Shown here: positions 1-36,440 of the stretch, piece by piece | Layout: the number at the start of each line of letters is the position of its first letter | How positions within the stretch are numbered: the first letter of the stretch is position 1 | The notes under the pieces: generated by a model | What the model saw: the letters and a program-made list of their open reading frames with translations, nothing else | Databases searched by the model: none | What the model was told of the DNA's origin: nothing | Made by a program: the position numbers and the translations under genes | Source of the DNA: a virus | Taxonomy: Duplodnaviria; Heunggongvirae; Uroviricota; Caudoviricetes | DNA length: 36,440 nt | Direction: 5' to 3' (one strand) | IMG/VR virus record: IMGVR_UViG_2778261172_000005 | Coordinates: 1-36,440 of that record

Positions 1-1362
1 ATGTTTAAACCGGAACTCCTTTCCCCGGCGGGAACGCTGAAAAATATGCGTTACGCTTTCGCTTATGGCGCAGATGCTGTTTATGCGGGCCAGCCGCGTT
101 ATTCCCTGCGTGTGCGCAACAACGAATTCAACCACGAAAATCTTCAGCTCGGCATCAATGAAGCCCACGCGCTGGGGAAAAAGTTTTATGTCGTGGTCAA
201 CATTGCACCGCACAACGCCAAGCTGAAAACCTTTATCCGTGACCTGAAACCGGTGGTGGAAATGGGGCCGGATGCGCTGATTATGTCCGATCCAGGGCTG
301 ATTATGCTGGTGCGTGAGCACTTCCCTGAAATGCCGATCCACCTTTCGGTGCAGGCTAACGCCGTGAACTGGGCGACGGTGAAATTCTGGCAGCAAATGG
401 GCCTGACCCGCGTGATCCTCTCTCGCGAGCTGTCGCTGGAAGAGATTGAAGAGATCCGCAATCAGGTGCCGGATATGGAGATCGAGATCTTCGTTCACGG
501 CGCGCTGTGCATGGCCTACTCCGGTCGCTGCCTGCTCTCTGGCTATATCAACAAGCGCGACCCGAACCAGGGCACCTGCACCAACGCCTGCCGCTGGGAG
601 TACAACGTCCAGGAAGGGAAAGAAGATGACGTTGGCAACATCGTACACAAGTACGAACCGATTCCGGTGCAAAATGTTGAGCCGACGCTGGGTATCGGCG
701 CGCCAACCGACAAAGTGTTTATGATCGAAGAAGCCCAGCGTCCGGGCGAGTATATGACCGCGTTTGAAGATGAGCACGGCACTTACATCATGAACTCGAA
801 AGATCTGCGCGCTATCGCCCATGTTGAACGCCTGACCAAAATGGGCGTGCATTCGCTGAAAATCGAAGGCCGTACCAAATCTTTCTACTATTGCGCACGC
901 ACCGCACAGGTTTATCGCAAAGCTATTGATGACGCCGCTGCGGGCAAACCGTTTGACACCAGCCTGCTGGAAACCCTTGAAGGCCTGGCGCATCGTGGCT
1001 ATACCGAAGGTTTCCTGCGTCGTCATACTCACGACGATTATCAGAACTACGAATACGGTTATTCAGTTTCTGACCGCCAGCAGTTTGTTGGTGAGTTTAC
1101 CGGTGAGCGCAAGGGGGACCTCGCGGCGGTAGCGGTGAAAAATAAATTCTCCGTTGGCGACAGCCTTGAGCTGATGACGCCGCAAGGCAACATTAATTTT
1201 ACCCTTGAGCACATGGAAAACGCCAAAGGTGAAGCTATGCCGGTCGCACCAGGCGATGGTTATACTGTGTGGCTCCCGGTCCCGCAGGATCTTGAGCTCA
1301 ATTACGCGCTGCTGATGCGTAATTTCTCCGGGGAAACCACGCGTAATCCCCACGGTAAGTGA
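1..1362 (+). CDS. yegQ: U32-family peptidase YegQ (host gene flanking the prophage)
   Basis: 453-aa ORF whose translation I recognise as E. coli YegQ; the window begins at its start codon; GC-rich host-like composition. Confidence 0.85.
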   Translation: MFKPELLSPAGTLKNMRYAFAYGADAVYAGQPRYSLRVRNNEFNHENLQLGINEAHALGKKFYVVVNIAPHNAKLKTFIRDLKPVVEMGPDALIMSDPGLIMLVREHFPEMPIHLSVQANAVNWATVKFWQQMGLTRVILSRELSLEEIEEIRNQVPDMEIEIFVHGALCMAYSGRCLLSGYINKRDPNQGTCTNACRWEYNVQEGKEDDVGNIVHKYEPIPVQNVEPTLGIGAPTDKVFMIEEAQRPGEYMTAFEDEHGTYIMNSKDLRAIAHVERLTKMGVHSLKIEGRTKSFYYCARTAQVYRKAIDDAAAGKPFDTSLLETLEGLAHRGYTEGFLRRHTHDDYQNYEYGYSVSDRQQFVGEFTGERKGDLAAVAVKNKFSVGDSLELMTPQGNINFTLEHMENAKGEAMPVAPGDGYTVWLPVPQDLELNYALLMRNFSGETTRNPHGK

Positions 1363-1391
1363 TTAATTTCGATTATTTTTCCCGGATGGAA

Positions 1392-1446
1392 AATTCTTAG
1401 AAACCGATCACATACAGCTGCATTTATTAAGGTTATCATCCGTTTC
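1392..1446 (+). promoter_or_regulatory. putative CRP-dependent cyaR promoter (CRP half-site GATCACA about 42 bp upstream of the sRNA 5' end; -10-like TATCAT at about 1434..1439)
   Basis: TCACA half-site at about 1408..1412 with weaker upstream half; TATCAT 8-13 bp before 1447; CyaR is known to be CRP-activated. Confidence 0.4.
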
Positions 1447-1533
1447 GCTGAAAAACATAACCCATAAAATGCTAGCTGTACCAGGAACCACCTCCTTAGC
1501 CTGTGTAATCTCCCTTACACGGGCTTATTTTTT
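1447..1533 (+). ncRNA. cyaR: CyaR (RyeE) Hfq-dependent sRNA, 87 nt, ending in a hairpin plus U-tract
   Basis: Sequence GCTGAAAAACATAACCC...CACCTCCTTAGCCTGTGTAATCTCCCTTACACGGGCTTATTTTTT matches my recollection of E. coli CyaR; lies between yegQ and ogr as in K-12; the terminator hairpin overlaps the att core. Confidence 0.75.
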
Positions 1534-1534
1534 A
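1507..1534. repeat. prophage attachment site core, ogr-proximal copy (attR), AATCTCCCTTACACGGGCTTATTTTTTA
   Basis: Exact 28-bp direct repeat of 35938..35965; contains the reverse complement of the 27-bp P2 att core as I recall it; it forms the 3' end of cyaR. Confidence 0.85.
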
Positions 1535-1596
1535 CGCGTAATACAGTGAAATAAAAGGATTTATTTCTGGTCACGTCCACACATTGACCACATCGA

Positions 1597-1622
1597 CAAA
1601 AAAGCCCCTCGACTGAGGGGCT
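1597..1622 (-). terminator. rho-independent terminator downstream of ogr
   Basis: Inverted repeat AGCCCCTC/GAGGGGCT with 4-nt loop, followed on the minus strand by a T-tract (plus-strand CAAAAAA). Confidence 0.5.
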
Positions 1623-1634
1623 TCCTGTTTGTAA

Positions 1635-1853
1635 TTACATCCACATAATTTGCTGCCCTGACGGCAACGGGTGCGGTCTTACGGCGTGGACTTCTCCCGG
1701 CTTCACGATGTATCGCTGTACCGACTCATAAGTGATGAACGTGGCGCTGCAATTCACGTTCTGGCACTGGTGATAACGCTCTTTTGTCGTGTCAGTGATA
1801 TAGCGACTTGTACGCGCATGTGCGGCATGCTGGCATAAAGGACAATGAAACAT
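1635..1853 (-). CDS. ogr: Ogr late-gene transcriptional activator (zinc-finger protein, 72 aa)
   Basis: Translation MFHCPLCQHAAHARTSRYITDTTKERYHQCQNVNCSATF... recognised as P2 Ogr; internal ATG chosen over the 93-aa ORF-track start to give the canonical 72 aa. Confidence 0.9.
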   Translation of the reverse strand: MFHCPLCQHAAHARTSRYITDTTKERYHQCQNVNCSATFITYESVQRYIVKPGEVHAVRPHPLPSGQQIMWM

Positions 1854-1934
1854 CGCGAGCACCTCTTCCGGTTTTGTTGATGGTGCCATTTTAGTTAATT
1901 TATTCTTATAAAACAAACAGATAAAACAAAAACA

Positions 1935-3098
1935 TCACTCATCATCTTCTGTTTCGTACTCCACATCAGAAAGCCTGACCTCAAGCTCCAAGGACGTCGT
2001 GAAGCCGCTATTATTCAGAAAATGTGTCACCTTAGTGATTGTCCAGTCCTGCTCGTCTATGACGCGCTTAAAGCCTGACACTTTGACCGACGTTTCCGTG
2101 TAAATATCTGCCCGACCGGTAGCCAGACTGATGGAGAACTCCGCGACGCCCCGTTGCAGTTTGTCCCACTTCGCCTGAGCGGCGCGCATGGCCTGCGCTT
2201 TCGTGGCATATACCGTGGTCAGGGCAAAAACGTTGTCAGCCTCACCGGCCATGTATTCACCTTCGCGCGCTTCCGGTACTTTTGGCGCTTTCTTCTGCGT
2301 GACTGGTTTCGCTTTCGGGTGCTCCAGTGCGCGCAGGTGTTTTTCTTTCTTTTTGCGTTTCAGTTTTACCTTCTGCTTTTGCGGCTTCGGGTCTTTGGTG
2401 TGAAGCCACTTTGCCGTTACGCCGGTATAGGCTCCACGGTCAGCAATCGCAAAATGGTGGCGGTCGCCGTCGCTGCGGGTTATGGTGACCTGCGGGATTT
2501 TTTTACCGCTGGCCGTCACCCCCTGCCCCGCTTTGAGAAACAACAGTTTTCCCATTTTTACCGAGACCTCACCACCGTTGCGTTCTGCAAGACGGGTCAG
2601 GAATTTCGCATCAGACTCCTGCGACTGGTCGATGTGCGGGATTTTAATTCCTGCCAGTGACGGCGCGACACTGGCTTCCAGCCTGTTACGGGAGGCTATC
2701 GCCTCAACAATCGCACCGAGCGTGGTGTCATGCCAGGAGCCTTCACGGCGGGAATTGAGCGTCCCGCGAAAATCTGCACTCCGGGCGCGGATGGTAACCA
2801 CATCCGGTGCGCCCCGGTGTTCAACCTCATCAACGGTGAATTTCCCTTTGCATACCAGGGCAAAACCTTTCCAGCCGATATACACCGTCAGGACAGCGCC
2901 ACGAACCGGCAGCCCGACCTGCCCGTCGGCATCGTTCAGTTCAATATCAAGCTGGTCAGCCTCAAAGCCCCGGTTATCCGTCAGGGTCATGCTCATCAGA
3001 CGGTCGCTGATATTGCCGGTAATATCCCTGCTGTCGAGCATCAGCATGTAATCCGGTGTCAGCGTACTGCCTGCATCAAATGTCAGCGCATCCAGCAT
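1935..3098 (-). CDS. D: tail protein D (P2 gpD-like)
   Basis: 387-aa ORF, same length and position as P2 gpD (last tail-operon gene before ogr); sequence recognised. Confidence 0.9.
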   Translation of the reverse strand: MLDALTFDAGSTLTPDYMLMLDSRDITGNISDRLMSMTLTDNRGFEADQLDIELNDADGQVGLPVRGAVLTVYIGWKGFALVCKGKFTVDEVEHRGAPDVVTIRARSADFRGTLNSRREGSWHDTTLGAIVEAIASRNRLEASVAPSLAGIKIPHIDQSQESDAKFLTRLAERNGGEVSVKMGKLLFLKAGQGVTASGKKIPQVTITRSDGDRHHFAIADRGAYTGVTAKWLHTKDPKPQKQKVKLKRKKKEKHLRALEHPKAKPVTQKKAPKVPEAREGEYMAGEADNVFALTTVYATKAQAMRAAQAKWDKLQRGVAEFSISLATGRADIYTETSVKVSGFKRVIDEQDWTITKVTHFLNNSGFTTSLELEVRLSDVEYETEDDE

Positions 3099-3577
3099 TA
3101 TCCCGCCCCCGTCATACCCGTGAATTTAGTCGCCATACTGCCAGCCTTACCGATGAGCGATTCCGCCTGTTTACCTATATCGCCATAAAGCGCGGCCAGT
3201 GATTCATCAACGCGGGTAAGTGACAGCGTAAAATCAATTTTCCGGGGTGTGCCGTCTGCAAAGAAAATACTCCCTGTTTCACTCACCCTGCTGATGACAT
3301 ACATGCCGTAAATCATGCCGGTGCCATCCAGCAACGGCCACGCCCGGCCTTCCTCTGCCATCAGCCTGAGCGTGGTCATCGTCAGCTTGCCGCCGGTCAG
3401 TTCTGGATAAAGCACACCGGCAAGCGTGATGTTTTCCTCACCCACACCGAGAAACTGAAAGGCATCCCGTTTACCGATACGGGAATTTGACGGCCAGCGA
3501 TAATCTGATTCACGCTGCATGGTCTGGTGTGGCAGCGTCTGGCGCATAAAAACAAACATACCTAACGCGAGCATCAT
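3098..3577 (-). CDS. U: tail protein U (P2 gpU-like)
   Basis: 159-aa ORF immediately upstream of D; start overlaps D; synteny and sequence recognition. Confidence 0.85.
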   Translation of the reverse strand: MMLALGMFVFMRQTLPHQTMQRESDYRWPSNSRIGKRDAFQFLGVGEENITLAGVLYPELTGGKLTMTTLRLMAEEGRAWPLLDGTGMIYGMYVISRVSETGSIFFADGTPRKIDFTLSLTRVDESLAALYGDIGKQAESLIGKAGSMATKFTGMTGAG

Positions 3578-3591
3578 TTTTCGTCACCTCC

Positions 3592-6039
3592 TTAACCGTC
3601 ATGCATCATGCTGGCACGGGCGCGCGCACGTTTATCCCGCTCGTATTTTTCGAGTGCATCCTGTAACTGGCAGTCAAGCTGTGTCCCCGGCGCAGTACCA
3701 CCCGTAAGGCTGATGTGATATTCGTTTTTACTCTGGTCTACATAAGAGCGGCCAGCCGGTGCCGTGACCGGCTGATAAGCCTGATAGCCTGCATAAGAGC
3801 TGGTCGCCGGAATATACCCACCGGTGCCATACGTGGCGGCATGAGTCCTTGCGGCGGTCTGGTCAAGTGTGTCTGACTCTTTGTTGATAACACCGAGTTT
3901 TTCCAGTACCCAGTCAATACCGCTGCGCAGTTTGTTGAACGCATTAAGCGGCAGCATCAGCGCGTCAGCCAGTGCCTGCCCGAACATGACGCCCGTGTCA
4001 CGGCAACGGTTCAGGGTGTCCCGGGTGGCTTTGACCGGGGCAATCAGGTTTTTAAACCACTGCCACGCGGCCTGTAACTTTTCGCCCAGCCAGTCAAACA
4101 CCGGCTTAAGTGGCGTGAACAGTTCCCCCACCGGCGCAAATGCCGCTTTCAGCCCTTCCACCACACCGCCAAAGAATGCGCTGACAGGCTCCCAATATTT
4201 ACGGATAAGCAACGCCCCGGCGACAATGGCGGCCACCACGGCCACAACCGGCCAGCTAATCGCCCCGATGGCCGTCATAACAGCACTGCCAACCGTCGTG
4301 AAGATTGCCCCCATTGCGCCTGCTGCCGCGATGATGGCATTGATGCCAGTGATAACCGGCCAGGCTACGAGGCCAATGGCACCGATGACAGCAGTCAGCG
4401 CCAGTGCACCACCGACAATGAGGCCGATGGTTGACGCCAGTGATTTGTTTTTCTGTATCCAGCCGTCGAGTTTTAACACATACTTTGTGGCCGTCTGCGT
4501 GAGCTTACGCAGTGCGCCTTCCTGCTGGTCAAACAGGTCAGTCCCCACCGCCTCATAAGCGGATTGAAACTCCTTAAAGTCACCGCCGAGGTTGTCCTGC
4601 ATGATATTTACCAGCTCGGCGGTCTTCCCGTCTGAGGCTTTAAACGCAGCGGTCAGTTTGTCCAGCTTTCCAGTTGAGGCGGCAGTCATCAGCACGGCGG
4701 CGGCTGAGCTGGCCTCCTCCCCGAAAATGGTTTTCATGTATTCAGCCTGCTGGGCAGTACCGAGCCGGTTTTTCTCAAAACTGGCCTGCATTTCTTTCAG
4801 AATGGTAAATACTGGCCGGGTATTCCCCTTGCTGTCTGAGGTTTTCACGCCAAGCTCTTTCAGTGCATCCCATGCTTTTCCCGTCGGTGCCTGCAGGCGA
4901 CTTAACACGGCACGGCTTCCCGTCCCCGCCATTGAACCGGTAATTTTTGCATCATGCAGCGCCCCGACCATTGCGGCGGTTTCTTCAATGCTGACACCGG
5001 CATTTTTTGCCACAGGTGCGGCATAGGTCAGCGCATCGCTCATGCCGTCAAAATCGGCGGCGGTTTTGTTCATCGTCATGGAGAGAACATCCCCGATATG
5101 AGCGACCTTATCGTTTGAAAGCTGAAAGGCGGATTTCATCCCCATCAGCAGGGCGGCGTTTTCTTCCATCGTGCGGCGGTTCGCCAGTGCCATATTCAGC
5201 GTGACCGGCGTTGCCGCCTGAATGGCATCAACATCCCCACCGGCTTTCGCAATGATAATCTGTGCACCGGCCGCATCATCCGCCGAGGCGGCAGTATTGT
5301 CACCGAGCTGGCGCGCCTGCTTGCGGAGTGCGACCATTTCGGCGGAGTCTTTTGCCACACCTAGCACGGCCTGCAATTCTGAGTTTTTCTGCGCAAACTC
5401 ATAACCGGGCATCAGTAGCTTAACACCGGCCATCGTTCCCGCCGCCGCAATCCCCACACCGGCAGCGCCCACTGAGGCCATATTTCCGGCCAGTTCCTTT
5501 CCGGCCTGATAACGCTGTTTTACTGCGTTAAGTTTTGCCTGTTGCGCACTGACACGCGCCAGCGCATCACGCTGACGGTTAAGCTGTGCGGTGGTTTCAC
5601 TGATACGGTTTTTCAGTCCCTGCTCATCATGTGCAAGATTGCGGGTATTAATTCCCACAGCGGCCAGTTCCCGCTGCTGGCGTTTAACGGAATCTGTCAG
5701 GCGGTTATATTTCGCCTGTAAGTCCTCCGCCGCACGCTTTGCGGATTCCAGCACTTTCGCCTGAGCACGGGTCGGACGTTCGGTGTTTTTAAACTGTGTG
5801 GCAAGGGCTTCGGCTTCCTGCCGTGCCTTTTCAAGTGCATGACCAGTCACGGCGAGCTGTGCACTGGTCTTGCGGAATCCCTCAATACGGGATGCGTGAC
5901 CGTTCAGCTCGCGCAGTGATTTTTGTGTTTCCCGGATATCCCCCGACAGCGATTTGCTCGCTGTGCGGATGGATTTAAACGGGCGGGATGCCTGGTCAAC
6001 AGCCCTGAGCAATACCTGTAATTTTACATTGTTACTCAT
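3592..6039 (-). CDS. T: tail tape measure protein (P2 gpT-like)
   Basis: 815-aa ORF, Ala/Gly-rich with coiled-coil N-terminal part and hydrophobic central segment; position between E/E' and U. Confidence 0.9.
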   Translation of the reverse strand: MSNNVKLQVLLRAVDQASRPFKSIRTASKSLSGDIRETQKSLRELNGHASRIEGFRKTSAQLAVTGHALEKARQEAEALATQFKNTERPTRAQAKVLESAKRAAEDLQAKYNRLTDSVKRQQRELAAVGINTRNLAHDEQGLKNRISETTAQLNRQRDALARVSAQQAKLNAVKQRYQAGKELAGNMASVGAAGVGIAAAGTMAGVKLLMPGYEFAQKNSELQAVLGVAKDSAEMVALRKQARQLGDNTAASADDAAGAQIIIAKAGGDVDAIQAATPVTLNMALANRRTMEENAALLMGMKSAFQLSNDKVAHIGDVLSMTMNKTAADFDGMSDALTYAAPVAKNAGVSIEETAAMVGALHDAKITGSMAGTGSRAVLSRLQAPTGKAWDALKELGVKTSDSKGNTRPVFTILKEMQASFEKNRLGTAQQAEYMKTIFGEEASSAAAVLMTAASTGKLDKLTAAFKASDGKTAELVNIMQDNLGGDFKEFQSAYEAVGTDLFDQQEGALRKLTQTATKYVLKLDGWIQKNKSLASTIGLIVGGALALTAVIGAIGLVAWPVITGINAIIAAAGAMGAIFTTVGSAVMTAIGAISWPVVAVVAAIVAGALLIRKYWEPVSAFFGGVVEGLKAAFAPVGELFTPLKPVFDWLGEKLQAAWQWFKNLIAPVKATRDTLNRCRDTGVMFGQALADALMLPLNAFNKLRSGIDWVLEKLGVINKESDTLDQTAARTHAATYGTGGYIPATSSYAGYQAYQPVTAPAGRSYVDQSKNEYHISLTGGTAPGTQLDCQLQDALEKYERDKRARARASMMHDG

Positions 6040-6459
6040 TCGTGTTTCCGCTTCGCCGGAGCGCCTTTTCGCGCCATGTGATGAGTTCGGTCAGGCTCAT
6101 GGGATACAGTTCTGATGGCGGCCAGTGAAATATCACTGCCACATCCGCCATCAGGTCATCGACCGACAGATTTTTCGGGAACGTTACTGCACCGAGTTCG
6201 GCGACAAAAAACCAACCACCTTACCTGCCAGCGCCACAAGGTCAGGCAGTTCCAGCGCGGCGACTTCCTGCTCGGTCAGCATCGGTGCCGTCATGCGCGG
6301 CAGTACCTTAATCAGTGCATCGACTTCGGAGTTTGCAACCGCAGCCAGACTGACACCGCGCAGCGTCCCGGCACTGGGTTTCATCAGCGTGACCTGTTCG
6401 ATGACCTGCTCACCACGCTTGACCGGATTGTCCAGGGTAATGACATTTTCTTTGTTCAT
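6032..6459 (-). CDS. E+E': tail assembly chaperone E+E' made by programmed -1 ribosomal frameshift at T TTT TTG (about 6205..6211)
   Basis: gpE frame ends ...GKVVGFLSPNSVQ; slippery heptamer TTTTTTG lies 6 codons before its stop; the -1 frame continues open for 57 codons (VAELGAVTFPKNLSVDDLMADVAVIFHWPPSELYPMSLTELITWREKALRRSGNTNE) and stops at a TAA overlapping the gpT start; total about 142 aa as for P2 E+E'. Confidence 0.8.
6184..6459 (-). CDS. E: tail assembly chaperone E (P2 gpE-like, 91 aa)
   Basis: 91-aa ORF between FII and T; sequence recognised. Confidence 0.85.
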   Translation of the reverse strand: MNKENVITLDNPVKRGEQVIEQVTLMKPSAGTLRGVSLAAVANSEVDALIKVLPRMTAPMLTEQEVAALELPDLVALAGKVVGFLSPNSVQ

Positions 6460-6515
6460 GGTTTTCTCACTTCTGAATCGGGGTTAACCGGTCAGCCAAG
6501 CTGACCGGATGAAAA

Positions 6516-7034
6516 TCACAGGCCGATATTGCGGCGGTGTTGCTCCAGCCGGTCGACGCCGTTCACCTTCTCAATCATGTTGATGGTGTCGATTTCGACC
6601 AGCTCCTTACCGTCCATCGTCAGCCGGAAATAGGTGCAGACCACGGAGATTTTCGACTCGGTGTCTTCTCCCTGTTTGCCCTCGCCGGTGTCGATTTCTT
6701 TCTGACATCCACGCATGACCACCTCGACGGCCACCGTTTCGCCGGTATCGTCGCGCTGGTAAGAGCCTGCAAAACGAATCGGTACGGCATCCACACCGGT
6801 TGCGGCGTAAAGCTCCCAGATAACCGAATCCGGGAAGCCACCGAGCGACCACTCCATTGACAGCGCATCGTCATCAAGGCCGAGGTCTACCGGTGCGCTG
6901 CCGTTCATCCCCGCACCGCGATAGTTTTCGAGCTTACGGGTCAGTTTTGGCAGCGTGACGGACTTTGCAACGCCCTGATAGCTGTAGCCGTTCAGAAAGA
7001 CGTTCATTAACTTGAGTTTGCGCGGCATTGCCAT
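6516..7034 (-). CDS. FII: tail tube protein (P2 gpFII-like)
   Basis: 172-aa ORF downstream of FI; sequence and synteny. Confidence 0.9.
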   Translation of the reverse strand: MAMPRKLKLMNVFLNGYSYQGVAKSVTLPKLTRKLENYRGAGMNGSAPVDLGLDDDALSMEWSLGGFPDSVIWELYAATGVDAVPIRFAGSYQRDDTGETVAVEVVMRGCQKEIDTGEGKQGEDTESKISVVCTYFRLTMDGKELVEIDTINMIEKVNGVDRLEQHRRNIGL

Positions 7035-7046
7035 CGGTCAGGCTCC

Positions 7047-8237
7047 TTAATTGCTGTTAACCGAGGTGACCAGATTTGCCAGGTATTTATCGGTAATACG
7101 CTGGCGCAGGGTCAGGTTTTCAAGAGGAGGCACCGGTGTATAGTCGTAGTCGATATACAGTTTTCCGGCCTTGAGGGTTTCCGCATCGTTGGATTCTTCG
7201 CTGAACCAGCAGGTCGCATCCACGATATAGCCGTTTGTTTTCAGCTCACGGAATTTGGCATTGATGCCGTCAACGATGTCGCGAATCAGCGTTGCGGTGA
7301 TGGGCTTGTCCACCGCCCACATGTGCGCCTCAGCCATCGTGTCGGCCAGCACCTGCGCGGTGCGGGTGTAGTTTTCAAAGAGGAACAGCGGGTCATCAGA
7401 GCAGGTACGGTTACCCCAGAATCGGAAACCGTCGCGGCGAATAATCGTAGTGACGCCTGACTCGTTCAACAGGTCAGCATCGGTGCCGGACTCCTGCAAA
7501 TCCCAGAATACAGAAGCACTGATGCCGGTAACACCGTTTACCCCGACATTGGACAGCGTTTTATGCCAGCCCTGCTCCTGGTCGATTTTAGCGCGCAGAC
7601 CCAGCGCACGGGCGGTGGCATACGCGGTGGCGGTGGAGCTGCTGACCGTATCCCATGCGAGGAAATCCGGCCAGATGACCATCAGCTCACGCTGGCTGAA
7701 ATTCTGGCGGTAGGCTTTCACCTCGGAAATGGTTTTACAGCCCCATGCGCTGATATACCCGAAAGCGCGCAGCTTCTGACAGACTGATGCCAGTGCAACA
7801 GCCACCTCTTTGGTGTCCAGTCCCGGCACGCCGAGAATACGCGGTTTAACACCGGTTACTGACTCCGCCGCCAGCAGGGCTTTCAGTCCGGTGTACTGAC
7901 CGTTTTCGTCGGTGGTGCCGATGATATTGGAAACGGTCTGCGCGAGTTTCGTTTCTTCGTCTTCGCCGGTGCCGTCTTCCACACGCACGACAACGGTGAC
8001 CGGTTTTGACTGGTCGGCGATGGCCTGTAACGATGCCGCCAGCGTGCCTTTTTTACCGGCCTTTGCAATTGCGCTCTGGGCATTGGTAATCAGCACAGGT
8101 TTATTGAGGGGGAAGGTTTCCGCATCCGCATCGCTGGCCGTGCAGACCATGCCGACAATGGCAGTGGATACGGTGGAAATGACGCGGGTGCCGTCGTTAA
8201 TCTCCAGCACCTGCACGCCATGATGATAGTCACTCAT
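7047..8237 (-). CDS. FI: contractile tail sheath protein (P2 gpFI-like)
   Basis: 396-aa ORF; sequence and synteny. Confidence 0.9.
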   Translation of the reverse strand: MSDYHHGVQVLEINDGTRVISTVSTAIVGMVCTASDADAETFPLNKPVLITNAQSAIAKAGKKGTLAASLQAIADQSKPVTVVVRVEDGTGEDEETKLAQTVSNIIGTTDENGQYTGLKALLAAESVTGVKPRILGVPGLDTKEVAVALASVCQKLRAFGYISAWGCKTISEVKAYRQNFSQRELMVIWPDFLAWDTVSSSTATAYATARALGLRAKIDQEQGWHKTLSNVGVNGVTGISASVFWDLQESGTDADLLNESGVTTIIRRDGFRFWGNRTCSDDPLFLFENYTRTAQVLADTMAEAHMWAVDKPITATLIRDIVDGINAKFRELKTNGYIVDATCWFSEESNDAETLKAGKLYIDYDYTPVPPLENLTLRQRITDKYLANLVTSVNSN

Positions 8238-8333
8238 CCGTTTAACTCCGTGGTTAATGGGTGCAACTATTTTCTGTTGTGCAGAGCATGAGACGCTATT
8301 TGACCTGGCTGGTCAGTGGATGAAACAACAGAT

Positions 8334-8360
8334 AAAGAAAAGGCGGGCAATTCGCCCGCC
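8334..8360 (-). terminator. rho-independent terminator between the Z/fun-position cargo and FI
   Basis: Perfect 7-bp inverted repeat GGCGGGC/GCCCGCC with 5-nt loop, followed on the minus strand by TTTTCTTT. Confidence 0.5.
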
Positions 8361-8581
8361 TGTCCTGATTTGTACTCACTCATTTTCCGACTGACAATTT
8401 ACATAACCCAAACGCTATCAATTCTGACAGTCTGCTTTGAGCGAAAAGTGGAAGTTCGCAATTATCCTCACCACTGATAAGTAGCCTTTACTTACAATGT
8501 AATGTGTTAGCTAATGTAATAGGAGCTGAGCAGTGAATTATGAATGGATGCTTTAGTTCATATTTGGGAACAAATTACTGT

Positions 8582-8606
8582 AAAAAAAACCGGCTTACAC
8601 CGGTTT
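8582..8606 (-). terminator. rho-independent terminator immediately downstream of the 305-aa cargo gene
   Basis: Inverted repeat AAACCGG/CCGGTTT with 6-nt loop, followed on the minus strand by an 8-T tract (plus-strand AAAAAAAA). Confidence 0.6.
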
Positions 8607-8661
8607 AAACTCGCTCGCGAGAATCACCCCCCAAATTATATGCAAAATTAAAAATACCAAT

Positions 8662-9579
8662 TCACTCCATTTCTCTTTTGGCTAATTCTTCCCATTCGTC
8701 GATTGAGTTATTATAAGGAAATACCTCTTTAACTATGAAAGGAATGTAGCTTTCTTCAGCATTGTGATGTATTTCATTACTGATATTACTTGTGATTCCG
8801 AATTTTACGTCAGGATCGTTTTCAGAGAAATGTATATGAAAAGGTTGTTGACCTAAAGCCTGTCTAATTTTATTTGCTTGTTCTGATGGAAGGACTTTAA
8901 GTAGCTGTTTGAATGTTTTTTTATTAAAGTCTAGAGAAATGGCCATATCAATATCTCCGGGTATCATAGATATGCACGTGTATGACCGTTCGCTCAATCG
9001 ACTAATAAATTTAGTATTTATAGCAGGGGCACTAAAAGAACCATCTTTAACCAAACCCATTTTTCGAATATGAATTCCAAAATCAGGTGCATAACTCAAG
9101 ACATCCGGATTGGCTTTAATATCTGGATTTAATATCCTAAATAATTTTTCCCAGTAATTACCAATGTCTTTCAAAGAAAATCTGAGTATTGGGTGGAGTT
9201 CCCGTATACTATATAGAACAAATTCATTCCCATTGCACAATGCATACATTTCTGCCCTTATTTCTGGATGTATAGCATAACTATAGGCTTGCTCAACGTG
9301 CATGCTTTTGGTTATTTTTTCATTAGGGGCCTTTGCATCAAGAATCCAATATGGTCGGTCGTTAGAAAGAAAAACATAATCCGGTACTATTGAAATCTTT
9401 CTTGGCTGTGAACCTATTGAGACAAATGGATGTGTAAGCGTTTTGCTCCTGATTACACGACTATCTCCCGATGCTTTATAACCAAGAGCTTTAATAATTG
9501 GTAAAATCAACTCTTCTCTGACTGAATCCTCTTTAAATTCATCTGAGCTTAGTAAGTTAAAATCAAAATCATCAAACAT
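8662..9579 (-). CDS. cargo protein with N-terminal PD-(D/E)xK restriction-endonuclease-like domain (HsdR-N/Mrr-like), 305 aa; candidate defence nuclease
   Basis: Motifs E-x...PDYVF...WILDAK...EQAYSYA in the order typical of the PD-(D/E)xK fold; AT-rich gene at the FI-G position where P2 carries Z/fun; own terminator; ATG preceded by a G-run SD. Confidence 0.6.
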   Translation of the reverse strand: MFDDFDFNLLSSDEFKEDSVREELILPIIKALGYKASGDSRVIRSKTLTHPFVSIGSQPRKISIVPDYVFLSNDRPYWILDAKAPNEKITKSMHVEQAYSYAIHPEIRAEMYALCNGNEFVLYSIRELHPILRFSLKDIGNYWEKLFRILNPDIKANPDVLSYAPDFGIHIRKMGLVKDGSFSAPAINTKFISRLSERSYTCISMIPGDIDMAISLDFNKKTFKQLLKVLPSEQANKIRQALGQQPFHIHFSENDPDVKFGITSNISNEIHHNAEESYIPFIVKEVFPYNNSIDEWEELAKREME

Positions 9580-9900
9580 ATCCCCCCCACATATATTTAT
9601 TTGACAAAAGATGTATAATTCAAATTATTCAGAGCCATTGTAAATCACTATAGAATAAAAAGATAATTTCAAGTGGAGGTGTTATCTGATTTTTTGATTT
9701 ATAGCACAAAAAACGACCTCTACAGGCTGTTTATTACGATAGTTAAAGCTGATCACATTTAGGCAGTCAGTCCAAGATGCTCTCTTCAACATGGCCTAGG
9801 TTTTTTTACCGTCGAAGAAGATAATTGTGTCCATAGCATGATGCTTTCAAGTGGTATGATCTCTTTCTCAGTGATTCATGCAGTATGAGCCTAGCAACTT

Positions 9901-9934
9901 CTGCTTCTGGCACAGGGCGGACTTTCTGACTGAG
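9901..9934. repeat. 34-bp direct repeat, copy 1 (CTGCTTCTGGCACAGGGCGGACT...), flanking the DUF2971-like gene
   Basis: About 80 percent identical to 11060..11093, with the first 23 nt matching at 21 positions. Confidence 0.6.
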
Positions 9935-10090
9935 TTGAAGGTCTGCTGCGACCGAATATCGGACATTAATAACCTCAGAGACATAGCGCCCTTGAAATGC
10001 ACCCCTCCAGAAATGAAAATCTGTTATGATACTAGCATAAACTATTTATTTTTCAGTAAAGTTTAGAAAACAAATTTTTATGAATAGAAA

Positions 10091-10113
10091 AAAGGAGAAC
10101 AATGCCCTCCTTC
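10091..10113 (-). terminator. possible terminator downstream of the DUF2971-like gene
   Basis: Inverted repeat AAGGAG/CTCCTT with 9-nt loop, followed by a T-rich run on the minus strand; imperfect. Confidence 0.35.
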
Positions 10114-10130
10114 TTTATTTTTAAATTCTA

Positions 10131-10859
10131 CTACAATTTAATTTTTAGTCTTTTAGGAGCATCGTATAGAGTAGATATTTTTATTTCGGCTTTACAACCC
10201 TTATCCTCAATTGCCAATGTGTATGCCTGCCTTAAGTTTTTTTCCATTCTTGGGTCAAATAGCACGGTGTCTAATAGTTCAACTGGATTAATTTCAAACT
10301 GGAAAATATCATTATCGACACTATTATCATCACCAGAATATATTAAACGAACTTCGCTTTCGTGTTCAAACTCCACGCGTTTGTATAAAAGCGATTCAGC
10401 AATGCCTGAGCCATTAGTGTTGAATAAATCAATTGACAAGAGTTTTTCCGAAAGAGTATCCTCCGGAAGATAAGAAACCTTGCCTATAAAACACCTTAAA
10501 TTATGGTAAGTCGGCTCTGCTTTTTGAAGTGCGGCTAATAGTTTTCTTGGTGTGGTTGAAACTCTTACACCATTTTTATCATGGGAATATATCCGCCACA
10601 TTGCATCGGTTTCACTATGAAATGTCCAGCATTGCCCATAAACAGAATCTCTTGCGGCAACTGTTCCTGTTTGACCATCAGAAGTTTCAATTACACAATT
10701 TAATAAAGCGTTCTCAAAAGGGTCATCCCATTTTCTTGGTTTTACTAAAGTTAATTTTTTTTCTTCAAGCAATTGAAGAAAACGGTGTATTGGCATAATT
10801 CTATAAATAGGTATATCCAATGATTCATCTGTTAAATTAATATAGTTATTATAGCTCAT
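10131..10859 (-). CDS. DUF2971-like cargo protein, 242 aa; candidate single-gene defence or abortive-infection factor
   Basis: N-terminal IYRIMPIHRFLQLLEEKKL...PRKWDDPFE matches my recollection of the DUF2971 signature (YR.P..RF...L...L...P..F.DP.E); strongly AT-rich; flanked by direct repeats. Confidence 0.5.
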   Translation of the reverse strand: MSYNNYINLTDESLDIPIYRIMPIHRFLQLLEEKKLTLVKPRKWDDPFENALLNCVIETSDGQTGTVAARDSVYGQCWTFHSETDAMWRIYSHDKNGVRVSTTPRKLLAALQKAEPTYHNLRCFIGKVSYLPEDTLSEKLLSIDLFNTNGSGIAESLLYKRVEFEHESEVRLIYSGDDNSVDNDIFQFEINPVELLDTVLFDPRMEKNLRQAYTLAIEDKGCKAEIKISTLYDAPKRLKIKL

Positions 10860-11059
10860 ACATATTGACCTTTTGGTAGTTAGTGTAATTAAAAAGGCGG
10901 TTGGGATATTTTAGCAAAAACCTAAGAACTGATTCAACCCTGCGGACTTACAGATTTCAGTTCATATATCCAATGTTATAAATTCTCATTTATGAACTAT
11001 TCTCCTAAAATTTTTTGATTTCAATCTTTAGAGAGCGCAAAAGACCTATGTTCGAATGA

Positions 11060-11093
11060 CTGCTTTTGGCACAGAGCGGACTGTCAGATTAGG
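11060..11093. repeat. 34-bp direct repeat, copy 2; its 5' part also forms a 10-bp inverted repeat (TGGCACAGAG...CTCTGTGCCA, 11067..11108)
   Basis: Matches 9901..9934; the inverted-repeat partner is present only at this copy. Confidence 0.6.
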
Positions 11094-11142
11094 CTTTACT
11101 CTGTGCCATAGATATGTAAGCTCACACCAGAGTTCATACAAC

Positions 11143-11670
11143 TTATTGCGGCATTTCCGGCCATTCAGGATTTGCAGGATCCACACGACTGACCAGAACG
11201 CTGTAGCGTTCCCAAGCCTCCAGCCGTGTGCGCTCCTCCTCTGTTGCCATGTTCAGTCTGACCGCGCGCTCCAGCGGCAAAATCACGGATTCAGCATCTG
11301 CAAGAAGTCTGGCTTTCCGAATTTCTGCCTGCTGCTGTAATTCCTCTGCCGTATAAATGCGTTTAATCACTTTGCCGTCCTTAAACATCCAGCCCCCTGA
11401 AATATCCGCCCGTCGGTTAGCAGTAATATCCGCCACTTCAACCACACTTAATCCATCCGGTCTGATAGCTGTCACATCCTTTTCCACATAGCGGATGATA
11501 TTATCTTTGTCGTACGCTATTTTTATCGTGTCATCAGCAAAATACTTTTGTTCTTCGTACCAGTTCTTACCATCTTCTGTAAAAAACCAGACAACATCAA
11601 AGCCCTTTGTCAATTGATATTGTTCAACTGTTTTTGGATTACCCGCCGTTATATTTATCAAATGCTGCAT
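11143..11670 (-). CDS. G: tail fibre assembly protein (P2 gpG-like)
   Basis: 175-aa ORF downstream of H; sequence and synteny. Confidence 0.85.
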
Positions 11671-11673
11671 AAA

Positions 11674-13992
11674 TTATACCTGCGCTACGTTATACCATGT
11701 CCCGTTAATGTATTTCTGCACCGGTCTGTAATATATGCCACCAATGTTATCGGCAGAGTTTGAGCCGGTATCCTGAACAATAATGCCGGAATATACACAC
11801 CCGGACGGTGCCTGATGTGTCCATGTCATGCCATTGTTCGCAGGTTTGTATGTGGCAGCACCACCAAGCCGGATATCCCGGACATAGCGTGAATCAAAGT
11901 TGCCATAGTTAGATGGTGATACCTGCCCGTTAACAGCAAAAGTGATGCTGTTATCTGTATTTCTCTGACTGTAAAAATGCCAGCCTGCATCATCACCTAA
12001 TTCAGCCACCACCGGACGACTTGAGTTTCCCCACAAATTGAATGCGGCTTCCTTCGTGGATGTATTACTGCTGCTGACCGTGAATTTTTTCCCGCTACCG
12101 GCACGTACTTTGGTACTTGAGACAATATCACCAGTAACATTCAGGCCATGCCCCATTGATACAGCACCAGTGGCATCATTTATAATCAGCGGTCTTAAAT
12201 TATTATAAGTGCCTAATCTGTCACCTGATTTAGTCAACATAAAATAAGTGCTGCTGCCATCATTCCTGATAAAGAAACCATAATTGCCATAAGCAATGCG
12301 CAGACCATTAGCACTGAGTGATGTAATCTCACCTCTTGAACGGAGACCATAAGCGGAGCTGAGTGATAATTCTTCCTGAGCATCAGTATTACCAGTCGCC
12401 CAACGAACTACCCCGCCCTGTACTGTTTCATGCCAGATAGTGTCTCCTTCTCCACCACGAAACTTTCTGAGATATTTTTTGCCGCCTCTTGTGCCTGAAC
12501 ATAAGGCCGTAGACATATAGGCATTCTGGCTTCCACCGTCCTGATTAATCGTTCCGGTCATTGCGTCGCCCTGACGATTCCAGTCACGACGCCAGCCGGG
12601 GGAGTAGCCGTCCCCATGATTAATGTAAGTGAATTGTGCGCTGGTTGTACCGCCACCGCTTGATGTTGTCGGCGTGGTCACTCGGATAGTGATTGCAGAT
12701 TTAGTTCCCATGACCTCGACGACACAACCAGCCAGGTGGATATCACCACATCCGGTATCCGTAATGATTTTGTTATTTGCATATGACCAGGAGCCTTTGC
12801 ACATCCAGTACGGATGATTAAATGCACCACGGGAATCCAGCCATTCAATAAACTGAGCGGTTGTCCAGTTTCCGGCTTCAGTGCTCAAAGCGCCGCTATA
12901 AGCACGACAGGCACCGATATTTTTCGTGAAGGTATCCTTTCCCGGAATATCCGCACCATTCTGATCTTTCTGAAGACGTTTTTCAGCATTGTCATAGGCA
13001 GACTTCACCGCTTTTGATGTTGCGGCCAGCGTTTCAGAATCACTGTTGGTGGCGCTACTGAGCTGGACAAGCCCTTTTCGCGCCGTGGTGGCATCCTGTG
13101 CAGTGTATTTCCCGTTAGCAAGGTCATACGCAGCCTTTACCGCCTTTGGCGTTGCCGCAAGCGTTTCAGCCGTGCTGTTAGTGGCACTACTGAGCTGGAC
13201 AAGGCCTTTTCGCGCTATGGTGGCGTCCTGTGCGGTATATTTCCCGTTAGCAAGGTCATACGCGGCCTTTACCGCTTTCGGCGTTGCGGCTAGCGTTTCA
13301 GACGTGCTGTTGGTCACACTACTGAGCTGAACAAGGCCTTTTCGCGCCGTGGTGGCATCCTGCGCAGTATATTTCCCGTTAGCAAGGTCATAGGCGGCCT
13401 TTACCGCTTTCGGCGTTGCGGCCAGTGTTTCAGACGTGCTGTTGGTCGCACTGCTTAACTGAGTAAAACCTTTTGCGGTCAGCGAGGCGTCCGGGTGACG
13501 TCGTGACTGTTCGTGCTCTGCAATTTTGTCATCAACGTAATCCTGCGTTGCCATCACCGTTGTGGTGTCAATGGTCAGCTCCACTGAGGCCACACTGCTG
13601 ACGATGATGACCATGCGGCAGGTCTGCGAACGCCCTGAGCCTTCGGCAAGAGCTGGCTTATAACTTTCGGCCATGTTCGCCACGGCAATTAACGTTCCCG
13701 CATCATCGTACAGGCCAAGCTCACGCATCCAGAAACCGCCCACCTCCGGCGGAATAACCAGCTCTGCGATAATATAATTACTGTTTCGTTTGTCCTGACT
13801 GATTTTGTTCAGCGCATGTCGCCAGACTTCGTGGATAAGCCCGGTCTGTCCGGCATCCGGGACAGGCAATTTACCACCGCCATCCCCGACGGCCATCGTG
13901 GTAATGTTGACCTTCCGCCCTTCCGGCGCGGTTGCCGCTGCCAGCTTTGCTGCACCGGCAGTGGTGATAACGGTTCTGAATTTTGTGCTCAT
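11674..13992 (-). CDS. H: tail fibre protein (P2 gpH-like) with four internal 44-aa tandem repeats
   Basis: 772-aa ORF; repeated unit KGLVQLSSATNSTSETLAATPKAVKAAYDLANGKYTAQDATTAR; position between I and G. Confidence 0.85.
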   Translation of the reverse strand: MSTKFRTVITTAGAAKLAAATAPEGRKVNITTMAVGDGGGKLPVPDAGQTGLIHEVWRHALNKISQDKRNSNYIIAELVIPPEVGGFWMRELGLYDDAGTLIAVANMAESYKPALAEGSGRSQTCRMVIIVSSVASVELTIDTTTVMATQDYVDDKIAEHEQSRRHPDASLTAKGFTQLSSATNSTSETLAATPKAVKAAYDLANGKYTAQDATTARKGLVQLSSVTNSTSETLAATPKAVKAAYDLANGKYTAQDATIARKGLVQLSSATNSTAETLAATPKAVKAAYDLANGKYTAQDATTARKGLVQLSSATNSDSETLAATSKAVKSAYDNAEKRLQKDQNGADIPGKDTFTKNIGACRAYSGALSTEAGNWTTAQFIEWLDSRGAFNHPYWMCKGSWSYANNKIITDTGCGDIHLAGCVVEVMGTKSAITIRVTTPTTSSGGGTTSAQFTYINHGDGYSPGWRRDWNRQGDAMTGTINQDGGSQNAYMSTALCSGTRGGKKYLRKFRGGEGDTIWHETVQGGVVRWATGNTDAQEELSLSSAYGLRSRGEITSLSANGLRIAYGNYGFFIRNDGSSTYFMLTKSGDRLGTYNNLRPLIINDATGAVSMGHGLNVTGDIVSSTKVRAGSGKKFTVSSSNTSTKEAAFNLWGNSSRPVVAELGDDAGWHFYSQRNTDNSITFAVNGQVSPSNYGNFDSRYVRDIRLGGAATYKPANNGMTWTHQAPSGCVYSGIIVQDTGSNSADNIGGIYYRPVQKYINGTWYNVAQV
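12990..13490. repeat. tandem array of about 3.8 copies of a 132-bp unit inside gene H
   Basis: Units begin at about 13031, 13163, 13295 and 13427, with partial copies at both ends; copies differ at a few positions. Confidence 0.8.
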
Positions 13993-14002
13993 TATTCCTC
14001 AC

Positions 14003-14533
14003 TTATCCGGGGTAAACCGTAATTACATCGCCGTCGTAAGCCACACCACCGGCGAACAGATAGCCGGGAATGTCCCGGGTAATGTTCAGGCCAATAAGGT
14101 GACGGCTTGCAGGTTTGGCATCAGCAATCAGCCGTTCCATTTCCTGATACATTGCCTCTGTGATACCGCTTTCCAGTACACCAATATCAAGCCGGAAGGT
14201 GCCGGGCGGGTCACTGTTTTCCCACCACTCCGTCACGTTGATGAGATAGCCGAGCGGCTCCACCACACGCCGGATTGCGCCGACAGTGCCTTTATGACAG
14301 TGAATGAAATACGCATCGCGGATAACGGCGCGTTTTGTCGCTTCCGGCCACTTTTCATCCCAGCGGTCAACCGAAAATGACCACGCCAGCCACGGCAGCA
14401 GATTTGCCGGGCAGGTGTCCGGGTTCCACAGCTCACGAATACTGACCGGTGTTTTTTCAATTTCCGCACAGGCTTTTGCGGCGGCGACCTCAAGCGGTGA
14501 TGAGCCGGTCGGCAGCAGTCGCGAATCACTCAT
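14003..14533 (-). CDS. I: baseplate assembly protein (P2 gpI-like)
   Basis: 176-aa ORF; sequence and synteny. Confidence 0.85.
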   Translation of the reverse strand: MSDSRLLPTGSSPLEVAAAKACAEIEKTPVSIRELWNPDTCPANLLPWLAWSFSVDRWDEKWPEATKRAVIRDAYFIHCHKGTVGAIRRVVEPLGYLINVTEWWENSDPPGTFRLDIGVLESGITEAMYQEMERLIADAKPASRHLIGLNITRDIPGYLFAGGVAYDGDVITVYPG

Positions 14534-15434
14534 CCGAGCCTCCGGTCACGACGCGGTATTCGGTACAGAAAGACGCCTGCGTACTGTTGAGCACGATGTC
14601 GGCCAGTGGTGCAGCCAGTTCGACACGCTGCACACCTTCCACATGCAAAGCGGCATAAATGGCAGACAGACGGATGTCACGCCCCAGCCGGTGCTGTGCT
14701 GTGATATACGCTTCCAGTTTTTTCACGGCGGCAGCGCGAATGGGTTCGCTTTCGGGGCCAGGGTAAAGGTAAAGCGTGGCGTTTATCTGGTATTCAACAA
14801 TGGCGGCAGACTGCACGGTCACACGGTCAGCCACCGGCCTGACGTCCTCACCATTAAGGGCGTTACGCACCACAGCCAGCAGGTCTTCGGATGCGACACC
14901 GTTATTTTCACGTGACAGCACAGAGATGGTGACGCAGGCCGGAGACGGACTGGTGACAGAGATATCCGCGACACGCCCGTCGGCACTGCGACCATGATAC
15001 TGATAGGCTCCCACCGACCCGGCGACGCTTAAGCCTTCAAACGCCTGCTGAATACGCAGACGATAATCCGTGTCAGATTCCATCACTGCCGGTGTCGGCG
15101 GGATGGTCGAATCATCTGCCGGGGTGATAGTCAGGCGCGTGGTGTTGTAATTGGCACCAATCACATCAAGGTCATTACCGGCTGCACAGGCCAGCATCAC
15201 CGCCCGTGCGGCCTCATTCACACGCTGACGCCAGATAAGCTCGCGATAAGCATTTTCCTCCAGCAGTTTGACGAGAGGCTCGGATTCCAGCGTCAGGGTA
15301 CGGGCGACCGCCTCCTGCTGGTCTTCCGGGTAAAGGGAAATCAGTGTCGCCTTGCGTTCGGCAAGAATGCTTTCAAAGTCCAGCTCCTCGACCACATCCG
15401 GTGCGGGTAGCTGGTTCAGGTCGATAATCGGCAT
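14526..15434 (-). CDS. J: baseplate assembly protein J (P2 gpJ-like)
   Basis: 302-aa ORF; sequence and synteny. Confidence 0.85.
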   Translation of the reverse strand: MPIIDLNQLPAPDVVEELDFESILAERKATLISLYPEDQQEAVARTLTLESEPLVKLLEENAYRELIWRQRVNEAARAVMLACAAGNDLDVIGANYNTTRLTITPADDSTIPPTPAVMESDTDYRLRIQQAFEGLSVAGSVGAYQYHGRSADGRVADISVTSPSPACVTISVLSRENNGVASEDLLAVVRNALNGEDVRPVADRVTVQSAAIVEYQINATLYLYPGPESEPIRAAAVKKLEAYITAQHRLGRDIRLSAIYAALHVEGVQRVELAAPLADIVLNSTQASFCTEYRVVTGGSDE

Positions 15435-15438
15435 GGTT

Positions 15439-15786
15439 TCAACTCACAGGGATGGTTAATGAAAGTGGCTGGCCGGTGTCGTTGTGCTGGCCGGTTAACG
15501 TGACCGTCATTCGCCCGTCAAAACTGCGCTCAGTGGTGACGGATGACAGGGTGACGCGGGGTTCCCATTTCAGCACCGCCATGTAACAGGCGACCTTAAT
15601 CTGCAACTCAAGCGCCGGGGTCTGCGGCTGGTCAATCATTGATGCCAGCAACGAGCCGTAATCACGACGCATCACCCGTGAGCCGACCGGTGTGCGCAGG
15701 ATATCGCCGATACTCTGGCTGATATGCTCAAGGTCAGTGACAGTCAGGCCATCACTGCGATTCATTCCGAGATAACGCGCTGTCAT
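15439..15786 (-). CDS. W: baseplate wedge protein (P2 gpW-like)
   Basis: 115-aa ORF; sequence and synteny. Confidence 0.85.
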   Translation of the reverse strand: MTARYLGMNRSDGLTVTDLEHISQSIGDILRTPVGSRVMRRDYGSLLASMIDQPQTPALELQIKVACYMAVLKWEPRVTLSSVTTERSFDGRMTVTLTGQHNDTGQPLSLTIPVS

Positions 15787-16418
15787 AAAGGACTCCCGGT
15801 TGTGCCGCCGCTGTCGCCGGGGTGTTTATGGGTATGCAGTACCTTACCGTTTGATGAGAGTTCACCGCCGGTGTGTTCAATGTTGCCGCGCATCGTCCCG
15901 CCCTTCTGCACTTCCAGCGTGCCGGTAATCAGCTTGTTGGTGCAGACCACCTCCGGTGTGTCCAGGGTGATGCGGGTTGACGCTTTCACCATGACCACCG
16001 GCACCGTGGCAGTAACAGAATCAGAAGCCGTCACGCTGGCCGTTTTAATTCCGCTTACCGTCAGTGAACTGGTTTCGGGTTCATACTCAATCACCGCCCC
16101 GTCAGGGAAACGGATATGCAGGGCATCCGCCGACGCAGACGGCGCGGGATTATCGCCGGAATAAATCCCCGGCAGAACAAACGCCGTGTCGAGTTCACCA
16201 CCCACGGCCAGAATCAGCACCTGTTCCCCCACGGAAGGTGCCCACCATGTGCGCGAACGCCCGGCGCGATGGGTCAGCCACTGAAGCCAGTCGGTGCACA
16301 TGCCGCCGGTCTGCACACGGCAGCGACCGGCGTTAAGGTCAGTTTCGACGATAATGCCGGTGCGAATCATGTTGCGCAGTGCGCGCGCGAGTTCCTGAAT
16401 ATTTGCGAGAGTGTTCAT
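15783..16418 (-). CDS. V: baseplate spike protein (P2 gpV-like)
   Basis: Internal ATG (MNTLANIQELARAL...) gives 211 aa as in P2 gpV; the ORF-track start at 16454 is a TTG extension. Confidence 0.85.
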   Translation of the reverse strand: MNTLANIQELARALRNMIRTGIIVETDLNAGRCRVQTGGMCTDWLQWLTHRAGRSRTWWAPSVGEQVLILAVGGELDTAFVLPGIYSGDNPAPSASADALHIRFPDGAVIEYEPETSSLTVSGIKTASVTASDSVTATVPVVMVKASTRITLDTPEVVCTNKLITGTLEVQKGGTMRGNIEHTGGELSSNGKVLHTHKHPGDSGGTTGSPL

Positions 16419-16495
16419 AACGGGAAGGATGCCGCCGGACGATACCAGCAGCAATCATGGAGGATTCTGTCAGCTGTGACACAACATAATAAATA

Positions 16496-17251
16496 TTAGT
16501 TGTAGCACTTCTCTATAATCTTCATACACTCCTCATGAGCTAAATCATGGCTGTCAAATTCTTTATTAAAAAAGAAGAAAAACGCCTTATTAACCTGAGG
16601 TATTTCAATAAAAATAAATTCATCAGCCTTATGAAAGAAATGAAAACTCTTGTTTGATGTTTCAAAAACCATCAAAGAATTATGTTTTTTATCCTTCCAT
16701 TTCGACATCAGATTGCTTCGCGATTTTCGTATAATCCTGAAGACATCCCCCGGCGTCGTATCGACATCCCCCCAAAACATTGCAACCGGGAAGTTTGCAA
16801 GAAAAGGGATATAATCACCCCCTTTATACCTGAGAAAGCGGGTCCGTAAATCCATTAATTGCAACTTAAAGCCCATGTATTGCAACCACCATATGATGCA
16901 ATCATATTCATAATCTGTTAACTCATCCCCCCTCTTTTCCGTAAGAAATTTCTTCAGGTTATACTCAAACACTCCCAGCAAATCAGAATTGCACACTCTG
17001 CATGCTGGTACAGTGACTTTAATGTAATGAGTTGACTGATTATTCTTTTTATTAATTAAAGATTTTTCAGCATTTGACTCAAAGGCCCACTGAGGAATAA
17101 TGTGCTCACGAGTAATATCGTCAGAGCTCCCGCATAACACACATATATCAGCATTATGGTCAGCAATAATACAATCCATAACTTTCTTTTGAGAATGCTT
17201 TACTCTTTTTCTCAAAATGGAAAACTTTTTATCCACAAACACCCGTCTCAT
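16496..17251 (-). CDS. HNH-family nuclease, 251 aa, inserted between S and V; cargo gene, either a defence factor or a free-standing homing endonuclease
   Basis: CVLCGSSDDITREHIIPQ...N...CRVCN gives a CxxC..EH..N..CxxC HNH motif; strongly AT-rich versus flanks; its ATG overlaps the S stop codon (ATGA); no equivalent gene in canonical P2. Confidence 0.65.
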   Translation of the reverse strand: MRRVFVDKKFSILRKRVKHSQKKVMDCIIADHNADICVLCGSSDDITREHIIPQWAFESNAEKSLINKKNNQSTHYIKVTVPACRVCNSDLLGVFEYNLKKFLTEKRGDELTDYEYDCIIWWLQYMGFKLQLMDLRTRFLRYKGGDYIPFLANFPVAMFWGDVDTTPGDVFRIIRKSRSNLMSKWKDKKHNSLMVFETSNKSFHFFHKADEFIFIEIPQVNKAFFFFFNKEFDSHDLAHEECMKIIEKCYN

Positions 17252-17706
17252 ATAACATCTTTCGATAGAATCACTAATAACTCCCTTTCTATCAATTGTA
17301 TAGATTCCTTGTCAAAACCAAATAACTCACGAACAGGATATTCCACCACCGCACTATTACGCCCCGGCTTATCCCTAAGCCCTAATTGATGTACTCGCGC
17401 AATTCGTTGTACTCCGCTGGCAAACGCCACCACAGCCGCACTCTCGCTACCTGTTGCTTTCATAAACCGGTTAGTGCGTAATTTCACAAACATTTCCCGC
17501 TTTATCCGGCCTTTCTTATTTCGTACTGGTTGGTTTTTTCTCGGTACATACGGCGTACCATCCGGGGCTTTTTGTAATTTAATTCGCTGCTGCTGGCGCT
17601 GGCGCAGCTTCTTCGCAATATCTACCGCCAGTCTCCGACGCCCTGACGGTGACAGCGATTCAGTCAGTCCGGTCAGCCGGTCTTCAAAACGCTTAAACTC
17701 ATTCAT
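17248..17706 (-). CDS. S: tail completion protein S (P2 gpS-like)
   Basis: 152-aa ORF beginning MNEFKRFEDRLTGL...; sequence and synteny. Confidence 0.85.
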   Translation of the reverse strand: MNEFKRFEDRLTGLTESLSPSGRRRLAVDIAKKLRQRQQQRIKLQKAPDGTPYVPRKNQPVRNKKGRIKREMFVKLRTNRFMKATGSESAAVVAFASGVQRIARVHQLGLRDKPGRNSAVVEYPVRELFGFDKESIQLIERELLVILSKDVI

Positions 17707-18166
17707 CCCACTTACTCACCAGTTCGCCATTGATATAAAGCTCCATCGGGCGGGTGACCGGCTCCGGCGGCGGGGGTTCCGGGATATTCTTCACATGCAG
17801 CGCACCGTCAACCTCACTGACCAGCGTGCGCTCGGTCAGCATCAGGCTGATGCTGATATCAAAGCTGCTGTCATTGTTGATGTCCGCATAAAACGTGAAG
17901 CCCTTTTTCTGGCCTTCGTCGGTGGTCATGATGTCGGGCTGATTTTCCCGCAGCCACGCCAGCACCGGCACGATGAGCAGGTCAAAATCACCGTTAAAGT
18001 CGGTCACAATGACATTGAGCGTGTAACACTTTTCGAATGACAGCGACGTCGCCAGTGTGGAGGCAATACTCCCGTTATCCACGAATATCCGCAGCATATC
18101 GGGGTTAGTTTTCAGCACCGTGACGGCATCAGTCAGCGCCCTGCGCAGGCTGTCGGGTTTGAGCAT
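17699..18166 (-). CDS. R: tail completion protein R (P2 gpR-like)
   Basis: 155-aa ORF; sequence and synteny. Confidence 0.85.
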   Translation of the reverse strand: MLKPDSLRRALTDAVTVLKTNPDMLRIFVDNGSIASTLATSLSFEKCYTLNVIVTDFNGDFDLLIVPVLAWLRENQPDIMTTDEGQKKGFTFYADINNDSSFDISISLMLTERTLVSEVDGALHVKNIPEPPPPEPVTRPMELYINGELVSKWDE

Positions 18167-18419
18167 CGTTTTCGTCCTGACAGTGTTTAATCATTTTTAC
18201 CTGGCTGGCACAGCGTGCCAGCGCGTTCTCAAGCTGCCGGATATCGGCACTTAAATCGCCGTTCGTCTGCGGGTCACTGCCCGGCATCGGGCAAAGGCTC
18301 ACTTTCGGGCAGGCGTTGGCGACAATCACTGGCGTCAGTGCAGGCCGGACGCTGGTGCAACCGGCGCACAGCATCAGGCAGGTCAGCGCCATACCAGCGG
18401 CGAAAATCTTCGTTTTCAT
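18129..18419 (-). CDS. lysC: LysC, outer-membrane lipoprotein spanin (Rz1-like), embedded out of frame in lysB
   Basis: Internal ATG gives MKTKIFAAGMALTCLMLCAGC..., a lipoprotein signal peptide with lipobox cysteine; about 96 aa; overlaps the 3' part of lysB and the start of R. Confidence 0.75.
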   Translation of the reverse strand: MKTKIFAAGMALTCLMLCAGCTSVRPALTPVIVANACPKVSLCPMPGSDPQTNGDLSADIRQLENALARCASQVKMIKHCQDENDAQTRQPAQGAD

Positions 18420-18699
18420 TGAGTAACCTCGTGATGGTTTTCTCGCGCTGTGCTTCACGCTTCGCGGCGTTCTCCAGTTCCTGACGCAGTGCCACCTGCG
18501 CCAGCTCGTTTTTGTCTGCCCTGGTGAGCGCAACATGAAGCTGATTTTTCAGCATGGTGATGGTCGTCTGCTGCCCGCTGGCGACGTTGTTCGCCCTGAC
18601 CAGCGAGGCGCGCAGGCTGGCATTTTTGTGTTTCACCAGAAACAGACCGGCCACCGCCAGTGATAACAACACAACCAGCACAGTCATCAGCCTTGACAT
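18274..18699 (-). CDS. lysB: LysB, inner-membrane spanin (Rz-like)
   Basis: 141-aa ORF with N-terminal transmembrane segment and coiled-coil region; synteny. Confidence 0.85.
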   Translation of the reverse strand: MSRLMTVLVVLLSLAVAGLFLVKHKNASLRASLVRANNVASGQQTTITMLKNQLHVALTRADKNELAQVALRQELENAAKREAQREKTITRLLNENEDFRRWYGADLPDAVRRLHQRPACTDASDCRQRLPESEPLPDAGQ

Positions 18700-19112
18700 G
18701 GTTCCCGCCCCTCAAAACGCTGACAGCAGGCCGTACGTATCAGCCGGAAGAACACCGATGCCACAAGATAAATCAGCGCGGTAAAAATCCACCCGGCAGC
18801 GACCAGCGAGATAAACGTCGCCACCACCACTACCAGAGCCACTGCCCGTCTGCGCCACGGTACCGGCTGCAAAAACAGCGACGTGACAATCTTCACGGCC
18901 AGCGATTCCGGCGGCAGCTCCCGCCCGTAGCGCTCCAGTACATACTCAGTGACATACACGCCGACACCACAGGCAACCACACAGATAACCGTCGCCAGAA
19001 TCGCCCAGGTGGCGACAAAACTGACGGCCACGCTCTGCGGGTAAATCAGGGACAGTGCCAGCATCAGCGCCAGCGACACGTTCAGCATCAGTGAAAGGGA
19101 TAATTTCTTCAT
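18687..19112 (-). CDS. lysA: LysA, lysis-timing membrane protein
   Basis: 141-aa hydrophobic multi-pass ORF between K and lysB. Confidence 0.8.
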   Translation of the reverse strand: MKKLSLSLMLNVSLALMLALSLIYPQSVAVSFVATWAILATVICVVACGVGVYVTEYVLERYGRELPPESLAVKIVTSLFLQPVPWRRRAVALVVVVATFISLVAAGWIFTALIYLVASVFFRLIRTACCQRFEGREPCQG

Positions 19113-19126
19113 GGTGTTTACTCCGT

Positions 19127-19624
19127 TTAAGCCGGTACGCCGCCAGCGGTACGCCAGACGGTGACCAGTTTTTCCAGTGAATACTCACGCTGACCGTAAC
19201 CGGCACCCGGCAGGGACGCCCAGATATTGCGACAGCGTGAAATGGCGCGCTCAATGCGTCCCGCCCGGATGTCATCCAGTGCACCGCGTTCGCGGATCAA
19301 CTGAATGGCGAGTCTGTCCTGTGACAACGGACTGAAATCCGGCAGGGCAAGCTGTTTGCGGTAGTGCGGCCAGAACAGGTAAAGCTGCTGATAGCGACCG
19401 GATGCCGTGGATTTTTCACCGCGACGGTTAAACACTTTCGCCGGTCGGCCATGTGCGAACGGGTGGTCACTGTAGTCGGTGAAAATTTCCGGCTTTCCGT
19501 CCAGTCCGGTGACTATCACGTCATAGCCCCGGTTTTTCGTCAGCGGATGGTTCGCCGTCCCTTCGGACACGGCCAGCATGTCGAGAAAGGCGGCGATATT
19601 CTGATGCGTGTTAATAACCGGCAT
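19127..19624 (-). CDS. K: endolysin (P2 gpK-like)
   Basis: 165-aa ORF after the holin; sequence and synteny. Confidence 0.85.
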   Translation of the reverse strand: MPVINTHQNIAAFLDMLAVSEGTANHPLTKNRGYDVIVTGLDGKPEIFTDYSDHPFAHGRPAKVFNRRGEKSTASGRYQQLYLFWPHYRKQLALPDFSPLSQDRLAIQLIRERGALDDIRAGRIERAISRCRNIWASLPGAGYGQREYSLEKLVTVWRTAGGVPA

Positions 19625-19905
19625 TACGGTTTCCCCCTGCCCTTAAAGCGGCGCTGAATGGCAATCTCAATCACCTGATAACCGGCGATACCCAGCATGG
19701 AGCCGATACCGCACACCGCAGGCAGTGACAGGTCAGGAAACTGCACCAGAACAACACCGGCAACCATCGAGACAAAACCACCGAGCAACATGCGCCCGAT
19801 AAACAGACGCGGGGTGATGGGTTCACCACCGGCAAGCACCTTGCCGACAACAATCAGCACCCCAATCATGAAAAGCGACAGAACGCTTTTTTCTTCTGCT
19901 GTCAT
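19624..19905 (-). CDS. Y: holin (P2 gpY-like)
   Basis: 93-aa ORF with hydrophobic segments and charged C-terminus; synteny. Confidence 0.85.
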   Translation of the reverse strand: MTAEEKSVLSLFMIGVLIVVGKVLAGGEPITPRLFIGRMLLGGFVSMVAGVVLVQFPDLSLPAVCGIGSMLGIAGYQVIEIAIQRRFKGRGKP

Positions 19906-19908
19906 GCG

Positions 19909-20112
19909 TTACTCCCACAGATTGACAGTTTCAGCCACGGGCGCGGTCTGAACGTCGGGCAGTTCGACGGCGGTGCCGTGTGGCAGCACCGCACCCAGTT
20001 CAGCCAGTCCCGGATTTGCGGCGAGCACGGCCTCGACCACGCCCTCAGTGCGCCCGTAATACCGGACACAAATGGCGTCGAGCGTGTCGCCCTGTAGCGC
20101 AAAGGTCTTCAT
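19909..20112 (-). CDS. X: tail protein X (P2 gpX-like, 67 aa)
   Basis: Internal ATG (MKTFALQGD...) overlaps the L stop (ATGA); the ORF-track N-terminal extension is rejected. Confidence 0.8.
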   Translation of the reverse strand: MKTFALQGDTLDAICVRYYGRTEGVVEAVLAANPGLAELGAVLPHGTAVELPDVQTAPVAETVNLWE

Positions 20113-20621
20113 CAGATTTGACTCACGATGCAGCGCGGCTTGTCCTGGATGCGCGCCACCGCCCAGCGCATATCCCGCCACAGCTCATCAATGGTGCTGT
20201 CAATGCTGTCGGCCTTCTTGTCGCCTTTCGCACTGGCATCCACGCCGCGATAACGCTCATAAAGCGACGCGGTCGCCATCGCACACACGGCGCGCTCGTA
20301 GTAAAAAACTTTGATGCTTTCACCGTCGATGTCGTCCGCCGGAACGTCCGCCAGACGCGTAAAACCGGCGGCAATTTTCTGTTCGCGGTACTCGTACAGC
20401 TCCGCATTCGTCTCCGCCATGCCTGACTTGATGGCCTCACGCAGACGGGCGGGGGCGACGGTCTGCTCAAGGCGCATACGTTCCCGGACGCGCTTCGGGT
20501 CGATATCGGGAAAAAAGAACGTGTTTTTAATCACCGGCTCGTCGCCTGCCGGTTGCGGGATGACCACCGTACCCTCACCGGATACAGGAGCCTCCTTTCG
20601 CGGAATAATCAGCGTCATCAT
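20112..20621 (-). CDS. L: capsid completion protein (P2 gpL-like, 169 aa)
   Basis: Internal ATG (MMTLIIPRKEAP...) gives the P2 gpL length. Confidence 0.85.
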   Translation of the reverse strand: MMTLIIPRKEAPVSGEGTVVIPQPAGDEPVIKNTFFFPDIDPKRVRERMRLEQTVAPARLREAIKSGMAETNAELYEYREQKIAAGFTRLADVPADDIDGESIKVFYYERAVCAMATASLYERYRGVDASAKGDKKADSIDSTIDELWRDMRWAVARIQDKPRCIVSQI

Positions 20622-20720
20622 GACTACCTCTGAAAAGTCGGGCGGTGGACGCCGGTGCAGTGTCAGGTGATTCACCCTCACTGACCGGCGTGCCGCCCTG
20701 GCGCGGGGCGCATTCGGTTG

Positions 20721-21464
20721 TTAACTGGCTTTCTTTTTCGGGCGTCCACGTTTTGCCGGTGTCACGCTCCGTGTCTTACGCGGGGCGCGGGTGACCGCTT
20801 TTGGCTGCGGCTCCGGCTTCGGTTTCAGTTCCCGCTCCAGTCGTTCAATCTCTTTTTTGACGCCTGCCTGACAGTCGAGCTGTGTCGCACGTTGCAGGTG
20901 CGCCAGCGCACCGGTGGCATCACCAGCGTCACGCAGAAACAGACCGGTGATTTTGTGCAGCTTTGCGCGCACTTCATCAGGCATGTCAGCCGTGGCGGTC
21001 AGTTCAAGGGTCTCCGTCAGCAGGCGGGTATCCACAGACTCACCGGCAGCGTGAGCGCGCATGGCCGCAAGCGCCACCTCCTCGGTGAACATGTACGGCG
21101 GGGTACGGCGGTGTTTACCCGGCATGGTCAGACCGTACTTCAGGGCATAACGGGCAATCTCCAGCGCACCGGCAATATCGCCGATATCCAGACGCCACAG
21201 AATGACCGTCATCAGAATGTCATCCTGTGCGCCTTTGCCCTGCTCCAGCACGCCGTTCACCCACGGCAACCAGAACGGCAGCAGCTCGCGTTTTTTCGCG
21301 GCCTTCAGCTCTTTTGAATAAATCGCTTTCAGTGTGCGCTGGTCTGCGGCCAGCTTAACCAGCATCTGCTCATAGACAGTTGCATGTCGCAGCGGGGCGG
21401 CTTCCCGCTGCGCGGTTATCGCTGCCGAGACCCGCATCATGTGGCGCTGTGCGGGACTCGTCAT
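20721..21464 (-). CDS. M: terminase small (endonuclease) subunit (P2 gpM-like)
   Basis: 247-aa ORF with basic C-terminal tail; synteny. Confidence 0.85.
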   Translation of the reverse strand: MTSPAQRHMMRVSAAITAQREAAPLRHATVYEQMLVKLAADQRTLKAIYSKELKAAKKRELLPFWLPWVNGVLEQGKGAQDDILMTVILWRLDIGDIAGALEIARYALKYGLTMPGKHRRTPPYMFTEEVALAAMRAHAAGESVDTRLLTETLELTATADMPDEVRAKLHKITGLFLRDAGDATGALAHLQRATQLDCQAGVKKEIERLERELKPKPEPQPKAVTRAPRKTRSVTPAKRGRPKKKAS

Positions 21465-21467
21465 CGG

Positions 21468-22541
21468 TTACGCTCCCGGCTCTGCGGTCGCCTTAGCCGG
21501 TGTGGAGAAATCACCGACCTTAATTTTTTCCACCAGACAACCGGCGGCGTAGTCTTCCACCACGTAATCAATGTTCATTGACTCGTAGTTCTCCACGCGG
21601 TCGAGTTTCGGGTTTTCCTCAATCACGCGGCGATGGCTGTCATCCATGTAGTAGATGGACAGGTTTTCCAGCTTCGTGATGAGCATCGCATCCGCCGGGA
21701 AGTACGGGACGCGTACCGCCGGCAGGTTACCGATGCGTTTCTGGCTGATGATGACGTCAGCGGCCAGCATTTCGCTGTTGTCCTGCTCCTTGTTGACGAT
21801 GGGGAAATACTTGTCCGCCAGTAGCTGACGTCCCACAATCACCACAAGGTCAGGGTCTTCCTGATACCACGGTTCAATCAGGTTATTGGTCGCATCCATC
21901 ACCAGTGCGTCAAGGCTGGCATAATCACCGCCCTTGCCCACGCGGATAACCTCAGAGGTGGTGCGGCCTTCCTCGTCAGTGACCTTGCTCATCACGCGCG
22001 CCGGGGCTTCATTGCGGTATTTCTGCAACCAGCCGACCGCCACATCCTGCAACATCGGATTGCTGCTGCGGTCAGAGGTTTCGGCACGCTTCACGCCGTT
22101 AAAACCGGCCATGATGAAATCAAGGGACTGGCGTTTGATAATGGCGTTACGGACACGGAGCTGGAAATCCTGATAACGCGCCCACAGGTCCAGCGTTTTG
22201 TAGCGGATATAAAAATCGAAGTTAATCTGGTCGCATTCGTACTTGTTTGACGCCAGCTTCGAGAAGTCCTTCGGCTGACGCTCGGTGCCACCGGCGGTGT
22301 CGGTGGTGCTGGCGATGGAGCCGGTGACACCGATACCAATTTTTTCCCCTTTCATTTCGCTGACCGGCACAATGTTGATGCGGGTCAGAAAGTCAGAGGA
22401 CTCCTGCATGGTGTTCATCAGGGTCTGGGTGACCGACGGTTCAACGGTGAATTTTTTCGACACATCACCGGCGTCGATGCCGTTCAGTTCGGCAACACGG
22501 GACAGGTAGGCATTAAATTTAAAGCGGGTTTCCTGGCGCAT
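21468..22541 (-). CDS. N: major capsid protein (P2 gpN-like)
   Basis: 357-aa ORF; sequence and synteny. Confidence 0.9.
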   Translation of the reverse strand: MRQETRFKFNAYLSRVAELNGIDAGDVSKKFTVEPSVTQTLMNTMQESSDFLTRINIVPVSEMKGEKIGIGVTGSIASTTDTAGGTERQPKDFSKLASNKYECDQINFDFYIRYKTLDLWARYQDFQLRVRNAIIKRQSLDFIMAGFNGVKRAETSDRSSNPMLQDVAVGWLQKYRNEAPARVMSKVTDEEGRTTSEVIRVGKGGDYASLDALVMDATNNLIEPWYQEDPDLVVIVGRQLLADKYFPIVNKEQDNSEMLAADVIISQKRIGNLPAVRVPYFPADAMLITKLENLSIYYMDDSHRRVIEENPKLDRVENYESMNIDYVVEDYAAGCLVEKIKVGDFSTPAKATAEPGA

Positions 22542-22599
22542 AGTTTTTCCTGAAATTAAGGGTTAATCGTGAAGGTTTTCCCGGACTGACTGACGCCGG

Positions 22600-23454
22600 T
22601 CAGCAGTTCGTCATCAGGGCATCACCGCCACCGCCGGTGGCCTTGCTGCGGCGCTGCTGGGTCAGACTTTCGGTGCTGTCGAGACTGTTTTTCAGGCGGG
22701 TGAATGCCTGGCTGGTTTCATCCGCCCTGTCAGTCACCTCCTGCTTAAGTGCGGAAAAAGCGGTTTCCATCTCAGCGAGGCGCTGCTCAGTGGCACTCAG
22801 TTTTTCCTGCACATGTTCAGCAACAGCGGTCACCGCTTCATGCACATCATTCAGACGGGCGTCATCGCTGGCCTGTTTGCGGCCAAAAATGGATTTCACC
22901 TTTTCGGTCAGGGCGGTGAACACGGTTTCAGGCAGGTCTTCAAATTCCAGCTCAACAGGCGTTGCCACTGAAATCAGGTTTTCAGGGCTTAATTTGAAGC
23001 GGTTCAGGGGGTTGTGTTTTGCCGTGCGGCAGAATTCCAGGTATTCCGTGCCGAGGCTTGCCGGGTCATCGGTGACGGCCAGACCCACCAGATAACATTT
23101 GCCGGTGTTGGCAAAGTTCGGCTGAATTTCCATTGAGGTGTAGACCTTCTGCGCGGCCTTGTTCATCGCAATAAGGTCATCGGTCGGGGTGATTTTCGCA
23201 AACAGCGCCCATTTGCCTTTCAGCGCCGAATCATCGTCAATCTTTTCGGCCTTCAGTTCGGCCACATCGCCATAACGTTTAAAAATACCGTCAGGCAGGA
23301 TGCCGCGCAGATGTTCCAGGTTAATGCGGCAACCATAGACACGCGGGTCAAAGGTTTCCGCCATTTCCTGAATATCCTGCGCACTGATGACACGCCCGTC
23401 ACAGGTGTCACCCTCAACGCCGATACGAAAGAATTTTGAGACTTTTTTTGCCAT
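22600..23454 (-). CDS. O: capsid scaffolding protein and protease (P2 gpO-like, 284 aa)
   Basis: Internal ATG (MAKKVSKFFRIGVEGDT...) gives 284 aa; synteny. Confidence 0.85.
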   Translation of the reverse strand: MAKKVSKFFRIGVEGDTCDGRVISAQDIQEMAETFDPRVYGCRINLEHLRGILPDGIFKRYGDVAELKAEKIDDDSALKGKWALFAKITPTDDLIAMNKAAQKVYTSMEIQPNFANTGKCYLVGLAVTDDPASLGTEYLEFCRTAKHNPLNRFKLSPENLISVATPVELEFEDLPETVFTALTEKVKSIFGRKQASDDARLNDVHEAVTAVAEHVQEKLSATEQRLAEMETAFSALKQEVTDRADETSQAFTRLKNSLDSTESLTQQRRSKATGGGGDALMTNC

Positions 23455-23627
23455 TGTCAGGAGTCCTGAATAGTGATTAGAGGAGTCACATGTCGGCATC
23501 AGTTTCCCGACGATACGCATCCTCCGCCATCAGTCCCGGATGGCTTATCACTGACACAACAGCACCTTAGCGAATCGCGGGGCGCGACTCAGTAGCCTTG
23601 CCGTGTATTCATCACGGCGAGGTATTC
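23455..23627. promoter_or_regulatory. divergent late promoter region between O and P (expected Ogr-dependent promoters)
   Basis: 173-bp gap between divergently oriented O and P, as in P2; contains imperfect dyads (TGTCGG...CCGACG, CCGTG...CACGG); exact sites not resolved. Confidence 0.4.
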
Positions 23628-25400
23628 ATGACCATCACCACAGACACCACTCTTTTGCACGACCCGCGTCGTCAGGCGGCGCTGCTGTACTGGCAGGGTT
23701 TTTCCGTGCCGCAGATTGCCGCCATGTTGCAGATGAAACGCCCGACGGTGCAGAGCTGGAAACAGCGCGACGACTGGGACAGCGTTGCCCCCATCAGCCG
23801 TGTCGAAATGAGTCTGGAAGCGCGGCTGACCCAGCTCATTATCAAACCACAGAAAACCGGCGGTGACTTCAAGGAAATTGACCTGCTGGGACGCCAGATT
23901 GAACGACTGGCACGGGTAAATCGCTACAGCCAGACCGGCAACGAGGCAGACCTTAATCCGAACGTCGCTAACCGCAACAAAGGCGGGCGGCGCAAACCGA
24001 AAAAGAATTTTTTCAGTGACGAGGCCATCGAAAAGCTGGAGCAGATTTTCTTTGAGCAGTCTTTCGACTATCAGTTGCACTGGTATCGCGCCGGGCTTGA
24101 GCACCGCATCCGCGATATCCTGAAATCCCGCCAGATTGGCGCGACGTTTTATTTTTCCCGCGAGGCGCTGCTGCGCGCCCTGAAAACCGGCCATAACCAG
24201 ATTTTTCTGTCGGCCAGTAAAACGCAGGCGTATGTGTTCCGTGAATACATCATCGCCTTTGCTCGTCTGGTTGACGTTGACCTGACCGGTGACCCGATTG
24301 TCCTGGGCAATAACGGCGCAAAACTGATTTTTCTCGGCACCAACTCCAACACCGCGCAGAGTCATAACGGCGACCTGTACGTCGATGAGATTTTCTGGAT
24401 CCCGAATTTTCAGGTACTGCGTAAGGTGGCATCAGGTATGGCCTCACAGAGTCACCTGCGCTCGACCTATTTCTCCACCCCGTCCACGCTGGCGCACGAC
24501 GCCTACCCGTTCTGGTCGGGTGAACTGTTTAACCGGGGACGCGCCAGCGCCGCCGAACGCGTGGAAATCGACGTCAGTCATAACGCCCTTGCCGGTGGGC
24601 TTCTCTGTGCGGACGGCCAGTGGCGACAGATTGTCACCATTGAGGACGCCCTGAAAGGCGGCTGCACGCTGTTCGACATTGAGCAGCTCAAACGCGAAAA
24701 CAGCGCCGACGATTTTAAAAACCTGTTCATGTGTGAATTTGTTGACGACAAGGCATCGGTGTTCCCGTTCGAGGAGCTGCAACGCTGCATGGTCGACACG
24801 CTGGAAGAATGGGAAGACTATGCGCCGTTTGCCGCCAATCCGTTCGGCTCCCGCCCGGTATGGATTGGTTACGACCCGTCACACCGTGGCGACAGCGCCG
24901 GATGCGTGGTACTGGCACCGCCGGTGGTGGCCGGTGGCAAATTCAGAATACTTGAGCGTCACCAGTGGAAAGGCATGGACTTTGCCACCCAGGCGGAATC
25001 CATCCGCAAACTCACCGAAAAATACAACGTCGAATACATCGGGATTGATGCCACCGGCCTCGGTGTCGGCGTGTTCCAGCTCGTGCGCTCGTTCTATCCC
25101 GCCGCGCGTGATATCCGCTACACGCCGGAAATGAAAACCGCAATGGTGCTCAAGGCAAAAGACGTTATCCGCCGTGGCTGTCTGGAATACGACGTCAGCG
25201 CCACCGACATCACCAGCTCGTTTATGGCTATCCGCAAGACCATGACCAGCAGCGGACGCAGCGCCACCTATGAGGCCAGCCGCAGCGAGGAAGCCAGCCA
25301 CGCCGACCTCGCCTGGGCGACCATGCACGCCCTGTTAAATGAGCCACTCACCGCCGGTATCAGCACCCCGCTGACATCCACCATTCTGGAGTTTTACTGA
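23628..25400 (+). CDS. P: terminase large (ATPase) subunit (P2 gpP-like, 590 aa)
   Basis: ATG at 23628 with GAGG Shine-Dalgarno 8 nt upstream; the ORF-track start at 23598 is a TTG extension; sequence recognised. Confidence 0.9.
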   Translation: MTITTDTTLLHDPRRQAALLYWQGFSVPQIAAMLQMKRPTVQSWKQRDDWDSVAPISRVEMSLEARLTQLIIKPQKTGGDFKEIDLLGRQIERLARVNRYSQTGNEADLNPNVANRNKGGRRKPKKNFFSDEAIEKLEQIFFEQSFDYQLHWYRAGLEHRIRDILKSRQIGATFYFSREALLRALKTGHNQIFLSASKTQAYVFREYIIAFARLVDVDLTGDPIVLGNNGAKLIFLGTNSNTAQSHNGDLYVDEIFWIPNFQVLRKVASGMASQSHLRSTYFSTPSTLAHDAYPFWSGELFNRGRASAAERVEIDVSHNALAGGLLCADGQWRQIVTIEDALKGGCTLFDIEQLKRENSADDFKNLFMCEFVDDKASVFPFEELQRCMVDTLEEWEDYAPFAANPFGSRPVWIGYDPSHRGDSAGCVVLAPPVVAGGKFRILERHQWKGMDFATQAESIRKLTEKYNVEYIGIDATGLGVGVFQLVRSFYPAARDIRYTPEMKTAMVLKAKDVIRRGCLEYDVSATDITSSFMAIRKTMTSSGRSATYEASRSEEASHADLAWATMHALLNEPLTAGISTPLTSTILEFY

Positions 25401-26434
25401 TGAGCAAGAAAAAAGGGAAAACACCGCAACCTGCGGCAAAAACAATGACCGCCAGCGGCCCGAAAATGGAGGCATTCACCTTTGGTGAGCCGGTGCCGGT
25501 ACTCGACCGCCGTGACATTCTGGATTACGTCGAGTGCATCAGTAACGGCAGATGGTATGAGCCACCGGTCAGCTTTACCGGTCTGGCAAAAAGCCTGCGG
25601 GCTGCCGTGCATCACAGCTCGCCGATTTACGTCAAACGCAATATTCTGGCCTCGACATTTATCCCGCATCCATGGCTTTCCCAGCAGGATTTCAGCCGCT
25701 TTGTGCTGGATTTTCTGGTGTTCGGTAATGCGTTTCTGGAAAAGCGTTACAGCACCACCGGTAAGGTCATCAGACTGGAAACCTCACCGGCAAAATATAC
25801 CCGCCGTGGCGTGGAAGAGGATGTTTACTGGTGGGTGCCGTCCTTCAACGAGCCGACAGCCTTCGCGCCCGGCTCCGTGTTTCACCTGCTGGAGCCTGAT
25901 ATTAATCAGGAGCTGTACGGCCTGCCGGAATATCTGAGCGCCCTTAACTCTGCCTGGCTGAATGAGTCGGCCACGCTGTTCCGCCGCAAGTATTACGAAA
26001 ACGGCGCACATGCCGGATACATCATGTACGTCACCGATGCCGTGCAGGATCGCAACGATATCGAAATGCTTCGCGAAAACATGGTGAAGTCGAAAGGCCG
26101 CAACAACTTTAAAAACCTGTTTCTCTACGCCCCACAGGGAAAAGCCGACGGTATTAAAATTATCCCGCTCAGTGAAGTGGCAACGAAGGACGATTTTTTT
26201 AATATCAAAAAAGCCAGCGCCGCTGACCTGCTTGACGCGCACCGCATCCCCTTTCAGTTGATGGGTGGCAAGCCGGAAAACGTCGGGTCGCTGGGCGATA
26301 TTGAGAAAGTGGCAAAGGTCTTTGTCCGCAATGAGCTTATCCCGTTACAGGACAGGATTCGGGAAATAAACGGCTGGCTCGGTCAGGAGGTCATCCGCTT
26401 TAAAAACTACTCACTGGACACTGACAACGACTGA
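25400..26434 (+). CDS. Q: portal protein (P2 gpQ-like)
   Basis: 344-aa ORF; start overlaps the P stop (TGATG). Confidence 0.9.
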   Translation: MSKKKGKTPQPAAKTMTASGPKMEAFTFGEPVPVLDRRDILDYVECISNGRWYEPPVSFTGLAKSLRAAVHHSSPIYVKRNILASTFIPHPWLSQQDFSRFVLDFLVFGNAFLEKRYSTTGKVIRLETSPAKYTRRGVEEDVYWWVPSFNEPTAFAPGSVFHLLEPDINQELYGLPEYLSALNSAWLNESATLFRRKYYENGAHAGYIMYVTDAVQDRNDIEMLRENMVKSKGRNNFKNLFLYAPQGKADGIKIIPLSEVATKDDFFNIKKASAADLLDAHRIPFQLMGGKPENVGSLGDIEKVAKVFVRNELIPLQDRIREINGWLGQEVIRFKNYSLDTDND

Positions 26435-26439
26435 ACAAC

Positions 26440-26461
26440 GCCGCCTGCGGGCGGCTTTTTT
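26440..26461 (+). terminator. rho-independent terminator after Q
   Basis: GCCGCC/GGCGGC stem with 4-nt loop followed by TTTTTT, starting 6 bp after the Q stop. Confidence 0.6.
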
Positions 26462-26603
26462 ACACCCCGTCATCACGCCCTCACACACTCACCACCGCAC
26501 AAAACAGCCCGCAGACACACCAACGCCCCGGTGCACAATCTAAACGCCATCAAGACGCGCTCAGACGCTGAAAAAATAAAATCAGCACCACCGCCAGCGC
26601 GCA

Positions 26604-26622
26604 GTGCTTTCCCCGCCTCGCC
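26604..26622. other. cos site (19-nt cohesive end sequence)
   Basis: GTGCTTTCCCCGCCTCGCC is the reverse complement of the P2 cohesive end GGCGAGGCGGGGAAAGCAC as I recall it; lies just beyond Q as in P2. Confidence 0.8.
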
Positions 26623-26975
26623 CGCCCGCTTCACATCGCCTTTTTAATGCAAGTGCAACGATTCAGTGTTCCAAGCATGGTTTTAGGTGAATAGAGAATG
26701 AGAGGGTAAAAAAAATCATGCAGATTAATGCACCTATAGATGCATTATTAAACTAATAGGATAGTTGTGATATTGGCTGCATTGACTCCACTTGTGAGGG
26801 AACAAACCAACGACAGCGCAAGATTCAACCTGACAATTAACTATTCCCCAGAGGGATATTCTTACAGTATTTAAGTCATCAGTTGATTATTCATTAGCAC
26901 TGCCGTTATTGACAATTTTGTTGTTTTTTGAGATGTTATTAAATCAAGTTCCATAGATAAGATCATGGGTGGGCG

Positions 26976-27521
26976 ATGATAAATATTAATGAAGAAATTA
27001 ATAATTCTTTCGATGAGTTTGATGAGGAGGATAAACAGCAAGCTTACTTATCTTTCTTTAAAAATAGTTTCCCTTTTTTACTTTGCCCAACTCTATTCAA
27101 ACGCAGTGAAGATCTCCCTCAATTAAATTGGGTGAAAGTAAAATATACTGAGCATGCGGCTCATACTTTCCCAAATCAACAGGGAGTATATATGTTTATG
27201 GTTGGTTTCGAAAGCACTAAGCTCCCCAATAATTCATATGTTATGTATGTAGGAAAGGCCGGCGATACTAATTCCAACAACACAATCTGCAAAAGGTTTA
27301 AAGATTACGTTAATCCATCTGGATTTAGAGACAGGCCCAGAGTTAAGAAACTCATTCAGCATTTTAGTGAGCATTTATATTATTACTATGCAACACTCCC
27401 AACAGGGCAATCCACAGCAGATGTTGAATCCACTTTAGCCGATATTTTCGCACCACCTTGTTGTCAACGAGATTTTTCAGCTAATGTGCGAAGCTTATTG
27501 AGAGGAGTTAGAATTATATGA
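26976..27521 (+). CDS. GIY-YIG-like nuclease-domain cargo protein, 181 aa; first gene of a two-gene operon at the old/tin position
   Basis: GVYMF...YVMYVGKAGD...RFKDY...E...N, arranged as in the GIY-YIG fold with a longer than usual spacer between the first two motifs; very AT-rich; stop overlaps the next ATG. Confidence 0.5.
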   Translation: MININEEINNSFDEFDEEDKQQAYLSFFKNSFPFLLCPTLFKRSEDLPQLNWVKVKYTEHAAHTFPNQQGVYMFMVGFESTKLPNNSYVMYVGKAGDTNSNNTICKRFKDYVNPSGFRDRPRVKKLIQHFSEHLYYYYATLPTGQSTADVESTLADIFAPPCCQRDFSANVRSLLRGVRII

Positions 27522-28657
27522 ATCAACGTTTAGTCCTTCCATGTTTGAGAGGCTATATGGGGAGCTGGATTACATATAGTTGCATGATGAGACTTTCAGA
27601 TGCATCCAATTTGATCGGGTTTGCTGAGGAACTCCATCAAATTGATAAATTGTCAGACAAAATACAACGTGAATTAAATAATGATAGGGCTGAAGAAATC
27701 TCTCATTATTTGGTTAGCAATGATGATCGCTTCTTTAACTCATTAGTTGTAGCTGTTTATGATGGCGATCCAAATTGGCATGAAATTGGAGGAATAACTC
27801 CAAACAATGAAGAAGCCTCTTTGCTTGATTTTCCTGAGTATGCAGGGAATTGCATTGGTTTTTTATCCATTACAAGAGATGAAAAATTTTTTGCACTTGA
27901 TGGACAACATCGCTTAGCTGGCATCAAAGCTGCTCTTAAAGTTAATAGCGATATTGCTGATGATCTAATTAGCGTTATTATTGTTGCTCATGCTAATACG
28001 CCAGAAGGTAAAGTAAGATCCAGAAGATTATTTACCACTTTAAATAAAAAGGCAAAATTAGTTAGTAAAGATACCATTATAGCTTTAGATGAGGATGATA
28101 TAGCAGCATGCATAACAAGACGTCTAATTGAGGCAGAGGATTTCATATACTTCAATGAAGATAACGTATCCTTTAACTCTGGTCCTGTTAGAGATAAAAC
28201 GAGCATCACATCTATTGTTAATATATATGATAATGTTCAGAAGTTAGTAGCATATAAATTAGGTGTTAAAATTACCGAGTTGGAAAGATACAAGTATAAA
28301 GATCATATTGACATATACAACTTCATTTCTAATTTTTATAGCTACACATTCGAAGGATGTGAAGAGTTAATCAAAGTAGCTAAAGGTGAACAACCTGCTG
28401 GATTTTATAGAAATTCCGAAACTGGTGGGCATATTTTGTTTAGACCTATTGGTTGGGATTTATATACAGATATAGTACTCTATGCCATGACTCATTTTAA
28501 TCATGACCTTAAAAAGGCAATTCAACACATCACCAAACACAATCTAAACATGTCTGGCTCTATTCTATCCAACAAAGTTTGGTCAACAAAACAAAAGAAA
28601 ATCCTTAAGATAAGTGCTAAAAACATAAAAGCAATACAAAAAAGTTTGTTATCATAA
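27518..28657 (+). CDS. DGQHR-domain (DndB/ParB-like) cargo protein, 379 aa; second gene of the operon
   Basis: Exact signature FFALDGQHRLAGIK preceded by a QR motif, as in the DGQHR/DndB family; AGGAG Shine-Dalgarno inside the end of the upstream gene; ATGA overlap; AT-rich. Confidence 0.6.
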   Translation: MNQRLVLPCLRGYMGSWITYSCMMRLSDASNLIGFAEELHQIDKLSDKIQRELNNDRAEEISHYLVSNDDRFFNSLVVAVYDGDPNWHEIGGITPNNEEASLLDFPEYAGNCIGFLSITRDEKFFALDGQHRLAGIKAALKVNSDIADDLISVIIVAHANTPEGKVRSRRLFTTLNKKAKLVSKDTIIALDEDDIAACITRRLIEAEDFIYFNEDNVSFNSGPVRDKTSITSIVNIYDNVQKLVAYKLGVKITELERYKYKDHIDIYNFISNFYSYTFEGCEELIKVAKGEQPAGFYRNSETGGHILFRPIGWDLYTDIVLYAMTHFNHDLKKAIQHITKHNLNMSGSILSNKVWSTKQKKILKISAKNIKAIQKSLLS

Positions 28658-28687
28658 ATCAATTGATACTATATTACTGTACAGTTT

Positions 28688-28712
28688 AAAAACCGCCAAT
28701 CAGGCGGTTTTT
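28688..28712. terminator. bidirectional rho-independent terminator after the cargo operon
   Basis: Perfect 10-bp inverted repeat AAAAACCGCC/GGCGGTTTTT with 5-nt loop; A-tract upstream and T-tract downstream. Confidence 0.65.
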
Positions 28713-28815
28713 AAACTGTCAACCAAGCGTTTCTTGAGCGGTTTACATTCTTAAACCAGTGCCGTATTTAACTAAACATAACATTCCAGCCAATCTGACA
28801 GGTCAGTAACATCCG

Positions 28816-28974
28816 TTATCCGGGCTTCACTTTTCGTCTCGTATATCCATACAGAATAAACGAGCCTCCGCTCTCATAATTACGGTGATTTTTAAGAAAC
28901 TCCGCGCGTTTCTTTCCTTCCAGCCCAAGGTCTAAATATTTTGTGTGCAGCTTTACCTCATGAATTTTTGCCAT
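28816..28974 (-). CDS. small hypothetical protein (52 aa) coupled to the end of gene A
   Basis: ATG overlaps the A stop codon (TAATG); no recognisable motif; start chosen inside the 64-aa ORF-track call. Confidence 0.35.
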   Translation of the reverse strand: MAKIHEVKLHTKYLDLGLEGKKRAEFLKNHRNYESGGSFILYGYTRRKVKPG

Positions 28975-31265
28975 TATGTCCACTCCATTACAGCTGAGAA
29001 TCCCGGCCACTCATCAGCGACCGGATACGTGAATTTTTTCCCGTCATAATTTACTGTTGCCCCACGCGCCAGCGCCTCAAGCTCCCATCGCTGCGGCCTG
29101 ATACCGTTCTGAGCAAGGTCAACGCGGATACGGGTAATTTGCGTTCGTTCCGACCGGGTCAGTCTGGCCGATGGCGCTATTTCATGTGGTTTTAACGGGC
29201 TTCCGTTTCTCTGCTGACGATTTGGTGTTCTCAGTTCGTGTTTTAATGCACCTCTGAGCGCCCTCACGACCTCTGGCTCATTCCATTCGATAACACCGTC
29301 ATCAACCAGATTAAGCACTGCTGCGGCGTGCTCAGAAGGCGTGGGAGCCGGTGACGAAGTATCACCGTCGGTAAGCTTTCCACAGTTATTGACAGGACTC
29401 CGAGGCGCGGCGATGCCGCTTTTTAAAGTCAAAGGCTCAACGACCGGAACTTTCGGCACAATGCGCCAGTCCGTCGTTCTGGTGATATGAATATGACGCG
29501 CGCCGAGATGCGGCGCGTAAATGCCGACCACTCTCTCGACTTCTTCCTCATACTCGTTAACGTCATCCGACGGGCTACGGGCGACCCTGACAGTCTGACA
29601 ATCGCGCGGGACATTTGCCCCGCCCTGCGCGCTGATATACAGCGCAAAATCGCCACTGTCTGCGGCAGCGCGTGCAGCCTCGACGCGTTCGTCAAACTCA
29701 TCAGCAATGCTGACGCCGCGAGGCAACTTACGTAGTTCACGGTAAGCCCCCATTGTCGGCAGGCCAACCGTTTTAAATTGCGGGATGCGCCACGTTGACG
29801 CCCATGCGGTAACAGCCGCAGCAGTGTCTTTCAGCGGCCTGCCGGTATCGTTATCGAGCTGACCATCCAGTGCATAGCCGTCGATGTTTTTTGAAATGTA
29901 TTTCGCGATATATCCCGCAGCACCGCCCCGGTTAAGGTGTTTTGCCTGAAAACGGTTTCGCGCAGCTCCTCTTTCGTCGCCATCCTCTTTGAGCGCATAG
30001 CGACGCATGATTTCGATAATCTGGTTACGCTGGCGTGGATTACAAAAAAGCATCATATGCCAGTGCGGCGTTCCGTCGTGGTGTGGCTCGACGACTCGCA
30101 AACCGTAGACCTGTAAATCATTATCCTTGAATGCCGTGCGCATCAGGCTCCAGATACGGCAGAGATAACGCTGCGCATCCTTCGGATTAAATGCCTCATC
30201 ATTCCAGCCGTGATTAAGCTGGACGGTTTTACTTTCGCCTTTTCCGACCTGACGTGTCGGATGATACTTTGACGGCGCGGTCAGCGTGATAAACATCCCC
30301 ACATCACCCTCTGCGGCGGCGTAACGCTCAATACCGGCAATGGTGTTCATCAGCTCCATCCGGCGAATTTCAGGATTAGAAATACTGCCCATCACCTTAC
30401 TGATAAGGTCGATGCGTTCGCCGGTTTCCCTGTTTTCAAGGTCACACGATTTAAGAAATTCCAGATTTGCCTGACGGCGCGTACGCACATCACGAATAGC
30501 ATGTTTACTGGCATAAGGTGAACGGTCTTTATTGACCTCCCCGACAGCAATCAGTAACGCCTCATGCCAGCGCATACGCTGGCCTTTAAGCTGATGAGTC
30601 CACCACTCATCGTTAAACAGACGGGCAATGGCAGAATATGCCTGCCTCGTGGTCATCTGCCCTTTACGGTATTTTTTCCAGTAGAGAGGGGAAATATTGA
30701 AAGCTCGTGCAGCGCCAGCAACATGACCATACAGGTGAGCCTGCGCCTCATCCGTAAACAGCGATTCTTTCTCGCCATGCGCATCCACCCAGGCATCGCT
30801 GAGTTCCTCATACATCATGAAAAGCTGCGATGAGATACGGGCGGCAAATTTTTTCAGCTCCTTGTCATTCATTCCCGGCAGGCGTGCATACTGGTCGCGC
30901 TCTGCCAGAAACAGCAACGACGCGTCGGTGTTCATTTCATGGCGCTGATTCACGCGCTCAATGCGCGGCCATAAACGACGCTGAAAAGTGGATGTGAGGA
31001 AATAAAACCCGTGTAGCGGACTTTTATTGCGCCGGATGTAGTCATAGCGTGAAGTAAACAGCGAGCGCAAAAAGTAAGGCAGGCGGTTAATCGTGGATAA
31101 AACACCTTGCACCTGACGCATCTCGTCACGTGTAAGGGTTCTTTCGCGCCCGACGGCCTCGCGTGGCGCGTTCCATGCATAAGCACCGGTAAACGCCTTA
31201 CCGGTGCCTGCAGCAAATGCTGACGGAGGTACGCAGGTGTATTGCTCCTGGAAAGAATGACTCAT
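28974..31265 (-). CDS. A: replication initiation protein A (rolling-circle nicking endonuclease, P2 gpA-like)
   Basis: 763-aa ORF; sequence recognised; position next to cos and the hotspot as in P2. Confidence 0.9.
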   Translation of the reverse strand: MSHSFQEQYTCVPPSAFAAGTGKAFTGAYAWNAPREAVGRERTLTRDEMRQVQGVLSTINRLPYFLRSLFTSRYDYIRRNKSPLHGFYFLTSTFQRRLWPRIERVNQRHEMNTDASLLFLAERDQYARLPGMNDKELKKFAARISSQLFMMYEELSDAWVDAHGEKESLFTDEAQAHLYGHVAGAARAFNISPLYWKKYRKGQMTTRQAYSAIARLFNDEWWTHQLKGQRMRWHEALLIAVGEVNKDRSPYASKHAIRDVRTRRQANLEFLKSCDLENRETGERIDLISKVMGSISNPEIRRMELMNTIAGIERYAAAEGDVGMFITLTAPSKYHPTRQVGKGESKTVQLNHGWNDEAFNPKDAQRYLCRIWSLMRTAFKDNDLQVYGLRVVEPHHDGTPHWHMMLFCNPRQRNQIIEIMRRYALKEDGDERGAARNRFQAKHLNRGGAAGYIAKYISKNIDGYALDGQLDNDTGRPLKDTAAAVTAWASTWRIPQFKTVGLPTMGAYRELRKLPRGVSIADEFDERVEAARAAADSGDFALYISAQGGANVPRDCQTVRVARSPSDDVNEYEEEVERVVGIYAPHLGARHIHITRTTDWRIVPKVPVVEPLTLKSGIAAPRSPVNNCGKLTDGDTSSPAPTPSEHAAAVLNLVDDGVIEWNEPEVVRALRGALKHELRTPNRQQRNGSPLKPHEIAPSARLTRSERTQITRIRVDLAQNGIRPQRWELEALARGATVNYDGKKFTYPVADEWPGFSAVMEWT

Positions 31266-32269
31266 TCACATACACCGGCATAGACACTACTGCAAACGGC
31301 TTTATCATTCGCCGAAGCCAGTAAATCAAACTGAGTACCCCCACGCGTTGTCATTGTCCAGTCATGGTAGGTTTCTATTCCGTATGCCTCGACTGTTACA
31401 ATCTCAATACGACGTTCTGCGCGTAGCGGATCATGTGTGGATGGGAAAAAAGTGGAATTTCCCCGACGGGAGCACGACGCAACCAGTCGTTCCCATTCAG
31501 CAACCCGTTTTATTTCCTCCGGCCACCGGCGAAAAATTTCTGCCAGTTCAGATTTACGGACATGAATACATGGCATACAACCAACACGGCCACACCCCTG
31601 CTGATATAACGGATTTGGCTTAATGTCATGTCTTCTGGCTATTGCAAATACATCTTCATGCTTCCAGTGCAAAATCGGGCGATATACATGCAATCCGGGG
31701 GTGTTGTCTGCATCCTCTTCCCAGACAGGTAAAGCAGCGCGTGATGGCGATTCCTGAGCACGCACTCCCTGCCAGCTAATCACTTCCTCAAATTCATTGA
31801 GTAAAGGCAATATTACCTGAGAACGCACGGGCTCATGTTTCAGTTCAAATGTGCAAAATCTGGCTTTGGTTGATGGGAAACGCCCCTTCCACAGACACAA
31901 ATCAAGAAACGGGATACCCGTTGGTTTGAGAATTTCCAGCGCACAACTGATGCGCTGGTGCGCTTCTTCTTCCGACATTCCACAATCGTTAACCAACAAA
32001 TCAGGCCATTTGGTCTGGATAAACTTGCGCTTTGATTCAATCCGGCAGGAAAAATCAGCTCTGACTCTTTTAATTGGGCCAAGCCGTTTTTCCAGATAAT
32101 CCAGATATTTCATTGTCTGTGGATGTTCATGTCCCGTATCAGCAAAAACCGGCAATATGGGTACATTTTCTTCAATAGCGACAAGCCACTGAGCAAGGCT
32201 GTCCTTTCCACCTGAAACAAAAATAACATTGATGGTATTTTCAGTATGGCAACGAGCATCAGTAATCAT
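31262..32269 (-). CDS. PAPS-reductase-like PP-loop protein (DndC-like fold), 335 aa
   Basis: PP-loop motif VSGGKDS near the N-terminus and a cysteine cluster (GCGRVGCMPC); stop overlaps the A start (ATGA); absent from canonical P2. Confidence 0.7.
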   Translation of the reverse strand: MITDARCHTENTINVIFVSGGKDSLAQWLVAIEENVPILPVFADTGHEHPQTMKYLDYLEKRLGPIKRVRADFSCRIESKRKFIQTKWPDLLVNDCGMSEEEAHQRISCALEILKPTGIPFLDLCLWKGRFPSTKARFCTFELKHEPVRSQVILPLLNEFEEVISWQGVRAQESPSRAALPVWEEDADNTPGLHVYRPILHWKHEDVFAIARRHDIKPNPLYQQGCGRVGCMPCIHVRKSELAEIFRRWPEEIKRVAEWERLVASCSRRGNSTFFPSTHDPLRAERRIEIVTVEAYGIETYHDWTMTTRGGTQFDLLASANDKAVCSSVYAGVCE

Positions 32270-32544
32270 TCAGACGCTCCTCTGGAGAACGCCTCTGAAC
32301 AACGCTTGCTGAGTTGCTCAACCTGCGCGTTTAAATCAGCAAAAGACTTTGCGCTTCCGGTCAGAATATCGTGATGCATCAGGCCGGAAACGAGCTGGCT
32401 TAATTTCGGGTAATAACCAACCACCGCCAGCCATTCCTGACCGGCGTTTTTACCGCTTTCCGCTCTCTTTTTCTCGTGGAGAATAAACTGAAAGCTGTCA
32501 CTGGTAACGACATAACGTTCGCCAATTTCAATACGAATACTCAT
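32266..32544 (-). CDS. hypothetical early-region protein (92 aa)
   Basis: ORF in the B-A early operon at the position of the P2 orf80-83 cluster; start and stop overlap its neighbours. Confidence 0.5.
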   Translation of the reverse strand: MSIRIEIGERYVVTSDSFQFILHEKKRAESGKNAGQEWLAVVGYYPKLSQLVSGLMHHDILTGSAKSFADLNAQVEQLSKRCSEAFSRGASE

Positions 32545-32765
32545 GCCATTCTCCGGTAATGCTTGTTTTTTGCTTCAAAGACTGACTGGCAGGAAACACA
32601 ACGCGTGGCTGACGGATAAGCTGCACGACGGGCAGCAGGTATTGGCGCGTCACACTCTTCGCAAACCAGCGCAGAAACACCGCAATGTTTTACCCTTGCC
32701 GCGTTAATCTGGCGCTCCAGTAATTCAGCCTGTTGTTCCTGAATAAAATCTACGTTGTCCGGCAT
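32541..32765 (-). CDS. TraR/DksA-family C4 zinc-finger protein (74 aa)
   Basis: CEECDAPIP...CVSCQ four-cysteine motif; position in the early operon. Confidence 0.7.
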   Translation of the reverse strand: MPDNVDFIQEQQAELLERQINAARVKHCGVSALVCEECDAPIPAARRAAYPSATRCVSCQSVFEAKNKHYRRMA

Positions 32766-33070
32766 TACCAGCTCCTTTTGTCGTTCAGCTTCTTAAATTC
32801 ATCAGCGCAATAGCTGGCGATTTCTGTCGTTAATTTTGTCAGTTCATCCACTGAGGAAATTTGCTTGTGGAATACAGCGCGTTTAACAAGTAAATTGACC
32901 ACATCAGACAGGAGGTTTAATTCATTCTGATAAATCGCGATAACAGATTCAGTGATGTCGCGTTTTTCTTTATCAAGACAAAGTTGAATAAGAGACAAAT
33001 CACCATTTTCCATAACGGCGATTTTTAAGGCGTTATTCAGTAATACAACTGAATGAGAACAGGACATCAA
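32765..33070 (-). CDS. hypothetical early-region protein (101 aa)
   Basis: ORF in the early operon; somewhat AT-rich; no recognised motif. Confidence 0.45.
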
Positions 33071-33324
33071 AGTACCTCCCCGCGAGACAATCCGATATTG
33101 TGAAATTTTTCCGACTCCTGACTGAGCAGCTCGACTATCTCCACGCGGGATAACTCCGCCTTTGTGATGTGGCGAATCATGGCGTCAAGATGAGAAGAAA
33201 AGCGCGTCGCCGCGTCGGCCTGTGCTTCGGTTCTGGCCTGTTGCAGCAGTAATGCGTATTTACCGCACTGATTTTCAGAAACTGTATGCATGACTTTCTC
33301 CAGGCAAAAAGAAGCCCCGCACAA
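33067..33324 (-). CDS. hypothetical early-region protein (85 aa)
   Basis: ORF directly downstream of B in the early operon. Confidence 0.45.
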
Positions 33325-33354
33325 TTAAGTGCGTTAAAAACTCTGGTTAATTAC

Positions 33355-33855
33355 TTAATGCAGATATTGCTCTGGTTTTACCGACGTCAGAATTGTCGGT
33401 GCATACTCAAACAGGCTGAATAATTCACGTAATGCACGGAATAAAGCATCACGCCAGTAACATGACTCTTCATTAATTCGCCAGTATGGCTGGTTGAATT
33501 CTTTTTCAGTCAATCCGGCATGCATAAATAAAGTACGACGCTGACTGACTGTTAAAAAACTAATATATGCATACTCACTTGCACCGACCTGACGGCGTTT
33601 TGAGAATGCCCCACGCAATTCATCAATTGCACAAACCAGCCGTTCACGTTCGACGTCGTTCATTTCTTCAAAACGCATCGTTGCGTGACGTTGTTTTAAC
33701 TGCGCATGAAAGCAAACTGTTAGCCGTTCGCGCTCCATCATCTGATTATAATAATCACATGTATCCTGCCAGCGAGGAACGGCAAGATGCTTACCAATTA
33801 TCCGGCGCATGGTTGCTGGCTGTTTTTCAACGAGATTGAGCGTCATCACTGTCAT
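33355..33855 (-). CDS. B: replication protein B (helicase-loader-like, P2 gpB-like, 166 aa)
   Basis: Sequence recognised; the third in-frame ATG is chosen because GGAGG sits 8 nt upstream and it gives the P2 gpB length. Confidence 0.85.
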   Translation of the reverse strand: MTVMTLNLVEKQPATMRRIIGKHLAVPRWQDTCDYYNQMMERERLTVCFHAQLKQRHATMRFEEMNDVERERLVCAIDELRGAFSKRRQVGASEYAYISFLTVSQRRTLFMHAGLTEKEFNQPYWRINEESCYWRDALFRALRELFSLFEYAPTILTSVKPEQYLH

Positions 33856-34022
33856 TTCCATACCCTCCGGCTTTTCAGAAAGGTCAGAGCCTTTTTTAAC
33901 GGACTCTGTTTTTTGGTGCGGATAATGATTCCCTTACGCCCCTTACCGTGGGTGATGGTGAAGTCAATCGCCCTGGGGCTTTCGTTACGCAGTAACTGAG
34001 CAATACAACGAGGCTCATTCAT
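33852..34022 (-). CDS. small early protein between cox and B (orf78-like, 56 aa)
   Basis: ATG with strong AAGGAG Shine-Dalgarno 6 nt upstream, 10 nt after the cox stop; its stop overlaps the B start (ATGA). Confidence 0.5.
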   Translation of the reverse strand: MNEPRCIAQLLRNESPRAIDFTITHGKGRKGIIIRTKKQSPLKKALTFLKSRRVWK

Positions 34023-34032
34023 ACGGTTCTCC

Positions 34033-34308
34033 TTAACGTGGTTCACCGAGACCTAACCACATCAACCAGCCGTCACGAATCTCTTTAGGACGGCTTTCAT
34101 AAGCCAGTTTTAGTCCGTTATTCCATGCCGGAAGGTATACCCAATATTCACCAGCACGCCCCGATACTGACTGAGGGTCAGTAATCTCAATAACTGGTAA
34201 TTTCCCTTTCTCAATCATGCCCCTTACAGCTCTTGGAGTTTTACCAATGAGTTTTGCAAACTCCTGATAAGGCACGGCATCAGTCACGCTTACAAGCTGT
34301 CTATTCAT
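34033..34308 (-). CDS. cox: Cox (excisionase / repressor of the lysogenic promoter)
   Basis: 91-aa ORF; C-terminal part ...SGRAGEYWVYLPAWNNGLKLAYESRPKEIRDGWLMWLGLGEPR recognised as P2 Cox. Confidence 0.9.
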   Translation of the reverse strand: MNRQLVSVTDAVPYQEFAKLIGKTPRAVRGMIEKGKLPVIEITDPQSVSGRAGEYWVYLPAWNNGLKLAYESRPKEIRDGWLMWLGLGEPR

Positions 34309-34429
34309 CTGCTACGATTCTCCCTTAGTGCTTCTAATGGCTCCTAATGGCTAATTATTGCCTAAAAGGATAACTCCAGAAGCGCAACATTTCACACTAT
34401 CAGCAAGAAATTACGCAATCGGAGTAATT
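34309..34429. promoter_or_regulatory. immunity switch region with divergent promoters for cox and C; contains tandem direct repeat CTAATGGCT x2 (34334..34352), a candidate repressor operator
   Basis: 121-bp gap between divergent cox and C; two identical 9-bp repeats spaced 10 bp apart; by analogy to P2 Pe/Pc, where the repressor binds direct repeats. Confidence 0.5.
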
Positions 34430-34729
34430 ATGTCAATAGACGTTTCGGAGAAGTTGAAGCTAATCCGTGAATCTGAAAGGTTAAACCGTAAAGAATTCAG
34501 TGAATTAACTGGTGTAGCCTACAGCTCACTTTCGAGCTATGAGAGCCGGTCAAAAAACGCTGGAGTTGAAGCCATAATGAAGGTCTTACAACATCCTAGA
34601 TTTACTAAATATACTTTGTGGTTCATGACTGATCAGGTAGCTCCAGAAGCCGGGCAAATTGCGCCCGCTCTCGCACACTTTGGGCAAAACGAAACAACGT
34701 CGCCCCACTCCGGTCAAAAGACTGGTTAA
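34430..34729 (+). CDS. C: immunity repressor C (99 aa)
   Basis: Internal ATG with GGAG Shine-Dalgarno; C-terminal ...FTKYTLWFMTDQVAPEAGQIAPALAHFGQNETTSPHSGQKTG recognised as P2 C; the ORF-track N-terminal extension would overlap the operator region. Confidence 0.85.
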   Translation: MSIDVSEKLKLIRESERLNRKEFSELTGVAYSSLSSYESRSKNAGVEAIMKVLQHPRFTKYTLWFMTDQVAPEAGQIAPALAHFGQNETTSPHSGQKTG

Positions 34730-34844
34730 CAATTTATCGTGAATATATTCATCACAAGTGCCTACTATTGGTGGCTAAATTTCAGCCACCACGAAAAAAG
34801 CGATTAGTAGTAGCAAAAAAAAGTACCACTCGGAGGGTTTTCTG

Positions 34845-35858
34845 ATGGCAATCAAAAAACTCGATGATGGTCGATATGAAGTGGACATCCGCCCTACTGG
34901 ACGTAACGGAAAACGCATCCGTAGGAAGTTTGATAAGAAAAGCGAAGCTGTCGCTTTCGAAAAATACACGTTGTACAACCACCACAATAAAGAATGGCTA
35001 TCAAAACCAACAGACAAACGACGTCTGTCGGAACTGACACAGATCTGGTGGGATTTAAAGGGTAAACACGAAGAGCATGGGAAATCTAATCTTGGAAAAA
35101 TTGAAATCTTCACAAAAATAACGAATGACCCATGCGCATTTCAAATCACGAAATCCCTTATCAGCCAGTACTGCGCCACCCGAAGAAGTCAGGGTATTAA
35201 ACCTTCGAGTATCAATCGTGATTTAACATGTATTAGCGGCATGTTTACAGCCCTGATTGAAGCGGAGTTATTCTTTGGTGAGCACCCTATCAGAGGGACA
35301 AAGAGGCTTAAGGAGGAAAAACCAGAAACAGGCTATCTCACACAGGAAGAAATTGCCTTACTGCTTGCAGCACTTGACGGCGACAATAAAAAGATTGCGA
35401 TTCTTTGCCTGAGTACAGGAGCACGTTGGGGAGAAGCAGCTCGTTTGAAAGCAGAAAATATCATCCATAACCGCGTCACGTTTGTTAAAACGAAAACAAA
35501 CAAACCACGCACCGTCCCGATCTCAGAGGCTGTTGCCAAAATGATCGCGGATAACAAACGAGGTTTTTTATTCCCTGATGCTGATTACCCTCGCTTCAGA
35601 CGAACAATGAAAGCAATAAAACCGGATTTGCCAATGGGGCAAGCCACACATGCACTAAGGCACAGCTTTGCCACTCATTTCATGATTAATGGAGGAAGTA
35701 TTATCACGCTACAACGGATACTAGGTCACACGCGGATTGAACAAACTATGGTTTACGCTCATTTTGCGCCAGAGTACCTTCAGGACGCCATTTCTCTTAA
35801 TCCGCTAAGAGGTGGTACTGAGGCCGAGAGTGTCCACACAGTGTCCACAGTAGAGTAA
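34845..35858 (+). CDS. int: tyrosine integrase (P2 Int-like)
   Basis: 337-aa ORF with C-terminal catalytic motifs (...HALRHSFATHF...LGH...VYAH); directly adjacent to attL. Confidence 0.9.
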   Translation: MAIKKLDDGRYEVDIRPTGRNGKRIRRKFDKKSEAVAFEKYTLYNHHNKEWLSKPTDKRRLSELTQIWWDLKGKHEEHGKSNLGKIEIFTKITNDPCAFQITKSLISQYCATRRSQGIKPSSINRDLTCISGMFTALIEAELFFGEHPIRGTKRLKEEKPETGYLTQEEIALLLAALDGDNKKIAILCLSTGARWGEAARLKAENIIHNRVTFVKTKTNKPRTVPISEAVAKMIADNKRGFLFPDADYPRFRRTMKAIKPDLPMGQATHALRHSFATHFMINGGSIITLQRILGHTRIEQTMVYAHFAPEYLQDAISLNPLRGGTEAESVHTVSTVE

Positions 35859-35937
35859 CGTTTAAGGGCTTTCAGTGGTAATTTATGCCGCTCAAACCCG
35901 CATTGTACCGTTGAAAGCCCCTACTGGTGACACCCTA

Positions 35938-35965
35938 AATCTCCCTTACACGGGCTTATTTTTTA
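35938..35965. repeat. prophage attachment site core, int-proximal copy (attL)
   Basis: Identical 28-bp direct repeat of 1507..1534, located 80 bp after the int stop. Confidence 0.85.
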
Positions 35966-36122
35966 TGCATAAGCCCTATCCCTGGTCACCGTCTTCCATT
36001 GACCACATCGATAGAATCTCCCTTCATAGCACGATGCCTTTCACGTAACGGCATCGTGCTCGCACAGGTTCCGGCTAAGCACAACCAGAACGCGCATGTT
36101 TGACGCTTACCAAAAAATATTC

Positions 36123-36440
36123 TCACTCTCCACATTTGAATGTCAGACGAGCGACGCCATGTAATCCTGCACCTTCTGTCTTCAGGTCAACTATCTGCAT
36201 TTTTTTGCCCTGAGTAACACAGAAATGGGCTGCATCATTTTTTACTATATTTTCTGCACCAGATATTCTGCCCCTGGCTAAAGAAGCTTCGGCTTCGGTG
36301 TAGTATTGGTTATCGAGTTTACGCTGAATATTACTTTTATATGCAAGACCAAATTTACCGATACTTGTCTCATCATTATGCACAGCACAACCAGACATAA
36401 TAAAAATACTAATTAATGATATAGCAGCTATCTTTTTCAT
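36123..36440 (-). CDS. yegR: small lipoprotein (host gene; probably YegR)
   Basis: 105-aa ORF with lipoprotein signal peptide MKKIAAISLISIFIMSGC; its start codon is the last three bases of the window; identification as yegR is from recalled K-12 gene order. Confidence 0.6.
   Translation of the reverse strand: MKKIAAISLISIFIMSGCAVHNDETSIGKFGLAYKSNIQRKLDNQYYTEAEASLARGRISGAENIVKNDAAHFCVTQGKKMQIVDLKTEGAGLHGVARLTFKCGE

What the first reader, a model, noticed from the sequence alone, without database searches (positions are those of the whole stretch)
8238..9660. PD-(D/E)xK nuclease-like cargo gene at the Z/fun position, insulated by its own terminators
Seen in sequence: a 305-aa minus-strand gene (8662..9579) in a strongly AT-rich block between FI and G, followed by a hairpin plus 8-T terminator (8582..8606) and a second terminator (8334..8360) before FI. 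Its N-terminal 130 aa carry PDYVF...LDAK...EQAYSYA, matching the catalytic core order of HsdR-N/Mrr-like PD-(D/E)xK nucleases; the C-terminal 170 aa match nothing I recognise. Established knowledge: the FI-G position in P2 holds the exclusion gene Z/fun and is a recombination hotspot for defence cargo. Inference: a single-protein nuclease defence or abortive-infection factor expressed from the lysogen independently of the late operon.
Basis: partly seen in the sequence, partly recalled or inferred. Interest (0 to 1): 0.7.

Follow-up and report, generated by a model that had tools for sequence, protein, structure and literature searches.

The report
Mobile single-gene nuclease defence candidate
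A P2-like prophage of E. coli carries, at a site where such phages swap anti-phage genes, a self-contained mobile gene for a restriction-type DNA-cutting domain fused to an SSB-like OB-fold domain; it is a plausible but untested new single-gene phage-defence family.

The parts
8662..9579 (-). Focal gene, 305 aa: nuclease + OB-fold protein (RefSeq WP_089618320.1, 'type I restriction enzyme HsdR N-terminal domain-containing protein')
   Evidence: ORF. Annotation. Family of 987 clusters. dN/dS 0.10-0.12 against 88-90%-identical homologues.
9130..9579 (-). N-terminal PD-(D/E)xK nuclease domain (residues 1-150) with D67, D81-A-K83 and Q97-xxx-Y101
8710..9093 (-). C-terminal OB-fold domain (about residues 163-290), starting with the conserved (K)PD[YF]G motif and carrying the NAEESYIPF motif
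8579..8606 (-). The module's own intrinsic-terminator-like hairpin (AAACCGGTGTAAGCCGGTTT + T-run)
   Evidence: Conserved with the gene in Enterobacter and Klebsiella contexts.
9580..9926 (-). Conserved 5' non-coding leader of the module. It includes an extended -10-like element TGcTATAAA (9698-9706) and a G-rich Shine-Dalgarno (9582-9588).
   Evidence: 70-74% identical to three other contexts, against 62-63% identity at synonymous sites. The promoter element is read from the sequence and is a consensus match only. No small ORF is conserved here.
9904..9926 (-). Internal copy of the Z-locus repeat core (GTCCGCCCTGTGCCAGAAG), at the 5' edge of the focal module between the two cargo genes
   Evidence: 3 mismatches to the 23-mer, 0.00 expected by chance; 0 mismatches to the 19-nt core. 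The same site lies ~340-370 nt upstream of homologues in L002, L003 and L008.
11063..11088 (-). G-side arm of the hotspot inverted repeat; P2 backbone homology resumes here
   Evidence: Annotated as an inverted repeat in AJ512685.
8423..8448 (+). FI-side arm of the hotspot inverted repeat; P2 backbone homology ends here
   Evidence: (26 nt, 85% complementary).
8341..8361 (-). Backbone terminator-like hairpin upstream of FI.
   Evidence: Conserved in P2 and P2-EC67.
10131..10859 (-). Neighbouring, independent cargo gene: 242-aa DUF2971 / PADLOC PDC-S31 (ART-like)
   Evidence: E 1e-94. 83% nucleotide homologue elsewhere in E. coli SE11. Never adjacent to focal-gene homologues in other contexts.

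Best explanation
The gene encodes a stand-alone, horizontally mobile, two-domain enzyme. An HsdR/Type IIG-type PD-(D/E)xK endonuclease head (the effector) is fused to an SSB-like OB-fold domain (the sensor or target-recognition module). It is one of two independent cassettes stacked in the Z/fun hotspot of a P2-like prophage of E. coli JNEC-KY180.

Most likely it is a single-gene anti-phage system. The prophage would express it from the module's own promoter. The OB-fold domain would recognise an infection-specific cue, either an unusual nucleic-acid form such as exposed ssDNA or replication intermediates, or a phage protein. That recognition would license the nuclease head to cut DNA.

There is no methyltransferase, so self/non-self discrimination cannot rest on host methylation. 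It must come from what the OB domain recognises or from activation control.

Shown here: the fold and catalytic motifs, the domain architecture, purifying selection, single-gene mobility, and residence in known defence hotspots.

Inferred: nuclease activity, the sensor role of the OB domain, anti-phage function, and whether the outcome is direct restriction or abortive infection.
For: Nuclease head:
- D67, D/E81, K83, Q97 and Y101 are conserved in 58/58 homologues.
- The same head, at 47% identity over residues 1-167, is fused to an N6/N4 methyltransferase in a viral contig, giving a Type IIG-like enzyme.

OB domain:
- Domain-only model with pLDDT 90.9.

Modularity of the OB domain:
- A profile search finds 405 cluster representatives.
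- These include stand-alone ~127-aa proteins and fusions to a multi-TM segment, Sel1 repeats and several unannotated domains.
- In distant pairs its dN is 0.57-0.66, against 0.24-0.29 for the nuclease domain.

The gene is functional: dN/dS is 0.07-0.14 in each domain.

The gene is autonomous:
- No neighbour family recurs at more than 7 of 64 loci.
- It occurs as a single-gene attC-flanked cassette in Vibrio.
- A ~1.4-kb DNA module with leader and terminator is conserved across four contexts.

Defence context:
- P2 Z/fun hotspot, beside a PDC-S31 gene.
- P2 gpA-gpQ (old/tin) hotspot in Serratia, beside SIR2+HerA. Rousset et al. 2022 describe this locus as a defence hotspot.
- P4-like satellite and lambdoid prophage moron positions.
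- Islands with integrase, resolvase or toxin-antitoxin genes.
- In diverse phyla, about 10 of 149 nearest neighbours match defence families strongly: REase_I, GajB, DRT, NucC, DrmC, PDC-M09/M16/S32.
Against: - No phenotype or biochemistry is available.
- PADLOC v2 has no model for the family. The only hit is a weak match to the Type IIG nuclease head. The OB-domain fusions also have no PADLOC hits.
- The window protein falls just under Pfam's HSDR_N cut-off (22.8 vs 25.1 bits).
- Outside Enterobacterales and Vibrio, many neighbours are housekeeping genes, and the neighbour scan had no matched control.
- The OB domain is acidic on average (net charge -6.7, pI ~5.2) with few conserved basic residues. 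This is atypical for an ssDNA binder and leaves the ligand open.
- How host DNA is spared is unexplained.
- The promoter is only a consensus match. The gene is co-oriented with the late operon, so read-through from G cannot be excluded.
Confidence: 0.55

Rival explanations
1. Type IV-like direct restriction enzyme. The C-terminal barrel reads a chemical or structural mark present only on phage DNA, such as modified bases or ssDNA, and the nuclease cuts that DNA without killing the cell. This is a specific sub-case of the best explanation.
For: No methyltransferase is present in the protein or its neighbourhoods. The layout of a nuclease head plus a beta-barrel reader at ~300 aa recalls modification-dependent enzymes (own knowledge: PvuRts1I/AbaSI class). 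END nucleases show the same logic with another reader domain (PMC12191111). A stand-alone OB homologue sits next to GmrSD.
Confidence: 0.2
2. A phage-benefiting nuclease that is not immunity, for example a recombination, repair or anti-defence factor, or host-DNA degradation during P2 lytic growth, carried as an accessory gene.
For: RecB-family nuclease plus OB-fold is also the logic of DNA repair and recombination enzymes; Dna2, RecJ and ExoVII-type hits appear. The gene is co-oriented with the late tail operons.
Against: The gene is absent from almost all P2-like phages. It is found equally in non-phage contexts: an integron cassette, a TA-flanked islet and IS-adjacent DNA. It sits in hotspots whose tested cargo is largely defensive. 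It has its own terminator and leader rather than being embedded in an operon.
Confidence: 0.12
3. A selfish, homing-type nuclease that promotes its own cassette's insertion by cutting at the repeat sites that bound the module.
For: A conserved ~19-30-nt site marks the 5' edge of the module in four contexts. An inverted copy flanks it in the E. coli and Serratia P2-like phages.
Against: The same inverted repeats flank unrelated cargo (Z/fun itself, SIR2, HNH, RES and others) in P2-like phages that lack this nuclease. The site is absent from the Pantoea, Pectobacterium, Klebsiella, Vibrio, Shewanella and Delftia copies. Type IIG-type heads have no intrinsic sequence specificity (own knowledge).
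Confidence: 0.05
4. A decayed, non-functional remnant of a Type I or Type IIG restriction enzyme (orphan nuclease head).
For: The RefSeq name and the only sequence-level hits point to R-M nuclease heads.
Against: The ~295-aa two-domain architecture is conserved in at least 144 species-representative genomes across many phyla. dN/dS is ~0.1 in both domains. Catalytic residues are invariant. The C-terminal domain is a well-folded, separately conserved module.
Confidence: 0.03

Closest known systems
Nuclease heads of Type I HsdR and Type IIG/IIL R-M enzymes (EcoR124I HsdR, BpuSI, DrdV, MmeI class)
   Same: Same PD-(D/E)xK fold, and the best structural matches. Same D...(D/E)xK...QxxxY motif set (motif naming from own knowledge of RecB-family/HsdR nucleases). 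A viral Type IIG-like enzyme shares the head at 47% identity.
   Different: No SF2 translocase. No methyltransferase or target-recognition domain. No hsdM/hsdS neighbours. An OB-fold domain takes the place of the specificity-giving part.
Shedu (SduA) and similar single-protein sensor + PD-(D/E)xK nuclease defences
   Same: A one-gene system combining a PD-(D/E)xK effector with a variable non-catalytic domain, carried on mobile elements and integron cassettes. Shedu is frequent in integrons according to 10.1101/2024.07.02.601686.
   Different: No DUF4263/Shedu model hit in PADLOC. The domain order is reversed, with the nuclease N-terminal. The nuclease subfamily and the sensor fold both differ.
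Modification-dependent (Type IV) single-chain enzymes and END nucleases
   Same: A methyltransferase-less nuclease fused to a separate reader domain, with modular swapping of reader and cleavage domains (PMC12191111).
   Different: Modification dependence is untested.
P2 Z/fun, the canonical occupant of this locus
   Same: Same position between G and FI, same strand, similar size (299 aa in P2), and bounded by the same inverted repeats.
   Different: No detectable sequence similarity. tblastn of the focal protein against 50,697 phage records, including P2, found nothing.

Membership tests
Pfam HSDR_N (PF04313) / HsdR-type PD-(D/E)xK nuclease domain | Sequence match above Pfam's gathering score | tested here: inconclusive
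   The window protein scores 22.8 bits against a cut-off of 25.1, E 9e-5. Many family members carry a precomputed PF04313 hit. Relatives score 26.2-33.1 bits.
Pfam HSDR_N (PF04313) / HsdR-type PD-(D/E)xK nuclease domain | PD-(D/E)xK fold superposable on HsdR/Type IIG nuclease heads | tested here: met
Pfam HSDR_N (PF04313) / HsdR-type PD-(D/E)xK nuclease domain | Catalytic D ... (D/E)xK plus QxxxY motif conserved | tested here: met
   D67 58/58; D81 56 D + 2 E; K83 58/58; Q97 58/58; Y101 58/58. The motifs fall on strand-strand-helix elements as expected.
Type I restriction enzyme (HsdR subunit) | SF2 ATP-dependent translocase domains in the same polypeptide | tested here: not met
   The protein is only 305 aa, with no helicase or ResIII hit.
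Type I restriction enzyme (HsdR subunit) | Cognate hsdM/hsdS genes nearby | tested here: not met
   None in the prophage locus or in 12 other contexts.
Type IIG/IIL restriction-modification fusion | Methyltransferase and target-recognition domains fused to the nuclease head | tested here: not met
   No MTase domain. The PADLOC hit covers only positions 23-140 of a 1011-position model. A relative in L023 does have the MTase.
Type IV (modification-dependent) restriction enzyme | Known modified-base reader domain (SRA, EVE, YTH, ASCH, etc.) or McrB-type GTPase | tested here: not met
   The C-terminal domain matches only OB-folds and has no Pfam hit.
Type IV (modification-dependent) restriction enzyme | Cleavage depends on DNA modification | not testable with these tools
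   Needs biochemistry or phage assays.
OB-fold (nucleic-acid-binding type) | Five-stranded barrel, b1-b2-b3-helix-b4-b5 topology | tested here: met
OB-fold (nucleic-acid-binding type) | Binds ssDNA or another nucleic acid | tested here: inconclusive
   Fold neighbours are nucleic-acid binders. However, the domain is acidic with few conserved basic residues. Binding itself is not testable here.
Known or candidate defence systems in PADLOC-DB v2.0.0 | Significant full-length match to a system model | tested here: not met
   Only a partial, weak REase_MTase_IIG hit. Newer DefenseFinder/PADLOC releases could not be run.
P2 Z/fun hotspot cargo | Lies between G and FI, inside the conserved inverted repeats, and is variable among P2-like phages | tested here: met
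Shedu | DUF4263 nuclease domain | tested here: not met
   No Shedu/DUF4263 hit in PADLOC or Pfam.

The most novel reading that the evidence does not exclude
The '(K)PDYG' OB-fold domain is a previously unrecognised, widely shuffled infection-sensor module. It pairs with different effectors: this nuclease head, a multi-TM segment, and other unannotated domains. It also occurs as a free-standing protein with a partner gene. Under this reading the nuclease-OB family is a new single-gene anti-phage system. It would move between the two P2 hotspots, P4-like satellites and other elements as a cassette bounded by a conserved ~30-nt recombination site.
Probability: 0.3. Interest if true: 0.7.

Novelty: new variant of a known kind. 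Interest (0 to 1): 0.55.

Why it matters
If the gene is defensive, it adds a compact (~0.9 kb) system built from a well-understood restriction nuclease head and an uncharacterised OB-fold sensor. That combination makes it easy to study how a methyltransferase-less nuclease tells phage from self.

The OB domain's appearance with other effectors would mark it as a reusable sensor, useful for annotating further orphan genes.

The repeat sites at cassette edges bear on an open question raised in recent work on P2/P4 hotspots, namely how cargo is swapped. Those authors state that the recombination process 'still need[s] to be elucidated' (10.64898/2026.02.27.708500). The same module also appears in both a P2 hotspot and a P4-like element.

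Tried and rejected
- Sequence searches against PDB with the family profile and with the N-terminal domain alone found nothing usable.
- NCBIfam gave nothing and PHROGs gave only a weak 'endonuclease' hit.
- tblastn against 50,697 phage records found no match.
- IMG/VR returned only 3 loci.
- The afdb50 fold library was unavailable.
- A split nuclease next to the stand-alone OB protein: the 161-aa upstream ORF is unrelated.
- Named systems checked against their published descriptions and not matching this architecture:
  - Bandua, Aernus, Toga, Reve, Crouga and Hailong from P4 hotspots.
  - Epona, Divona, Damona, Sirona, Nemetona, Toutatis and Belisama from V. cholerae integron cassettes.
  - END nucleases.
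- Literature searches for HsdR_N-only or OB-fold defence genes found nothing naming this family.
- Rfam scan of the cargo block gave only a spurious eukaryotic snoRNA hit below threshold.
- No conserved small ORF in the module leader.
- Pfam and PADLOC on OB-domain fusion partners gave no hits except Sel1 and HSDR_N.
Full report
**1. What is in the sequence**

The window matches the chromosome of E. coli JNEC-KY180 (NZ_AP045177.1) at 100% identity. The locus is a P2-like prophage with the gene order H, G, [cargo], FI, FII, E, T, U, D on the minus strand. The ORF 8662..9579 (-) encodes 305 aa.

It lies in a block with GC 0.29-0.40, spanning about 8300-11150. The flanking tail genes have GC 0.51-0.59.

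The number of terminator-like sites is not above shuffled expectation (3 vs 2.4 +/- 1.5), so their credibility rests on conservation (sections 2 and 7).

The same AT-rich block holds a second minus-strand gene, 10131..10859 (242 aa).

**2. Limits of the cargo**

Alignment with phage P2 and with the P2-EC67 Z-region entry shows where backbone homology stops. It runs from FI to about 8447 and resumes at about 11063.

These break points coincide with a 26-nt inverted repeat, 8423-8448 / 11063-11088, which is 85% complementary. GenBank entry AJ512685 annotates these as the left and right inverted repeats of the Z region.

The variable cargo is therefore about 8449-11062. The 8341-8361 hairpin belongs to the conserved backbone upstream of FI, and only the 8587-8606 hairpin belongs to the cargo.

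In 5,426 complete E. coli genomes the flanks occur in 1,021. This cargo occurs in one. Other genomes carry RES, HNH, DUF4145, SIR2 and other genes at the same place. In the phage collection only the flanks match.

**3. The N-terminal domain**

Sequence-level support is weak but consistent:
- Pfam HSDR_N: E 9e-5, 22.8 bits, just under the 25.1 cut-off.
- PADLOC Type IIG REase-MTase model: E 9e-6, N-terminal part only.
- PHROG 'endonuclease': E 0.008.

- Cas4 and RecB-like exonucleases

In the alignment, D67 is invariant, position 81 is D in 56 and E in 2, and K83, Q97 and Y101 are invariant. From my own knowledge, D...(D/E)xK followed by QxxxY is the motif set of RecB-family and HsdR nucleases.

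So the nuclease assignment is sound, and the domain is the HsdR/Type IIG kind rather than Mrr.

A viral contig (L023) encodes an 821-aa protein with this head (47% identity over residues 1-167) fused to an N6/N4 DNA methyltransferase. The head is therefore a module shared with Type IIG-like enzymes.

**4. The C-terminal domain**

A model of residues 156-305 alone is confident (pLDDT 90.9, pTM 0.81). Its strand and helix order is b1-b2-b3-helices-b4-b5.

The domain has no Pfam family.

A profile of the domain finds 405 cluster representatives among 1.84 billion. It occurs in four settings:
- at the C-terminus of ~295-aa HSDR_N proteins;
- alone as ~127-aa proteins that begin M..KPDYG;
- at the N-terminus of proteins with a multi-TM tail (P0230) or with unannotated domains, three of which share one such domain;
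- internally (residues 98-224), upstream of Sel1 repeats (P0228).

None of these is in PADLOC.

The domain is acidic on average (net charge -6.7, pI 5.2). The conserved basic residues are concentrated in the nuclease domain. The fold says 'nucleic-acid-binding OB', but the ligand could equally be a protein.

**5. The family and its selection**

The large protein database holds 987 clusters at E <= 1e-3. The best 120 hits are predominantly full-length proteins of ~280-307 aa at 50-58% identity, alongside a few fragments and longer variants. They come from Gamma-, Beta- and Deltaproteobacteria, Bacteroidota and others.

A scan of one genome per species found 144 relatives. They span Proteobacteria, Bacteroidota, Cyanobacteria, Planctomycetota, Chloroflexota, Acidobacteriota, Firmicutes, Myxococcota and candidate phyla.

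Against 88-90%-identical homologues, dN/dS is 0.10-0.12 overall and 0.07-0.14 in each domain. In distant pairs the C-terminal domain has about twice the dN of the nuclease domain.

This is a functional, horizontally spread, two-domain protein and not a decayed R-M fragment.

**6. Autonomy and context**

The gene has no conserved partner. Among 557 ORFs within 5 kb at 64 loci, the commonest neighbour family occurs at 7 loci.

Contexts seen for close and moderately distant homologues:
- E. coli: P2 Z/fun hotspot (this window).
- Serratia: a P2-like prophage, between gpA and the portal gene (the old/tin hotspot of Rousset et al. 2022), beside SIR2 + HerA.
- Enterobacter: the end of a P4-like element carrying Ogr/delta, AlpA, Ash, DUF5375 and alpha primase genes.
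- Enterobacter: next to an IS element and CdiA/CdiI genes.
- Klebsiella: islands with integrase, resolvase and DUF4062, or with primase and serine recombinases.
- Pantoea and Delftia: lambdoid prophages, at moron positions.
- Pectobacterium: an islet next to ParDE.
- Shewanella: an IS110-containing island.
- Vibrio parahaemolyticus: a single-gene cassette flanked by attC-type repeats inside an integron array.

DUF2971 is never the neighbour elsewhere, so the two cargo genes in this window are independent.

Across diverse phyla the nearest neighbours are mixed. About ten of 149 match defence families strongly (Type I REase, GajB, DRT, NucC, DrmC, a Cas4-type nuclease, PDC-M09A, PDC-M16A, PDC-S32). 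Integrases and HTH regulators are also present. Many neighbours are housekeeping genes, and I had no matched control.

**7. The mobile module and its edges**

The window sequence from about 9926 down to about 8500 aligns at the DNA level with the Enterobacter and Klebsiella copies. The aligned stretch includes ~340 nt of upstream non-coding DNA and the terminator hairpin.

The leader is 70-74% identical, against 62-63% identity at synonymous sites. It contains an extended -10-like TGcTATAAA at 9698-9706, retained in the two Enterobacter copies and altered in the Klebsiella copy (TGcTATGAA), and no conserved small ORF. The promoter call is a consensus match only.

The 5' edge of the module is a third copy of the Z-locus repeat core, GTCCGCCCTGTGCCAGAAG, at 9904-9922 (-). 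The same core lies 340-370 nt upstream of the gene in several other loci:
- L003: 0 mismatches.
- L002: 2 mismatches.
- The Serratia prophage: 2 mismatches, plus a weaker inverted copy 265 nt downstream of the stop.

In the Serratia case the rest of the flanking DNA cannot be aligned with the window.

In 1.2 Mb of unrelated loci, a relaxed pattern gave five 3-mismatch hits and none at <= 2 mismatches. The site is absent from the Pantoea, Pectobacterium, Klebsiella, Vibrio, Shewanella and Delftia copies. It is therefore a feature of P2-type hotspots and their derivatives, not of the gene itself.

I read it as a cassette boundary or recombination site. That reading is inference.

**8. Mechanism**

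From my own knowledge, in Type IIG enzymes the nuclease head has no specificity of its own. It is positioned by the methyltransferase/TRD part of the protein. Here that part is replaced by an OB-fold domain that is also found with non-nuclease partners.

The most economical reading is a sensor-effector fusion. The OB domain recognises an infection-specific nucleic-acid form or phage protein, and this licenses DNA cleavage by the head. With no methyltransferase, host protection must come from the specificity of that recognition or from activation control.

Whether the outcome is direct restriction or abortive infection cannot be decided here.

Rival readings are listed with their evidence: a Type IV-like reader, a phage-benefiting nuclease, a homing-type selfish nuclease, and a decayed remnant. 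The last is contradicted by the selection and conservation data.

**9. Comparison with what is known, and novelty**

RefSeq already names the protein by its N-terminal domain. PADLOC v2 has no system model for it.

The systems named in the P2/P4 hotspot and integron-cassette papers that I could read have different architectures. Three literature searches found nothing on the family. Newer DefenseFinder or PADLOC models and subscription literature could not be checked, so prior description cannot be excluded.

I classify it as a new variant of a known kind: a single-protein PD-(D/E)xK defence nuclease with a novel sensor domain. Interest is moderate. This is a well-supported candidate with a testable mechanism and an interesting cassette structure, but it has no phenotype yet.

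Noticed in passing
window 10131-10859 (-), with a weak terminator-like hairpin at about 10088-10113 (-): A second cargo gene in the same hotspot: a 242-aa DUF2971 protein matching PADLOC candidate PDC-S31 (E 1e-94). DUF2971 is predicted to be a DarT-like ADP-ribosyltransferase (PMC12522546). A DUF2971 protein, 'Aristaios', is a validated lactococcal antiphage system (PMC11381338). An 83%-identical DNA copy, including its downstream region, lies elsewhere in E. coli SE11.
   Followed up: partly
window 9904-9926 (-), 11063-11088, 8423-8448; L003 7659-7677; L002 7659-7677; L008 7628-7646 and 9167-9185: A ~19-30-nt repeat (GTCCGCyyTGwGCsArAAGCrGAA) bounds the hotspot, separates the two stacked cassettes, and accompanies the nuclease module in Enterobacter and in the other P2 hotspot in Serratia. 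There the rest of the flanks is unalignable. It may be a cassette recombination site.
   Followed up: partly
L002 (Enterobacter, GCA_033022715.1) 2167-8918: The same ~1.4-kb module (88% nucleotide identity in the gene) sits at the end of a P4-like element, after the alpha primase gene. A 2026 preprint reports that P2 and P4 almost never exchange defence genes. A PUA-like + metallophosphatase gene lies at the other end of that element.
   Followed up: no
L019 3079-3910 and L021 1766-2624 (metagenome contigs): A stand-alone 127-aa version of the OB domain travels with an identical downstream 132-aa gene of unknown function, while the upstream context differs (GmrSD + 161-aa ORF versus HTH + 268-aa ORF). 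This suggests a mobile two-gene unit.
   Followed up: partly
Proteins P0230, P0228, P0212/P0241/P0266, P0157/P0268, P0233: The OB domain is fused to a multi-TM tail, to Sel1 repeats, and to at least two recurrent unannotated C-terminal domains. None has Pfam (except Sel1) or PADLOC hits.
   Followed up: partly
L023 881-3346 (IMG/VR UViG_3300035672_000073): A viral contig encodes an 821-aa Type IIG-like enzyme. Its nuclease head is 47% identical to the focal protein's residues 1-167 and is fused to an N6/N4 methyltransferase. L024 has the same head with yet another C-terminal domain, next to an Mrr_cat protein.
   Followed up: partly
L008-L011 (Serratia) 4153-7225: A SIR2_2 + HerA-like pair, a known defence pairing, lies immediately beside the nuclease-OB homologue in the gpA-gpQ hotspot of a P2-like prophage.
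   Followed up: no
window 9650-9950: A GC-richer patch (0.38-0.40) lies inside the AT-rich block. It is the conserved non-coding leader of the focal module and is slightly better conserved than synonymous sites. Its role (promoter, regulatory RNA or recombination flank) is unknown.
   Followed up: partly

Follow-up and report, generated by a model that had tools for sequence, protein, structure and literature searches.

Inverted repeats are known to flank the fun(Z) gene of P2-like coliphages. A review credits this observation to Nilsson et al. 2004 (Mol Biol Evol 21:1) and reports that Nilsson, Karlsson and Haggard-Ljungquist proposed site-specific exchange with bacterial genomes (PMC8987985). 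We analysed a stretch of 36,440 nucleotides of DNA (hereafter the window) that constitutes an E. coli P2-like prophage with a cargo hotspot between genes G and FI (Z/fun). As the review presents the fun(Z) repeats, the window resembles them in occupying the same G-FI locus, in carrying foreign AT-rich cargo and in having inverted repeats, and it differs from that layout in containing four sites, two tandem cassettes and a back-to-back junction. Taken alone, the window gives a modest result: one more example, with two cassettes, of the known P2 Z/fun locus. The rule governing the centres of L and R sites, the breakpoints at the centre of the site and the spread of the sites to lambdoid, P4-like and chromosomal locations come from this analysis, though the 2004 work may already describe part of the architecture. 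The P2 and P4 anti-phage hotspots of Rousset et al. 2022 (PMC9122126) are the same kind of variable P2 locus with defence-type cargo. Searching the text of that paper gave no occurrence of inverted repeats or DUF2971. Here sites, and not flanking core genes, set the limits of the cargo to the nucleotide. Cargo swapping at hotspots is usually ascribed to recombination in flanking core genes; the cargo limits described here are nucleotide-precise, lox-like sites that are common to unrelated phages and chromosomal arrays.

Three other systems share features with this locus. The dif (pdif) modules of Acinetobacter plasmids carry cargo that includes toxin-type genes between inverted XerC/XerD sites of ~28 bp, each composed of a half-site, a 6-bp centre and a second half-site, and are served by a recombinase in trans. 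The window has the same arrangement of half-site, 6-bp centre and half-site and likewise places several modules in a row, but neighbouring dif modules share one site, whereas here two sites lie 4 nt apart. Judged by eye, we know of no resemblance between the site sequence and E. coli dif, and there is no evidence for Xer involvement at window-type sites. Integron cassettes are like window-type arrays in their ~72-nt imperfect palindromes of two inverted simple sites and in their small, defence-related cargo. Compared with integron attC sites, window-type sites lack core motifs, have the crossover at the centre, enclose cargo with its own promoter-like sites and have no IntI nearby in the annotated loci of 8-13 kb. 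Engineered cassette exchange uses heterospecific lox or FRT sites, which are 34-bp sites with inverted half-sites in two variants that differ only in the centre. There, as at window-type sites, an exchangeable segment is flanked by inverted centre variants; the window-type sites differ in being a natural system, for which we infer the role of the centre difference. Possible short likenesses, of use only as leads, exist between the sites and ERIC, Tn3-family terminal repeats, the half-sites of gamma-delta res site I (GTCYG) and the Rci shufflon core (GTGCCAA). A full-text literature search with the site sequences found no paper.

The initial annotation of the window had described a DUF2971-like gene as a cassette between two 34-bp direct repeats. 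Both repeats are present as claimed, at 9901-9934 (CTGCTTCTGGCACAGGGCGGACTTTCTGACTGAG) and 11060-11093 (CTGCTTTTGGCACAGAGCGGACTGTCAGATTAGG), with 21/23 and 27/34 positions identical, and a degenerate 23-mer with at most 3 mismatches matched only these two places in 36 kb and none in 100 shuffles. The annotation had caught half of the structure: the window contains four dyad sites of ~34 bp, and the site as defined from the population is offset by 5 nt from the two repeats (9896-9929 and 11055-11088). When the window was scanned with a PWM, only 5 of 72,814 positions scored 0 or more, and shuffled 36-kb windows gave no match at the scan threshold of 5. The L site (11055..11088, minus strand; PWM 49.1), which reads TCTGACAGTCCGCTC TGTGCC AAAAGCAGTCATT from its outer to its inner end, overlaps the second repeat, and the L' site (9896..9929, minus strand; PWM 34.1), TCAGAAAGTCCGCCC TGTGCC AGAAGCAGAAGTT, overlaps the first. 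A full third copy, the R site (8423..8456, plus strand; PWM 50.8), reads TCTGACAGTCTGCTT TGAGCG AAAAGTGGAAGTT, is inverted relative to L and was found by an inverted-repeat search to be 85% complementary to 11063-11088. The fourth copy, R' (9934..9967, plus strand), GTTGAAGGTCTGCTG CGACCG AATATCGGACATT, abuts the first repeat and is degenerate, with a PWM score of 2.7 (fourth best of the 72,814 positions) and 25/34 positions matching the R consensus in our alignment; a well-preserved counterpart occupies the same place beside the DUF2971 genes of E. coli SE11 and of a viral contig, L083.

These four sites delimit two tandem cassettes, L-DUF2971-R' and L'-305-aa HsdR_N-like gene-R, which meet at a 72-nt composite junction (9896-9967) where R' and L' stand back to back across a linker of 4 nt (CTGA, 9930..9933, no strand). 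This layout bears out the repeats as cassette boundaries, but not the direct-repeat pair as the functional unit, since each cassette is instead flanked by an L-type site and an R-type site in inverted orientation, and the two repeats are the L-type sites of neighbouring cassettes. The inner half-sites of the window's sites have diverged, and none of these sites forms a stable hairpin (z about 0); the window's own sites may be inactive relics. Only the 10-bp inverted repeat beside L folds (-9.8 kcal/mol as single-stranded DNA, z = -3.0). In it, TGGCACAGAG at 11067-11076 pairs with CTCTGTGCCA at 11099-11108 around the 22-nt loop noted previously, although the first arm lies one base lower than the position first given (11068-11077). 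An Rfam search over 8200-11200 returned no credible family.

Across loci, each site consists of two imperfect inverted half-sites with the consensus (ACA)GTCCGCTCT and AGAGCGGAC(RTT) around a 6-bp centre, which takes one of two forms, GTGCCA in L-type and GAGCGA in R-type sites. The half-sites are 9-12 bp long, with a median dyad match of 7/9 for L and 6/9 for R. The outer 21 nt hardly vary over 30 cargo clusters (1.77 bits/position), and the inner 13 nt are cargo-specific (27-28 of 30 distinct) yet consensus-like (1.1-1.25 bits/position). The pairing of the two centres is strict: among 99 distinct inverted pairs that flank a cassette, 80 are L/R, one variant centre is present in 19, and no L/L or R/R pair occurs. 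Composites follow the same pattern, with one L-type and one R-type site in 15 of 16 distinct cases, and the offset between adjacent minus/plus sites is 38 nt in 20 of the 25 such pairs across loci. An early impression that the L and R inner halves covary within a cassette was discarded (permutation p = 0.27).

In the window, G (tail-fibre assembly; Pfam Caudo_TAP) lies at 11143-11670 and FI (tail sheath; Pfam sheath) at 7047-8237, and comparison with empty hotspots places the cargo between them, upstream of the rho-independent terminator of the V-G late operon (8341..8361, minus strand; terminator scan). This terminator is the FI-side edge of the insertion, because hotspots without cargo have it immediately after the G stop, reading TAA-ACA-CAGGCGGGC...GCCCGCCTTTTCTTT. 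We surveyed 80 related P2 loci. An L site was located about 46-61 nt beyond the G stop in 44 of the 46 occupied hotspots, and an R site ~214 nt before FI; ~44 occupied hotspots had one L-type and one R-type site, inverted, around 30 unrelated cargo clusters. The empty hotspots (131-135 nt, n=5) contained no sites, and no further sites were found elsewhere in the 80 loci. The proposal that the 34-bp sequence is a conserved hotspot junction thus held, the position of its second copy being kept in 44/46 occupied and 0/5 empty hotspots. The PWM scan also showed that phage P2 itself has a site to either side of fun(Z), and the window's cargo is flanked by conserved inverted L and R repeats in the same way. 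Two further segments are kept in occupied P2 hotspots and missing from empty ones: an outer-left flank between the G stop and the L site (11089..11142, minus strand), which holds CTCTGTGCCA at 11099-11108 and is weakly kept in the non-P2 contexts L219 and L083, and an outer-right flank that separates the R site from the late-operon terminator (8363..8422, minus strand). No clean target-site duplication at the P2 insertion was apparent when empty and occupied junctions were compared. Exchange between P2-like phages could equally run by homologous recombination through ~90-bp conserved flanks.

The first cassette (cargo 9968..11054, minus strand; GC 0.29-0.39) contains the DUF2971 gene with its own promoter-like sites and a terminator-like hairpin. 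The predicted 242-aa ORF at 10131..10859 on the minus strand was confirmed, as was its AT-richness (GC 0.29-0.39 over 9950-11000 versus 0.54-0.58 in the tail genes), although the cassette of the 305-aa gene is equally AT-rich. A promoter scan placed promoter-like sites at 10937-10908 and 11024-10996 (minus strand), and a hairpin, AAGGAG..CTCCTT, followed by a T-run near 10088-10115 reads by eye as terminator-like for this gene, though the terminator scan did not flag it. The non-coding gap reported between the two genes measures 551 bp (9580-10130) but is not featureless: it holds this hairpin, the 72-nt junction and the promoter-like sites of the 305-aa gene. Searching with the DUF2971 model confirmed the family (Pfam PF11185, 25.6 bits against a cut-off of 22), except that the match is central and not N-terminal, with residues 87-172 spanning profile positions 1-89 of 89. 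The protein also matches, over nearly its whole length, the PADLOC family PDC-S31 (PDLC04993), a candidate single-gene defence system (E = 1.1e-94; residues 3-241 on profile positions 3-243 of 245); searching NCBIfam and the PDB sequences with the proteins of both cassettes gave no match. Its fold is that of a DarT/Tpt1-like ADP-ribosyltransferase (ART), with structural similarity to solved ARTs. Residues H166, E167, E169, R171, R89, Y91 and S92 are invariant in 48 homologues, which would fit an R-S-ExE-type motif. The DUF2971 protein is most likely an NAD+-dependent ADP-ribosyltransferase that would act as an abortive-infection effector. A distant DUF2971 protein of 316 aa, the anti-phage protein Aristaios of a Lactococcus plasmid, has an abortive-infection phenotype (PMC11381338). 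The window differs from DarT systems in that it has no antitoxin (DarG-like) gene.

The second cassette (cargo 8457..9895, minus strand; GC 0.33-0.40) carries a 305-aa gene (8662..9579, minus strand) with its own promoter-like sites (9644-9615, minus strand; promoter scan) and terminator (8606-8587, minus strand; terminator scan). Its product resembles PD-(D/E)xK nucleases of the HsdR_N type at a sub-threshold level, scoring 22.8 bits against PF04313 (HSDR_N), under the cut-off of 25.1, and it matches the N-terminus of PADLOC REase_MTase_IIG weakly (9e-6). It has 987 homologues, many with a precomputed PF04313 assignment, and we consider it a borderline relative of the HsdR N-terminal domain family. 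Genes 85-90% identical to it are solitary between such sites in Pectobacterium, in a P4-like satellite, where the cassette follows the primase gene (L217), and in Klebsiella; no relatives were found in viral contigs. Both cargo genes of the window appear to be separately transcribed, AT-rich, candidate anti-phage genes that would act in defence.

Comparison with other loci located where transferred segments begin and end. The whole two-cassette block is present in a Rac-like prophage (L212) at 99.5% identity over 2,653 bp. The two outer half-sites (16 nt in all) differ between the window and L212 at 3 positions, compared with 10 mismatches in ~2,620 internal nt (Poisson p ~4e-5, counted and calculated by hand), and the breakpoints fall after position 15 of the L site and after position 15 of the R site. 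A second pair, L083 and SE11, is 98.5% identical across 1,809 bp and differs at 5 of the 17 outer nt. In all four arms of these comparisons the last difference is at site position 15-16 and the flanks beyond are unrelated; that homology breaks at the site centre in 4/4 arms argues for site-specific recombination. Homology between the window and the solitary 305-aa cassettes L217 and L219 likewise starts at 9914, which is site position 16 of L'.

The initial annotation had further proposed that the two cargo genes were acquired independently. Each gene does occur without the other elsewhere. In addition to the solitary 305-aa cassettes, SE11 has 83% nucleotide homology to the window over 9936-10873, and the 83%-identical DUF2971 genes of SE11 and L083 lie between sites of this kind, where their partner is a different gene, of 205 aa, and the 305-aa gene is missing; a neighbouring 305-aa ORF in SE11 is unrelated to the window's 305-aa protein despite its equal length. 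For this lineage, independent acquisition found no support: among the matches listed, every place with the exact 242-aa protein also has the 305-aa gene, and this co-presence, with the exact pair at 99.5% identity in L212, therefore indicates a recent move as one unit. Neither an excised circle, nor a solo-cassette derivative of this pair, nor an inversion product was found.

The sites are not confined to P2-like phages. Hundreds of independent loci contain this site, with up to 8 copies in one locus, and the same cassettes are present in lambdoid prophages, a P4-like satellite and chromosomal islands. P2 FI or G was nearby in 85 of 115 viral stretches that carry the site pattern and in 0 of 120 genome stretches. 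Chromosomal arrays in Phytobacter and Superficieibacter consist of small co-oriented AT-rich ORFs with composites between them. No recombinase gene lies consistently near the sites, and the Pfam-annotated loci of 8-13 kb showed none.

These observations bear on several other ways to explain the repeats. Homologous recombination alone would suffice if the sites and their ~55-60-nt outer flanks were P2 backbone, crossovers by RecA or a phage recombinase occurred in the flanks, G or FI, and the internal copy were a leftover of unequal crossover. The near invariance of the outer flanks and the outer 21 nt among P2-like phages would fit this, as would the degenerate look of the window's sites and the absence of the term 'inverted repeat' from the text of the hotspot paper (Rousset et al. 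2022, PMC9122126). We regard it as unlikely, given that no homology beyond the sites links P2 with the Rac-like prophage, or a lambdoid invertible segment with a CP4-like island, that the breaks at position 15-16 in 4/4 arms have at most 7-8 matching nt on their outer side, that the inner half-sites of 30 unrelated cargoes keep the consensus and that 0/99 pairs are homotypic. There is next to no prospect that the repeats are a chance similarity or local duplication without wider meaning; the two copies share just 27/34 positions, but the shuffles (0 matches in 100, and no PWM match of at least 5 in shuffled windows) and the recurrence of the site across P2 loci, and in hundreds of independent loci overall, rule this out.

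Two further alternatives concern the palindromic nature of the sites. If they were REP-like elements, acting passively as RNA 3'-end stabilisers, terminators, insulators or loop insertion targets, their REPIN-like pairing would stand apart from cassette exchange. The consensus site does form a 9-bp stem with a 6-nt loop, and the 72-nt composites, inverted pairs of short palindromes at a 38-nt offset, recall REP doublets in their back-to-back arrangement. Alphaproteobacterial genomes contain a very similar palindrome in many copies, often in the same orientation and with the same core (AATGTCCGCTT-TGTGCC/TGGGTC-AAKAGCGGACATT); since the query of the pattern scan was palindromic by design, these matches may be convergent, and we do not claim homology. 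Passive hairpins would not be expected to obey the one-L-one-R rule, to keep a fixed 4-nt linker or to show breakpoints at the site centre, many real sites, including those of the window, have no stable fold, and no T-run follows the stems; on balance, a REP-like nature seems quite improbable. Still less credence attaches to the composite as an attC site in an integrase-less cluster served by IntI in trans. The composite does pair two inverted simple sites, its stem has two fixed mismatches and its terminal triplets are AAY...RTT; the Phytobacter and Superficieibacter arrays are of co-oriented AT-rich ORFs with composites, and integron cassettes are known to carry defence genes (bioRxiv 10.1101/2024.07.02.601686). 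We rejected it on core motifs and crossover position: inspected site flanks contain no RYYYAAC/GTTRRRY cores, roughly half of the sites have ATT at the end or AAT at the start, and crossovers fall at the site centre (position 15-16) and not at G|TT, with both inner half-sites linked to the enclosed cargo. The cassettes moreover have their own promoter-like and terminator-like sites, and no integrase was seen in the annotated loci (8-13 kb).

We therefore favour site-specific exchange: the two repeats are probably same-orientation copies of a conserved recombination-type site, at which cassettes are swapped site-specifically in the P2 G-FI hotspot. Cassettes would be exchanged, singly or as blocks, among P2-like phages, lambdoid prophages, P4-like satellites and chromosomal islands by site-specific recombination with a crossover at the site centre, such that the inner half-site would travel with the cargo and the outer half-site would stay with the recipient. 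The two centre types would prevent recombination between L and R, like heterospecific lox sites in engineered cassette exchange, and recombination between L and L' would release the DUF2971 cassette as a circle. The putative recombinase would act in trans. More tentatively, and with somewhat less than even confidence, we suggest that the sites are targets of an uncharacterised trans-acting recombination system of Enterobacterales that exchanges defence cassettes through heterospecific centres and stacks arrays via 72-nt composites. Such a system, if real, would parallel recombinase-mediated cassette exchange in nature and be separate from both integrons and Xer/dif modules. With cargo limits set by sites, a loosely defined hotspot becomes a mechanism open to testing, one that offers sites for mutation, a circular intermediate that is predicted and a recombinase to seek.

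The sites also provide a practical means of marking out and collecting candidate defence cassettes in Enterobacterales, such as those with DUF2971/PDC-S31, HsdR_N-like, AbiTii or RnlA genes. AbiTii was found as site-bounded cargo, and RnlA adjoins a composite junction. A link to Din-family invertases (hix/gix/pix) was suggested by L083, in which the cassette lies between two convergent tail-fibre genes, with an invertase adjoining. It was rejected because the two exclude each other in P2-like loci: where an invertase gene is found upstream of FI there are no sites, and where sites are present there is no invertase.

The window, a P2-like prophage, matches the E. coli JNEC-KY180 chromosome (NZ_AP045177.1) at 100% identity, and its tail genes J, I, H, G, FI and FII are all on the minus strand. 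Between G (Caudo_TAP, 11143-11670) and FI (sheath, 7047-8237), at the location that corresponds to the fun(Z) position in phage P2, are two AT-rich ORFs on the same minus strand, one of 242 aa (10131-10859) and one of 305 aa (8662-9579). The AT-richness ascribed to the 242-aa DUF2971 gene was evident, with GC down to 0.29-0.39 compared with 0.54-0.58 in the tail genes, and the 305-aa gene equals it in this respect. We also observed that the tail-fibre protein H (11674-13992) contains, by ORF translation, four tandem copies of a ~46-aa unit (SSxTNSTSETLAATPKAVKAAYDLANGKYTAQDATxARKGLVQL; about 12900-13500, minus strand).

The initial annotation had described the DUF2971 gene as flanked by a 34-bp direct repeat, with copies at 9901 and 11060. 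We found both copies at exactly these positions, with identities of 21/23 over the first part and 27/34 overall, and a degenerate 23-mer (≤3 mismatches) matched only these two places and nowhere in 100 shuffles. A repeat finder detected an inverted third copy that had been overlooked (8423-8448, 85% complementary to 11063-11088). When we scanned the window with a position weight matrix (PWM) derived from related phages, only 5 of 72,814 positions scored ≥0; sites were placed at 8423 (R, 50.8), 11055 (L, 49.1), 9896 (L', 34.1) and 9934 (R', degenerate, 2.7), the last abutting L' with 4 nt between them. As PWM sites lie at 11055 and 9896, the repeat copies at 9901 and 11060 correspond to L' and L with a 5-nt offset. 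On the plus strand the hotspot runs R, 305-aa gene, L', CTGA, R', DUF2971 gene, L. The 10-bp inverted repeat claimed beside the copy at 11060 is real and has a 22-nt loop, but its arms are at 11067-11076 and 11099-11108, the first being one base below the claimed position; it forms a more stable fold than shuffled sequences do (z = -3.0). Within 11089-11142, the stretch pairing with the L site resembles a fragment of an L-type site in opposite orientation, comprising the centre and part of a half-site, and is kept in all occupied P2 hotspots.

Each site consists of a 6-bp centre with an imperfect inverted half-site on either side, and the centre has two forms. The L consensus is ACAGTCCGCTCT-GTGCCA-AGAGCGGACGTT and the R consensus, in the same reading direction, is ACAGTCTGCTTT-GAGCGA-AAAGCGGACATT. 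Among 99 distinct inverted pairs flanking cassettes across all collected loci, 80 combined an L-type with an R-type site, 19 had one variant centre, and none were L/L or R/R. Hybrid centres, TGAGCC and CGAGCC, with the R-type base at position 18 and the L-type base at 21, were seen at L134:4281 and near position 5960 of the E. coli SE11 locus L001 (the SE11 L' site); they would be the expected product of a crossover within the 6-bp centre. The inner, cargo-facing half-sites of the window have diverged, and its sites may be inactive.

To place these sites in context, we compared 80 P2-like loci from IMG/VR. Their G-FI junctions fell into three mutually exclusive states: empty, occupied by site-bounded cargo, or containing a Din-type invertase. 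The five empty hotspots (L005, L013, L057, L068, L071) have a G-FI gap of 131-135 nt that contains the G stop codon, the late-operon terminator and the FI promoter, and no sites. In the occupied state (~44 loci, 1.1-4.4 kb), the site proved to be a recurrent junction, with L 46-61 nt past the G stop and an inverted R ~214 nt ahead of FI; no sites were found elsewhere within these loci. In the invertase state (16 loci: L007, L009, L014, L022, L028, L029, L037, L038, L042, L049, L053, L054, L059, L060, L065, L072), the invertase gene lies 108 nt upstream of FI and adjoins an invertible tail-fibre segment, and no sites were present. The occupied loci carry 30 unrelated cargo clusters, and conservation ends sharply at ...GGAC(G/A)TT on the left and AA(T/C)GTCC... 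on the right. The outer 21 nt of the site are nearly invariant in these loci (1.77 bits per position); the inner 13 nt are the same within a cargo cluster and different between clusters, always matching the consensus ARRAGCGGACRTT (1.1-1.25 bits per position).

The DUF2971 and 305-aa genes had been interpreted as two independently acquired modules. The underlying observation held and this interpretation was borne out in part, as each gene is found without the other elsewhere, but the exact pair has also moved as a block. The pair is present in other P2-like prophages and in a Rac-like lambdoid prophage (L212), where it lies between DicB, cI/Cro, YdaS/T and DUF977 on one side and DUF2513 and HNH on the other. 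The window and L212 share 2,653 bp at 99.5% identity, with unrelated sequence outside. They differ at 3 positions in the 16 nt of the two outer half-sites and at 10 in ~2,620 internal bases (Poisson p ~4e-5, calculated by hand from arm strings and BLAST totals), and position 15 of the site is where both arms last differ. A DUF2971 gene of 83% identity forms a single cassette with a 205-aa partner in the SE11 CP4-like island and in the viral contig L083 (98.5% identity over 1,809 bp), with divergence confined to the outer half-sites and the last difference at position 15-16. Relatives of the 305-aa gene (85-90% identical) are alone between L and R in a Pectobacterium chromosome, a P4-like satellite (after the primase gene) and a Klebsiella element; homology of these solitary cassettes to the window starts at 9914, position 16 of L'. 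In 4 of 4 arms the breakpoint was at the edge of the site centre with at most 7-8 matching bases beyond, and homologous recombination is therefore excluded for these transfers. The breakpoints argue for site-specific exchange inside the centre, which would be expected to leave such a trace. L212 holds further cassettes (HNH, DUF2513), and at L212:7877-7990 a composite precedes a 42-nt tandem duplication of an L site (7915, 7957).

Back-to-back composites of 72 nt (R, 4 nt, L) recur in the window, in P2-like loci L044/L048 and L069, in E. coli SE11, and in 13 of 115 further viral stretches. They are also found in chromosomal arrays of Superficieibacter electus (3), Phytobacter ursingii (2) and P. 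massiliensis. Adjacent site pairs had an exact 38-nt offset in 20 of 25 cases, and 15 of 16 distinct composites joined an L to an R. Low-GC Superficieibacter and Phytobacter arrays (L182:1782-5898; L205:78-5088; L140:1422-7307) consist of small cassettes with 72-nt composites between them at this offset, and resemble integrons in layout; small ORFs are co-oriented in L140, the only one of the three with ORFs called, and no integrase was found within the 8-kb blocks.

We propose that a recombinase acting in trans would exchange DNA site-specifically at the site centre, so that the inner half-site would travel with the cargo. With two centre types, L x R would be blocked and L x L or R x R exchange would be allowed, moving a single cassette or a block. 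Exchange between L and L' would release the DUF2971 cassette in circular form with a composite on it, and arrays would be built by integration of such circles. Tyrosine-type crossover at the edges of the 6-bp centre and serine-type crossover at the central GC are both compatible with the data, which do not tell them apart.

An exact-pattern scan of species-representative genomes returned at least 120 stretches. The matches listed include at least 18 Enterobacterales loci (Proteus, Erwinia, Serratia, Pantoea, Citrobacter, Kosakonia, Rahnella, Phytobacter, Yersinia and others), none with P2 FI or G nearby; their cargo includes AbiTii, and an RnlA toxin gene adjoins a composite. Among viral contigs, P2 FI and G are missing from 85 of 115 pattern-bearing stretches. 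The annotated loci (8-13 kb) showed no recombinase gene consistently close to the sites. It is conceivable, if somewhat doubtful, that the sites belong to a cassette-exchange system that is general and as yet uncharacterised. A near-perfect palindrome, AATGTCCGCTT-TGTGCC/TGGGTC-AAKAGCGGACATT, is present in many copies in genomes of Pseudolabrys, Xanthobacteraceae and Hyphomicrobiales (L097, L098, L105, L130, L133, L161 and many more in L089-L207); the copies often share one orientation and form tandem pairs. This alphaproteobacterial family is REP-like and has the same core as the enterobacterial sites, through kinship or convergence.

Inverted repeats flanking fun are credited to Nilsson et al. 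2004 in a review (PMC8987985), and our PWM places sites on either side of fun(Z) in phage P2; the window is therefore a further, two-cassette example of a known locus type. The P2 and P4 defence hotspots are described by Rousset et al. 2022 (PMC9122126), in whose paper a text search returned no mention of repeats. The L/R rule, the centre-of-site breakpoints, the composites and the wide spread outside P2 may go beyond the existing literature. In the lambdoid-type contig L083 (2743-6665), the DUF2971 and 205-aa cassette is flanked by a pair of convergent tail-fibre C-terminal genes (Peptidase_S74) and adjoins a Hin/Pin-type invertase, and the ~55-nt flanks outside its sites resemble those of P2, a hint that the P2 hotspot originated in the middle of an invertible tail-fibre segment.

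Both cargo genes have their own promoter-like sites; a terminator was found by scan for the 305-aa gene, and a terminator-like hairpin was read by eye for the DUF2971 gene. The DUF2971 assignment passed the Pfam threshold (25.6 vs 22 bits), with the match at residues 87-172 and not at the N-terminus as had been stated. The 242-aa protein matches PADLOC PDC-S31 end to end (1.1e-94) and belongs to a conserved proteobacterial family of ~242 aa (972 detected members); H166, E167, E169, R171, R89, Y91 and S92 are invariant in 48 homologues. Aristaios, a Lactococcus DUF2971 protein, shows an abortive-infection phenotype, and its model is ART-like (PMC11381338). Because of the PDC-S31 match, the invariant residues and the Aristaios phenotype and model, we propose the 242-aa protein as a candidate NAD+-dependent ADP-ribosylating abortive-infection effector. 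The 205-aa protein (L001:7097-7714; L083:4210-4827), which shares a cassette with the 83%-identical DUF2971 gene and is missing from the window, has only a sub-threshold Rx_N-like match and may regulate or act together with the ART-like protein. The 305-aa protein is borderline HsdR_N / PD-(D/E)xK-like, in a family of 987 detected members. In two sister prophages (L209:5223-7525, L214:6503-8729), an inserted IS21-family element (rve and IstB) separates the 305-aa gene from the R site, and another sister prophage (L210:2979-3449) has a DUF2971 gene shortened to 156 aa.

Follow-up and report, generated by a model that had tools for sequence, protein, structure and literature searches.

Copy number of a 44-residue tail fibre repeat varies in gene H of P2-like Escherichia coli prophages

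Tail fibre repeats in P2, Mu and lambdoid phages

The closest described relatives of the locus considered here are the tail fibre genes of phages P2, Mu and lambda, which contain the repeat listed by Pfam as PF03406 (Phage_fiber_2, 'phage tail fibre repeat'). Under the name 'Pf2' the repeat is known from lambda Stf and from the EHEC prophage collagen-like protein EPclB (PMC3368898). It was first identified in lambda Stf and is found consistently in prophage tail fibre proteins; its structure and function are little known, and rotary-shadowing electron microscopy assigns it tentatively to part of a globular feature (PMC3368898). The only PDB sequences with a PF03406 unit are Mu S constructs, and the in-situ study of Mu built just the N-terminus of the fibre (PMC11915804).

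The P2 fibre protein gpH (669 aa) is encoded together with gpG in the gene order V-W-J-I-H-G, and has two units, the first starting at aa 169, followed by an APLNSP... junction. Mu S (gp49; PDB 5yvq, 9ki1 and 8ju3) has one PF03406 unit (aa 112-155) and then a linker with the NGADIP junction. Far larger arrays than those of P2-type H occur in lambdoid Stf-like side-fibre proteins (P0121-P0123), in which 7-12 near-canonical and nearly identical units form higher-order two-unit repeats split by a APSSHTHPWNQITGVPT spacer. In all, 4,591 cluster representatives match the profile of the unit, with up to 23 stretches in one giant protein.

Two further kinds of variation provide a background. Host range in Mu is switched by inversion of the G segment, and the paper of Haggard-Ljungquist et al. 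1992 (cited in PMC13100340) reportedly has as both its title and its thesis that unrelated phages transfer tail fibre genes horizontally. In-frame variable-number tandem repeats (VNTRs) are a feature of surface proteins, as in the repeat regions of staphylococcal and streptococcal adhesins and in those of the Bordetella and Neisseria type.

The gene considered here lies in a viral sequence of 36,440 nt (IMG/VR record IMGVR_UViG_2778261172_000005), the whole of which is referred to below as the window. It had been named tail fibre gene H in a sequence-only reading, and this assignment was borne out by an N-terminal PF12571 domain, by the V-W-J-I-H-G order that it has in common with P2, and by 94.3% nucleotide identity to P2 H over query nt 1-858, the region that includes the homologous baseplate-attachment domain. 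The units are of the identical type and also start at aa 169, but there are four of them, followed by the NGADIP junction, where P2 has two and the APLNSP... junction. Similarity to P2 stops inside the array and the distal part is Mu-like; the window gene is therefore a mosaic H allele. Thus, the distal receptor-binding region is not of the P2 type: aa 334-487 resemble Mu S' (PDB 8ju3, 5e-91) and aa 544-771 resemble Mu S (PDB 5yvq, 4e-64). Mu S differs in turn in its N-terminal anchor and in having a single unit, without an array; the linker motif NGADIPGKDTFTKNIG that follows this unit also follows the array of window H. An invertible segment, as in Mu, was not seen in the window. The distal part of H joins segments that in Mu belong to two alternative G-segment orientations, and a gp34 trimerisation domain (PF21446) is found at aa 541-604.

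The array and the prophage around it

Only one array with a long period, at 12991-13452, came out of a Tandem Repeats Finder run on the window (3.5 copies of a period of 132, with 87% matches, no indels and a score of 693); the runner-up arrays across the 36-kb window have periods of at most 13 and scores of at most 45. Upon translation the full in-frame extent of the array is 12961-13488 on the minus strand, and it comprises four in-register 44-aa units within the 772-aa ORF (Table 1). The sequence-only reading, which had placed a 132-bp array encoding a 44-aa module at 12990-13490 and had given the protein 772 aa, was correct in these respects. Its description of 'nearly four' copies with scattered differences also holds. 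There are four units, 15-51 of 132 nt apart in pairwise comparison, and the count falls to 3.5 or 'nearly four' at the DNA level because the end of unit 4 has diverged: units 1-3 end in ...AYDLANGKYTAQD, whereas unit 4 ends in ...AYDNAEKRLQKDQ. Among units 1-3, third codon positions account for 41 of 65 differences. Units 2 and 3 differ at 15 of 132 nt, in 10 synonymous and 3 non-synonymous codons; with its internal units 11% apart, the window allele has therefore not changed recently.

All four units match the PF03406 model from end to end (247.4 bits against a cutoff of 22, in four stretches, the best of which spans profile positions 1-41 of 42), with no essential difference from the family. 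The context is that of a tail fibre gene, with PF12571 in the same ORF, baseplate genes I, J, W and V upstream, and the Caudo_TAP gene G next downstream. A 94-aa plus-strand ORF at 13046-13330 was rejected as a gene, being merely an antisense reading of the repeat. A scan of the whole window for Chi sites found none, but as only about one is expected by chance, their absence is uninformative.

Table 1. Gene H, its parts and landmark genes in the window
Feature	Position in H (aa)	Position in window	Strand	Basis or remark
Host U32 peptidase gene		1-1362	(+)	
Tail fibre assembly protein G		11143..11670	(-)	PF02413 Caudo_TAP, E=1.5e-33
Tail fibre gene H, P2-type	772 aa (2319 nt)	11674..13992	(-)	ORF and Pfam
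Mosaic distal (receptor-binding) part of H		11680..12993	(-)	PDB sequence matches
Conserved linker (NGADIP junction)		12913..12960	(-)	directly 3' of array
Repeat unit 4	301-344	12961-13092	(-)	terminal class; final 11 aa diverged (DNAEKRLQKDQ)
Repeat unit 3	257-300	13093-13224	(-)	internal unit, chimeric
Repeat unit 2	213-256	13225-13356	(-)	internal unit
Repeat unit 1	169-212	13357-13488	(-)	'first-unit' class ASLTAKGF...; PF03406 stretch 170-210
N-terminal tail-collar / baseplate-attachment domain	1-151	13540..13992	(-)	PF12571, E=2e-58
Phage integrase		34845-35858	(+)	

The window contains a nearly complete P2-like E. coli prophage of about 33 kb. Replication gene A and the integrase occupy 28974-35858. 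With a U32 peptidase gene of the host at one end and the integrase near the other, the window spans essentially the whole prophage. No tRNA gene was found in it.

Several other genes of the window were noted. A cargo hotspot at the Z/fun position of P2 separates G from the sheath gene and holds a gene for a 242-aa DUF2971 protein [10131-10859(-)] that strongly matches PDC-S31, a candidate defence family of PADLOC (E=1e-94). In the same hotspot, a 305-aa ORF [8662-9579(-)] has weak matches to REase_MTase_IIG (PADLOC, 9e-6) and HSDR_N (Pfam, 9e-5, below cutoff), and may be the partner of the PDC-S31 gene. An inserted ORF for a cysteine-rich protein of 251 aa [16496-17251(-), the orf30 position of P2] separates the tail-completion genes from baseplate gene V; it matched nothing in Pfam or PADLOC. 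Next to the head genes, a cassette of two genes [26976-28657(+)], encoding a protein of 181 aa without family match and a DndB-like protein of 379 aa (PF14072, 7.5e-32), looks like a further accessory or defence insertion. Directly upstream of replication gene A, and overlapping it, lies a gene for a 335-aa PAPS-reductase-domain protein [31262-32269(-); PF01507, 5e-35], an unusual cargo for the early region.

Copy number among relatives and the footprints of its change

Copy number was compared in 80 IMG/VR loci in which the N-terminus of H is 98-99% identical to that of the window, despite differing arrays and C-termini, with the units counted by an HMM made from the four window units. One, two, three, four and five units were found in 2, 16, 3, 45 and 9 complete ORFs, respectively, and the units abut in exact 44-aa register in all of these. 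A second set of viral contigs was fetched by the window's own 428-aa C-terminal region of H. On this one type of C-terminus there are alleles with three copies (728 aa; L086, L097, L105 and L111), four (772 aa, the majority), five (816 aa), six (860 and 873 aa) and eight (961 aa; L117), although arrays of more than four copies come mostly from short-read-derived IMG/VR contigs, in which repeat length is less certain. Over the 1287 nt after the array, the window differs by only 2 nt from a three-copy allele (L086) and by 12 nt from a six-copy allele (L083). The best 120 protein-database matches have 3-6 units, always in exact 44-aa register, and P2-type H proteins of other genera (Citrobacter, Salmonella, Buttiauxella, Scandinavium and others) have 1-4. 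The relatives thus have 1-8 copies; the count is not invariant, which bears out the expectation of the sequence-only reading that repeat number varies.

Complete E. coli genomes were sized with a query consisting only of the 500 nt flanking each side of the array. Among the best 60 complete-genome records, 55 span 1528 nt (four units), four span 1396 nt (three units) and one spans 1527 nt; two- and three-unit alleles are also present in an evenly spaced sample of complete E. coli genomes. Four copies are the modal state among E. coli P2-like prophages (45 of 75 viral-contig alleles and 55 of the best 60 complete-genome records); the window allele is therefore the common form and no unusual expansion. 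To call the array 'expanded', as had been done, is misleading on this account, and also because the unit belongs to a catalogued Pfam family whose lambdoid Stf-like members reach 11-12 units. Copy number partly tracks the type of junction, APLNSP occurring with 1-2 copies and NGADIP with 3-6. Two O145 strains, RM9467-C1 (two copies) and RM12761 (four), were considered as a clonal pair; their prophages are different ones, with different cargo and G genes, and the pair is therefore uninformative on rate.

The slipped recombination that had been proposed for the array has left direct footprints. In a near-isogenic pair of loci with six (L116) and eight units (L117), there are no differences in 1400 nt upstream of the array and one in 3500 nt downstream, and the arrays themselves agree throughout but for unit 4, of which L116 has one copy and L117 three 100% identical ones. 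Units 3-5 of L083, only 1-3 nt apart, represent a recent amplification. In L053, an allele with one copy, the unit follows unit 1 of a two-copy allele as far as about nt 82, and from about nt 80 onward it agrees with unit 2 of that allele at every position, which is the product expected of an in-register crossover that deletes one period. Unit 3 of the window is likewise chimeric: its 5' half (the first 55 nt) is like second-position units and the 3' remainder like third-position units, with 3 differences from class M before nt 55 and 7 after, versus 8 and 2, respectively, from class S. Only positional classes were used in these comparisons, clustering of unit DNA having given 46 clusters, too fine a division alone.

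A further set of footprints concerns the units as a population. Residues specific to a lineage are common to all units of an array, as with TDS...SEVLAAT in Buttiauxella and GKFTAVD in Citrobacter, a pattern that points to concerted evolution of the units. In a set of 18 distinct alleles of 772 aa, the four units have nucleotide diversities of 0.042-0.088, versus 0.018-0.021 in the adjacent N-terminal and post-array regions, and nearly all of the excess falls at third codon positions. The unit DNA is shuffled, but purifying selection preserves the peptide. Together, these footprints lend support to in-register unequal homologous recombination, slippage and gene conversion between the 132-bp units.

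The outcome is an in-frame VNTR. Copy number differs between near-identical sequences, both in the L116/L117 pair and in the range of 3-8 copies on one C-terminus. All alleles of 1-8 copies are in exact register and in frame, as 132 = 3 x 44 and every product therefore remains in frame. The likeness to the VNTRs of surface proteins lies in a unit that is a multiple of three, in copy number that is polymorphic in near-identical backgrounds, and in concerted units; a frameshift is impossible at the H locus, so that there is no on/off switch.

Role of the array and rival readings

It is probable that the locus consists of four PF03406 units between the anchor and the exchangeable distal part of a P2-type H, that it is an in-frame VNTR generated by unequal recombination or slippage, and that the window holds a common allele. 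The 44-aa units form the segment of H that links the baseplate-anchoring N-terminal domain to the receptor-binding distal part. In-register unequal homologous recombination or replication slippage can add or remove whole units with the reading frame kept, which is possible because the unit is 3 x 44 and neighbouring units are 80-90% identical. Such exchanges also homogenise the units within a lineage, and yield chimeric units. Since the units lie between the baseplate anchor and the distal part, the most economical view would have every unit lengthen the shaft of the trimeric fibre by a set amount, in which case copy number would set the reach of the fibre. Tuning of shaft length by copy number, as the sequence-only reading had it, is plausible. 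A single-sequence AF2 model of aa 141-366 as a monomer gave an all-helix guess with a mean pLDDT of 46, and was judged meaningless.

The units, being conserved across phages, may together with the NGADIP linker also provide homology patches for the swapping of distal host-range cassettes. One near-identical N-terminal type carries at least 11 C-terminal types, and these diverge from the end of the last unit or the linker onward. The mosaic C-terminal part of H plus the downstream gene G would fit the idea, put forward for this locus and also present in the literature, of a host-range module. Grouping of the G proteins at 80% identity was too coarse to resolve any co-variation of G with the tip of H. 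A large share of the H homologues in databases is annotated 'partial', with ends scattered downstream of the array, which suggests that contigs built from short reads are often interrupted within the mosaic distal region of the gene.

Three other accounts of the array have to be weighed against these data. That the array is chiefly a recombination joint, its units being shared with Mu S, P1-type and lambdoid Stf fibres and its copy-number variation being a neutral by-product, has a little less than an even chance of being right. It draws on the near-identical unit and NGADIP linker in Mu S (aa 112-155) and in lambdoid Stf-like proteins, on the multiplicity of C-terminal types on one N-terminal type and their divergence right at the end of the last unit, and on the transfer of fibre genes that Haggard-Ljungquist et al. 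are said to have argued for. However, a single unit would suffice as a homology patch, and strong purifying selection on the peptide in every copy, together with the occurrence of arrays across genera, suggests that the copies are structurally needed. This account is compatible with an in-frame VNTR between anchor and distal part, and does not exclude it. Error in assembly or annotation, by which the repeat would be mis-expanded, collapsed or non-coding, is effectively refuted, and we give it almost no credence. Assemblies classically go wrong at tandem repeats, and many homologues are annotated 'partial', but the units are resolvable by the 15-51 positions at which they differ, and the array is in frame in a 772-aa ORF, flanked on either side by Pfam domains. 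Furthermore, as the sequence-only reading had maintained in denying an artefact, the same 2319-nt gene is present, 97-100% identical, in each of the 40 complete E. coli genomes listed; it has 100% identity to the gene annotated 'tail fiber protein' in strain JNEC-KY180 (NZ_AP045177), and in the other 39 H is full-length with 97-98% identity. Matches covering at least 80% of window H are present in 173 genomes.

Recent gain and loss in near-isogenic backgrounds, and variation within one C-terminal type, might instead be taken to mean that copy number tunes fibre length adaptively, switching fast so as to suit how deep the surface layers of the host are (O-antigen or LPS core), and that the locus is a contingency locus for host range. 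This is unlikely. Four copies predominate strongly, and in complete genomes this could be a sign that stabilising selection favours a single length over any adaptive adjustment; the window's internal units, 11% apart, speak for an allele that has not recently changed; and copy number partly follows the junction type. The bolder proposal, in which unit number is a rapidly mutating, selected length dial for O-antigen or LPS thickness and the array is at the same time a crossover platform for new receptor-binding tips, is quite improbable.

The repeat family and the gene are already catalogued, as is the mosaicism of P2-type fibres, and the window allele is the commonest one. Copy-number polymorphism is the expected behaviour of such an array; among the papers searched, none described it in P2-like H genes, and a descriptive account would be new and unsurprising. 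Because H is polymorphic in copy number (1-8), no fixed length should be assumed for it in short-read assemblies or when P2-like prophages are typed by this gene. If copy number does set the reach of the fibre, the number of units would offer a simple and naturally tolerated means of varying the length of engineered P2/P4 or tailocin fibres.

What the first reader, a model, noticed from the sequence alone, without database searches (positions are those of the whole stretch)
16419..17261. HNH nuclease gene inserted between tail genes S and V and translationally coupled to S
Seen in sequence: a 251-aa ORF (16496..17251) with a CxxC...EH...N...CxxC HNH motif in its first 100 aa and an unrecognised C-terminal domain; its ATG overlaps the S stop (ATGA); composition is strikingly AT-rich against the GC-rich neighbours; only 77 bp remain between it and V. 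Established knowledge: canonical P2 has no gene here and the S-V junction is where the late promoter for V sits. Free-standing HNH homing endonucleases in phages are typically AT-rich intergenic insertions, and HNH proteins also serve as defence effectors. Inference: either a selfish homing endonuclease that invaded the junction or a late-expressed nuclease cargo; both would be unusual for this phage family.
Basis: partly seen in the sequence, partly recalled or inferred. Interest (0 to 1): 0.7.

Follow-up and report, generated by a model that had tools for sequence, protein, structure and literature searches.

The report
HNH-like cargo gene in P2 S–V hotspot
A real, conserved gene for a probable DNA-cutting (HNH-type) enzyme of unknown role sits in an E. 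coli P2-like prophage, at a place already known to collect foreign genes, so it is an ordinary kind of phage cargo and a reasonable but untested candidate for a new one-gene anti-phage defence.

Summary
The ORF is real: minus strand, 16496-17251, 36% GC against a 55-60% backbone, under purifying selection (dN/dS about 0.2). All HNH motif residues (C37xxC40, E49-H50, N70, C84xxC87-N88) are invariant across relatives. Profile support is consistent but weak: Pfam HNH_5 is the commonest match, found in 27 of 27 family members, always below Pfam's threshold.

Canonical P2 carries orf30 between S and V, and this junction is one of three published foreign-gene sites in P2-like phages. The same ORF was already noted in phage R18C. 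Among close relatives the junction is empty in about half. Elsewhere it holds orf30, this ORF (4-9%), or other AT-rich cargo, including a cytidylate-cyclase plus membrane-protein pair, an alarmone-synthetase homologue and a PADLOC defence candidate.

The insert's left edge lies inside S: its last ~100 nt are AT-rich and travel with the ORF. RefSeq and the family consensus start at a GTG 15 nt downstream of the ATGA.

Relatives at about 40% identity occur outside phages, next to restriction, Abi-type and candidate defence genes, and next to integron integrases.

Best reading: a hotspot cargo nuclease in phage-phage conflict. Homing is less likely. Expression timing and activity are untested.

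The parts
16496..17251 (-). Cargo ORF. 251 aa from the ATG at 17251, or 246 aa from the GTG at 17236, which is the RefSeq and family-consensus start. Stop codon at 16496-16498.
   Evidence: PHROG 10503 full-length match, E=8e-178, function unknown. dN/dS about 0.2.
16952..17158 (-). Predicted His-Me finger (HNH_5-like) nuclease core, residues 32-100. Motif: H32, C37xxC40-G, T47-x-E49-H50-xx-P53, N70-N71-Q72, C84xxC87-N88.
16499..16774 (-). Family-specific C-terminal alpha/beta domain (about residues 160-251) with no recognisable relatives. A long helix (residues 113-142) and a poorly modelled linker precede it.
17248..17347 (-). AT-rich 3' end of gene S (last ~100 nt, about the last 30 codons of gpS). 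It belongs to the cargo module, not to the backbone.
   Evidence: GC is 0.34-0.44 here against 0.52-0.60 for the rest of S in every ORF-carrying phage. It is 0.51-0.62 in phages with an empty junction. The gpS C-terminus differs...SIQLIERELLVILSKDVI here...VQMIEEIILAHLER in P2.
17248..17706 (-). Gene S (tail completion / virion morphogenesis), 152 aa. The allele diverges from the P2/Wphi allele after S nt ~78 (window ~17629).
   Evidence: The middle part of this S allele also occurs with a different cargo, an ATPase.
16419..16495 (-). 77-bp spacer between the ORF stop and the V start. It is the Wphi-type S-V intergenic region and holds the V late-promoter region.
   Evidence: It aligns over its whole length with the 66-bp Wphi S-V spacer. 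P2 annotation places the pV activator site in the equivalent position.
16468..16483 (-). Dyad TGTGTCACAGCTGACA (TGT-N10-ACA), centred ~57 nt upstream of the V ATG. Probable Ogr-type activator site of pV, left intact by the insert.
   Evidence: Same register as TGTGCCATTCCCGACA in Wphi, and conserved downstream of the ORF in other carriers (L009, L078, L089). The function is inferred from P2 annotation.
15783..16418 (-). Gene V (baseplate spike), 211 aa. P2-type backbone resumes here.
   Evidence: Matches at 95-99% identity in about 1,500 complete E. coli genomes.

Best explanation
The feature is a horizontally acquired accessory ('cargo') gene in the long-known S-V (orf30) variable locus of P2-like phages.

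The protein has three parts. An N-terminal helical hairpin is followed by a zinc-stabilised His-Me finger (HNH_5-type) nuclease core. In that core H50 would act as general base, N88 as metal ligand, and the four cysteines would hold a structural zinc. The last part is a family-specific helical plus alpha/beta C-terminal region, which I infer regulates or targets the nuclease.

The gene arrived by homologous recombination with another P2-like phage. The exchanged block is S codons ~125-152 plus the ORF. It ends exactly at the pV activator site, so tail-gene expression is untouched.

Its most likely role is in conflict between mobile elements: a single-gene nuclease that cuts DNA of competing phages or elements, that is, defence or exclusion.

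Shown: gene reality, conservation, motif, locus, boundaries, distribution and neighbourhood associations.
Inferred: nuclease activity, the defence role, and the timing of expression. The architecture predicts read-through transcription from the late pO operon behind S. Expression in the lysogen is not demonstrated.
For: Locus:
- P2 has orf30 at this position. The literature names the TO, Z and orf30 regions as the acquisition sites (PMC3091744). The R18C paper notes this ORF.
- The junction is multi-allelic in two phage lineages.
- In complete E. coli genomes: V at 1812 places, orf30 at 482, this ORF at 79 places in 77 genomes, the ATPase at 12.

Other cargo at the same junction is defence-like:
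- A 414-aa ATPase matches PADLOC candidate PDC-S59, E=2.8e-31.
- A cytidylate-cyclase homologue (PDB 8jsf, E=1.8e-25) is paired with a 179-aa hydrophobic, apparently membrane-spanning protein, a Pycsar-like arrangement.
- A RelA/SpoT-type synthetase carries a C-terminal extension (E=1e-15).

This prophage's other two AT-rich islands hold PDC-S31 (E=1e-94) and a DndB-like protein.

Family relatives at 37-41% identity outside phages have no conserved partner gene. Defence-type genes lie within ~2.5 kb in 5 of 9 loci probed:
- PDC-M02A/DUF4365, with a RES toxin on the other side (L014).
- A type IV methyl-directed restriction enzyme (L017).
- AbiZ (L022).
- A Mokosh/PDC-S37-like helicase (L020).
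- PDC-S31 (L016).
Two further loci abut integron integrases (TIGR02249, E=1e-131).

Nuclease assignment. Selection.
Against: - No PADLOC model matches the protein (best E=0.041), and NCBIfam has no match.
- The defence role rests on guilt by association in a small, hand-picked set of loci with no formal background rate.
- The gene lies on the same strand as the late genes. In all ~50 P2-like carriers examined it lies 15-40 nt after S (or, in the E. coli subgroup, overlaps the S stop if the ATG is used).
- Neither a sigma-70 promoter nor a terminator is detectable above chance. The best candidate is TTGACA-18-TAGAAA at 17315, which lacks the critical T and is not conserved. This points to late lytic expression rather than the lysogenic expression expected of a prophage defence gene.
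- The Pfam HNH_5 score is below threshold. Whole-protein fold searches found nothing, and the profile search against PDB sequences found nothing.
Confidence: 0.55

Rival explanations
1. Free-standing HNH homing endonuclease. It would be expressed late during co-infection or induction and cut the S-V region of P2-like genomes that lack it. It would then be copied in by recombinational repair. The recoded AT-rich 3' end of S would be both the co-converted flank and the cleavage-resistant allele.
For: - His-Me finger group 1, which contains PF14279, also includes the T4 Mob homing endonucleases (PMC5714182).
- Presence/absence polymorphism occurs at one fixed site among phages with 95-99% identical flanks.
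- The gene always has the same orientation and position directly behind S.
- The linked variant of the S 3' end and S allele resembles a co-conversion tract.
- Degenerate, frameshifted copies exist (L100 and L104; truncated P0035 and P0036).
Against: - The same junction holds many unrelated genes, so the site is a general recombination hotspot.
- Full-length relatives occur in bacterial chromosomes with no P2 genes nearby.
- No Pfam DNA-binding module passes threshold in any of 27 family members.
- The ORF has diverged about as much as the flanking structural genes across distant P2-like lineages (45-71% against 51-87%), and is under purifying selection.
Confidence: 0.17
2. A lytic-cycle helper nuclease that benefits the phage itself. 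It could degrade host DNA, process DNA for packaging, or act against P4-like satellites or host defences. It would be made with the late proteins because it is the last gene of the pO transcription unit.
For: - It is co-oriented with and abuts S in every carrier.
- It has no promoter or terminator of its own.
- Its stop codon is followed within ~15 nt by the pV activator dyad.
- Viable phage R18C carries it.
Against: - It is dispensable. It is absent from P2, Wphi, L-413C and more than 90% of relatives.
- The non-phage relatives cannot have a P2-specific lytic function.
- There is no similarity to terminase-associated HNH proteins beyond the generic motif.
Confidence: 0.15
3. Inert or decaying passenger DNA: an ORF kept only because it hitch-hiked with an S allele.
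For: - Some copies are frameshifted or truncated.
- It is at low frequency, 4-9% of relatives.
Against: - dN/dS is about 0.2.
- 50 invariant columns persist across 27 sequences down to 41% identity, including every catalytic and zinc residue.
- 35 representative sequences match at E<1e-30 (about two dozen of them full-length), and full-length relatives occur in several bacterial phyla.
Confidence: 0.03

Closest known systems
P2 orf30 and the S-V ('orf30') variable region of P2-like phages
   Same: Same genomic slot between S and V. Both are AT-rich, non-essential and patchily distributed. Both are regarded as horizontally acquired.
   Different: There is no sequence relationship to Orf30, which by eye looks hydrophobic and has no Pfam or PADLOC match. 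Orf30 is on the opposite strand and leaves S intact. This ORF is on the late strand, abuts S and brings its own version of the S 3' end.
Pfam HNH_5 (PF14279) / His-Me finger superfamily group 1
   Different: It scores below the Pfam threshold because a ~25-residue insert separates the two halves of the motif, so only profile positions 1-21 align. The C-terminal 150 residues have no counterpart in characterised HNH proteins.
Prophage-borne defence genes in the other P2 hotspots (old, tin, fun/Z; Rousset 2022, Vassallo 2022)
   Same: It is an AT-rich gene in a P2 variable locus. Its neighbours in the same prophage, and alternative alleles at the same locus, are defence genes or candidates.
   Different: No phenotype is known, it is not in PADLOC, and it shows no sign of an independent promoter.
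Free-standing HNH homing endonucleases of phages (T4 MobA-E, I-HmuI)
   Same: An HNH nuclease gene placed between conserved phage genes, patchy among close relatives and co-transcribed with its neighbours.
   Different: No Pfam DNA-binding module passes threshold. Relatives live outside phages. The site is shared with unrelated cargo.

Membership tests
His-Me finger / HNH nuclease (Pfam HNH_5, PF14279) | Catalytic His preceded by an acidic residue at the end of strand 1, a structural Asn, and a metal-binding Asn/His on the following helix | tested here: met
   E49-H50, N70/N71 and N88 are invariant in 27 sequences. The model has strands at 46-50 and 80-84 and a helix from residue 85.
His-Me finger / HNH nuclease (Pfam HNH_5, PF14279) | Two CxxC pairs flanking the core (structural zinc) | tested here: met
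   C37, C40, C84 and C87 are invariant.
His-Me finger / HNH nuclease (Pfam HNH_5, PF14279) | Score at or above Pfam's gathering threshold (27.5 bits) | tested here: not met
   16.1 bits, E=0.011, for this protein. 27/27 members match at E<=0.1, best 6.4e-5, all below threshold. A profile-linked relative, P0134, scores 30.8 bits.
His-Me finger / HNH nuclease (Pfam HNH_5, PF14279) | Beta-beta-alpha-metal fold | tested here: inconclusive
His-Me finger / HNH nuclease (Pfam HNH_5, PF14279) | Metal-dependent nuclease activity | not testable with these tools
   Needs purified protein.
Cargo ('moron') of the P2 S-V / orf30 variable region | Lies between S and V, is absent from close relatives, and the site holds unrelated genes in other phages | tested here: met
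Cargo ('moron') of the P2 S-V / orf30 variable region | Base composition unlike the backbone | tested here: met
   GC 0.36 against 0.55-0.60.
Cargo ('moron') of the P2 S-V / orf30 variable region | Own promoter and terminator (moron in the strict sense) | tested here: not met
   Consensus scans found nothing above chance. Only a weak, non-conserved TTGACA-18-TAGAAA was found.
Free-standing phage homing endonuclease | Presence/absence polymorphism at one fixed site between conserved genes | tested here: met
Free-standing phage homing endonuclease | Site-specific DNA-binding module attached to the nuclease | tested here: inconclusive
   No Pfam DNA-binding module passes threshold. The C-terminal domain is of unknown fold and could bind DNA.
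Free-standing phage homing endonuclease | Family confined to its homing site in phage, intron or intein contexts | tested here: not met
   Relatives at 37-41% identity sit in chromosomes without P2 genes. Unrelated cargo uses the same site.
Free-standing phage homing endonuclease | Cleaves the insert-free allele and shows super-Mendelian inheritance | not testable with these tools
   Needs a cleavage assay and phage crosses.
Single-gene anti-phage defence system | Matches a model of a known or candidate defence protein | tested here: not met
   The best PADLOC hit is PDC-M01B at E=0.041. Ten relatives gave no hit.
Single-gene anti-phage defence system | Found next to defence genes and in defence hotspots | tested here: met
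   5 of 9 non-phage loci have defence hits within ~2.5 kb. The same P2 junction elsewhere holds PDC-S59, a cytidylate cyclase with a membrane protein, and an alarmone synthetase. The sample is small and there is no background model.
Single-gene anti-phage defence system | Protects cells against phage | not testable with these tools
   Needs a challenge assay.
Integron gene cassette (non-phage relatives only) | Adjacent to intI and bounded by attC | tested here: inconclusive
   An integron integrase lies next to the gene in L023 and L029. A simple attC pattern search found none. No proper attC model was available.

The most novel reading that the evidence does not exclude
The gene is not a lysogen-protecting defence gene but a nuclease of the late operon, made with the tail proteins. 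It would act during the P2-like lytic cycle, either against parasites of that cycle (P4-like satellites or co-induced prophages) or as a homing enzyme. The recoded last ~30 codons of gpS that always travel with it would be functionally tied to it, as its resistant target allele or as its expression signal. That would make it a phage-side weapon built into a structural operon.
Probability: 0.15. Interest if true: 0.7.

Novelty: new member of a known kind. Interest (0 to 1): 0.35.

Why it matters
The S-V junction has been overshadowed by the tin/old and Z/fun hotspots in recent work on P2 defence genes. The data here show it is just as polymorphic, and that it carries recognisable defence genes. 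Its uncharacterised occupants, this HNH-like family included, are therefore sensible candidates for new anti-phage or anti-satellite functions.

The family is compact (about 250 aa, single gene), spans several bacterial phyla, and has no structural or functional annotation. A viable phage that carries it (R18C) exists, so the question can be tested directly.

In itself the finding is not surprising to a P2 specialist.

Tried and rejected
- Weak Pfam matches to Endonuclease_1 (9/27 members) and JetD_C (7/27, best 4e-4) were treated as noise, because no catalytic motif supports them.
- The promoter/terminator scan gave counts no higher than in shuffled sequence. A manual search for a promoter inside the S 3' end gave only a weak, non-conserved candidate, and no Ogr-type dyad upstream of the ORF.
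- A search for a conserved partner gene in 18 non-phage loci found none.
- An attC pattern search around the non-phage relatives was negative, so I do not call them integron cassettes.
- A co-divergence test of ORF identity against S/V/R identity gave no usable signal outside the near-identical group.
- Rfam and tRNA scans found nothing in the region.
- Two literature searches for a described function of this family or this locus found nothing beyond the papers cited.

Full report
**What is there.**
The window is a P2-like (Peduovirus) prophage of E. coli. It is 100% identical over this region to strain JNEC-KY180. The late genes read on the minus strand:

| Gene | Coordinates |
|---|---|
| R | 17699-18166 |
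| S | 17248-17706 |
| the ORF | 16496-17251 |
| V | 15783-16418 |
| W, J, I | downstream of V |

The ORF is 251 aa from an ATG that overlaps the S stop as ATGA. 77 bp separate it from V. GC falls to 0.32-0.41 across it, against 0.53-0.61 on both sides.

**Start codon.**
The family consensus begins MDKKF. In the window that position is GTG at 17236. R18C has ATG there and annotates 741 bp. RefSeq annotates the identical E. coli gene as 741 bp, starting 11 nt after the S stop. In other P2-like lineages the gene starts 15-40 nt after S without overlap. The ATGA overlap is real but is probably not the start that is used. Either way the gene abuts S.

**Is it a gene, and is it an HNH protein?**
- It matches PHROG 10503 (function unknown) end to end.
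- It has 42 word-index homologues and 855 profile hits, 35 of them at E<1e-30.
- In a 27-sequence alignment reaching 41% identity, 50 columns are invariant. These include H32, C37, C40, E49, H50, P53, N70, C84, C87 and N88.
- Pairwise dN/dS is about 0.2.
- Pfam HNH_5 matches at E=0.011, below threshold. It is nevertheless the commonest match in the family, seen in 27/27 members (best 6.4e-5), and in 8 of 10 more distant relatives, one above threshold.
- Only the first half of the HNH_5 profile aligns, because ~25 residues separate the two halves of the motif.
- A model of the whole protein is confident (pLDDT 78, pTM 0.81) but has no meaningful neighbours in the PDB.
- I accept an HNH_5-like His-Me finger core as likely. 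The C-terminal ~150 residues remain unassigned.

**The locus is a known cargo site.**
- P2 itself carries Orf30 (786 bp, non-essential, opposite strand) between S and V. It has a terminator after S and the pV activator site before V.
- Wphi and many others have only 66 bp there.
- PMC3091744 states that the TO region, the Z region and orf30 are where genes not found in P2 commonly appear in P2-like phages.
- PMC6823313 describes this same 741-bp ORF in R18C as replacing orf30.
- The recent defence-hotspot papers concentrate on the tin/old and Z/fun sites. A 2026 preprint lumps the late-region sites together as 'downstream of GpL'.

**How variable is the junction?**

| Sample | Empty | orf30 | This ORF | Other AT-rich cargo |
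|---|---|---|---|---|
| 78 IMG/VR contigs, V at least 94% identical to the window's | 42 | 17 | 7 | 12, in at least six types |
| 78 contigs of a Klebsiella-type lineage | 38 | counted under 'other' | 4 | 36, in many size classes |

In 5,426 complete E. coli genomes, V occurs at 1,812 places, orf30 at 482, this ORF at 79 (77 genomes), and a 414-aa ATPase at 12.

Some of the other cargo is recognisably defence-like:
- The ATPase matches PADLOC candidate PDC-S59 (E=2.8e-31).
- L206 holds a cytidylate-cyclase homologue (PDB 8jsf, E=1.8e-25) next to a 179-aa hydrophobic, apparently membrane-spanning protein, a Pycsar-like pair.
- L193 holds a RelA/SpoT-type synthetase with a C-terminal extension.
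- L115, a distant P2-like phage, has a 365-aa protein on the opposite strand between S and V. It shares only the HNH_5-like N-terminus.

**Boundaries.**
- Right edge: the foreign block ends ~12 nt after the ORF stop. What follows aligns with the complete Wphi spacer. It includes the dyad TGTGTCACAGCTGACA ~57 nt before the V ATG and a GC-rich hairpin in the V leader.
- Left edge: the boundary is inside S. In every carrier the last ~100 nt of S have GC 0.34-0.44 while the rest of S has 0.52-0.60. Phages with an empty junction have 0.51-0.62 there.
- The C-terminal ~20-30 residues of gpS differ accordingly.
- In the window the S allele departs from the P2/Wphi allele already after nt ~78. The middle part of that allele also occurs with the ATPase cargo. 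There are therefore nested recombination events with breakpoints inside S.

**Family distribution.**
- All relatives at 45% identity or more (about 50 loci) sit in R-S-ORF-V order on the late strand. Their P2-like phages have structural proteins only 51-87% identical to the window's.
- A second group at 37-41% identity occurs in Vibrio, Photobacterium, Shewanella, Halomonas, Psychromonas, Bacteroidota, Desulfobacter-like genomes, a Gracilibacteria genome and others. It has no P2 genes nearby and no conserved neighbour.
- Of nine such loci whose neighbours I scanned, five have defence-type genes within ~2.5 kb:
  - PDC-M02A, with a RES toxin on the other side;
  - a type IV methyl-directed restriction enzyme;
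  - AbiZ;
  - a Mokosh/PDC-S37-like helicase;
  - PDC-S31.
- Two other loci abut integron integrases, though a simple attC search was negative.

**Expression.**
No sigma-70-type promoter or intrinsic terminator stands out between S and V. The best candidate inside S (TTGACA-18-TAGAAA) lacks the key T and is not conserved. The simplest reading is co-transcription with the late pO operon. That fits poorly with a classical prophage defence gene. It keeps open a lytic-cycle role or homing.

**Verdict.**
- The framing as an unusual invasion of a normally empty junction is not supported.
- The most likely explanation is an accessory HNH_5-like nuclease carried as one of many alternative alleles of the P2 S-V cargo hotspot, probably used in conflict with other phages or elements (confidence about 0.55).
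- Homing endonuclease (about 0.17) and a lytic-cycle helper (about 0.15) remain possible.
- It is a new, uncharacterised member of a known kind of feature, of moderate to low interest.
- One curious detail is unexplained: the gene always brings its own AT-rich version of the end of gene S.

Noticed in passing
window 8400-11400 (ORFs 8662-9579 and 10131-10859, minus strand): A second AT-rich island (GC 0.35-0.42) at the Z/fun position. The 242-aa protein matches PADLOC candidate PDC-S31 (E=1e-94). The 305-aa protein weakly matches a type IIG restriction-methylase N-terminus (E=9e-6).
   Followed up: partly
window 26400-28800 (ORFs 26976-27521 and 27518-28657, plus strand): A third AT-rich island (GC 0.32-0.44) at the tin/old (TO) position. 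It holds an overlapping gene pair: a 181-aa protein with no hit and a 379-aa protein with a DndB-like match (E=2.8e-20).
   Followed up: partly
window 1445-1530 (+): A CyaR/RyeE small RNA gene (Rfam RF00112, 100.7 bits) lies near the left end of the window, so the window's left end is probably host chromosome, with the prophage beginning to its right; I did not map the attachment site.
   Followed up: no
window 16431-16452 (-): An imperfect GC-rich hairpin (GCTGCTGG-TATCGT-CCGGCGGC) in the V leader, between the presumed pV promoter and the V ATG. It is conserved in Wphi and in other carriers and has no T-run. Its function is unknown.
   Followed up: no
L206 (IMG/VR 2534681782_000022), S-V gap, ~2 kb upstream of V: A P2-like phage carries a Pycsar-like pair at the S-V junction: a 179-aa hydrophobic, apparently membrane-spanning protein plus a 462-aa cytidylate-cyclase homologue.
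   Followed up: partly
L193 and L195, S-V gap of 1308 bp: A 366-aa RelA/SpoT-type synthetase with a ~150-aa C-terminal extension (a toxSAS/CapRel-like architecture) sits at the same junction. Membership of CapRel was not tested.
   Followed up: partly
L115 5983-7080 (+): A distant P2-like phage (GC 0.59) has a 365-aa protein between S and V, on the opposite strand. It shares only the HNH_5-like N-terminal ~120 residues with the window protein. The same nuclease superfamily has therefore been recruited to this site more than once.
   Followed up: partly
L006-L008, L093-L096, L011/L094: In some Klebsiella-type phages the ORF stays next to S and further cargo lies between it and V: a 216-aa protein on the opposite strand in L006-L008 (no Pfam or PADLOC hit), and an enlarged, unexamined gap in the other loci listed. 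Cargo can therefore stack at this site.
   Followed up: partly
L010 (labelled Sporobacter termitidis MAG) and L011 (labelled Chryseobacterium sp.): These contigs carry enterobacterial-type P2-like prophage genes 60-80% identical to the window's. They are probably mis-binned or contaminant contigs in those assemblies.
   Followed up: no
L156 and L201, S-V gap of 1727 bp: A 508-aa protein with a P-loop ATPase N-terminus and a C-terminal stretch that looks TIR-like by eye.
   Followed up: no

Follow-up and report, generated by a model that had tools for sequence, protein, structure and literature searches.

SspE (of the SspABCD-SspE system) and DndI (of the IscS-DndBCDE-DndI system) are proteins that combine a ParB-like NTPase with a nickase, the NTPase being stimulated by phosphorothioated (PT) DNA (PMC11662687; PMC8092258). 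Each is a single polypeptide in which a DUF262 domain (motif DGQQR) is joined to a DUF1524 HNH domain, and each is encoded directly beside PT-modification genes. The lack of a known restriction partner in most sspBCD and many dndBCDE clusters is an acknowledged gap (PMC8092258; PMC10853773): 83.9% of sspBCD clusters have neither sspE nor sspFGH, and further restriction partners have been predicted by the authors of that survey (PMC8092258). URI (GIY-YIG) nucleases have been noted on the borders of dnd neighbourhoods (Krishnan, Burroughs and Aravind 2024, PMC10853773). The portions of that study considered here cast them as stand-alone backup suicide effectors and describe no obligate pairing with a DndB paralogue, no Ssp linkage and no mobile orphan form. 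DndB is a dimer that represses the transcription of dndBCDE (PMC4507180), and a DndB-like ParB-fold protein binds both ATP and GTP (bioRxiv 10.1101/2025.10.10.680097). GmrSD, BrxU and TgvAB also unite a ParB-like NTPase with a nuclease, sometimes as two proteins with overlapping ORFs (GmrS with GmrD, TgvA with TgvB), and are often found on mobile elements; they use DUF262 (DGQQR) and His-Me/HNH nucleases, with glucosylated hmC DNA as their target (PMC4619093, PMC11014532). The gpA-gpQ interval, the cos-proximal home of P2 old and tin, is a defence hotspot (Rousset 2022, Vassallo 2022; PMC9122126, PMC9519451).

The window (the whole 36,440-nt stretch of viral DNA that was analysed, IMG/VR record IMGVR_UViG_2778261172_000005) carries at this hotspot a small cassette of two overlapping plus-strand genes that probably acts in sulfur-based DNA immunity as a nuclease arm not yet characterised (Table 1). 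Including its promoter and terminator, the cassette is about 1.8 kb long. On its left is an exact copy of the P2 cos sequence, GGCGAGGCGGGGAAAGCAC; zero matches are expected by chance. The portal gene ends at position 26434, the minus-strand gene A has its start at 28974 and the terminase gene also flanks the locus. The right boundary is a backbone gene with similarity to Pfam DUF3850 (E-value: 4.5e-4) that RefSeq treats as a frameshifted, C-terminally incomplete ASCH pseudogene. GC content is 0.32-0.42 over positions 26501-29000 and approximately 0.52-0.60 in the flanking backbone. A divergent Serratia P2-like prophage has the pair at the same hotspot, with cargo that is 78-82% identical and a backbone that is just 37-73% identical. 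As variable genes between gpQ/cos and gpA of a P2-like prophage, the two genes belong to the P2 cos-proximal cargo. A preliminary description had placed the cassette at the old/tin hotspot and had called it far more AT-rich than the backbone; the cos match, the flanking genes, the Serratia counterpart and the base composition bear out both statements. The pair has the hotspot and a presumed lysogen-protecting cargo role in common with old and tin, to which it has no sequence or domain relationship. Two other elements of the window were considered and set aside. A palindrome at 26726-26747 is not a cassette operator: it is part of the P2 backbone near cos, because it is shared with the Serratia P2-like prophage alone. 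The PAPS-reductase gene of the window is not a true sspD (74 bits, compared with 457 bits for a genuine SspD).

Table 1. Features of the cassette and its surroundings (window coordinates)
Feature	Position	Strand	Description
P2-type cos cohesive-end sequence	26604..26622	-	Exact GGCGAGGCGGGGAAAGCAC match; left landmark of the hotspot, outside the cassette
AT-rich cargo, from cos to the truncated DUF3850/ASCH gene	26640..28775		GC 0.32-0.42; backbone ~0.55
Promoter-like block	26909..26939	+	Perfect -35 TTGACA, TTGAGA hexamer, weak -10; moves with the cassette
Gene 1, candidate GIY-YIG (URI)-fold nuclease	26976..27521	+	181 aa; predicted fold and conserved residues
Shine-Dalgarno AGGAG for gene 2	27503..27507	+	Within gene 1, 10 nt before the gene 2 ATG; from sequence
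Gene 2, DndB-family DGQHR protein	27518..28657	+	Full-length, 379 aa; ParB/sulfiredoxin-fold N-domain and helical C-domain
Terminator-like hairpin	28681..28719	+	End of operon; 17-nt perfect arms, 5-nt loop
Truncated backbone gene, DUF3850/ASCH	28775..29010	-	Right cargo boundary

The organization of the cassette is that of an operon. Both ORFs start with ATG, the stop codon of gene 1 and the start codon of gene 2 overlap as ATGA (27518-27521) and AGGAG precedes the second start, all as previously described. The intergenic distance in 80 related loci is -7 to +37 nt, apart from one outlier of 237 nt. In the promoter-like block, the -35 hexamer (26909-26914) is followed 13 nt further by the second hexamer and then by the weak -10. 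The arrangement TTGACA-N13-TTG(A/G/T)(G/C)A is kept 5' of gene 1 in the window, the Serratia prophage (L003), two viral contigs (L014 and L015), a metagenome locus (L018) and an E. coli island (L007), and the sequence that lies beyond it is unrelated. The operon ends in the hairpin AAAAACCGCC-AATCA-GGCGGTTTTT (arms 28681-28697 and 28703-28719), with the core CCGCC/GGCGG followed by TTTTT. A hairpin terminator had been noted earlier with 10-bp arms; it is real and its arms are perfect, and they measure 17 nt. A simple terminator scan misses it because the T-run falls within the extended stem.

Gene 1 is a candidate GIY-YIG nuclease on the strength of its predicted fold, invariant residues and weak family-level profile matches. 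An acidic and variable N-terminal region of approximately 50 residues precedes the motifs GVY (residues 70-72) and YVGKAGD (residues 91-97). The predicted structure has the alpha/beta core of the superfamily, with a three-stranded sheet bearing the GIY and YIG strands. Among 39 diverse family members Y72, Y91, G93, R107 and Y111 are invariant and E151 is conserved in at least 90%; K94 is also invariant in the family and R120 is conserved. A profile alignment to UvrC places these residues on GVY19, Y29IGK32, R39 and Y43 (numbering counted from the chain alignment). The window protein matches neither PF01541 nor PF20815; weak matches to these profiles were obtained for 9/39 and 13/39 family members (best E-values: 1.4e-5 and 1.5e-3, respectively). 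Searches of gene 1 against Pfam, NCBIfam, PHROGs and PADLOC returned nothing meaningful, and matches to RFX5_N, PufC and P80 (E-value: ~0.1) are noise. Of the GIY-YIG signature proposed in the preliminary description, the predicted fold, the GVY and YVGKAG motifs and the conserved Arg and Glu hold, but no profile HMM matches the protein directly and no conserved equivalent of the Asn was identified. Structural neighbours of gene 1 include PD-T4-3. In its predicted core fold and its candidate Tyr/Tyr/Arg/Glu catalytic residues, gene 1 resembles Eco29kI, Hpy188I, T4 EndoII and PD-T4-3. Compared with these enzymes, gene 1 is minimal (181 aa, with no recognisable DNA-recognition domain), has a GIY-to-YIG spacer of 18 residues rather than the usual ~10 and has an obligatory DndB-like partner.

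Gene 2 has an exact DGQHR motif (residues 128-132) that is invariant in 80/80 metagenomic homologues. The protein scores above the cutoffs of PF14072 (111.1 bits; cutoff 29.1) and TIGR03187 (110.1 bits; cutoff 58.85), which together with the ParB fold upholds its earlier designation as DndB-like. Its score against the DndB equivalog TIGR03233 is far below the cutoff (78.8 vs 328 bits), and the window contains no dndCDE. The score against TIGR04172 (DNA phosphorothioation-associated DGQHR protein 1) is 31.9 bits (cutoff 450), and Ssp- and Dnd-linked relatives of gene 2 score 25-33 bits. In PADLOC, gene 2 matches the generic DndB model alone (E-value: 2.8e-20), apart from a spurious Cas2 match (0.014). 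Judged by these profile scores, gene 2 is a DndB-family paralogue and not a true DndB. PF14072 along the whole length, the DGQHR motif and the ParB fold are common to both, but gene 2, unlike canonical dndB, always has a GIY-YIG gene in front of it, and it coexists with canonical DndB in the same loci. In one Salmonella locus, the gene 2 subfamily profile gives the true DndB 45 bits and the paired gene 351 bits. A sequence search of the PDB found no relative of gene 2, and its helical C-terminal domain has no structural match. This domain contains a conserved R298-x6-H305 that looks HEPN-like and is a candidate for such a motif.

The homology to DndB raises the question of whether the pair, instead of being a restriction arm, regulates or assists PT modification. 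Gene 2 would then be a sequence-specific, ATP-modulated repressor that tunes PT levels or its own operon, which we think improbable, and gene 1 would be a nickase that aids sulfur insertion or repair, a role that we strongly doubt. Gene 2 is homologous over its whole length to a protein that represses dndBCDE (PMC4507180), Ssp clusters have no DndB equivalent except SspE and the repeated hexamer TTGACA-N13-TTGAGA in the promoter-like block could be an operator. However, gene 2 is not a substitute for canonical DndB, which is also encoded in three dnd-linked loci and in the loci of Salmonella and Pseudomonas; sspB, the known nickase, is still present in Ssp-linked loci; and nothing would explain why an accessory of modification should move on its own through the defence hotspots of phages and islands.

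The association of the two genes was surveyed by anchoring on gene 2 relatives (27-85% identity). A gene 1 relative lies directly upstream on the same strand in 69/70 metagenomic loci with enough upstream DNA, the exception (L072) being a read-through ORF. The ten loci truncated upstream all retain partial copies of gene 1, such that 80/80 metagenomic loci have a gene 1 relative. The same holds for 4/4 viral loci, where gene 1 adjoins gene 2 upstream, and for all gene 2 loci in the genomes of Pseudomonas, E. coli, Vibrio, Serratia and Salmonella. The survey thereby agrees with the co-conservation expected of the pair in the preliminary description. A metagenomic scan yielded more than 400 confirmed loci, which is a lower bound; a genome scan from the close gene 1 alignment yielded one Serratia locus. 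Gene 1 has homologues in 42 close protein clusters and in 685 clusters at 50% identity, and gene 2 in more than 2400 clusters; this homology excludes a chance origin of the ORFs. Close homologues were absent from 50,697 phage records searched with tblastn, in which the sole matches were a mis-binned contig from Salmonella and two faecal-sample fragments. In the loci sampled, the pair is a widespread and strictly coupled module. It adjoins an integrase in the E. coli island and lies at the end of a filamentous prophage in Vibrio.

This mobility, together with the nuclease family involved, would also suit a selfish addiction or homing module, in which a GIY-YIG toxin or homing enzyme and a DndB-like antidote or targeting subunit help the cassette to persist or spread rather than protect the host. 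Some GIY-YIG nucleases, I-TevI among them, are homing endonucleases, the nuclease-first order and translational coupling resemble toxin-antitoxin logic and the cassette moves between unrelated mobile elements. We regard this explanation as very improbable: gene 1 is without the extensions by which homing enzymes bind DNA, many lineages have the pair stably integrated into chromosomal Ssp/Dnd operons and no target-site or intron/intein context was seen.

PT genes lie within 4 kb of the pair in 47/80 metagenomic loci (sspB/C/D in 30, dndB/C/D/E in 17). Most commonly the pair directly follows sspC-sspD, which is the usual position of SspE; in 17 loci the end of a same-strand sspD is at most 200 nt upstream, and in five the start of sspB is at most 200 nt downstream. 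A DGQQR (SspE-like) gene is nearby in just 1/30 Ssp-linked loci. Among the 33 loci without a PT gene, 22 have less than 3 kb of flanking sequence on both sides. When gene 2 identity is below 45% and at least 3 kb is available on both flanks, 17/18 loci are PT-linked. The pair also adjoins dndBCDE in P. viridiflava and in a Salmonella Infantis ICE. Members of the window clade (gene 2 identity of at least 45%) are mostly not adjacent to PT genes, with P. viridiflava and one further locus (L022) as exceptions, and no such genes accompany the copies in P2, the island and the filamentous phage. The mobile version may therefore have shed its dependence on PT.

The PT linkage could partly reflect defence-island clustering. 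It is conceivable, though rather unlikely, that the P2-borne cassette is a PT-independent defence, either a type IV-like restriction system or an abortive nuclease triggered by a phage cue, whose link to Ssp and Dnd is ancestral or a matter of island co-location. The ParB-fold protein might then recognise modified or foreign DNA in the manner of GmrSD, BrxU and TgvAB, which we also hold to be unlikely. In keeping with such independence, the window-clade cassette has a conserved promoter-like block and a terminator of its own and occurs by itself on three kinds of mobile element, while dnd is rare in E. coli (207/5426 complete genomes; 3.8%). Type IV enzymes with a ParB-like NTPase and a nuclease that act against glucosyl-5hmC DNA are well established (PMC4619093; PMC11014532), and PD-T4-3, a structural neighbour of gene 1, is a 5hmC-specific restriction enzyme. 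The two-protein form and the mobile carriage of these systems resemble those of the pair, but their DUF262 and His-Me/HNH domains differ from its domains and it has no apparent modified-base target. Nor does island clustering alone readily explain the near-zero-gap, same-strand position behind sspD in at least 17 loci or the 17/18 linkage in distant, well-flanked loci, and the sole complete host genome examined is PT-positive.

We lean, with slightly better than even confidence, towards the cassette being a two-protein nuclease module of PT immunity, a split analogue of SspE and DndI. The preliminary description had proposed a generic sensor plus effector defence module; co-conservation and the hotspot location agree with that proposal, which missed the Ssp/Dnd home of the pair. 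This home shifts the likely mechanism to a PT-associated nuclease arm like SspE/DndI. As in those proteins, a ParB-superfamily, NTP-binding DGQxR domain is predicted to act with a nickase or nuclease, and the pair is encoded directly beside PT-modification genes, where it fills the slot after sspD that normally holds sspE. In contrast to them, it consists of two proteins, with a DndB/DGQHR-type ParB domain, a different helical C-domain and a GIY-YIG nuclease, and with PT sensing as a putative property. No match to SspE, DUF262 or DUF1524 was found for the pair in Pfam, PADLOC or NCBIfam. Identity with SspFGH is ruled out: SspF is a Walker-A protein and SspH is FtsK-like, and the PADLOC SspH/DndH models match neighbouring genes, not the pair. 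The URI nucleases at dnd edges share with it the GIY-YIG/URI link to PT loci; they differ from it in being viewed as stand-alone effectors.

The mechanism that we propose draws on the predicted folds and conserved catalytic-type residues, on the strict coupling of the two genes, on their physical linkage to Ssp/Dnd genes and on the PT-positive nearest host genome. Gene 2, through its ParB/sulfiredoxin fold and DGQHR nucleotide-binding motif, would bind DNA and NTP and would sense the condition of the DNA, with PT marks as the most plausible signal. Gene 1, a seemingly catalytically intact GIY-YIG endonuclease translationally coupled to gene 2, would form a complex with it and would nick or cut invading DNA under its control, such that an in-trans GIY-YIG nuclease stands in for the fused HNH domain of SspE and DndI. 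Environmental bacteria would transcribe the pair immediately after sspC-sspD, or have it next to dndBCDE. In enterobacteria and vibrios it would have turned into an independent unit that brings along a promoter and a terminator and is carried by mobile elements, and the copy at the P2 old/tin hotspot would protect the lysogen against other phages.

The pair corresponds to no named system in PADLOC-DB v2.0.0, NCBIfam (2026), Pfam or PHROGs (gene 1 has zero PADLOC matches), and a literature search returned no name, experiment or paper describing it, which agrees with the earlier remark that it was not recognised as any named system. The pair is not entirely unseen: an uncurated and untested row of Rousset 2022 Table S5A, 'DndB + hypothetical', lists the identical gene 1 protein (WP_086048488) at the P2 hotspot. 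Because it is strictly coupled, widespread and located at the SspE position, the pair is a concrete and testable candidate for a restriction partner. If the proposed mechanism is correct, the rule of a ParB-fold NTP switch plus a nuclease would extend from fused DUF262-HNH proteins to a split DndB-type/GIY-YIG design, and DndB-family proteins would gain a role beyond transcriptional repression.

The nearest complete genome, that of E. coli JNEC-KY180 (99.9% identical over window positions 1-25000), carries B7A-type dndBCDE (100% identical to E. coli B7A) and dptFGH, and is the one genome in which the PT status of the host was determined. Given that dnd is present in so few E. coli, a strictly PT-dependent cargo would usually be idle, and one that attacks unmodified DNA would be lethal there. 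As a tentative possibility, the prophage module may be a portable, PT-sensing GIY-YIG arm without modification genes that uses the Dnd or Ssp marks of its host against rival phages. If so, a considerable fraction of the ~84% of sspBCD clusters without SspE or SspFGH would have it as their missing restriction partner, and it would represent a fifth class of PT-dependent effector, the first from a GIY-YIG nuclease and a DndB paralogue. A P2-borne copy in a host with B7A-type dnd raises the question of whether phages carry orphan effectors that exploit host epigenetic marks, which, if true, would be a new form of cooperation between prophage cargo and chromosomal immunity. Among complete E. coli genomes, only JNEC-KY180 and PEC209 have the cargo segment (100% identical in both), which the other 5424 lack; the pair and the ASCH gene of PEC209 are separated by an IS21 element.

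The window is a P2-like prophage in which a 2.1-kb AT-rich segment (GC 0.32-0.42, compared with ~0.55 in the backbone) occupies the interval between cos and replication gene A. This segment carries a candidate GIY-YIG nuclease ORF (gene 1) and a DndB-like ORF (gene 2), which overlap by ATGA, with an AGGAG sequence located 10 nt 5' of the gene 2 start. The preliminary description was correct with respect to the ORFs, their overlap, the AGGAG and the AT-richness, but the closing hairpin has perfect 17-nt arms rather than the 10 bp that it reported. To the right of the hairpin is a truncated backbone gene, DUF3850/ASCH. E. coli PEC209 has an IS21-family insertion (ISEc12; 8316-10618 of locus L002) that separates the pair from this remnant. 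The promoter-like block TTGACA-N13-TTGAGA moves along with the cassette: TTGACA-N13-TTG(A/G/T)(G/C)A is found ~60 nt 5' of gene 1 in the window, a Serratia P2-like prophage (L003), an E. coli island (L007), two viral contigs (L014 and L015) and a metagenome locus (L018), the contexts of which are otherwise unrelated. This block could serve as the promoter of the cassette, or the DndB-like protein could use it as a direct-repeat operator.

Features of the prophage sequence
Feature	Position	Strand	Description
Second AT-rich island	8500-11000		GC 0.33-0.37; adjoins tail-fibre assembly gene
305-aa protein	8662..9579	-	weak HSDR_N / type IIG REase N-terminal match
242-aa DUF2971 protein	10131..10859	-	PADLOC candidate PDC-S31, E-value 1e-94
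251-aa ORF	16496..17251	-	no Pfam or PADLOC match
Terminase	23598-25400	+	P2-like backbone
Portal	25400-26434	+	P2-like backbone
cos	26604-26622		exact match to the P2 cos sequence
Promoter-like block	26909-26939
Gene 1	26976-27521	+	181 aa
Gene 2	27518-28657	+	379 aa
Hairpin	28681-28719		closes the gene 1-gene 2 unit
Replication gene A	28974-31265	-	P2-like backbone
PAPS-reductase-domain (PP-loop) gene	31265..32269	-	directly downstream of gene A

Gene 2 belongs to the DndB family, as its DGQHR signature had indicated. Residues 7-371 are covered by Pfam DndB (E-value: 7.5e-32) and the protein scores above the cutoff of TIGR03187, a generic DGQHR model. It clearly fails both the true-DndB equivalog model (78.8 vs 328 bits) and that for "PT-associated DGQHR protein 1" (31.9 vs 450; PT, DNA phosphorothioation). 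Among 25 homologues (to 43% identity), Q50-R51, FALDGQHR, RRLFTTLNKKA, IIALDEDD, R298 and R309-P310-G312-W313 are invariant and H305 is nearly so. The R298-x6-H305 spacing resembles that of a HEPN motif, which has been proposed for DndB (Makarova 2013).

Gene 1 has no match in the curated libraries Pfam, PADLOC, NCBIfam and PHROGs, so its earlier assignment as a GIY-YIG nuclease found no direct HMM match there; the fold itself is accepted from family-level comparison. A word-indexed search recovered 42 gene 1 clusters, all enterobacterial. An exhaustive profile search recovered 685 clusters at 50% identity, the best 150 of which are nearly all stand-alone proteins of ~160-185 aa. The best PDB sequence matches of the family profile are UvrC GIY-YIG domains, with GVY, YIGKA and R-x3-Y in register, and one third of family members weakly match Pfam GIY-YIG models. 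W52, G70, Y72, Y91, G93, R107, Y111 and R120 are invariant in 39 diverse members and E151 is nearly invariant, consistent with a predicted GIY-YIG fold in which the catalytic set appears intact. The GIY-YIG spacer is long (18 residues) and the N-terminus is acidic and variable.

The two genes travel together, as the preliminary description had anticipated. A gene 1 relative lies directly 5' of the gene 2 homologue, usually with the same 4-bp overlap, in Pseudomonas viridiflava (66% gene 2 identity), in an integrative island of E. coli (70%), in a filamentous prophage of V. vulnificus (45%), in the Serratia prophage and in four viral contigs (to 27%). A metagenome scan gave at least 415 confirmed gene 2 loci; 80 (33-81% gene 2 identity) were kept for analysis and searched for gene 1 by HMM. 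Of the 70 loci that extend far enough, 69 have gene 1 directly 5' in the same orientation (a read-through ORF accounts for the other one), and the remaining 10 of the 80 have partial copies. The intervening gap is -7 to +37 nt in all but one locus (237 nt), and DGQHR is exact in 80/80 loci. To judge from this gene order, the pair appears to be obligate.

Neighbouring genes were clustered and then named using PADLOC and NCBIfam. The direct 5' neighbour of the pair is SspD (E-value: 4.5e-138) in ~20 metagenome loci, with SspC (2e-281) beyond it in 15; SspB is directly 3' of the pair in five. DndC/D/E, cysteine desulfurase and SspH/DndH-like ATPases lie near the pair elsewhere. By tblastn, 30 of the 80 loci are Ssp-linked, 17 are Dnd-linked and 33 show no PT gene; in 22 of these 33, the flanks are each <3 kb long. 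Where the homologue is distant (<45% identity, at least 3 kb each side), 17/18 loci are PT-linked. Gene neighbourhoods point to PT loci as where the pair belongs. An SspE-like DGQQR gene is also present in just one Ssp-linked locus, and therefore the pair occupies the SspE position. The pair adjoins dndBCDE in P. viridiflava and a Salmonella Infantis ICE. That the pair regulates or assists modification in the manner of DndB seems improbable: gene 2 has the DndB fold, but both of these clusters retain canonical DndB, which obtains only 45 bits with the gene 2 subfamily profile.

In P. viridiflava (L004-L006; 25..2097, 7278..8859), a second gene 2 paralogue in the same island (E-value to the subfamily profile: 1.5e-103) is followed by a 266-aa protein of unknown type, and a 329-aa protein of unknown type and a SAM-methyltransferase lie 3' of the pair, all adjacent to an IS66 element and dndBCDE. 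The pair of Salmonella Infantis (L098) has a 594-aa protein of unknown type on its 3' side. These extra proteins may be third components specific to each lineage. In four metagenome loci, a ~634-aa ATPase of the GHKL type (MzaB-like) lies a few kb at most from the pair, 3' in L036, L061 and L062 and 5' in L057 (L061 and L062 are Ssp-linked), and SspH-like and DndH-like FtsK-type ATPases recur at other loci. The recurring ATPases suggest larger composite PT islands.

The pair is present in only 2/5426 complete E. coli genomes, PEC209 and JNEC-KY180. The latter, the nearest complete host genome, is 99.9% identical to the window over 25 kb and encodes dptFGH and a dndBCDE with 100% identity to the E. 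coli B7A cluster; of the 5426 genomes, 207 have dnd and 13 have the B7A type. Its island (L099, 4.43-4.46 Mb) combines dptFGH and dndBCDE with genes for a DUF262 protein and an ATP-dependent nuclease, and is bordered by an integrase and IS elements. This PT-positive host is a single observation that fits the PT link.

As the preliminary description had supposed, the pair matches no named system: neither it nor gene 1 is named in the papers searched, PADLOC v2, NCBIfam (June 2026), Pfam or PHROG. In Rousset 2022, "DndB + hypothetical (WP_086048488)" appears as one of the raw arrangements at the P2 hotspot, neither curated nor tested, and a passage of Krishnan/Aravind 2024 (PMC10853773) treats URI nucleases bordering dnd loci as possible backup effectors. 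Comparative genomics supports well the prediction that the pair is a PT-associated ParB-fold-plus-nuclease effector. SspE and DndI each join a ParB-like NTPase (DGQQR) to an HNH nickase in one protein; their NTPase is stimulated by PT-DNA and both activities are required for defence (PMC11662687; PMC8092258). ATP and GTP binding has been demonstrated for a DndB-like protein (bioRxiv 10.1101/2025.10.10.680097). By analogy, the best-supported model is a split version of SspE/DndI, in which gene 2, a DndB-type ParB-fold protein, would sense NTP and DNA and gene 1 would act as the nuclease. Whereas the known effectors are fusions with HNH, here a GIY-YIG domain would be supplied by a second protein.

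In the clade to which the window belongs, the pair mostly stands alone on mobile elements. A type IV-like or abortive defence independent of PT would suit this distribution but not the Ssp and Dnd linkage, and we regard it as possible but rather unlikely; a selfish addiction or homing module, also in keeping with mobility, is very doubtful given the same linkage. Because the cassette persists on mobile elements entering mostly PT-negative hosts, a DndFGH-like attack on all unmodified DNA is less plausible than either PT independence or an SspE-like logic (no activity without PT).

The second AT-rich island of the window probably occupies the second P2 hotspot (Z/fun position) as cargo. A third AT-rich patch (GC 0.37-0.40) lies beside the Phage_tail_S morphogenesis gene, and its 251-aa ORF may be another moron. 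The best PADLOC match of the PAPS-reductase-domain gene is SspD, at only 74 bits vs 457 for genuine SspD. Homologues of this gene (33-36% identity) are near the pair in L003 and directly adjoin it in L015.

What the first reader, a model, noticed from the sequence alone, without database searches (positions are those of the whole stretch)
31262..32269. PAPS-reductase-like PP-loop protein coupled to replication gene A; second Dnd-associated fold in the same prophage
Seen in sequence: a 335-aa gene with an SGGKDS PP-loop and a C-terminal cysteine cluster, its stop overlapping the A start. Established knowledge: PAPS-reductase-like PP-loop enzymes include DndC of DNA phosphorothioation systems, while DGQHR proteins (like the cargo protein at 27518..28657) include DndB. 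Inference, speculative: the phage may carry a nucleic-acid modification or anti-restriction function in its early operon, possibly connected to the DGQHR/GIY-YIG module about 3 kb away on the other side of gene A.
Basis: inference. Interest (0 to 1): 0.5.

Follow-up and report, generated by a model that had tools for sequence, protein, structure and literature searches.

The report
Phage SspD-like sulfur enzyme gene
This prophage gene is the counterpart of phage 186 orf84, labelled a sulfate-assimilation enzyme but actually closest to the ATP-using enzymes that put sulfur into the DNA backbone, and comparative genomics ties it to the DndB-like gene pair carried 3 kb away.

Summary
A 335-aa ORF (31262..32269, minus strand) has a canonical SGGKDS PP-loop and conserved cysteines, and its stop overlaps the start of gene A (ATGA). 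It is the orthologue of phage 186 orf84 (76% identity). The 186 record calls orf84 non-essential and translationally coupled to A.

It is not a CysH. It scores far below the CysH and DndC family cut-offs, and CysH has a degenerate loop where this protein has SGGKDS. Its closest characterised relative is SspD, the ATP pyrophosphatase of Ssp DNA phosphorothioation. It forms a large phage-specific clade under strong purifying selection.

In E. coli it is a clean 1-kb accessory insertion, present in 44 of 1,615 genomes that carry this early region. In related phages the same slot holds Dam or Dcm methylases.

The speculative link to the cargo gains real support. Relatives of the 181-aa + DGQHR pair sit directly downstream of a ~280-aa SspD-like gene in 28 of 76 genomes (sspABCD confirmed in one locus), and near dndC clusters in 16 more. 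All three P2/186-like prophage lineages carrying the pair also carry a PAPS-like gene, against base rates of 3-8%.

Most likely it is a DNA-directed, phosphorothioation-type sulfur-transfer or anti-restriction enzyme. No chemistry was shown.

The parts
31262..32269 (-). Orthologue of phage 186 orf84: a 335-aa phage-clade SspD/DndC-like PP-loop enzyme. Features: SGGKDS at 19-24, D44-T-G-x-E48, C139/K144, R170-x-x-E-S174, C231-x-x-C234, and C326/C334-E335 at the C-terminus.
31262..31265 (-). ATGA overlap between the stop of the PAPS-like gene and the start of gene A. This is a translational coupling junction, and A has no Shine-Dalgarno sequence of its own.
   Evidence: the 186 RefSeq note says translation to the end of orf84 appears necessary for translation of A
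32266..32269 (-). ATGA overlap between the stop of the DUF5405 gene (P2 orf83 / 186 orf83 equivalent) and the start of the PAPS-like gene. An AGAGGAG Shine-Dalgarno lies just upstream.
28974..31265 (-). Replication gene A (rolling-circle nickase, Phage_GPA). Its first 11 codons (MSHSFQEQYTC) co-vary with the presence of the PAPS-like gene. Prophages without the gene start MAVKASGRF.
32266..32544 (-). DUF5405 early gene upstream. Its last ~5 codons differ between prophages with and without the PAPS-like gene, which marks the left edge of the ~1-kb cassette.
26976..27521 (+). 181-aa partner of the DGQHR protein, with a GIY-YIG-like motif pattern. It overlaps the DGQHR gene by 4 nt and is conserved with it as a two-gene unit.
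27518..28657 (+). DGQHR/DndB-family protein (379 aa) in the portal/A cargo hotspot. Its relatives lie directly downstream of sspD or near dndBCDE.

Best explanation
The gene is the orf84-type accessory early gene of P2/186-like phages. It encodes a phage-specific relative of SspD and DndC, the ATP pyrophosphatases of DNA-backbone phosphorothioation.

What is shown: it keeps a canonical ATP-PPase loop. It keeps three invariant cysteines that align with those of SspD, and its CxxC pair also aligns with the Fe-S CxxC ligands of APS reductases. It has a conserved C-terminal cysteine pair and is under strong purifying selection. It is made early, and the replication nickase A is translated by coupling to it. 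It sits in a slot that related phages fill with orphan Dam or Dcm methylases.

What is inferred: it uses ATP to activate a substrate, takes sulfur from the host cysteine desulfurase (IscS), and acts on replicating phage DNA. Alternatively it acts on the host's phosphorothioation machinery. Either way the phage would pass, or interface with, phosphorothioation-based and other restriction systems.

Also inferred: in this prophage it probably works with the 181-aa + DGQHR pair in the neighbouring hotspot. That pair is elsewhere an accessory of Ssp and Dnd modification operons. The phage would then carry a reduced, split phosphorothioation-type module.
For: Identity:
- 76% identical to 186 Orf84 and 82% to Yersinia phage P37.
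- The 186 record describes orf84 as non-essential and coupled to A.

Not CysH:
- NCBIfam CysH 67 bits against a cut-off of 154; DndC 21 bits against 290.
- SGGKDS aligns to the degenerate SFGIQA / SNMADA loop of CysH and APS reductase.

Nearest relative is SspD:
- PADLOC SspD 74.5 bits, BrxP 45, DndC 29.
- hhalign of the family against SspD gives probability 99.85%, E 7e-31, 203 columns including the PP-loop, the RWCTxxLK cysteine and CxxC. Against DndC it gives E 6e-22.
- Family-HMM scores: SspD-like median 86 bits, DndC median 51 bits.

Constraint and family size:
- Invariant residues in 52 diverse members.
- dN/dS about 0.04-0.08 in the two comparisons where dS was measurable.
- 308 clusters at 50% identity with E below 1e-30.

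Accessory cassette:
- Present in 44 of 5,426 E. coli genomes, against 1,615 that carry the flanking early region. The difference is a clean ~1,020-nt indel.

Slot logic:
- Dam sits upstream of A in a Klebsiella phage, Dam + Dcm in Salmonella SW3, and Dam + PAPS in a Pantoea prophage.
- A methylase overlaps the PAPS-like gene in phiE125 and Agrobacterium phage Rivra.
- Methylase or Mom genes make up 12 of 131 ORFs within two genes of the homologue, against 3 of 150 further away, p = 0.014.

Link to the cargo:
- The pair and a PAPS-like gene occur together in three P2/186-like lineages. Cargo identity is 77-83%, but A is 36-62% and the PAPS-like protein 30-63%.
- Base rates are 2.7% and 7.7%, giving a joint chance of about 1.6e-4.
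- In a lambdoid contig a PAPS-like gene lies about 150 nt from the pair.
- In GTDB species genomes, 28 of 76 pairs lie directly after a ~280-aa SspD-like gene, 16 lie near dndC clusters, and 60 of 76 have some PAPS-fold gene within 10 kb. PADLOC confirmed sspA, sspB, sspC and sspD in the one locus checked (L281).

Precedent: a PAPS-domain::Dam fusion region in a Vibrio phage confers resistance to Dnd (bioRxiv 10.1101/2021.05.05.442762).
Against: - No chemistry was tested. The Fe-S cluster, the sulfur transfer and the DNA substrate are all inferred.
- The phage gene is solitary. No SspB, SspC, DndD or DndE relative was seen among 131 flanking ORFs in diverse phages, nor in the cargo ORFs of this window that were scanned. 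Those partners are required for known phosphorothioation.
- The Vibrio anti-Dnd protein probably belongs to the shorter 'core-only' phage PAPS class, not to this full-length family.
- The cargo link is not obligatory. None of 158 viral-contig loci fetched around PAPS-like genes (within ~5 kb) holds the pair. Three lambdoid lineages and two chromosomal islands carry the pair with no PAPS-fold gene within 10 kb.
- The base-rate calculation assumes three independent acquisitions.
- The methylase enrichment is modest and rests on crude ORF calls.
Confidence: 0.5

Rival explanations
1. Anti-defence by interference rather than modification. The solitary SspD/DndC-like protein acts as a decoy or dominant-negative subunit. 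It would bind host IscS/SspA or the host Dnd/Ssp complex, or the restriction partners, and so blunt phosphorothioation-dependent restriction without chemically modifying phage DNA.
For: The gene lacks the partner genes needed for known phosphorothioation. SspD forms a complex with SspA (PMC7188994). A phage PAPS-domain region confers Dnd resistance. PAPS reductases occur in Aca-regulated putative anti-defence operons (PMC13551039).
Against: All catalytic-type residues are invariant across a very diverse family (PP-loop, DTGxE, RxxES, three cysteines plus the C-terminal cysteines). A pure decoy would not need that. The family also occurs in hosts from many genera, where a matching Dnd or Ssp target is not guaranteed.
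Confidence: 0.2
2. RNA-directed PP-loop thiolase. The enzyme thiolates host or phage tRNA or another RNA, as the [4Fe-4S] enzymes TtuA, TtcA and NcsA do, to tune translation or to protect tRNAs.
Against: Profile similarity is far stronger to SspD and DndC than to tRNA thiolases. The genomic company is DNA methylases, replication genes and the phosphorothioation-associated DGQHR pair, not tRNA genes.
Confidence: 0.1
3. Metabolic moron. It is a CysH-type PAPS/APS reductase that boosts sulfate assimilation in the infected cell or lysogen, as most genome papers annotate it.
For: The Pfam PAPS_reduct hit and the 'cysH' labels in records. The best PDB neighbours are APS/PAPS reductases. The literature proposes this role (PMC2920897, PMC9144972).
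Against: It scores below half the CysH family cut-off. It has a canonical ATP-PPase loop where sulfonucleotide reductases have a degenerate one. The ECGLH tail is absent. It has an extra ~40-aa insert and its own C-terminal domain. It sits in the early lytic replication operon, which a lysogen would be expected to repress (inferred from 186). It shares its slot with DNA methylases.
Confidence: 0.05
4. The ORF matters mainly as a translated leader that delivers ribosomes to gene A. Its protein product would have little function of its own.
For: The ATGA overlap, the lack of a Shine-Dalgarno sequence for A, and the 186 note that translation to the end of orf84 appears necessary for translation of A.
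Against: In the sampled prophages that lack the gene, the short DUF5405 gene directly abuts A and so would do the same job. dN/dS of 0.04-0.08 and invariant catalytic residues show selection on the protein. Homologues occur in phages without any gene A.
Confidence: 0.05

Closest known systems
Phage 186 Orf84 (CP84) and its homologues in P2/186-like phages (PHROG 424)
   Same: 76% identical over the full length. Same position immediately upstream of gene A, with the same overlapping stop/start coupling. Same DUF5405 gene upstream.
   Different: Here the gene sits in a P2-type backbone, whose A protein is only 37% identical to 186 A. In 186 the function is recorded as unknown and non-essential, so orthology gives no mechanism.
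SspD, the ATP pyrophosphatase of the SspABCD single-strand DNA phosphorothioation system
   Same: Best profile match (PADLOC 74.5 bits; hhalign probability 99.85%, E 7e-31 over 203 columns). Shared features are SGGKDS, DTGxE, the C-T-x-x-L-K cysteine, CxxC, the helices that follow, and a cysteine-bearing C-terminal tail. In bacteria a ~280-aa SspD-like gene is directly followed by relatives of this prophage's cargo pair.
   Different: A genuine SspD scores 457 bits on the same model, against 74.5 here. The phage protein has an extra ~40-aa helical insert and a different ~95-aa C-terminal domain ending in CSSxYGLCE rather than CxxCHK. It has no SspA, SspB or SspC beside it.
DndC, the [4Fe-4S] ATP pyrophosphatase of DndABCDE phosphorothioation
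   Same: PAPS-reductase fold with a true PP-loop. hhalign E 6e-22.
   Different: TIGR03183 scores 21 bits against a cut-off of 290. DndC is about 450-600 aa. There are no DndD or DndE neighbours.
CysH / APS reductases (sulfonucleotide reductases)
   Different: Sulfonucleotide reductases have a degenerate PP-loop and the ECGLH motif. This protein fails the curated cut-offs and only about half of it superposes.
Vibrio phage PAPS-domain::Dam fusion that counters Dnd (Piel et al. 2022)
   Same: A phage-borne PAPS-reductase-fold domain linked to a DNA methylase, with an anti-phosphorothioation-defence phenotype.
   Different: That domain is short (residues 4-175) and fused to Dam. It likely belongs to the 'core-only' phage class that matches only residues 15-235 of this protein at about 26% identity.

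Membership tests
Phage 186 orf84 family (PHROG 424) | Full-length sequence similarity to Orf84 / the PHROG 424 profile | tested here: met
   76% identity to 186 Orf84 over residues 2-335. phrog_424 E 7e-86 covering residues 1-334.
Phage 186 orf84 family (PHROG 424) | Position immediately upstream of replication gene A, with overlapping stop and start | tested here: met
   ATGA overlap at 31262-31265. The same arrangement is annotated in 186. 62 of the 80 closest viral loci have an A homologue downstream.
CysH / PAPS-APS reductase (sulfate assimilation) | Score above the curated family cut-offs (NF002537, TIGR00434, TIGR02055, TIGR02057) | tested here: not met
   67 bits against 154, 47 against 165, 53 against 235, and 40 against 254.
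CysH / PAPS-APS reductase (sulfate assimilation) | Degenerate PP-loop (no ATP hydrolysis) and a C-terminal ECGLH catalytic motif | tested here: not met
   The query has canonical SGGKDS where CysH/APR have SFGIQA / SNMADA. The C-terminus is ...CSSVYAGVCE, not ECGLH.
SspD (Ssp phosphorothioation) | Strong match to the SspD profile over its full length | tested here: not met
   74.5 bits over profile positions 73-216 of 277, whereas a genuine SspD scores 457 bits over 1-277. It is a relative, not an orthologue.
SspD (Ssp phosphorothioation) | Encoded in an operon with sspB (nickase) and sspC (ATPase) | tested here: not met
   No SspB/DUF4007 or SspC/BrxC-like gene was seen in the ORFs of this window that were scanned, or among 131 ORFs flanking diverse phage homologues.
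SspD (Ssp phosphorothioation) | PP-loop, the conserved C-T-x-x-L-K cysteine and the CxxC motif | tested here: met
   All three align column for column in hhalign and are invariant in the phage family.
DndC (Dnd phosphorothioation) | Score above the TIGR03183 cut-off, and dndD/dndE neighbours | tested here: not met
   21 bits against 290. No DndD or DndE nearby.
DNA phosphorothioation enzyme (functional class) | ATP pyrophosphatase activity, an Fe-S cluster, and sulfur incorporated into DNA | not testable with these tools
   Needs biochemistry and LC-MS/MS of phage DNA.
PT-associated DGQHR accessory pair (cargo 26976..28657) | DGQHR protein with its small partner, encoded next to a phosphorothioation modification operon or another PAPS-fold gene | tested here: met
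   76 of 80 relatives have the partner directly upstream. 28 of those 76 lie directly downstream of a ~280-aa SspD-like gene, 16 lie near dndC clusters, and 60 of 76 have a PAPS-fold gene within 10 kb (sspABCD confirmed by PADLOC in L281). Here the PAPS-like gene is 2.6 kb away.
GIY-YIG nuclease (181-aa partner) | Profile or fold match to the GIY-YIG/URI superfamily | tested here: inconclusive
   Invariant G70, Y72, Y91, G93, R107 and E151 fit the motif pattern. There is no Pfam, NCBIfam, PADLOC or PDB profile hit, and the fold was not modelled.

The most novel reading that the evidence does not exclude
P2/186-like and some lambdoid phages carry a reduced, split phosphorothioation-type system. 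A solitary SspD-like enzyme, made together with the replication nickase A, marks replicating phage DNA using host IscS. The nick or single strand made by A would stand in for SspB. The GIY-YIG-like + DGQHR pair in the adjacent hotspot reads or regulates that mark, for example to exclude unmarked competitor DNA. This would be the first phage-encoded DNA-backbone sulfur modification, and a minimal two-module phosphorothioation system.
Probability: 0.15. Interest if true: 0.85.

Novelty: new variant of a known kind. Interest (0 to 1): 0.55.

Why it matters
Hundreds of phage genomes label this family 'PAPS reductase / CysH' and discuss it as a sulfur-metabolism moron. The evidence here says it is instead a phage branch of the SspD/DndC enzymes of DNA phosphorothioation. 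It sits where related phages keep anti-restriction methylases.

If it modifies DNA or disarms phosphorothioation-based defences, it adds a new class of phage counter-defence. It would also offer a one-gene handle on a chemistry that otherwise needs four or five proteins.

The census also shows that a small-protein + DGQHR pair is a frequent accessory of Ssp and Dnd modification operons, and PADLOC 2.0 has no Ssp-component model that matches it. The same pair rides in phage defence hotspots, preferentially with the phage SspD-like gene. That makes a genetic interaction directly testable in E. coli with a P2-like prophage.

Tried and rejected
- **Housekeeping CysH:** rejected on the curated cut-offs, the PP-loop and the domain architecture.
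- **QueC / 7-deazaguanine route:** only weak PP-loop-level hits to QueC.
- **Fused domains in longer family members:** Pfam found only PAPS_reduct. The extra length is an internal insert.
- **AlphaFold database search:** the afdb50 library was unavailable. The viral structure library (BFVD) returned only partial matches to other phage 'PAPS reductases'.
- **Geometry of the cysteine site:** model coordinates could not be read in the sandbox, so the Fe-S inference rests on alignments.
- **Literature on 186 orf84:** nothing in the held library. One search on 'SspD' was swamped by unrelated acronyms.
- **Simple hitch-hiking of the cargo with A and the PAPS-like gene:** rejected, because cargo proteins are 77-83% identical while A is 36-62% and the PAPS-like protein 30-63%.
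- **SspB/SspC-like genes elsewhere in the window:** the second hotspot holds unrelated cargo.
- **Not assessable:** the Klebsiella P2-like prophage that carries the pair in the tail hotspot, because its A region lies outside the fetched locus.
Full report
**1. What is there**

The ORF at 31262..32269 (minus strand) encodes 335 aa with SGGKDS at residues 19-24. Its TGA stop overlaps the ATG of replication gene A (28974..31265) as ATGA. The upstream DUF5405 gene overlaps its own start in the same way, so both junctions read GAATGA. A strong Shine-Dalgarno sequence (AGAGGAG) precedes this ORF and none precedes A.

Pfam gives PAPS_reduct at E 5e-35, and PHROG 424 covers the whole protein at E 7e-86. 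The window is a P2-like prophage, 100% identical over the tested 4.6 kb to E. coli JNEC-KY180.

**2. It is a known gene**

The protein is 76% identical to phage 186 Orf84 and 82% identical to the homologue in Yersinia phage P37. The 186 RefSeq record annotates orf84 as 'unknown function; not essential. translation to end of orf84 appears necessary for translation of A protein'.

**3. It is an accessory cassette**

- The gene occurs in 44 of 5,426 complete E. coli genomes: 30 at 95% identity or more and 14 at about 79%.
- Its flanks occur in 1,615 genomes at 95-99% identity. In the sampled hits without the gene, DUF5405 abuts A directly.
- The matched span there is 1,381 nt instead of 2,401 nt, a clean ~1,020-nt difference.
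- The cassette edges lie in the last ~5 codons of DUF5405 and the first 11 codons of A (MSHSFQEQYTC with the gene, MAVKASGRF without). tblastn of A against phage genomes confirms this: alignments start at residue 1 only in phages that carry the gene.
- Among 78 viral contigs whose A is about 90% identical to 186-type A, only 6 have a PAPS-like gene upstream.

**4. It is not CysH**

- It scores far below the curated cut-offs for CysH and APS reductase (67 bits against 154, and lower for the others). It also fails DndC (21 bits against 290).
- Where sulfonucleotide reductases have a degenerate loop (SFGIQA, SNMADA), this protein has the canonical ATP-pyrophosphatase loop.
- A helical insert (about residues 86-125) and the C-terminal ~95 residues have no solved counterpart.

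**5. Family anatomy**

The family is large. It has 5,826 clusters at 90% identity with E at or below 1e-5, and 308 clusters at 50% identity with E at or below 1e-30.

In 52 diverse members (39-57% identity) the following are invariant or nearly so:

- the PP-loop;
- D44-T-G-x-E48;
- C139 and K144;
- R170-x-x-E-S;
- N-P-L-Y;
- R-V-G-C231-x-P-C234;
- K239;
- W304, T307 and GG310-311;
- C326 and the terminal C334-E335.

True residue numbers are alignment numbers plus one, because I trimmed the start codon by mistake.

The CxxC aligns with the Fe-S CxxC of the M. tuberculosis and P. aeruginosa APS reductases. dN/dS against 186 and another homologue is 0.04-0.08. The protein itself, not only its translation, is under selection.

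**6. Nearest characterised relatives**

- Among defence-system profiles the best hit is SspD (74.5 bits), then BrxP (45) and DndC (29).
- I collected genuine SspD and DndC sequences from bacterial loci (see section 8) and ran profile-profile comparison. The phage family against SspD gives probability 99.85%, E 7e-31 and 203 aligned columns. These span the PP-loop, the cysteine of RWCTxxLK, CxxC and the following helices.
- Against DndC the result is E 6e-22. SspD against DndC is weaker than either.
- With the phage-family HMM, SspD-like proteins score a median of 86 bits and DndC 51. CysH chains in the PDB score 49-57.
- A genuine SspD scores 457 bits on the PADLOC model. The phage protein is therefore a sister clade, not an SspD orthologue.
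- Published work describes SspD as an ATP pyrophosphatase that binds the cysteine desulfurase SspA and is the likely sulfur acceptor. SspB supplies the nick (PMC7188994).

**7. Genomic company in phages**

The slot just upstream of A holds different genes in different phages:

- Dam in Klebsiella phage ST437-OXA245phi4.1;
- Dam, a small ORF and Dcm in Salmonella SW3;
- nothing in P2 and ENT90;
- Dam followed by the PAPS-like gene in a Pantoea prophage.

In unrelated temperate phages the homologue overlaps a DNA methylase. Examples are phiE125 (methylase-PAPS-ParB-like) and Agrobacterium phage Rivra (methylase-PAPS-methylase). In Parlo and Stenotrophomonas S1 it lies two genes from one.

In 40 non-redundant diverse viral loci, methylase or Mom domains make up 12 of 131 ORFs within two genes of the homologue. 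Further away the figure is 3 of 150, Fisher p = 0.014. No SspB, SspC, DndD or DndE relative appears beside the phage gene. It is solitary.

**8. The cargo link**

The 181-aa + DGQHR pair (26976..28657) is in only 2 of 5,426 E. coli genomes. Both are the same prophage lineage and both carry the PAPS-like gene. At least 28 E. coli genomes have this PAPS allele without the pair.

The pair itself is a conserved two-gene unit in many mobile elements.

| Contexts of close relatives of the pair (66% identity or more) | PAPS-fold gene nearby? |
|---|---|
| This E. coli P2-like prophage | Phage PAPS-like gene coupled to A |
| Serratia 186-like prophage | Phage PAPS-like gene coupled to A |
| Pantoea 186-like prophage | Phage PAPS-like gene coupled to A |
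| Lambdoid viral contig (L173) | Family member (36% identity, all motifs, ends CSSRYGLCE) about 150 nt away |
| Salmonella conjugative element | dnd genes (DndD/DndE) within about 10 kb |
| E. coli genomic island | dnd genes (DndD/DndE) within about 10 kb |
| Pseudomonas island | dndBCDE within 2 kb |
| Three lambdoid lineages | None within 10 kb |
| Vibrio island and Shewanella island | None within 10 kb |
| Klebsiella P2-like prophage | Not assessable |

A more distant relative (38.5% identity) in a Salmonella Infantis conjugative element lies 2 kb from dndBCDE.

Across the three P2/186-like prophages the cargo proteins are 77-83% identical. A is only 36-62% identical and the PAPS-like proteins only 30-63%. 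The combination was therefore not inherited as one block. With base rates of 2.7% and 7.7%, three of three by chance is about 1.6e-4, if the acquisitions were independent.

In one genome per species (GTDB), 76 of 80 DGQHR relatives have the small partner directly upstream. Of those 76:

- 28 have a ~280-aa PAPS-like gene immediately upstream on the same strand;
- 16 have a dndC cluster within 10 kb;
- 16 have another PAPS-fold hit within 10 kb;
- 16 have none.

In the locus I checked (L281), PADLOC identifies the upstream genes as SspA, SspB, SspC and SspD (400, 367, 1,318 and 457 bits), with PbeA/PbeC convergent downstream. In a second locus (L280) the downstream gene is SspH. PADLOC 2.0 matches the DGQHR protein only as DndB and gives no hit for the partner.

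A different DGQHR family was already shown by phylogenetic profiling to be strictly phosphorothioation-dependent (PMC3226654).

Conversely, none of 158 viral-contig loci fetched around PAPS-like genes (within ~5 kb) holds the pair. The dependence, if real, runs from the pair to the enzyme and not the other way.

**9. Interpretation**

Shown:
- identity with orf84;
- coupling to A;
- accessory status;
- non-CysH character;
- SspD/DndC-type active-site residues under purifying selection;
- a slot shared with anti-restriction methylases;
- statistical association of the neighbouring DGQHR pair with PAPS-fold phosphorothioation enzymes, including this phage clade.

Inferred:
- ATP-dependent activation, and sulfur relay from host IscS through an Fe-S/cysteine site;
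- a DNA substrate during early replication;
- a role in evading or interfacing with phosphorothioation-based restriction;
- cooperation with the pair.

The only experimental precedent is a Vibrio phage PAPS-domain::Dam region that overcomes Dnd. It probably concerns the shorter 'core-only' class. Because the gene lacks the nickase and ATPase partners of known systems, a decoy or interference mechanism remains a serious rival. The common literature reading as a sulfate-assimilation moron is poorly supported.

**10. Verdict**

The fold-level interpretation is right, but the gene is an orthologue of a long-known gene of unknown function. The speculative cargo link is now supported by comparative genomics, though it is neither obligatory nor mechanistically resolved.

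I rate it a new variant of a known kind: a solitary phage branch of SspD/DndC enzymes. Interest is moderate to high, because a cheap experiment in E. coli could reveal either a phage-made backbone modification or a new anti-defence mechanism.

Noticed in passing
window 26976..28657; loci L280, L281, L290, L352 and others: The small-protein + DGQHR pair is a frequent accessory of Ssp and Dnd phosphorothioation operons. It often sits between a ~280-aa SspD-like gene and the restriction genes (SspH, PbeA/C). PADLOC 2.0 matches the DGQHR protein only as DndB and has no model for the partner.
   Followed up: yes
window 8662..9579 (-) and 10131..10859 (-): The second P2 cargo hotspot, between the tail-fibre genes and the tail sheath gene, holds two other cargo genes. 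One is a 305-aa protein with a weak, sub-threshold HSDR_N (restriction-nuclease N-terminal) match. The other is a 242-aa DUF2971 protein. They are probably another defence-type insert.
   Followed up: partly
L181:14200-15519 (-) versus L001:3501-4505: The Serratia prophage has an A protein 92% identical to 186 A. Its upstream PAPS-like gene (439 aa, long-insert subclade) is only 37% identical to 186 Orf84. Different subclades of the family have therefore been swapped into the same slot.
   Followed up: partly
L166:9039-11341: In E. coli PEC209, an otherwise identical prophage has an IS21-family element (ISEc12, istA/istB) inserted between the DGQHR gene and gene A. The insertion truncates the small DUF3850 gene.
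   Followed up: no
L272:3348-5080: The Pseudomonas island carries a second, diverged copy of the pair (179 aa + DndB-like protein) about 5 kb upstream of the first. Both lie beside one dndBCDE cluster and a GmrSD gene.
   Followed up: no
window 28816..29010 (-): A 64-aa ORF overlapping the 3' end region of gene A gives a sub-threshold DUF3850 (ASCH-like) match. RefSeq annotates the equivalent as a DUF3850 protein. It may be the remnant of the P2 orf91-position gene.
   Followed up: no
phage records (e.g. BcepB1A gp61, Acinetobacter phages, Vibrio phage 1.047.O): A separate, shorter 'core-only' class of phage PAPS-reductase-like proteins (about 190 aa) matches only residues 15-235 of this protein. 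It lacks the C-terminal domain. The experimentally tested anti-Dnd Vibrio protein probably belongs to it.
   Followed up: partly

Follow-up and report, generated by a model that had tools for sequence, protein, structure and literature searches.

Why should bacterial DNA resemble the attachment arm of the phage that is integrated next to it? This question is raised by a 36,440-nt stretch of DNA (IMG/VR record IMGVR_UViG_2778261172_000005; hereafter the window), in which a P2-type prophage is inserted at the 3' end of the CyaR small RNA gene. An initial annotation of the sequence noticed phage-arm-like DNA, a partial copy of the att core, and a long hairpin on the host side of attL, and proposed that they are the trace of an earlier P2-like element. 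We find that the stretch is best classed among the prophage fossils, or att scars, that mark hot spots of integration in sRNA genes. The flank that carries it is a very old scar common to almost all E. coli and not the mark of a recent infection of the source strain. The best reading is that a fossil P2-type element was fixed before E. coli diversified. No description of a species-wide, two-ended fossil that includes yegR was found in the literature searched, the older literature being outside its reach.

The attachment site in CyaR and the resident prophage

The terminator of CyaR is the P2 attachment core (Table 1). This site is locI, the classical P2 site. The core at 1507-1533 is the same as the attP core annotated in P2 (AF063097). 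The cyaR RNA is known as the P2 integration site from Wphi2 in strain W, ogr-D' in K-12, and P2*B in strain B, with no element in Crooks (PMC3032704). In the window, the two junctions (1507-1541 and 35938-35972) are 94% identical and are reported as direct repeat D13. The copy at 35938-35964 is not a CyaR gene, since the covariance model matches 1445-1530 alone and leaves 35900-36200 empty at E <= 1.

In the GenBank record of P2 (AF063097), the ogr side of attP is called the P arm. The IHF footprint lies beside the core and is followed by the Int footprint, GGTCACGTCCACACATTGACCACATCGA, and then by the ogr terminator. In the prophage of the window, ogr adjoins the left junction. The arm sites of P2-type phages are direct repeats with the consensus tgTGGaCa (PMC3448106). 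On the minus strand of the prophage P arm, the Int repeats read TGTGGACG and TGTGGTCA. The int-side arm of the prophage is identical to that of P2.

Some minor features of this region were also observed. An 8-bp inverted repeat, GGGCTTAT (35952-35959) and ATAAGCCC (35969-35976), spans the T-run of the core. The core edge is palindromic in both copies (35952-35976 and 1528-1541). It reads TTACGCGTAA on the prophage side and TTATGCATAA on the side of the host flank, and the two palindromes are two symmetric changes apart. Inside the prophage, positions 12985-13492 contain three tandem 132-nt repeats, which are 81-85% identical to the reference copy. The gene that carries them is probably of the tail-fibre type and has no relation to the att finding.

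Table 1. Features at the two junctions of the prophage and in the adjacent flank (window coordinates)
Feature	Position	Strand	Description and basis
yegQ	1-1362		upstream of the CyaR sRNA gene
CyaR (RyeE) sRNA gene	1445..1530	+	full-length match to Rfam RF00112 at 100.7 bits (gathering score 47)
att core copy, ogr-side junction (attR)	1507..1533		AATCTCCCTTACACGGGCTTATTTTTT, 27 bp; direct repeat D13
IHF region of prophage P arm	about 1532-1565		P2 AF063097 features
ogr-side (P) arm of resident prophage	1534..1596		mapped from protein_bind features of P2 AF063097
Int arm footprint of prophage P arm	1569-1596		repeats CGTCCACA (1574-1581) and TGACCACA (1585-1592)
ogr / F-operon rho-independent terminator of prophage	1601..1624	-	P2 annotation; fold -19.8 kcal/mol, z = -4.4
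int	34845-35858		ORF of the P2-type prophage
Int arm repeats of int-side (P') arm	35831..35849		TGTCCACA twice; sequence and P2 annotation "Int P' arm"
att core copy, int-side junction (attL)	35938..35964		displaced CyaR 3' end; D13 repeat
"Host" DNA between attL core and yegR	35965-36122		
Probable fossil ogr-side (P) arm	35965..36014		35/50 positions identical to P2-type arms, collinear with core
10-mer	36015..36024		AATCTCCCTT, identical to first 10 nt of core; status uncertain
Hairpin	36028..36060		62 nt past the yegR stop codon; perfect 11-bp stem and 11-nt loop
yegR	36123..36440	-	small lipoprotein gene (PF27694); ORF, annotation, and homologue distribution

The arm-like flank beside attL

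The initial annotation was right that arm-like sequence continues beyond the attL core. Positions 1567-1597 align with 35982-36011 (CTGGTCA-CGTCCACACATTGACCACATCGA against CTGGTCACCGTCTTC-CATTGACCACATCGA), where the flank reads CTGGTCAC...CATTGACCACATCGA. The local score of this match is 38, against 14.1 +/- 2.2 in dinucleotide shuffles, and none of 2000 shuffles reaches 38. Among tiles of real sequence, taken as a second null, only one in 1287 scores as high. A direct-repeat search independently reports the same pair of arms (D6; 71% over 49 nt, ungapped). Both junctions align from the core outward with one 16-nt gap before the arm match, and the matched segment coincides exactly with the Int arm footprint given for P2 in AF063097. 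A chance resemblance, for which nothing speaks except the short length of the match, has a negligible probability. It is ruled out by the shuffle and tile nulls together with the placement of the match, whose order, orientation, and distance from the core are those of attP.

The flank at 35965-36014 probably stems from an ancient P2-type integrative element, as what is left of its ogr-side (P) arm after decay. It directly adjoins the 27-bp core in the P2 orientation, the alignment being collinear from core to arm. In this arm, ATGCATAA precedes a 16-nt gap at the position of the IHF site. This gap falls inside the IHF footprint annotated in P2 and removes most of the IHF region, so that the arm is left without an IHF site. 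The counterpart of the Int footprint is found at 35984-36011. Within it, the Int repeat TGACCACA is intact at 36000-36007 (TGTGGTCA on the other strand), and the second repeat has decayed to CGTCTTCC (35990-35997), which keeps 5 of 8 positions.

Compared with the P arm of P2 attP (AF063097, NC_001895), the fossil has the same order and orientation to the core, the same residue at 35 of 50 positions, and one intact Int repeat. It differs in having a gap in place of the IHF site and a second repeat reduced to 5/8. Neither an ogr terminator nor an ogr gene follows it, and it is chromosomal and fixed in E. coli. The stretch is laid out like the P arm of P2 attP, from which it derives. A working arm, however, requires two direct Int arm-type repeats (consensus tgTGGaCa), of which a single intact copy is left, and an IHF site between them and the core. 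Because it retains one Int repeat and has lost the IHF site, the arm is probably inert today. It is quite unlikely that P2 Int still binds the surviving repeat and that this modulates integration or excision, which would partly explain the frequent use of the cyaR site, with the perfect attB and yegR both coming from the ancient P2-type element.

The arm motif ..GTCCACACATTGACCACATCGA.. / ..ATGTCCACACATTGACCACATCGA.. is also present in cyaR-adjacent P2-like prophages of Citrobacter and of an unclassified Enterobacteriaceae bacterium. P2-like prophages beside cyaR in Enterobacter and Salmonella carry close variants of the GTCCACACATTGACCACATCGA motif. Since it occurs in P2-like prophages of several genera, the motif belongs to the phage family, which argues for a transfer that would have run from phage to host. 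In the reverse direction, P2 would have captured its arm from the E. coli chromosome by aberrant excision, and the host flank would be the original. The fact that CTGGTCAC is common only to E. coli P2-type arms and the flank, and is not seen in the Citrobacter or Enterobacter arms, is consistent with such a capture. However, the Int repeats are conserved in phages of genera whose chromosomes lack the flank. It is also the host copy that is degenerate, with one decayed repeat and the gap in the IHF site. Moreover, Escherichia sp. E1V33 and other genera have no flank, and remains of an int-side arm and core are found at the far end of the E. coli island, as described below. Capture from the host is thus very improbable, and phage-to-host transfer is favoured.

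Among phage genomes, the flank and hairpin matched two records only, ON470606 and AY639599, each with host DNA included. ON470606.1 (32006-32649) and AY639599.1 (2-319) are filed as phage and contain the chromosomal flank and yegR. The layout of AY639599 is like that of the ogr-D' remnant of K-12.

The flank was also said to contain a third partial att core. The 10-bp copy itself is present, at 36015-36024, which is 2 nt off the reported 36013..36022. Its identity as an att core was not established, as it is a polymorphic 10-mer with no significant extension. Taken alone, its significance is weak to moderate: an equal local score is obtained in 22 of 2000 shuffles, and any 10-mer shared with the core is found in 1 of 612 real 110-nt tiles. 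The match covers 10 nt and not most of the 27 bp, and similarity to the core does not extend significantly past it (76/2000 shuffles). Three alleles exist (AATC, then TC, CT, or CC, then CCTT). Exact matches to the TC allele with its context number 2581 genomes, and those to the CT allele 1858. Layered relics may be imagined here, in which two integrations, one after the other, and a later deletion would have left a decayed second core and the beginning of a further arm at 36015-36049, and the 10-mer would be a genuine third core. The complete 10/10 match to the core start is rare in real sequence, a weak gapped extension is seen (..CACG..GC..TTT.ACG.TAA), and K-12 shows that deletions ending inside the core occur. 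These points are weighed against the lack of significance of the extension and against the TC, CT, and CC alleles, by which the ancestral match may have been 9/10. Such layering is possible but doubtful, and the 10-mer as a putative third att core is weakly supported. A decayed ogr terminator was another candidate for the 10-mer. MAFFT pairs the two, but column identity is about 4/13 and 6/18, and this candidate was rejected.

Distribution of the flank and the two ends of the cyaR-yegS island

The 505-nt flank was found in 5418 of 5426 complete E. coli genomes, with a coverage of at least 80% in 5398 (99.5%). A junction query detected the unoccupied configuration, in which the cyaR core is joined straight to the flank, in 4208 genomes. 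By subtraction, about 1200 of the 5426 are occupied. In strain THO-010, whose site is unoccupied, the flank directly follows cyaR and the core and does not differ from that of the window. No island-free cyaR-yegS junction exists among the 5426 genomes. NZ_CP068155.1 (E. coli FDAARGOS_1077; H40, H127) is the sole genome with cyaR and the yegS-proximal flank within about 680 nt. An internal deletion in this genome took yegR and left the arm-like flank and the hairpin.

These counts decide whether the relic was formed recently at the strain level, by an earlier P2-like prophage of the source strain or by a K-12-type ogrK/yegZ remnant that left an arm fragment. K-12 indeed carries a P2 remnant at the cyaR locus. 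The order in K-12-type genomes is cyaR, core, near-P2 arm, ogrK, D', and a deletion junction inside the core (immediately before ACACGGGCTTATTTTTTT), followed by the same flank. Since K-12 has the flank beyond its ogrK-D' remnant, the remnant is an extra, younger layer. A strain-level origin is extremely unlikely and is ruled out by the ubiquity of the flank, its identical presence at unoccupied sites, and this layering, with a deletion junction inside the core between remnant and flank.

The cryptic P2 remnant of K-12 (ogrK - yegZ/D') and the fossil are alike in locus, in core, and in being prophages cut down by deletion. The remnant is the younger of the two and strain-limited, its arm is nearly identical to that of P2, and it sits between cyaR and the fossil flank. 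In contrast, the fossil is older and species-wide, is about 70% identical to the P2 arms, and contains no phage gene. The comparison with K-12 made in the initial annotation consequently does not hold, as K-12 carries the flank beyond a separate and younger remnant. Moreover, the same sequence stands at unoccupied attB sites in the 4208 genomes, so the proposal as it was worded would fail. What survives of it is that the DNA is derived from a phage arm; an earlier lysogeny of the source strain does not. A deeper, ancient version of the relic is rescued by E1V33 and most other Enterobacterales, which have no island, and by the decayed arm and core at the far end of the E. coli island.

A scan for the conserved CyaR motif covered at least 120 species loci of Enterobacterales. 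Among the matches listed, the start of yegS lies within about 300 nt of cyaR in 69 of 120 loci. In Escherichia sp. E1V33, the core is followed by GCCTCACGACTTTCATCCTGTTCTGAC.. and then by yegS, with no island. In E. coli, roughly 0.8 kb, including yegR, separates the core from the homologous ..CCTCCGACTTTCATCCTGTTCTGAC.. sequence. Relative to E1V33, E. coli is thus longer by about 0.8 kb at a known att site. E1V33 is the only close Escherichia outgroup with the empty ancestral arrangement among the matches listed, in a sample that did not include E. fergusonii and E. marmotae.

The island runs past the end of the window to just upstream of yegS. Its far end, which lies outside the window (L002, about 3255-3332), aligns with the int-side arm and core of P2 (CCATTGCAAGCTCCTGGTGGTAAC-CACTGAATCCTCCATACTTGAACTGACTTTTTAT against CCGTTGAAAGCCCCTACTGGTGACACCCTAAATCTCCCTTACACGGGCTTATTTTTTAT). 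The distal core is identical to the P2 core at 18 of 27 positions. The similarity to P2 ends with the T-run, and from there on the sequence agrees with the flank of E1V33. With soft scoring, the arm and core together reach a local score of 50 against 22.9 +/- 4.5, and this score is reached by none of 2000 shuffles and by two of the 1287 real tiles. Under stringent scoring, the number of shuffles at or above the observed score is 7 of 2000. Remains of a distal core and of the other phage arm are both present at the far end; the arm taken alone gives a modest signal, which 25 of the 1287 real tiles equal.

One end of the island is thus attR-like, with cyaR, the core, and a fragment of the P arm, and the other is attL-like, with a fragment of the P' arm, the decayed core, and the ancestral flank. 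Judged from these sequences, this is the signature of a putative P2-type element that has lost its interior. Since att-like sequence is found at both ends, the element would have been integrated and then internally deleted. The contents of the island count against the fossil-element reading, as no phage gene is left in it and YegR is absent from true phages. The island contains no recognisable phage gene, only yegR and, in some strains, a fragment of a second lipoprotein gene. In a blastn comparison of the island with the prophage, the best hit beyond the two att-junction matches had E = 0.65.

The sole intact gene of the island, yegR, is hardly known outside E. coli and Shigella. Elsewhere, homologues with 47-81% identity are found at unrelated chromosomal loci; a second lipoprotein gene comes after those with 76-81% identity. 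No YegR homologue was found in true phage genomes. A phage moron was rejected as an explanation of yegR on the basis of this absence and of the unrelated chromosomal loci of its homologues. The gene is either cargo of the old element or a separate arrival. A protein 88% identical to YegR (P0016) was rejected as a sister-species orthologue because its contig is a frameshift-ridden, E. coli-like assembly. Some E. coli (L003 2684-2853, JCM 20135; H20-H28) have an extra 170 nt straight after the yegR stop codon. This piece is homologous to the 5' part of the second lipoprotein gene (L131 6322-6654) and is lost in the window at about 36120.

The following history would account for the locus. In an ancestor of all E. 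coli, Int would have recombined a P2-type element into the 3' end of cyaR. Deletions would then have stripped all phage genes, leaving an island of roughly 0.8 kb between cyaR and yegS, in the order core, P-arm fragment, hairpin region, yegR, AT-rich region, int-side arm fragment, and decayed second core. The cyaR-proximal core is perfect, and the distal core is down to 18/27; selection on the proximal copy as the CyaR terminator would most likely have kept it. Because the perfect 27-bp core is the P2 attB, the site has been re-used repeatedly, as seen in the ogrK-D' remnant of K-12 and in the complete P2-type prophage of the window. In the window, the attL core of the new prophage abuts the fossil P arm.

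No new mechanism is involved in this history. It corrects the reading of the junction, as the DNA between the attL core and yegS is a species-wide phage fossil and not native host sequence. Prophage-boundary calls and the annotation of "host flank" at the cyaR site should allow for the fossil. It would also offer a concrete origin for the orphan lipoprotein gene yegR. A single sRNA terminator has been re-used as a phage landing pad in layers, namely the fossil, the K-12 remnant, and intact prophages. The arm-type sites left beside attB are a natural test case for the influence of such sites on tyrosine-recombinase reactions.

The hairpin and related islands beside cyaR

The inverted repeat with an 11-bp stem at 36028..36060, also pointed out in the initial annotation, is real. 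Its arms, AGCACGATGCC (36028-36038) and GGCATCGTGCT (36050-36060), form a perfect stem with an 11-nt loop. The minimum free energy is -21.3 kcal/mol on the plus strand and -24.6 on the minus strand (z = -5.1 and -5.8), and none of 200 shuffles is as stable. The hairpin has no T-run on either strand, a terminator scan returned 0 terminator-like sites, and no Rfam match was obtained even at E <= 1. An intrinsic terminator and a known RNA were therefore both rejected. K-12 retains the stem, and JCM 20135 and CE0007a each lack one of its pairs. No compensatory stem change was seen, but the changes are few and give no evidence either way. No counterpart of the hairpin was found in phages. The hairpin is not an att component; most plausibly, it is a stem-loop at the 3' end of the yegR transcript or was left over from the old element.

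A selected host function might also explain why these sequences persist. The retained Int repeat would recruit or titrate P2 Int at locI, or the hairpin would serve as a 3' end, a barrier, or a regulatory element for yegR or for read-through from cyaR. The invariance of CATTGACCACATCGATAG across ten aligned E. coli flanks, the high stability of the hairpin, and the retention of most of the 11-bp stem while the loop varies would fit such a role. However, the flank is about as polymorphic as the neighbouring non-coding DNA, and the IHF site is gone. The stem changes are uncompensated, and the hairpin has neither a T-run nor an Rfam family. We consider a selected function unlikely and retain the reading of the flank as a decayed phage scar.

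Decayed att scars are familiar from other hot spots of integration; the phage remnants at ssrA and at tRNA genes are examples. The cyaR scar is like those at tRNA and sRNA genes in that the proximal repeat is preserved as the 3' end of the functional RNA, the distal one decays, and cargo genes stay. Unlike them, it retains recognisable arm-type sites of the recombinase and not the core repeat alone, and it is now the bacterial flank of an occupied att site.

Remnants of the ogr-side arm without ogr were also observed beside cyaR, followed by islands, in Salmonella diarizonae (L101), Citrobacter sp. Awk 4 (L033), Kluyvera sp. (L027), and E. albertii (L108). The S. diarizonae island is roughly 2.9 kb long and has an SseK2-like gene (sseK2-like). 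The Citrobacter island is 2.7 kb long, with a relic of an int-side arm upstream of yegS. In E. albertii, the truncated arm is followed by IS fragments and then by cdtA. It looks as if P2-type elements have landed at the 3' end of cyaR time and again and have left cargo there.

The CyaR terminator itself was compared among these loci (window 1493-1524; L054, L108, L027, L037, L045). Its 5' half in E. coli is GCCTGTGT, as in Escherichia sp. E1V33 and E. albertii. The 3' half, ACACGGGC, is the same as in the P2 core. It perfectly complements only the Kluyvera-type 5' half, GCCCGTGT, and E1V33 and E. albertii have ACGCAGGC in its place. In E. coli, this 3' half of the CyaR terminator may be of phage origin as well.
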